Assembly (NCBI GenBank): GCA_043718025.1
Contig: JAYSWN010000203.1
Span: 1-18,766 of the forward strand
Origin: Pseudomonadota bacterium
GTDB lineage: Bacteria > Bdellovibrionota > FAC87 > UBA2466
Reading direction: 5' to 3'
Length of the DNA: 18,766 nucleotides
The position numbers and the translations under genes were made by a program. Below the pieces are notes generated by a model that had not been told where the DNA came from, searched no databases, and saw only the letters and a list, made by a program, of their open reading frames with translations. The stretch's first letter is position 1, and every line of letters starts with the position of its first letter. This document shows positions 1-18,766 of the stretch, in pieces.

Positions 1-4
1 GCGG

Positions 5-1825
5 GTGGCTCGGCTTGTAAAAAAAGAAGATTTGGCAATCGTGGCCGACAACATCAATCGCGTCCTCCGCGGCGAAAAAAATCCGGTAGTGATCGAATGT
101 AAAGTATGCGCTAAGGATGGCTCAATTTTAGTTTTGGAATCAACGGTAAAACTAACGAGAAAGTCGGAGTTTTCTGGAGGCAGATCTTCGTTGAATATCG
201 TCAGCCGCGATATCACCCAACTAAAACGATCCCGTGCGGATCTTGAACGCCAAGTAGAATTAAGGACCTCCGAACTCTCTGATACCGAGGCCCGGCTAAG
301 CGCCATTTTCGAGCAATCCCCGTGCGGCATCGCCCAGGTAGATTTGATCGGCAATTTTATTTTCGTTACCGACCAATTTTGTAAAATCGTGGGCTGGTCG
401 CGTGAGGAATTACTAAGAATGCGGGCACACGACCTGACGCATCCCGATGATCTGGACCTCAATGTGCGTGAGTTCGAAGCCTGTATTTCGCAAGGAACCC
501 CTTACTGTATTGAAAAGCGGTATCTGCGCAGAGACGGTGCGGTGGTTTGGGTGAATAATACTGTTTCGGCATTGCGCAATTCGAACGGCACACCTACATC
601 AGTCGTAGCGGTCTGTGAGGACCTCACTTTTCTTAAACGAGCTCAGGCTGAAGTGAACGAGAAAGAAAATCGTTTTCAGAATATTGTGGATACATCGCCC
701 ATCATGATGTGCACTTCGGAAGTAAACGGAGATGTTTTTTTCAACAAAGCGTGGAATGATTTTCAAGAACAGAGCGAACGGTCAGATTCTAGAGAAAGTT
801 GGCTTGCCGGGGTCCATCCGGAAGACGCCGATACCACTCGGGCCGTCTATCAACGCGCCATCAGAACAAGAAATTCTTATCAAATGGAATACCGCCTCCG
901 GCGGCACGATCGAGAATACCGTTGGATTTTGGAGAGCGGAACTCCCCGTTATTTGGCGGATGGAACTTACCTTGGCCTGATGGGTTCTGCCCTCGATATT
1001 ACGGGCCGTAAACTTGCCGAGATGGAACTTAAACGGGCGATGCAGGCGTTAGAAACTCAAACCAACGAACTATTAAAATCGAATGACGAGCTGGCTCGCT
1101 TTGCCTACGTTGCTTCCCATGACCTAAAAGAGCCGCTCAGAGTGGTTACCATGTACCTTCAATTGCTCAAGAAACTGCACGAGGGGAAGCTCGAGGCGGG
1201 GGCCGAGCAGTATATTCAAAATGCCGTAGAGGGAGCAAAACGAATGTATAGCCTCATCGACGATTTGTTGGCTTTTTCTAAAATCGGATTACCCGGAAAC
1301 AAGAAGGAAACCAAAGAGACGGATTTAAACCAGTTAATAATAGAGGTGTTGGCAAATTTAAATTCGGCCGTTATCGAAAGCGGAGCTGAAATCACGGTTG
1401 AGCTTTTGCCGAAAGTCATGTCCGACCGGGCCGAGGTAGCTCAGGTCTTTCAAAACCTAATAAGCAATGCAATCAAATACGCGGGTAAAATACGGCCCAA
1501 AATCACCGTTGGCAGTAAACGTTCTGCCTCAGGAAAAATCAGCTACTTTGTTCGCGACAACGGTATCGGAATTGAGGAGCGGTACTTCGACAAAATTTTT
1601 GTGCTTTTTCAGCGGCTACATAGCCCCGAGGCTTATCCCGGCACCGGAATTGGTCTGGCGGTTTGCAAGAAGATAGTTGAGCAAAACGGCGGGCAAATCT
1701 GGGTAGAAAGTGAGCCTGGAAAAGGCAGCACATTCCATTTTACACTGCCCGGCCCGAAGCGAAGCTCGGTTATTCCACTGCCAAATCTGGCACGACGCGA
1801 AACACAACGAGAGGCAAATTTGTGA
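5..1825 (+). CDS. Multi-PAS/PAC sensor histidine kinase (phytochrome-type HisKA/HATPase module); probably 5'-truncated by the window edge
   Basis: PAS/PAC motifs (THPDD..EKRYLRRDG..WV; VHPED..EYRLRRHD..YRW). H-box FAYVASHDLKEPLR, N-box QVFQNLISNAIKY, G1 DNGIGI, G2 GTGIGLA. The frame is open back to the window start. Confidence 0.95.
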   Translation: MARLVKKEDLAIVADNINRVLRGEKNPVVIECKVCAKDGSILVLESTVKLTRKSEFSGGRSSLNIVSRDITQLKRSRADLERQVELRTSELSDTEARLSAIFEQSPCGIAQVDLIGNFIFVTDQFCKIVGWSREELLRMRAHDLTHPDDLDLNVREFEACISQGTPYCIEKRYLRRDGAVVWVNNTVSALRNSNGTPTSVVAVCEDLTFLKRAQAEVNEKENRFQNIVDTSPIMMCTSEVNGDVFFNKAWNDFQEQSERSDSRESWLAGVHPEDADTTRAVYQRAIRTRNSYQMEYRLRRHDREYRWILESGTPRYLADGTYLGLMGSALDITGRKLAEMELKRAMQALETQTNELLKSNDELARFAYVASHDLKEPLRVVTMYLQLLKKLHEGKLEAGAEQYIQNAVEGAKRMYSLIDDLLAFSKIGLPGNKKETKETDLNQLIIEVLANLNSAVIESGAEITVELLPKVMSDRAEVAQVFQNLISNAIKYAGKIRPKITVGSKRSASGKISYFVRDNGIGIEERYFDKIFVLFQRLHSPEAYPGTGIGLAVCKKIVEQNGGQIWVESEPGKGSTFHFTLPGPKRSSVIPLPNLARRETQREANL

Positions 1826-2262
1826 ACGAATGTGAGAACGGCCCGGTTCGCGAGGTTTGGTTAATCGAGGACAATCTCGCCGACTCTTTCCTTTTCGAAA
1901 CGCTTCTGGGAGATAAGCTCAAGAATGGAAAATTGAGAGTTTGGCGCGACGGTATTGAAGCTATTTCGGAGCTGGCTAAGCGATCGAAACAGGTTGAACC
2001 GTCACTCCCTAAGCTAATTTTACTTGATCTGAATCTTCCCCGAATGGACGGCCGGGAGTTATTAAAAGCGATCAAATCAGATCAGGCCCTCATGAAAATC
2101 CCCATAATCATACTCTCCACTTCAAGTGCCGATCGAGATATTTCTGATACTTACGCGTTAGGGGCAAACGCCTTTCTCTCCAAGCCCCTCGACCTCGACG
2201 GGCTAGATACCATGATCACCAGACTAAGGCTGTTTTGGCTAGATTGCGCCCTTCTACCGTAA
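1822..2262 (+). CDS. Single-domain response regulator (Rcp1-like receiver)
   Basis: LIEDN acidic pocket, LILLDLNLPRMDG phospho-Asp, LSTS and GANAFLSKP motifs. GTGA overlap with the kinase stop codon. Confidence 0.95.
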   Translation: MNECENGPVREVWLIEDNLADSFLFETLLGDKLKNGKLRVWRDGIEAISELAKRSKQVEPSLPKLILLDLNLPRMDGRELLKAIKSDQALMKIPIIILSTSSADRDISDTYALGANAFLSKPLDLDGLDTMITRLRLFWLDCALLP

Positions 2263-2283
2263 AACCGCGTAGACGAGCCATGC

Positions 2284-2300
2284 CGCAATCATAGTGCCAA
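2284..2300 (-). promoter_or_regulatory. Possible sigma-54 (-24/-12) promoter motif
   Basis: The minus strand reads TTGGCAC-TATGA-TTGCG, matching TGGCAC-N5-TTGC. It points antisense into the response regulator, so function is doubtful. Confidence 0.3.
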
Positions 2301-2313
2301 TTGAAGGCGAAAC

Positions 2314-2979
2314 CTATTTTCGAGCGCGAGGGCTGCCCAAGAGTTTTGGCAACTCGGTAACTAAAAAATCAAAGTTTTCGTGGTTCACGTTGAGGGGGGC
2401 CCCTACCTGGACAACGATACGAGAACCCGGCAATGGGTAACGCTTTCCATCCCACGTCCAAAAGGCGACCCATTCGTGGCTGACTCGAATTTGGACCGGA
2501 ATGACCGGCACTCCCGATTGCCGAGCCATATGAAGTACGCCTTTTCTCAAAAGGTGGGGCGGACCGGCCGGCCCATCCGGATTAATAAAAGTGCTGAATT
2601 TTTGGGCTAGCTTTTCAATGACGCGATCAGCTGCCTTCACTCCATTGAACCCAGTTGAGCCCAGAACCAGTTGTTTAACGCCTAAGCGAAACAAAACGAG
2701 ATGAATCGGTTTCATGTACCAAGTGGGATGATTCAAAAGACAAAACGGGCTATGGGTAATGCGAAATATGTCGGCACAAAAAGCGGGCAGATTTTCGCGG
2801 TGCCACATTGCCAAGATGTGATTGGGGGAATGGGTTAGATTCTCCATACCCTCTCTGGAGATTCGACACGTGGCCCGAATCAATAGAATGTAGGAATAAA
2901 GAAGGCCGGCCACGAAATGGGAATAAGCCCAAAAGAGGGGCTTAAGAATTAACGGAATGTTTTCTACGGTGTAACTCAC
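2314..2979 (-). CDS. Lysophospholipid acyltransferase-like protein (DUF374 type)
   Basis: ILAMWH, INPDGPAGPPH..KGVLHMARQSGVPVIP and WD...PLPGSRI motifs typical of DUF374/LPLAT proteins. GTG start. Confidence 0.85.
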   Translation of the reverse strand: MSYTVENIPLILKPLFWAYSHFVAGLLYSYILLIRATCRISREGMENLTHSPNHILAMWHRENLPAFCADIFRITHSPFCLLNHPTWYMKPIHLVLFRLGVKQLVLGSTGFNGVKAADRVIEKLAQKFSTFINPDGPAGPPHLLRKGVLHMARQSGVPVIPVQIRVSHEWVAFWTWDGKRYPLPGSRIVVQVGAPLNVNHENFDFLVTELPKLLGSPRARK

Positions 2980-3062
2980 GCGTAAGATATTAGTCTGTAA
3001 ACACCCAGAGTTCTAGGGAGCTGACGTTTCGGTGGTCACGCAAAAGAGCCGCGCCCAAGTCT
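2966..3062. repeat. Direct repeat copy 1 of a ~97-bp gene junction (orphan-gene 3' end, spacer, DUF374 start)
   Basis: Aligns to 4419-4516 at about 83/98 by hand, including identical 16-bp and 31-bp blocks. Confidence 0.95.
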
Positions 3063-3074
3063 AGCGCCTTTAGC

Positions 3075-3168
3075 GCGGGTTTTTCGGGCAGATTATTCAC
3101 CTAACGTCGCATAACTCGCCTTACCCGGATCGAGCCGATGAAAAATCATGCGGTAATAGCGCCTATCC
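3075..3168. repeat. Degenerate copy A of the dispersed intergenic repeat
   Basis: Contains GTTTTTCGGGCAGATTATT (copy B: GTTTCGGGGCAATTATT). TAA-N6-TTA core at 3104-3131, ending 37 bp before the end of the terminal GCCTATCC (38 bp in copies B and D). Confidence 0.55.
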
Positions 3169-3182
3169 ATTGAGGCGTAACG

Positions 3183-4208
3183 CTATTTTCCTAACTTCTC
3201 GTAAAGTTTTTTAGTTTCGTTGGCCAGCTCTGGTCTGCTCTTGAAATAAGTTGCGAACTTAGGCACGAGAAGTTCAGTGCGAGCTTTGTAAAACTTATAA
3301 AAATCGAGATGGTATTTCGCAGTTTTGCTTAAAGCGTCTCCATAGGCCGCCGCTTTAAGTATATTTGGGGGGACGACCGCTTCGGCACGTTTCCCCAGAA
3401 GAGCGATATGAACCATCATCGCGATTCCCTCTTGCCCCAGCTCAATTGCCGCCTTCGCCTCTTCGAAGCTAGCCATGGTTGCTGCGTGGACATCCAGCTC
3501 TTCAACCGTGTGGATAAACTTTTGGGCCAGGACGTAATGCCCGACTCTAAGAACGGCATTCATTAGCGCTTCATTTTCTTTTACCGCGGTCTCCGAATCG
3601 AGAAGAATTCCTTTTTCTGGGATTTCAAGTTTCGCCATGGCGAGGTAACTGTCTCTCAGAAGCGAAGCTTTAATTTTTTCGTCACTCCACAACTCTTTGT
3701 CTACTCCAACCGACTTCAGAGTGGCTTCGTCAAAGTTTGCTAACTGTCGTTCGTGATGTAGAAATTCGTGCACCAGCGTTGAACTTTTAAGCGGCTTGAC
3801 CTCAGTGTTCACCACCATAAAGGCCTTGCCATCAAAAGGCCTTTCCAGAACTTTGCCTTTAGTAGCAAGGAAACCAACTTTATTGTGCAGGTAGAATGCT
3901 GCAGCCCTGAGACCCTCTTCTTGTCCGGATGCGTAGGACTCGCGTATCAAATCCACATCTGCCTTCGGCACCTCTTTCCCATCCAGAAAAATTGCCTTCT
4001 TAAAATCCGGCGCATCCGCGAAAACTACCTCAACTCCCCACTCGTTTATTTGCTTTAGGCGCACATCGTTGTCCGCCATTTTTGCAAGCTTGATACTGCG
4101 ATCAATGCTGAAATTTTTTCCACCAAACGGGCTGGTAAAGTCGGCGGCGAAGGCGCGCAACGAAATCAATAATGCGAACGAAATTAAGAACAGTGAATTT
4201 GTCTTCAT
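3183..4208 (-). CDS. Secreted hypothetical protein with HExxH zincin motif (possible metallopeptidase)
   Basis: Signal peptide MKTNSLFLISFALLISLRAFA. TLVHEFLHH motif, with a downstream EE as candidate third ligand. Confidence 0.7.
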   Translation of the reverse strand: MKTNSLFLISFALLISLRAFAADFTSPFGGKNFSIDRSIKLAKMADNDVRLKQINEWGVEVVFADAPDFKKAIFLDGKEVPKADVDLIRESYASGQEEGLRAAAFYLHNKVGFLATKGKVLERPFDGKAFMVVNTEVKPLKSSTLVHEFLHHERQLANFDEATLKSVGVDKELWSDEKIKASLLRDSYLAMAKLEIPEKGILLDSETAVKENEALMNAVLRVGHYVLAQKFIHTVEELDVHAATMASFEEAKAAIELGQEGIAMMVHIALLGKRAEAVVPPNILKAAAYGDALSKTAKYHLDFYKFYKARTELLVPKFATYFKSRPELANETKKLYEKLGK

Positions 4209-4336
4209 TTCGCCGTAGTAGCAGTTTCATAAAATTGACACAATGCTCTATCTGTACTTTTCACAAATAAAGAGCGAATGCTTTATCGCTGGTGAAAGTT
4301 ATCCCGATTCTTTTTAGAGGGCCTAAATTCTTTGCC

Positions 4337-4363
4337 AAAAAACGTCACCGCTAGAGCGGTGGC
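4337..4363 (-). terminator. Possible intrinsic terminator downstream of the 4476-5219 gene
   Basis: Minus strand CACCGC-TCTA-GCGGTG stem-loop followed by ACG and T6. Confidence 0.45.
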
Positions 4364-4418
4364 ACGGCTTGCGGCGTCTTTGCCGATGATGGACTCGAGG
4401 TAATCCAGACTTAAAAAC

Positions 4419-4516
4419 ACGGTGTAACTCACGCCATAAGATCCTAGTCCGTAAATGCTTCGAGTTCTAGTGCGCTTACCTTTCGGTGGTCACGCAAAAG
4501 AGCCGCGCCCAGGTCT
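4419..4516. repeat. Direct repeat copy 2 of the ~97-bp gene junction
   Basis: Matches 2966-3062. Holds the true 3' end of the 4476-5219 gene and an orphan GTGAGTTACACCGT copy of the DUF374 start. Confidence 0.95.
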
Positions 4517-5219
4517 CTAATTCATCGGTCAAATACTTATCAACGGCGGGACCGACCTCTTCCATATAGTCCTTCTCGTCCAAATCCTTTAGTTTTCCAG
4601 TGATCAAAAAATCGCTGGCCTTGCGAAAGGAGTTCACGGCTACTTTCAATGAGGCCGCCCTTTTAACAATCGCGCGAGTCCCAAGTTTTACGTCGGCGGG
4701 GGTATGGGCCCTAAGCGCGGCGGAAAGGAGGTCACCCAAACCATCGAGATAGCCGGCGGTGTAAAGAACTTCTTTGATGGCCAGTTTGAATTCGGTGCGC
4801 GGCACCGTGAAATCAACTGAAAACGGACCAGAAATCTGATGTTCACGCTTTAACGACTCTAAGCTGATGGTGTCGAACAGCCCCAGATGAATATCCAAAG
4901 TCTTTTCACGGGCGAAGTCGGTCAGCTGACGAAGCAACTGCGAGTCGCCTTTAAGTGAGGTGTCTACCGTCTTGAGAAATTGAGTTCCCTCGTAGCCGGT
5001 TAAGACGTCGCGCACTTCTGAATTACGCAGGTAAGACACGAGTTCATTTTTCCAACGCTCAATTTCTTGCGGGGTTACGGCCCGTTGATAGACCGGAGGG
5101 GGCGCTACCGTCGCCGATGCGGCAGAAAAAGTCGCCCGCACCACCAAAGGCTGGGGGGCTTCGGCGAAACACGGCTGGGTGGAAACCAAAATCAGGCACG
5201 AAAGAACGAATAGTCGCAT
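4476..5219 (-). CDS. Secreted hypothetical protein
   Basis: The ORF track starts at 5255. ATG 5219 is preferred because it follows a GAGG RBS and begins a signal peptide (MRLFVLSCLILVSTQPCFA). No recognisable domain. Confidence 0.7.
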   Translation of the reverse strand: MRLFVLSCLILVSTQPCFAEAPQPLVVRATFSAASATVAPPPVYQRAVTPQEIERWKNELVSYLRNSEVRDVLTGYEGTQFLKTVDTSLKGDSQLLRQLTDFAREKTLDIHLGLFDTISLESLKREHQISGPFSVDFTVPRTEFKLAIKEVLYTAGYLDGLGDLLSAALRAHTPADVKLGTRAIVKRAASLKVAVNSFRKASDFLITGKLKDLDEKDYMEEVGPAVDKYLTDELETWARLFCVTTER

Positions 5220-5319
5220 GGATACCTCAGTTAAAAATGTATCCTCAAATACCATGCTTTGTCAGAGAAAGCGGAGTGAATACTTGCGTAAAAGCCGTCT
5301 CTTCTATGCCTCCCCCCCA

Positions 5320-6750
5320 CTAGGGGTTAAACGAGGCCAATTTAGTTTCGATTTCAATTTTACGATTTGCCAAAGCATCCGGGTTTTCGCCAGTCAATTG
5401 ATGCCCCATCGCGGTCACTTGCTGTCTGAGTTCTTGCACGTATTGGGTGGAATAGTATTCTATGCCCAAGCCGTCCATGATTGAAGCATAACCCGTCATA
5501 TAGGGATTTTTCTGTTTGGGGTCTCCGGTCCAAGTTGGGCGTGAATGTTCGGGATAGAACGCCTGATAAACTTTAAGTAACGAAAGCATTGTCCCCATTT
5601 GGCGTTTTGCCATTTCTAAATCTACGTAAGAGTCGGCCAGCAATTTTTCGTCTTCTTCAGATAAAATACTGTCTACTTTTTTTCTATGACTTAGATTTGA
5701 AATACGGTCTTCGAAAGCGGTAATTTGAGATTTTGAGGTGTTAAGGGCCGTAGTGAACGTGAGTGGGATATTAACCATGGCGGTATTCCAATAGCTTCTT
5801 CCCACTGCAACGTTGTCCGGTAATATTGAATTTAGCTCGTTGCGGTATTCCAAAAAGGCTTGTTCGGCATTGAGCCACATTTTTTTTGCCTCTTCCACCG
5901 ACGCTCCTTCAATTTGAAACTTCTTGGCGGCAGCCAATTTAACGGACGCGGCATCCATTTTATCTACTTCAAGGGCCATCTTCCCTTTAATCTCAATGCT
6001 CTGCTGAATTTGCGTTAGCCCCATTTGCATGCGCACGCCAATCCAACCCAAATTGGTATTGGTATAACGACTAACGTTGGTCCGAATCGGCGTATTCACA
6101 AAATCTGTTGTTTCATACATTATGTTCTTCATGTTCCAAGCCGCTTGGCTCATCACGATTGCCAGAGCTCCGGTTGCTATCGTGACGGGAGCCCGAACCA
6201 ATTTTTGAGTGCTCCATTTGATCCAGCTCGGACCCTTGGCAAGATCGGGCGAACTTACGTTGCGAAGGTATTCTAAAAAGAGTGATTCGAGCGTCTTGTC
6301 GCCAATGGATCGTACGTCTTTTTGGCTCACGAGATAGTCAACGATTTGAACCAACTCGTTTTTTACTTGGTCAACCCGGCGGAGTTTTCCTGATGAGAGA
6401 TGCATACGGGCAAAGTTATCGGCAACCGAGAGAAGGTCGTTCTTTAATTGTTCGCCCGCTTCGGGGGTGACTCCGTCTTCAAAATAGGTGGTTATGTTTT
6501 TGCCGGCTAACGCTTGGTATTGTTCTGAGGTCATGCCTTCGGCGGGCCAGATTTTTCGACTTAAGTACGGCCCCGGATTCGAACGTTTAGCTAATTCGCC
6601 CATGGCGGTAAGACAGACTTTGAGCCCGGCGACGACCGCCTCTCCCGTTTTAGCGGGCTGTCGGTCACCGGGGACCGAAAGGCTTATAGTGAAAACCCAC
6701 GCCGAAACAGCCACCACGGAAAAGACTATTGTTGAACGAATTAGTGTCAT
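5320..6750 (-). CDS. Hypothetical protein with N-terminal membrane anchor or signal; mostly helical
   Basis: Long ORF (track start 6762; ATG 6750 plausible) with hydrophobic segment IVFSVVAVSAWVFTISL. No family recognised. Confidence 0.7.
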   Translation of the reverse strand: MTLIRSTIVFSVVAVSAWVFTISLSVPGDRQPAKTGEAVVAGLKVCLTAMGELAKRSNPGPYLSRKIWPAEGMTSEQYQALAGKNITTYFEDGVTPEAGEQLKNDLLSVADNFARMHLSSGKLRRVDQVKNELVQIVDYLVSQKDVRSIGDKTLESLFLEYLRNVSSPDLAKGPSWIKWSTQKLVRAPVTIATGALAIVMSQAAWNMKNIMYETTDFVNTPIRTNVSRYTNTNLGWIGVRMQMGLTQIQQSIEIKGKMALEVDKMDAASVKLAAAKKFQIEGASVEEAKKMWLNAEQAFLEYRNELNSILPDNVAVGRSYWNTAMVNIPLTFTTALNTSKSQITAFEDRISNLSHRKKVDSILSEEDEKLLADSYVDLEMAKRQMGTMLSLLKVYQAFYPEHSRPTWTGDPKQKNPYMTGYASIMDGLGIEYYSTQYVQELRQQVTAMGHQLTGENPDALANRKIEIETKLASFNP

Positions 6751-6970
6751 GCCCCTGCCCACCCAAGCGAAAAACGAACTCCGCGCCCTGAGTGTGCAAA
6801 TTAAGGGCCGTGCCGATAGGCCCTAAGGTATTGGGGCCAAACGTCTATCTGCTTCCCATCCCGACAAAAATGGTCAAACCACGAGATTCTTAAGAATTTT
6901 TTATGACGGTGAATGATTCGCTCCATGCGCCGAGCCCAATGAAAAAATAACCCAGTTTTTTCTGCGGATG

Positions 6971-6992
6971 TAGTTTATAGTAAACTATAAAC
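6971..6992. promoter_or_regulatory. Palindromic operator-like site abutting the start codon of HTH-MNT
   Basis: Perfect inverted repeat GTTTATAGT-AA-ACTATAAAC (6973-6992), with overlapping TAGTTTA-TAG-TAAACTA (6971-6987). Confidence 0.6.
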
Positions 6993-7685
6993 ATGAAGCC
7001 GGGCTCAAAATTACAACTACTCGCAATAATTGATAAAGAAGGAGCTTTGGGGGCCTCCGCTCTGGCTACGCGCCTTGGGATTACCCCCCAAGCCCTACAC
7101 CGGCACCTCAAAACGCTCTGCAACCAAGGGCTACTCGAAAAGCAAGGGCACGCTCCTCATACCCGCTACACGCGAGGCACCGAGGGCCGTTCGACCCGTT
7201 CGGGATTGCCCCCTAACAAAACCATTCATGAAACCATTCGGAGTGTTCTCGGCGCTCACCCTGGAGTGCGCTTGGTCGAACTTTTTGGTTCGGTAGCTCG
7301 CGGCGAAGCGGGCGAAAAGAGTGACGTTGATATTATCGTTTGGCTCGGCAAAGCGGAGCCTTTTTCTCGCCAGGATATTTGGCAGTACTGGGACAGGCAA
7401 ACCCGGGCAATTGATTGGGCGCAGCGAGTATCCTTAGTGGTGCGCCGTTTGGCCCCACGTCTATCGATCGACACTCTTCTGCTCGATATGCCGGAGGAAC
7501 ACGTTGCTATCTACGACCGTGGTGGTTTTTTCTCGGCCTTGAAGGAGCAAGTAGAGAGCTGGAGGAGCCGTAATGGGGCCGTGAAAGTCGCTTCTTTTGG
7601 TGGCACTCATTATTGGAAGTACTCCACTCAAGAACGGCTTTTATCTAAAATAAATTTCTCCTTGGTGCTAAAAGATGTCGCCTAA
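6993..7685 (+). CDS. Winged-HTH plus minimal nucleotidyltransferase (MNT) fusion; putative antitoxin
   Basis: N-terminal HTH (ASALATRLGITPQALHRHLKTLCNQGLL), GSx10DxD motif LFGSVARGEAGEKSDVD, C-terminal GGTHYW. Overlaps the HEPN gene by 11 bp. Confidence 0.88.
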   Translation: MKPGSKLQLLAIIDKEGALGASALATRLGITPQALHRHLKTLCNQGLLEKQGHAPHTRYTRGTEGRSTRSGLPPNKTIHETIRSVLGAHPGVRLVELFGSVARGEAGEKSDVDIIVWLGKAEPFSRQDIWQYWDRQTRAIDWAQRVSLVVRRLAPRLSIDTLLLDMPEEHVAIYDRGGFFSALKEQVESWRSRNGAVKVASFGGTHYWKYSTQERLLSKINFSLVLKDVA

Positions 7686-8103
7686 AGATCTACCCAACGC
7701 CTACCTCAAAAAATGCCAAAGCCGTTTGCGGGCTCTACAAGTTTTAATGGACGATAAAAACTACTCAGATGTCGTTCGCGAAGCCCAAGAAATTGTGGAG
7801 CTTTCATCCAAGGGAATTTTACGTATTGCCCTTATCGACCCGCCTCACCGGCACGATGTAGCCGCCGAGCTAAAGGACTCCATTTCCCAACTCGGAGAAG
7901 GGCACCGCAAGGCAATAGAAAGTCTAGCTTCTGCCAACCACTGGCTAAGAAGAGAACGCGAAATGGCCTTCTATGGAGCGGATGACTTCGATCCCACCGA
8001 AGGGTACTCGCTGGCCGACGGAAAACGCGCTTTTGAATGCGCGCAGCACGCAGTGGATCTGCTCTATACGCTGCTATCTCCCGCAAAAAAAACAAAGCGC
8101 TAA
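7675..8103 (+). CDS. HEPN domain protein (partner of MNT; putative toxin)
   Basis: YSDVVREAQEIVELSSKGILR...PPHRHDV...LRREREMAFYG, typical of MNT-associated HEPN proteins. Confidence 0.88.
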   Translation: MSPKDLPNAYLKKCQSRLRALQVLMDDKNYSDVVREAQEIVELSSKGILRIALIDPPHRHDVAAELKDSISQLGEGHRKAIESLASANHWLRREREMAFYGADDFDPTEGYSLADGKRAFECAQHAVDLLYTLLSPAKKTKR

Positions 8104-8345
8104 ATGTAATCTTGAAAGGTGCCTTTCAGCTTGTCTGAAGACAAAAATGAGACGCACTCGGTGCGCCCCCCTACTACAAGAATGACTAATTTTTTGACAC
8201 TTCTTTGCCGCGTCACAATCGGAGCGGTAGCGGTGCCGCGGATATTCTTTGCGAAACAGTGAAGAGCGAGTGGTACACCGTGAGACGCCCGGAAAACATG
8301 CGATCGGTGGCCTGCTCCGAAAGAGCAAAAGTGCGTTGCCTCACG

Positions 8346-8373
8346 AGTGACCGGCGCTAGCCGGGCACTTTTT
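8346..8373 (+). terminator. Intrinsic terminator-like hairpin between convergent genes
   Basis: AGTGACCGGC-GCTA-GCCGGGCACT stem with one mismatch, running into a T5 tract. Confidence 0.5.
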
Positions 8374-8376
8374 AAA

Positions 8377-9504
8377 CTAATTCCGCACTCCGGCGATCTC
8401 ATAAAATTCGTTACCCTCGAATCGGGCAGAGCTTTGTCCGCTCCCATAAAGCGCCATTTCAAAACAAGGTCGGAATTCTGCATCACCTTTGCTGTAACTG
8501 GTTAACTCGCCATTTAGCGAAGTAACAAAGAGCGGATCGCCTTTCTTGATCTGATCTGAGTCGGCAATGGCATTACTCACCCCTTTAGGCATGGGGGAAA
8601 TCTCGTTTCGGGACACTACCCCTGATATCGATTCACCAGGGTATTGAAAACTCACGCGATAGGAATCCTTAGAGGACGTCCCTTCAAAACGGGCTTGGAT
8701 CCATTCCGTTAAGTTTTTCCCCGCCGGCCGCGCGAGCACGCGGTCGCCTTTTTTGGCGCGAGTCGGGAATCGCTCCCACGCTTTGCTAGGCACGTAGTAG
8801 AAATCCATCGGGTCGTAACCATTACCTTTTTGTCCAAATAGCCCACCGCTCGTCGATGCTAAGCATTTTTCTATTCGGCGAGAAACGGTAACCTCCTCGT
8901 AAATCGCATAGTTTTGAATAGAGAGCACTTTGACCAATACGTTCTCCCCCGCTTTGATTTCGCGTTTGAGTTTCGACACTGTAGTCGGTTCCAGCAGGTC
9001 TTTCGTAGCTACAATAAATGGGCGTGTACTACCCAAGTCCCCGCTCGTGAAATCAATCCATCGGCAAGGAATGCCGTTTTTTGAGGAGGTGCCTTCAATG
9101 GGTTCCAACTCCCCAGATTCGGTTTTGTTGCATTGGAACTCTAGTGCTGACACCCCACCGTCAACGATCAAAGGATGGCCCGACCGTGAAAAGGTTTTAC
9201 CCCGCCGTGTCATGAGGTTACTCGACTCGGTCATGACTTTATCCGACTCTGGCATGATTTTAAGTAGTCGGTGCGACTTATCGGCTGCTTCTTTCCGGCG
9301 TTCGCATGGCATCTCAGAAATCAGCAATGTCAGGTCAGCTGCGGACCGCTCAAATCGTTTTAGCCCTTTGGCCTGCTCTGCGTCCGTAATAACAAACTGT
9401 CGTTTAGCGTTGTGCCAGTAGGCGCACTTTTCCTGCGCCAGCAAGACGGCGGCGTTTGTTTGTGCAACTAGTAAACAGAGAATGCGCGTATTAAGAAAAG
9501 TCAT
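8377..9504 (-). CDS. Secreted hypothetical protein with Tudor/Agenet/SH3-like beta-barrel segments
   Basis: Track start 9585; ATG 9504 preferred (AGGA upstream, signal-like MTFLNTRILCLLVAQTNAAVLLA). Segment KKGDRVLAR..W..ARFEG...YRVSF...VSRNEISP resembles a Tudor/Agenet domain. Confidence 0.65.
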   Translation of the reverse strand: MTFLNTRILCLLVAQTNAAVLLAQEKCAYWHNAKRQFVITDAEQAKGLKRFERSAADLTLLISEMPCERRKEAADKSHRLLKIMPESDKVMTESSNLMTRRGKTFSRSGHPLIVDGGVSALEFQCNKTESGELEPIEGTSSKNGIPCRWIDFTSGDLGSTRPFIVATKDLLEPTTVSKLKREIKAGENVLVKVLSIQNYAIYEEVTVSRRIEKCLASTSGGLFGQKGNGYDPMDFYYVPSKAWERFPTRAKKGDRVLARPAGKNLTEWIQARFEGTSSKDSYRVSFQYPGESISGVVSRNEISPMPKGVSNAIADSDQIKKGDPLFVTSLNGELTSYSKGDAEFRPCFEMALYGSGQSSARFEGNEFYEIAGVRN

Positions 9505-9650
9505 TGTTTTTCCTGAAGAGGGGTACTGCCTCGCTTTGGCGGCGTCGGCAGACCGGATCCTTTGAATTGCGTTCTGCCCCATCAAATCGGTGCTCTTTTA
9601 CGATCTAGGAAATGGTAACACGGGGGAAATAAAAGGTAACTTCCGCAAAA

Positions 9651-9764
9651 AGAGGTCCGCGGCCCTAACGCCGCGTCAGTCGGCGTTTCGGGGCAATTAT
9701 TGCCCTTAATTAAATTTACCGCCATTAGACGGTGGAAGGAAATGGCCGCTAATGCTGCCTATCC
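9651..9764. repeat. Copy B of the dispersed ~114-bp intergenic repeat
   Basis: Ungapped hand alignment to 13138-13251: 87/114 identical, 59/70 in the left part. Confidence 0.92.
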
Positions 9765-9810
9765 CTTCCCTTGCTTTTAAATGCCAATTTATAGGCCAGT
9801 GACAAAACTA

Positions 9811-11298
9811 TCACTCCGAGGCGAAGGGGTTGACCGCAAAGCCGGTGCGGACGAGCGTACGCACGGCTGGCGAGTGGAAGTCTTGCTTGCCTTTGGTTAG
9901 CAATCGAATGATCGGATCCCAATTTTCCGGACTGCTATCCGGCGCCAATGGAATGCGTATCTCGGAAACGTACTGGTATTGAAAGGGTTCTGAATTGTTG
10001 ATGCCGTCCAATATTAAGCGTTTGGTTTTGTGGATTTGAGAAAACGTATCATTGCTTTCGCGGCCGAGAAAAGCGAGTGCGGCATGCACCATTCCCGGAC
10101 TCATCTGTTCCTGCGGCGTCTGCGCAAGAATGTCGCTCGTAGCAAACCCCGCCGGGTCTTCCTCAATGGCCCTGCGGAGCAGCCCTTTCACCCCCGTTGA
10201 CCAGTCAAAGAGCGGATGGTGCATCACGGCATTGGCCCTGCTACTCAATTCATCTTCGTAATGCGAACTCACTGGTAATGAGGACTTTTCATGCCGTTCC
10301 CGCAAGTGCGTTAACCATTCTTTTAGAGCCGTCAGTCTTTTATTGTATTCGGCAAGCTCCTCCGGAGTGCTGGGGATTCGGGCTTTTTCAAAGGCTCTCG
10401 CAGGATCTTTGATTTTGGCGGCGACGGTTGCTTCGCCGCGATCATGAGTCAACGGACGGTGAATCCCTGGGCCAGGCGAACCCGACACCAAACCCTCCTG
10501 CATTACTTTGGGAATAGTGGGGCTGGGGCCACGCCGAATGCATTCGTGTGCGGCGAATGCCAACTTACTGTTTCCGGAATAGGTCAATTTAAGGACTGGT
10601 TCCCAAATCTGCCAAGGGTACCCAGGTTGAATCGGTAAACTCAGCCCGGTTGCCCAAACTGCGTGGGGATTTTCAGAAGTCATGGGACGATCAATGGCGT
10701 CCAGAATTCTTAGCTTCGTCTCCTCCACCATATAGCCGCTTTCGTCTCGCTTCAGAAAATCAAGAAAAGCCTTCACCAGCGGCTCGGTAACCGCGTGTTG
10801 CGGTAACGTGCGCAAGACCAGCGCCGTGGCGCTTCCCGTGCCATCGATTAAAATGGCCCGCTCGAGCAGAGCCTTGTTGTTCGGACTCCAATTAAAACCA
10901 TCGTGGTTAATAACTCTATCCACGAATTGGCCAAGTTTTGTCTCGTTAGCCTTGCACCATGCGGAATTTTTTTTCCTTTCTGATGGGCTATCCGAACAAC
11001 TGACCAAGGCAAATAGCTCTCCGATAGTCTTTTCAAAATCATTTCTCACCACAGAAAAAATCCGCTGCTGATTGGCATCGATTCGTTGCTGTTTTAGTCG
11101 CAGCGGCCGCTGCAACGTCTGATCGCGAGCCAATTGATCTTCAAATAAAAAGTCACTTGGGGAACTCACTTCGGCTTTATAGGTCTGTGGAGAAGACTTC
11201 TGATTTACCGCGGAATGAGCAAGAGGTTCACCGGCAAACAGCGTTTGGCCAACGAATAGCAAAAAAACGGATGAAAACTGCCAAATCAAATTTCTCAT
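9811..11298 (-). CDS. Secreted hypothetical protein with an internally duplicated ~130-aa helical domain
   Basis: Signal peptide MRNLIWQFSSVFLLFVGQTLFA. Two homologous segments begin VINHDGFNWS..LLERAI and VMHHPLFDWS..LLRRAI. Confidence 0.75.
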   Translation of the reverse strand: MRNLIWQFSSVFLLFVGQTLFAGEPLAHSAVNQKSSPQTYKAEVSSPSDFLFEDQLARDQTLQRPLRLKQQRIDANQQRIFSVVRNDFEKTIGELFALVSCSDSPSERKKNSAWCKANETKLGQFVDRVINHDGFNWSPNNKALLERAILIDGTGSATALVLRTLPQHAVTEPLVKAFLDFLKRDESGYMVEETKLRILDAIDRPMTSENPHAVWATGLSLPIQPGYPWQIWEPVLKLTYSGNSKLAFAAHECIRRGPSPTIPKVMQEGLVSGSPGPGIHRPLTHDRGEATVAAKIKDPARAFEKARIPSTPEELAEYNKRLTALKEWLTHLRERHEKSSLPVSSHYEDELSSRANAVMHHPLFDWSTGVKGLLRRAIEEDPAGFATSDILAQTPQEQMSPGMVHAALAFLGRESNDTFSQIHKTKRLILDGINNSEPFQYQYVSEIRIPLAPDSSPENWDPIIRLLTKGKQDFHSPAVRTLVRTGFAVNPFASE

Positions 11299-11437
11299 TC
11301 TGCCCCCCCAGCACCCTCGACTTATTGCAAAACATTAACCAACCTATGAGGCCAAAATTAGGGGGAATACCTGCAGTATGCGCCAGCCGAGAATCTCTCC
11401 ATACGGTCGATCTACAGTGATAGGTGGAAAAAGGTGG

Positions 11438-11477
11438 ATTAGACGCTGGAAGGAAATGACCCTTTATACCTTCTATC
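11438..11477. repeat. Partial, chimeric copy C (right end) of the dispersed repeat
   Basis: First 21 nt match copy B at 20/21; last 27 nt match copy D at 26/27. The two blocks overlap at AGGAAATG. Confidence 0.85.
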
Positions 11478-11529
11478 TGTAGCGAATCGTTGCGGTTGGA
11501 ATGCCCGCCAGTGGTGGCAGGTTTGAAAG

Positions 11530-11566
11530 AGGCCCAGGTGCTCAAAGTACCTGGGCCTTCCCTTTT
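11530..11566 (+). terminator. Strong hairpin, terminator-like
   Basis: 13-bp stem AGGCCCAGGTGCT-CAA-AGTACCTGGGCCT (one G-T pair) followed by TCCCTTTT. Confidence 0.45.
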
Positions 11567-11655
11567 CTCCGTGTCCGCTCGAAACTCCACCCCGCCAGCA
11601 GGGAAATATACAGAATTGTTAACTTTTTTCCCGTAAATGCGATCACCGAAACACT

Positions 11656-11672
11656 TGATACTATGATACTAT
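11656..11672 (+). promoter_or_regulatory. Tandem TGATACTA repeat: extended -10 / operator-like site of the RHH-MNT operon
   Basis: TGATACTA twice in tandem; each copy with the following T reads TGnTACTAT. Lies just upstream of GAGG and ATG 11679. Confidence 0.5.
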
Positions 11673-11678
11673 AGAGGC

Positions 11679-12248
11679 ATGAGTCGCCCATCGGGAAAAT
11701 TCATTGTGCGCGTGCCGCAGGAGCTTCATGAAGCCCTTAAATGGTGCAGCCAAAAAGAAGGAATCTCGCTGAACGAAGTTTGCCGGCGAAGGCTGGGGTC
11801 GGAGCCTAATTCACCAACGGTTTCTCCGTTAGTGCGGCAACTCCTGGCTCTTAAACTTCCCCTCGAAGGTATAGTGCTATTTGGCTCTACCGCCCGGGGA
11901 GAGTCCACCGCCAGCTCGGATGTCGATCTGCTTTTGGTCCTAAAGGGCGGGACCCCGGTGTCGAGAATTCTCTATGGCGCGTGGGACGACGAATCTGCAA
12001 AACCGGAAAATCGGGCGTCGTGGAAAGCGCTTTCCCCCCACTTCGTGGCTTTGCCCGAAGGGATTAAGGACGTGGGGAGTCTATGGTTCGAAGTGGCACT
12101 GGATGGCGTGATACTTTGGGAAAGAGAAAGAGTGGTATCCGCAGTGCTGTATCGCCTCCGCGATGCCATGGCCCGGGGAAGGATTACTCGAAAATTTTCT
12201 CATGGACACCCGTATTGGGTGAAGAACAGGATGACGAATGAAGAATAG
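11679..12248 (+). CDS. HicB-like ribbon-helix-helix plus MNT fusion; putative antitoxin
   Basis: N-terminal SGKFIVRVPQELHEAL...EGISLNE (HicB-like RHH), LFGSTARGESTASSDVD (GSx10DxD), C-terminal HGHPYW. Overlaps the HEPN gene by 11 bp. Confidence 0.88.
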   Translation: MSRPSGKFIVRVPQELHEALKWCSQKEGISLNEVCRRRLGSEPNSPTVSPLVRQLLALKLPLEGIVLFGSTARGESTASSDVDLLLVLKGGTPVSRILYGAWDDESAKPENRASWKALSPHFVALPEGIKDVGSLWFEVALDGVILWERERVVSAVLYRLRDAMARGRITRKFSHGHPYWVKNRMTNEE

Positions 12249-12657
12249 GTCCTTGGGCGAAGACTACTTGTTGCGGGCTAAGTTGCGCTGCGGGGCCGTA
12301 GACTACCTTTTTAAAAATAAGGCTTACGCTGACACCGTTCGCGAGTCGCAGGAGATCGTAGAGTTGGCGCTCAAAGGCCTGCTGCGCCTTTCCCACATTG
12401 AAGTGCCTCGGATCCACGACGTGGGGGAGATTCTGCTTACCCAGATAACCGCCTTGCCAGAGGAGGTTCGTCCCCACGTAGAGCATTTCGCCGACGTATC
12501 CCGCCGTCTGCGCCGAGATCGCGAGCTGGCATTCTACGGAGCGGAAGATCTCACCCCTTCAGAGTTCTACAAACGGGCCGATGCGGAGACCGCTCGCGAC
12601 GCCGCGGTCGGCATAGTGGATACCCTCTTTAAGGCGCTGAAACTCTCATCCCGGTAA
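12238..12657 (+). CDS. HEPN domain protein (partner of MNT; putative toxin)
   Basis: YADTVRESQEIVELALKGLLR...PRIHDV...LRRDRELAFYG. Homologous to 7675-8103. Confidence 0.88.
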   Translation: MKNRSLGEDYLLRAKLRCGAVDYLFKNKAYADTVRESQEIVELALKGLLRLSHIEVPRIHDVGEILLTQITALPEEVRPHVEHFADVSRRLRRDRELAFYGAEDLTPSEFYKRADAETARDAAVGIVDTLFKALKLSSR

Positions 12658-12692
12658 GAAAGAACTTCGGCACGGAATAAGATTTGTATCCT

Positions 12693-12989
12693 CTAGGCGC
12701 GCAAGTTGGCCGAGCTGGAACGGGTGAACTTACGGGATTCTTTGGTCGCCACTACGGGAATGGCCTGCTTCTCTTTATTCCGGGCAATCTCGAGATTGCG
12801 GCTAAGGGCCGCCTCGATGAAGCCCACGAACAGCGGATGCGGCGCAAACGGTTTGCTGCGGAATTCCGGATGGAATTGGCAGGAGAGGAACCACGGGTGT
12901 TTGGGTAGCTCCATTATCTCCACAAGATTCATCTCCTGGTTGGTTCCGGAGAAAAGCATACCGCGCTCTTCGAGCTGCGTTTTGTAGTG
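12693..12989 (-). pseudogene. pyrG: 3' fragment of CTP synthase (C-terminus of the glutamine amidotransferase domain)
   Basis: [14 protein letters not shown]...[41 protein letters not shown], containing the QFHPEF motif. An in-frame TGA at 12998-12996 lies upstream and the rest of the gene is absent. Confidence 0.9.
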
Positions 12990-13002
12990 TACGGCTCACC
13001 AT

Positions 13003-13029
13003 GAAAATGGGCGATTACACTTCCTATCC
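13003..13029. repeat. Degenerate right-end copy E of the dispersed repeat
   Basis: GAAAATGGGCGATTACACTTCCTATCC versus copy D GGAAATGACGCTTTATACCTTCTATCC: 18/27, ungapped. Confidence 0.5.
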
Positions 13030-13118
13030 ACCGACCACGAAGTGCAAGAGGTTCGAGCGTAGGTCTAAAGGGTTACCTGTTTTGCAAGTTTGCGCTTAGC
13101 GAGGCGCCGTTTGATCGG

Positions 13119-13251
13119 GGATAGGCGCTCTGTAGAGAGAGGTTCGCGGTCCTTACACCGCGTCAGACGGCGTTTTGGGGTACTTATTGCCCGTAATTAA
13201 ATTTATGGCGATTAGCGGCTTCTAGGAAATGACGCTTTATACCTTCTATCC
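13119..13251. repeat. Copy D of the dispersed repeat, bounded by GGATAG...CTATCC inverted ends
   Basis: 13138-13251 aligns to copy B. The left end GGATAGGCGCT is the exact reverse complement of copy A's right end AGCGCCTATCC (3158-3168). Confidence 0.9.
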
Positions 13252-13374
13252 ATGACCCGCGATGACATTCGCCAGCTATTCGCTCACAGCGCGAGTAGCG
13301 TTACGGAGCGGTACATCCATCATCGCGGTTCCAACCTCGACAAAGTAGCCCAAGTAATACGGCTATTTCCGTAG
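13252..13374 (+). pseudogene. C-terminal remnant of a tyrosine recombinase/integrase
   Basis: Translates MTRDDIRQLFAHSASSVTERYIHHRGSNLDKVAQVIRLFP*, matching the box II pattern LLGH-S-x3-T-x2-Y-x-H with catalytic Tyr. Too short to appear in the ORF track. Confidence 0.75.
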
Positions 13375-13395
13375 TGTCCCAGAAATGTCCCAGAA
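13375..13395. repeat. Tandem 10-bp direct repeat, resembling integrase arm-type sites
   Basis: TGTCCCAGAA-A-TGTCCCAGAA between the integrase remnant and the tRNA. Confidence 0.6.
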
Positions 13396-13469
13396 CGGCC
13401 AAAAATCGAGGTAGACGGATTTCAAGGCACCATGCTAAGTAACTGAACCGGTTAGCCATTTCTCAATAA

Positions 13470-13546
13470 GCGGGTGTAGCTCATTTGGCTAGAGCATCAG
13501 CCTTCCAAGCTGAGGGTAGCCAGTTCGAACCTGGTCACCCGCTCCA
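13470..13546 (+). tRNA. tRNA-Gly (anticodon TCC)
   Basis: Full cloverleaf: acceptor GCGGGTG/CACCCGC, D stem GCTC/GAGC, anticodon stem TCAGC/GCTGA with loop CT-TCC-AA, T-loop TTCGAAC, discriminator T, encoded CCA. Confidence 0.97.
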
Positions 13547-13775
13547 TTAGTCGAAGTATTCGAACCACCAGACAAACGAATAGGCAGGTTGGGCGCCGAA
13601 ACGGTGCCAGGGTCGACGTGTGTCTCGTGGGGCATGGGCTCCCAATCAATCGGCACGATTACACTCTTACCTGCAGCAAATTGGGGAGTACCGTGGCAAG
13701 CAAGAACTCTGAAAAGCCGACCCCAACTGGGCGAAATACGTGCTAACAGGAAAAGATTTTCCGTCCGTGCTATTA

Positions 13776-13789
13776 TCTTACAAGTAAGA
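13776..13789. promoter_or_regulatory. Palindromic operator-like site upstream of the AbrB-PIN operon
   Basis: TCTTAC-AA-GTAAGA perfect inverted repeat just before the GAGGTG RBS. Confidence 0.55.
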
Positions 13790-13801
13790 AAGAGGTGATT
13801 T

Positions 13802-14062
13802 ATGGCAGTCTCTACGACAAAGATGTCTTCCAAAGGTCAGGTAGTAATACCCGATGAAATCAGAAGGAGAATGAGGCTCAAAGAAGGGGCGCATTTTGTG
13901 GTTCTGGGAGAAGGGGACACGGTTGTCTTAAAACGCGTCGCGCCACCTACGCGGGGGGATATCCGCGAATTACTAGCCGACGCCGAAAAGCAGGCGAAGC
14001 AGGCCGGATTGACTAAGGCAGACGTTCGGAAGGCTATTTTGGATGTCAGAAAACGCAGATGA
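13802..14062 (+). CDS. AbrB/MazE/SpoVT-family antitoxin
   Basis: TKMSSKGQVVIPDEIRRRMRLKEG motif, strong RBS, ATGA overlap with the PIN gene. Confidence 0.92.
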   Translation: MAVSTTKMSSKGQVVIPDEIRRRMRLKEGAHFVVLGEGDTVVLKRVAPPTRGDIRELLADAEKQAKQAGLTKADVRKAILDVRKRR

Positions 14063-14457
14063 GGATCGTTCTGGATACTAACGTCCTCATTTCTGGGCTG
14101 TTTTGGCCCTCTGGACCACCGCGGACCCTGTTGGAAAAATGGCTAGTGGGGAAGGTTTCAGTTCTCGCCTCCCAGGAGATAATTGATGAGTACCGCGCCG
14201 TCGTTCGGCGCCTGAGTCAAAAAAGAAGCATGGACGTGACAAGGCTTCTTGAGCGTCTATTGATGCTAGTGGACTACGTGATGGTCTCCCCGCTCCCCGC
14301 CCAGATCTGCGACGATCCGGACGATGACAAATTCATCGCGGCGGCAGTGGCGGGCCGAGTGAAATATATTGTCACTGGGGACAGGGCGCTACTCAGGGTA
14401 AAACGGTTTCGAAGGACGGAAATTGTCACCCCGAGCACATTCCTAAATTCTCTCTAA
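14059..14457 (+). CDS. PIN-domain (VapC-like) toxin
   Basis: MRIVLDTNVLISG, E in IIDEY, DDPDDDKFIAAA and IVTGDRALL acidic catalytic motifs. Confidence 0.92.
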   Translation: MRIVLDTNVLISGLFWPSGPPRTLLEKWLVGKVSVLASQEIIDEYRAVVRRLSQKRSMDVTRLLERLLMLVDYVMVSPLPAQICDDPDDDKFIAAAVAGRVKYIVTGDRALLRVKRFRRTEIVTPSTFLNSL

Positions 14458-14746
14458 TCAATCGGACTTCATTCCTTATCGTAGGTCGTCCCTTTTTATC
14501 CATCACGGTCATTAGGACTTTCCAAGCCTTCAAAAAAGATCCGTTATTCGACCATTCTTGAAACCTGCGATGCAGAGTGGCTCTCGACCCGTACATTGCC
14601 GGAATTTGATGCCAACTAGAACCGGTCCTAAGTATGAAAAGAAGGCCGTTAAAAATCTGCCGATCGTTAGTCCTGGGCCTTCCACCGCCCACACTCTTCG
14701 ATAGTTGTTTGCTGACAAGCCGCCACTGGATTGCGTTGAAGTCCAT
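14426..14746 (-). mobile_element. Truncated IS5-family transposase N-terminus (DUF4096-like); no DDE domain present
   Basis: W...GRPRTNDRQIFNGLLFILRTGSSWHQIPAMYGSRATLHRRFQEWSNNG matches the IS5-family N-terminal pattern. The ORF runs into the 3' end of the PIN gene. Confidence 0.85.
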
Positions 14747-14863
14747 TCAGCGGAATTTGATCGAACTCAAACCGCTTGAAAACAGCGCTGCGTGATCTTT
14801 TGAGACATATCCTGAGGAAACTCCCTTACCCACCTTTGGACCTACCCCAATTGAGTGGATGCC

Positions 14864-16543
14864 CTATTTACCGGACTTGATCGCTCGGTAGAAACCATAA
14901 TTCGGTTTCTCAATTAACGGTGGTTGTTGAAAAGAAGAATAAAAGCGGAAGTCTCGGGGGTCACTCGGCTTAGTCTCAAAGTACTCCTGTTTATAGGGTA
15001 CCCAATTCAGCAGTAGCACTAGCGTGCGTTCCGTAAACGCCTTGCTGGCGTTGTCAAAACAGGCTTTGAATTCTCTTCCGTTGCAAACATCCCACGTGCT
15101 GAGCCCAGTTGGTTTATAGGGCAGCAGTAGATAGCCTATGGGAAAGCTGGGCCCGAGAAAAATTGAATCAAAGCCACTAGGAAGTCTTGCAAGGTCTGCT
15201 TGGAGCTCTGAAAGAAACCTTTGTTTAATTGGTACGGTGTAGAGTCCTCGGTAAGGGCCAAAATTCACCTTCGCGACCAGATCATTCACCTTCTCATCGT
15301 TGTAGACCGAGCGAAAATAGGAGCAGAAAGCTAAGATAAGTATAAGAAAAGAGGGTAAGGCCGCTTTTGGGCTCACTTCTTCAACGCATTCGATCCAAAA
15401 GCAGATGCTAAGTAAAAACGCCGGAATCCAACCGAGGCAGACCGCATGAAATCCGTTTGTACTCAATGTGCCAAGAATAAGACCAGCTAGAATCGATGGA
15501 ACCCATATCAATCCGAGCTCATAACGCCGGTTTTTTTTAAAATGAATTAATCTCAGCAATGCCAATGGCGCGATGGTGAGAATAATACCGGTAGGACCTA
15601 ATCCCCCTGAACCGGTCTTATTGAGAATGATTAGCACCGGTAGAGGCGCAAGCAGAAGAAACAGTCTGAGCGGAGCGGGAGTCTTCAGTTTAAGAGCAAG
15701 ATAAAGCGAACCAATGAGCACAAGCGTTCCTCGGCGAACCAAAAAGCCAAGCACTGAAAATAAAAAATCGAACGCATGTCCTGCGTTAGACAGTTTCGAT
15801 GTATAAACGCCACCATTTTCATTTAGAGTTATGACATAGCGAAAAAACTCTGCGGGGTTAATTTTGAAGCTGAACAACACCAGCCCAACGGGAAACATGA
15901 CCGCCAATAAAAAAAGGAGAGCTTCTTTCTTTCCCTTCGTTAATAGGTGAAGAAATTTCAAGGGAAGGAAAATGACCAAGGGTGGATAGGCAATGGCCGC
16001 GCAAGAAATGAGAATTCCCGCAAGAAAACTCCTTCCTTGGTAAGCGTCGACAAAAAGGGCCACCAAAAAAAAACCAGCCCCCATCGTGTAATAGGATAAC
16101 GCTGTAATGCCCAGGGGAATGAAGCAAATATAGAGTAAAGACCCGATTCCGGCCGCGGTTAAGGAAGTAACCTTACGCAAACACGTAAACGTAATACCGC
16201 CGACACAAAATACAAACAGGACATATAAGATCCGCATGTACAAAAACAGTCCGTCGAGACTGCCTGTGAATTTATAATACAATCCTACGCACGGGGATAA
16301 AAGAAAGCCCATTGTTTGGGCTAGATTTTTCTCGTCGATAAAAGGTCGATCACCCATCCATAAGCGAAACGCATTAGTTAGGTACCAAGCCTCATCAACA
16401 AAATCTACTCCGAAGCGGATTCTCCAGAGCAATGCTAAAAACACTATGATCGAAGTTAGAATGAGTGTCGGTGCCAAATACTTAGCCGGCGCCTTAAGGT
16501 TTCCCACTGTGCCTTTGCTTTCCTTTTCCTTGAATTTTTCCAT
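14864..16543 (-). CDS. Polytopic membrane protein, probable GT-C-fold glycosyltransferase (ArnT/PMT-like)
   Basis: Many hydrophobic helices, a DFVDEAWY acidic motif after the first TM helix, and a soluble C-terminal domain. Start 16543 (ATG) or 16567. Confidence 0.65.
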   Translation of the reverse strand: MEKFKEKESKGTVGNLKAPAKYLAPTLILTSIIVFLALLWRIRFGVDFVDEAWYLTNAFRLWMGDRPFIDEKNLAQTMGFLLSPCVGLYYKFTGSLDGLFLYMRILYVLFVFCVGGITFTCLRKVTSLTAAGIGSLLYICFIPLGITALSYYTMGAGFFLVALFVDAYQGRSFLAGILISCAAIAYPPLVIFLPLKFLHLLTKGKKEALLFLLAVMFPVGLVLFSFKINPAEFFRYVITLNENGGVYTSKLSNAGHAFDFLFSVLGFLVRRGTLVLIGSLYLALKLKTPAPLRLFLLLAPLPVLIILNKTGSGGLGPTGIILTIAPLALLRLIHFKKNRRYELGLIWVPSILAGLILGTLSTNGFHAVCLGWIPAFLLSICFWIECVEEVSPKAALPSFLILILAFCSYFRSVYNDEKVNDLVAKVNFGPYRGLYTVPIKQRFLSELQADLARLPSGFDSIFLGPSFPIGYLLLPYKPTGLSTWDVCNGREFKACFDNASKAFTERTLVLLLNWVPYKQEYFETKPSDPRDFRFYSSFQQPPLIEKPNYGFYRAIKSGK

Positions 16544-16791
16544 GGAAGAAAGTGGTTGTTTTTTCAAACTAAGTTATCGGAAGAGAGAGGATTAAAAATT
16601 AGAAGTGCGGAGCGCGATGTGTCGAACCGTTTTTTTCGTCCCAAACATCAAGACCGCCTTTGATTTTATAGGAGTTTTCAAAAGGGGTAAAGCCACGGCG
16701 AAGCGGGGCGGCGTTTAGGGTACGACCGGTCTGTTCTTAAACAGACGCCGCGACCCGTCGCGTTAGGCGCACGTGCCTATTTAGAGGGTAT

Positions 16792-17439
16792 TTACGTCCA
16801 GATCTCTTTGGCGAACGTTAAAATAATGCGCTCCGCACGCCGAAACTCTTCATCATAATGCACCGGCGGCTCCACAAAAATCGCGTGCGTTAGGGCCCCC
16901 ACTAAATACGAACGAATTTTTTTTGCCACCTCGTTGATCTGTTTCTTACCGACCCCTTTTTTCAGTCTCCCCGAAGCAAGAATAGCTTCGATGCGTGAGA
17001 TTCCGGCCAAAACAATTTGCTCGTTTAACTTCCGGTACGCGGGCACCACCGCGCCGTAATAATGCAATAACAGCATCACCGCCGCGTGTTTGGGATAACG
17101 CTCAAACCAAGTAAACGTAGCTTTGGTATGCGCCAAAAGGCGCTCGGTCGGGTGGTTAGCCACCGTCAAATGAGCCACGGTGATCTCTTGGCCGGTCAAA
17201 ACCACGTACTGAATCGCCGCCCCAATCATCTTTTCCTGATTGGGAAAGTAGTAGTTAATGTGCGAACGAAGCATCTTGGTGCGCTTGCTGATATTGAGAG
17301 AAGTCAGGCTGTGAAGGCCATCTTCGGCCAGGCAATCGATCACCGCATTCAAAATAACCATGCGGCGCATGTCCGCTTTGCTTTGTTTGAATTCAGCGAT
17401 TTGCTCGAAAAGAGGTTCGGTTTTGGTTCGCGATTTCAT
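16792..17439 (-). CDS. TetR/AcrR-family transcriptional regulator
   Basis: N-terminal HTH RRMVILNAVIDCLAEDGLHSLTSLNISKRTKMLRSHINYYFPN. Confidence 0.88.
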   Translation of the reverse strand: MKSRTKTEPLFEQIAEFKQSKADMRRMVILNAVIDCLAEDGLHSLTSLNISKRTKMLRSHINYYFPNQEKMIGAAIQYVVLTGQEITVAHLTVANHPTERLLAHTKATFTWFERYPKHAAVMLLLHYYGAVVPAYRKLNEQIVLAGISRIEAILASGRLKKGVGKKQINEVAKKIRSYLVGALTHAIFVEPPVHYDEEFRRAERIILTFAKEIWT

Positions 17440-17492
17440 TTAATTGAGGCGTCGAGTGTAGCTTTTATCGCCACTAATTCCCACTGAAGAAT

Positions 17493-18281
17493 CTAGCGCT
17501 TTTTGCTCACCAGCTTCACCCCTAAAATACTAAGCTCGTAGAGCCCACATAGGGGTACGGCCACCATCAGCATGGTCACCGCATCCGGCGACGGCGTAAG
17601 AATGGCGGCGGCGATAGTAAGGGCAAAGTAGGCCTGCCGCCGGTAGGTTGAAAGCATTATGGGACTAATGATGCCCAAGGCCCCCAACAAAGTAAGCACC
17701 ACCGGCAGCTCAAATAACAGCCCCACGGCGCCCAACATTTTGAGCGTAAGGGGAAAGTATTCGGTGATGGTGATAAGCGGCTTTTGGGCCGAGGCATCAC
17801 CAAAACCAATCAAGAATTCGTAGCCGTAGGGGATGACGAGGTAGTAACCAAAGGCCAATCCCGCTACAAAACTTAGGGTGCCCATCACCATAAAAGGCAC
17901 GGCGTAGCGGCGCTCATTTGCCGAAAGACCGGGTTTAACGAAAGACCAGATAAGGTAGAGCTGGTAAGGCACCGTAAGAAACAGCGCCGAAATAAAACTC
18001 ACCTGCATCGACACCACGAATTTATCGGCGATGCCGGTGAAGTAGAGAAATTGCTGGTCGACCGGAAAGTACCGAAGTAGCGGCCGCTGTAAAAATTGTA
18101 AGATGTAATCCGACTGCCGAAACGTAAACACCAGGGCAACGGCGATCGCAACCAGACTGCGTACCAAAATATTTCGCAGGTCCTCTAGATGTAGCGACAA
18201 GGGCTGCGCAACGTCTTGCGAATGCGCGTCGGTCTTTATTTTAGGCGCTATCTTAAGTCTGGTTTGCCGCGGGCTACGCAT
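17493..18281 (-). CDS. tatC: Twin-arginine translocase subunit TatC
   Basis: HLEDLR, YQLYLIWSFVKPGL..ERRY, FELPV, AAILTPSPD and LYELSI motifs; six TM segments. Confidence 0.97.
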   Translation of the reverse strand: MRSPRQTRLKIAPKIKTDAHSQDVAQPLSLHLEDLRNILVRSLVAIAVALVFTFRQSDYILQFLQRPLLRYFPVDQQFLYFTGIADKFVVSMQVSFISALFLTVPYQLYLIWSFVKPGLSANERRYAVPFMVMGTLSFVAGLAFGYYLVIPYGYEFLIGFGDASAQKPLITITEYFPLTLKMLGAVGLLFELPVVLTLLGALGIISPIMLSTYRRQAYFALTIAAAILTPSPDAVTMLMVAVPLCGLYELSILGVKLVSKKR

Positions 18282-18299
18282 GGCGATTGGAGTTTAGGG

Positions 18300-18599
18300 T
18301 TAGGCGCTTTTCTTGCGTCGTGGTTTCTTGGTGCTGCTTTTGGCCAACGTCTTTTTACGGGCCTTGGGGGCGGAAGCAATTTGGCGCGGTGTTTCGAACT
18401 TTAGTTCGGTACTAAAACTCTTTTGGGCTTCCTGAGGCGGGTTAACCCCTTTTTCATCGAACTCACCCGAAACCGCTTTTTTAAAATCGCGTAAGCCTTT
18501 ACCAAGGCTCTTCGCCAACTCGGGCAAACGGCGGGGACCAAAAAGGAGCAAGGCGGCGGCTCCCAAAATCAACATCTCTGGCAATCCCAAATTAAACAT
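18300..18599 (-). CDS. tatA: Twin-arginine translocase TatA/TatE-family subunit
   Basis: MFNLGLPEMLILGAAALLLFGPRRLPELAKSLGKGLRDFKKA. ATG 18599 follows a purine-rich RBS; adjacent to tatC. Confidence 0.93.
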   Translation of the reverse strand: MFNLGLPEMLILGAAALLLFGPRRLPELAKSLGKGLRDFKKAVSGEFDEKGVNPPQEAQKSFSTELKFETPRQIASAPKARKKTLAKSSTKKPRRKKSA

Positions 18600-18766
18600 A
18601 CCTACCCCTTGAAACTGGATTCTCTCTAACCTCTGCTTATCGACACACCACGCAAAAATCTTAAACCCATGTGAATACCCGGCGACTTTGTCGCCCCCCT
18701 TTTCCCCAGCGAAAATGTCGCCCCCCACTAAACTAAGCCTCTGAAATTCATCATGAGTTGGGGGGC

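Follow-up and report, generated by a model that had tools for sequence, protein, structure and literature searches.

Copies of a repeat resembling an ISCR-type oriIS end punctuate variable DNA in a Bdellovibrionota genome

Introduction

ISCR elements spread resistance genes, yet neither their termini nor their rules of target choice are well defined. The distinction between Y1 and Y2 enzymes is the basis for placing a single-tyrosine transposase with the ISCR subgroup of the IS91 family. For ISCR1 and ISVsa3 (ISCR2), a model outlined in parts of PMC13023784 has DNA capture followed by recombination into homologous sequence. For IS801, another IS91-family element, passages of PMC3189936 describe right-end miniatures of 229, 360 and 679 nt in Pseudomonas syringae and attribute most genomic IS801 fragments to reorganisation, not transposition.

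Here, we analyzed an 18,766-nt stretch of contig JAYSWN010000203.1 (the window) that carries five copies of a dispersed repeat. The kind of element that we describe is already published, in the form of the 229-nt right-end IS801 miniatures (passages of PMC3189936). Like these, as portrayed there, the repeat is a continuous fragment with an intact ori end, no transposase, a fixed left end inside its parent and no inverted repeats, and its parent is probably able to carry adjacent DNA; association with toxin–antitoxin systems, described for IS801 pieces in sections of PMC6354349, also recurs. The differences lie elsewhere. IS801 miniatures stop at any of several target-like tetranucleotides, those passages giving no further consensus, and are rare in genomes (2/17 fragments), whereas the repeat has one boundary across a whole transposase clade and 15–25 copies in several genomes. 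Moreover, unlike in IS801, the enzyme is of ISCR type and the tetranucleotide beside the ori end is absent.

Results

All five window copies share one orientation (plus strand), as originally predicted. Copies B (9644–9766) and D (13131–13253) are full 123-bp solo ori-end mini-elements with 91/123 identical positions; recomputing the 87/114 ungapped identities claimed for 9651–9764 and 13138–13251 gave the same figure. The predicted copies are thus real, but their boundaries shift, the unit being 123 bp and not ~114. B lies within one contig of sequencing run X1, and D is 83% identical across 123 bp to a transposase-linked ori end in a relative (G002:C27). Copy C (11437–11480) is a 44-bp right (ori) stub with 35/41 identities to the end of D, and copy E (12990–13031) is a 42-bp right stub whose nearest relative is the G016:C57 copy (93% over 43 bp). 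Copy A (3063–3170), previously regarded as degenerate, is indeed diverged but not merely decayed, since a sister-subfamily ori end 3′ of the G003:C300 transposase matches it at 96/109 positions (88%); A lacks the left part.

Profile searches of the genome at E ≤ 0.01 returned 26 merged hits on 19/234 contigs, among them seed copies that match by construction, while C and E score under the threshold. One hit is an opposite-strand self-hit, leaving 25 places; the reversed genome gave 0 hits in the same searches. Genome-wide, orientation is mixed: neighboring pairs less than 7 kb apart comprise four in the same and three in opposite orientation (one of these artefactual).

In four relatives (G002, G006, G026 and G003), an HUH transposase (Y2_Tnp plus zinc domain) lies 5′ of the repeat on the same strand; the window holds none. 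The repeat starts 63–70 bp 3′ of the transposase stop at G002:C27 and G026:C152, likewise at G006:C72 (about 65–75 bp across the related genomes), and the A-type repeat lies downstream of its transposase at G003:C300. PF04986 and PF14319 were both present in the 3/3 transposases scanned. The clade enzymes comprise 487–498 aa, with 43.7% identity to the ISCR1 transposase and 41% to that of ISVsa3 (overall range 41–45%). Their catalytic segment, which contains one tyrosine, aligns with those of ISCR1 and ISVsa3 and not with the short two-tyrosine IS91-type proteins. Nonetheless, unlike ISCR1 and ISVsa3, they form a separate clade: the ISCR clade Ia model NF052416 scored 185–414 bits for 7/7 proteins, under its 925-bit cut-off, and in the tree they branch apart from ISCR clade Ia. 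The last ~20 bp of the repeat match three plasmid elements, among them ISCR1 and ISVsa3, at their oriIS ends; the family shares with ISCR1 and ISVsa3 the position of this motif, about 190–240 nt past the stop. The ISCR1 22-mer quoted in a passage of PMC13023784 also aligns with this end motif. Judged by these sequence matches, we identify the repeat as the probable oriIS end of an ISCR-type (IS91-family) rolling-circle element, here without its enzyme gene.

Terminal inverted repeats are absent, the two ends being unlike in a 33-copy alignment, and no target-site duplication was found, the flanks sharing no information. An inverted-repeat MITE was rejected on these grounds; of the MITE-like character proposed earlier, the non-autonomous IS derivative stands, without the inverted repeats and target duplications. 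Unlike in IS91, IS801 and IS1294, no target tetranucleotide adjoins the ori end: in 76 right flanks, information does not exceed ~0.05 bits once past the third base following CCTATC. Regions 5′ of the family elements share almost nothing, and no left end (terIS) of the autonomous element emerged from them with which to compare the internal site described below.

The left border of solo copies is fixed to a single base, within a motif of the transposase-linked elements, TT(A/T)ATATTnnnY^CGTA. A pyrimidine occupies position −1 in 52/52 distinct solo flanks, and information is absent beyond −3. Among 13 copies with an uninterrupted reference, per-base identity is 8–12/13 up to −1 and 3–6/13 from +1. 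At the right border, nine copies with a reference show identity of 1–2/9 over the three bases after CCTATC and 6–9/9 thereafter, mapping the element end to CCTATC+3. Because the uninterrupted references place these three bases inside the element, we dropped the idea that they are a target tetranucleotide mimicked by CGTA. The internal motif occurs 51–63 nt past the transposase stop in 11/11 family elements, 0/16 other-family elements and 0/3 plasmid elements, ISCR1 and ISVsa3 differing in this respect too. It was derived from the family's own sequences, and its sole independent positive is L302, the 1/60 metagenomic elements with the motif, which is placed within the family clade (100/99). In G026, solo copies are identical or near-identical to the transposase-linked copy from ^CGTA through the end. 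This fixed internal boundary, conserved across the clade, is what is new here.

The copies lie exactly at borders of variable modules and truncated genes, which bears out the prediction that they punctuate variable DNA. That all are intergenic needs qualifying: D is flanked by truncated def on the left and a truncated integrase on the right, and E by truncated pyrG. The cargo between A and X2 is a 341-aa orphan with an HExxH motif (3183–4208, minus strand), and that between B and C a 495-aa orphan (9811–11298, minus strand); neither matched Pfam or NCBIfam. A HicB-like/MNT plus HEPN toxin–antitoxin-like pair (11679–12657, plus strand; PF05534, PF01909, PF05168) lies between C and E. Adjoining E, a pyrG 3′ fragment (12693–12989, minus strand), matched by PyrG models, agrees with the resident pyrG on contig C195 at 137/173 positions (79%), indicating a foreign allele. 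A 3′ fragment of def (peptide deformylase; 21 codons plus stop, 13065–13130, minus strand), 80–81% identical to the intact def of G001 and G002, ends exactly at the left boundary of D. Exactly at the right end of D begins the C-terminal tail of a tRNA-Gly-linked tyrosine integrase (13254–13374, plus strand), followed by the island's anchor, tRNA-Gly(TCC) (13470–13546, plus strand). The segment 13254–13546 is 90–92% identical to G001 and G002, in both of which the integrase frame extends further upstream. The window appears to hold a tRNA-Gly island of stacked modules, its integrase cut at D.

A 98-bp direct repeat, with copies X1 (2966–3062) and X2 (4419–4516) on the plus strand and 83/98 identical positions, encloses A plus the HExxH gene; no third copy was found in the genome. 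It may be the scar of homologous integration of a circle. The same X–mini–gene–X arrangement occurs at G026:C9, and in G006 the acrB 3′ end is duplicated (85%) around an orphan gene plus a mini-element. Truncated genes adjoining copies include def, pyrG, an integrase, purA and acrB, and the gene fragments beside copies are foreign alleles (79–89% to resident genes). In G007, a purA segment, 87–92% identical to the resident gene, spans from the right end of one copy to the left end of the next. In G033, four copies lie within an ~11-kb block that four congeners lack, the corresponding core genes there being separated by 30 bp to 1.7 kb.

Where a left reference exists and the right end is intact, 0/9 copies proved to be simple insertions with contiguous flanks; the available references are mostly captured gene fragments, which biases against detecting plain insertions. 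No homolog spanned the junction of any of 42 joined flank pairs, and empty-site searches against congeners returned islands and captured fragments, with no allele having both flanks contiguous. Contigs from four sequencing runs (three of very low depth) contained no excision joints at the repeats; assembly may join the wrong flanks at near-identical copies, and among the listed contigs of sequencing run X1 none bridges the middle of D.

Consistent with the original prediction that the sites are not canonical attC, the repeat has neither an attC-like nor any other consensus fold on either strand (single-copy z-scores of +0.5 to −2.6 in 12 folds), and no TIGR02249 match in the genome exceeded the cut-off for an integron integrase. 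An Rfam 15 search of the window, among the checks suggested beforehand, gave the tRNA as its sole match at E ≤ 1. A REP/REPIN origin was rejected, with no consensus fold, short internal palindromes 77% paired and covariation not above shuffles, as was a coding repeat (1-bp indels, no frame in common). Two degenerate patterns gave 0 matches in viral contigs, a weak test of phage origin as the patterns were exact. Modules of the pdif/Xer type carry a 28-bp XerC–XerD site with exchange at its 6-bp center; a dif-like motif matched nothing in the genome, which gave no host dif to compare with.

Discussion

We consider it probable that the 123-bp copies are non-autonomous ori-end mini-elements, released at the conserved internal site, that carry neighboring DNA into arrays. 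The match to a transposase-linked ori end, the base-precise borders, and the foreign fragments and duplications at those borders support this. The most likely route would be rolling-circle read-through copying of neighboring DNA, then stacking by homologous recombination. By analogy with IS91, IS801 and ISCR1, an HUH transposase, supplied in trans or active in a previous host, would nick the right end and copy leftwards; copying would halt at the internal site, and the mini-element would be joined to pyrimidine-ending target DNA. From the mini-element, copying would continue into the left-hand DNA and end at an arbitrary point, yielding a circle of cargo plus mini-element. Homologous recombination would rescue this circle, either via a resident mini-element, to give mini–cargo–mini, or via the cargo, to give a diverged direct repeat. 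The halt at the internal site was not seen directly, because no testable copy had contiguous flanks and no homolog spanned the joined flank pairs. Mixed orientation genome-wide and the absence of transposase hits in this genome and in G007 also weigh against this reading, as does the case made in PMC3189936 for reorganisation as the source of most IS801 fragments.

We are doubtful of a wider reading, in which this clade would have evolved an internal site devoted to releasing a 123-bp capture module, and its hosts would use stacks of cargo plus mini-element as a gene bank resembling an integron but operated by an HUH transposase. The units would come as copies from sister species, form head-to-tail stacks and be excisable from ori junction to ori junction, the transposase gene itself being one unit (G026:C152).

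We also doubt that the copies are passive ori ends: bare 123-bp insertions, with arrays and truncated genes arising from later deletions and homologous recombination and no transposase-driven cargo capture. In favor of this rival, IS801 pieces act mainly as recombination sites according to portions of PMC3189936 and PMC6354349, truncation points varied in many copies, and a transposase was detected neither in this genome (G000, 92% complete; 0 PF04986 hits, best protein match E 0.26) nor in G007. In addition, 8/25 places have a tRNA less than or equal to 5 kb away, compared to 8.6% of random points, and the copies therefore sit in islands, where decay is common. Random deletion, however, would not predict right junctions that are base-precise even where the right flank is unrelated to the left, and the foreign origin of the flanking fragments and the exact fit of the G007 purA segment between two copies also favor capture.

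An unlikely alternative casts the internal site as another origin-like nick site instead of a terminator, with each 123-bp end joined separately by one-ended strand exchange, so that every copy is a junction of two unrelated DNAs and a free mini-element never exists. Bottom-strand sequences following the internal site and the ori end are alike (both begin ATGGA in three elements), yet the likeness is short and, in the G026, G015 and G008 elements, weaker. The lack of contiguous flanks would fit, as would a pyrimidine before only 3/9 right junctions in the reference sequences, compared to all left flanks; against this, the bias of the references applies, and premature termination has a published precedent in passages of PMC3189936.

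We regard it as very improbable that the conserved TAATAT-like box serves as the −10 element of a promoter for a small RNA that begins near CGTA and comprises the 123-nt segment, with solo copies arising from or acting through that RNA. The distance from the box to the left boundary suits the spacing of a sigma-70 −10 element to its start site, but no −35 box was seen by eye, the box is missing from solo copies, and the segment showed no consensus fold on either strand, covariation above shuffles or Rfam match.

Sites of a site-specific recombinase (an integron-, dif- or res-like cassette system) are largely refuted and hardly credible: the window copies are co-oriented, with cargo of orphan secreted proteins and toxin–antitoxin genes and an 11-6-11 core that we take to be superficially Xer-like, but the entire unit corresponds, by its matches, to the non-coding 3′ end of an ISCR-type element, junctions fall at both its ends and not at a central core, and an attC fold, an integron integrase over cut-off and a recombinase among 135 neighboring ORFs were all absent. 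As the repeat turned out to be an IS end, an outcome named beforehand as refuting, the earlier proposal of an undescribed cassette system finds no support.

In integron attC arrays and in pdif modules, short direct-repeat sites lie between orphan and toxin–antitoxin modules; unlike these, the repeat has no hairpin or cognate recombinase, its modules contain broken genes, and its junctions lie at the repeat ends. Genome scans should thus heed that ori-end repeats mimic integron or dif arrays. Eukaryotic non-autonomous Helitrons move by a rolling-circle mechanism and, like the repeat, are enzyme-less elements tied to captured gene fragments; the analogy is behavioral only, as host domain and enzyme architecture are unrelated. 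Compared to ISCR1 and ISVsa3, most copies here lack a transposase, and the cargo consists of orphan genes, toxin–antitoxin pairs and core-gene fragments instead of resistance genes.

This clade offers dozens of natural junctions, which define a minimal 123-bp substrate, both of its borders at base resolution, and a conserved internal site. How a single-tyrosine ISCR transposase nicks, terminates and chooses its target thereby becomes open to direct testing, with harmless cargo. Such junctions are also relevant beyond the enzyme. They may help to account for how islands of orphan secreted proteins, toxin–antitoxin pairs and core-gene fragments assemble in a poorly sampled lineage. Finally, the consensus has an A/T periodicity peaking at 9.5 bp, with 0/2000 permutations as high; we do not regard it as a special feature, because the last 125 bp of ISCR1 show one too (10.5 bp, p about 0.004).

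Repeat unit and its link to ISCR-type transposases

An alignment of 33 full-length copies from the genome of the window and its relatives defined a unit of ~123 bp with sharp borders, which begins with CGTA, contains CCTATC at its end and has no inverted ends. The window carries two full copies, B (9644–9766) and D (13131–13253), whose similarity proved as first described (87/114 identities, ungapped), together with copy A (3063–3170) and two right-end stubs, C (11437–11480) and E (12990–13031). Near the left end, some copies (loci L002, L013, L020 and L043) carry a 9–10-bp insertion and a single copy (L030) an 8-bp deletion, each about one helical turn.

In three related genomes (G002:C27, G026:C152 and G006:C72), the repeat begins ~65–75 bp past the stop of a Y2_Tnp transposase gene, on the same strand. 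Copy D is 83% identical across 123 bp to the transposase-linked copy of G002, and copy A shows 88% identity to the equivalent stretch of a sister element from G003. The linked transposases (487–498 aa) share 41–45% identity with those of ISCR1 and ISVsa3, match NF052416 with scores under its cut-off, carry a single tyrosine where the catalytic segment aligns, and group in a clade of their own (support 100/99; midpoint-rooted tree of 35 rows). Over its final ~20 bp, the repeat can be aligned to the termini of three plasmid elements (ISCR1, ISVsa3 and one more), as well as to the 22-mer of ISCR1 oriIS given in PMC13023784. The repeat is almost certainly an ISCR-type ori end. No transposase was found in the genome of the window, which is 92% complete.

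At G026:C152, the transposase unit lies inside a run of four copies. Elsewhere, a mini (a solo copy without the transposase gene) is fused to a transposase-gene fragment of its own family, the two facing opposite ways (L105, G002:C531, 1201–1620). Transposase-bearing elements also occur in or beside integrative elements (L094, G015:C79, with a coupling protein and serine recombinase; L097, G029:C114; L091, G006:C72, with a tyrosine-integrase piece), a likely vehicle between species.

Distribution

The repeat occupies 25 places on 19 contigs in the genome of the window, compared with 0 in the reversed genome; eight of the 25 lie ≤5 kb from a tRNA, a proximity shared by 8.6% of random points. 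A sequence-only model detected it in 15/33 same-family genomes and 0/27 more distant ones, and the public records that carry it are MAGs labelled Bdellovibrionaceae or Pseudomonadota. Solo ori ends extend beyond the repeat's own transposase family, because two metagenomic ISCR-type elements outside the clade have a second, solo ori-end copy nearby, 96–97% identical (L318:8976–9065, L343:20–150).

Junctions and proposed mechanism

Copy D lies between 21 codons from the 3′ end of def, at its left border, and the tail of a tRNA-Gly integrase, at its right end; G001 and G002 carry this integrase in intact form. E adjoins a pyrG piece with 79% identity to the resident gene. The ~114-bp repeat originally described is real, but that inventory missed a 98-bp direct repeat (85% identical, 2966–3062 and 4419–4516), which brackets copy A and the orphan HExxH gene and has no further copy in this genome. 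In G007 (8 contigs), a purA segment with 87–92% identity to the resident locus fills the interval between two successive copies, from the right end of the first to the left end of the second. In G006, a duplicated acrB 3′ end (85% identity) flanks an orphan gene plus mini, and this repeat-mini-gene-repeat layout is also present at G026:C9. A four-copy block of ~11 kb in G033 is missing in four congeners.

On balance, these elements probably spread by mini release, read-through capture and stacking by homologous recombination, steps that we infer from IS91, IS801 and ISCR1. Copying would end early at an internal site, shedding a mini; read-through starting at minis would copy left-hand DNA into circles, and homologous recombination via mini or cargo could stack them. 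According to PMC13181058, IS91-family elements have unlike ends, lack target duplication and mobilise adjacent DNA upon failed termination. IS801 sheds right-end minis of 229, 360 and 679 nt, a known precedent for enzyme-less ori-end derivatives, and can carry adjacent DNA (PMC3189936); IS801-caused deletions are limited by toxin-antitoxin systems (PMC6354349). Our literature search, which covered mainly open-access papers, turned up no description of an internal boundary conserved across a clade, nor of elements like these in the present lineage.

Flanks were contiguous at 0/9 testable copies, copies have mixed orientation across the genome of the window, no excision joints were seen and MAG assemblies may mis-join near-identical copies, all of which weigh against a simple picture. 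That the copies are passive recombination scars is conceivable, if unlikely.

G001 and G002 repeat the layout of integrase tail plus tRNA-Gly; the integrase lies upstream of the tRNA 5′ end and is cut at differing points (window 13375–13469; L108, L109, L113, L116, L125). An A+T-rich, promoter-like region of ~200 bp recurs beside secreted-protein genes, often joined to minis (G026: L089, L100, L106, L128, L135).

Borders and internal motif

For the comparisons of flanks with references, hand-picked rows with one best reference per copy were used, dropping transposase-linked and mis-called junctions. Identity between left flank and uninterrupted homolog holds through −1 and falls at +1 (13 copies), and identity with the right reference begins at the fourth base past CCTATC (nine copies); the element therefore ends like ISCR ends. 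This right-border mapping leaves no target tetranucleotide adjoining the element. Among 52 distinct left flanks of solo copies (six transposase-type flanks left out; kin copies not independent), positions as far as −4 carry almost no information; T occupies −3 in 27 flanks and −2 in 34, and the base at −1 is a pyrimidine in all 52.

The left border falls within the motif TT(A/T)AT(A/G)TTnnnY^CGTA (^, border), located 51–63 nt past the stop in 11/11 family elements having downstream sequence. It is present in 0/16 elements of other families, 0/3 plasmid elements and 1/60 metagenomic elements, the positive one lying inside the clade; since the motif was derived from the family's own sequences, only this metagenomic positive is an independent case. 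At least three other subfamilies defined by sequence (G026, G033 and G015 types) have the same start. This site could instead be a second origin at which junctions are made independently, a reading we consider improbable.

Other readings

An RNA-based route is very improbable: consensus secondary structure was absent on both strands, covariation in short palindromes did not exceed that in shuffles, and an Rfam search suggested with the original prediction gave no match. Recombinase sites, as first proposed, are barely credible, with no integron integrase over the cut-off in the genome of the window and no recombinase among 135 scanned ORFs neighbouring copies.

Besides the repeat copies, the window holds a second MNT-HEPN pair between A and B (6993–8103; winged-HTH-MNT, 230 aa, and HEPN, 142 aa), with no detected repeat copy at its borders, and, right of tRNA-Gly, an AbrB/MazE-VapC (PIN) pair (13802–14457) and an IS4/5-family transposase fragment (14426–14746). 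Separate families of short palindromic repeats, not related to the ori end, lie between genes in G007 and the genome of the window (L021:12235–12336, L190, L192, L194; G000 C53, C145, C196 and others). Positions 6896–6928 and 18635–18766 are ends of other multicopy elements, common to contig ends elsewhere in this genome (four and seven other places).
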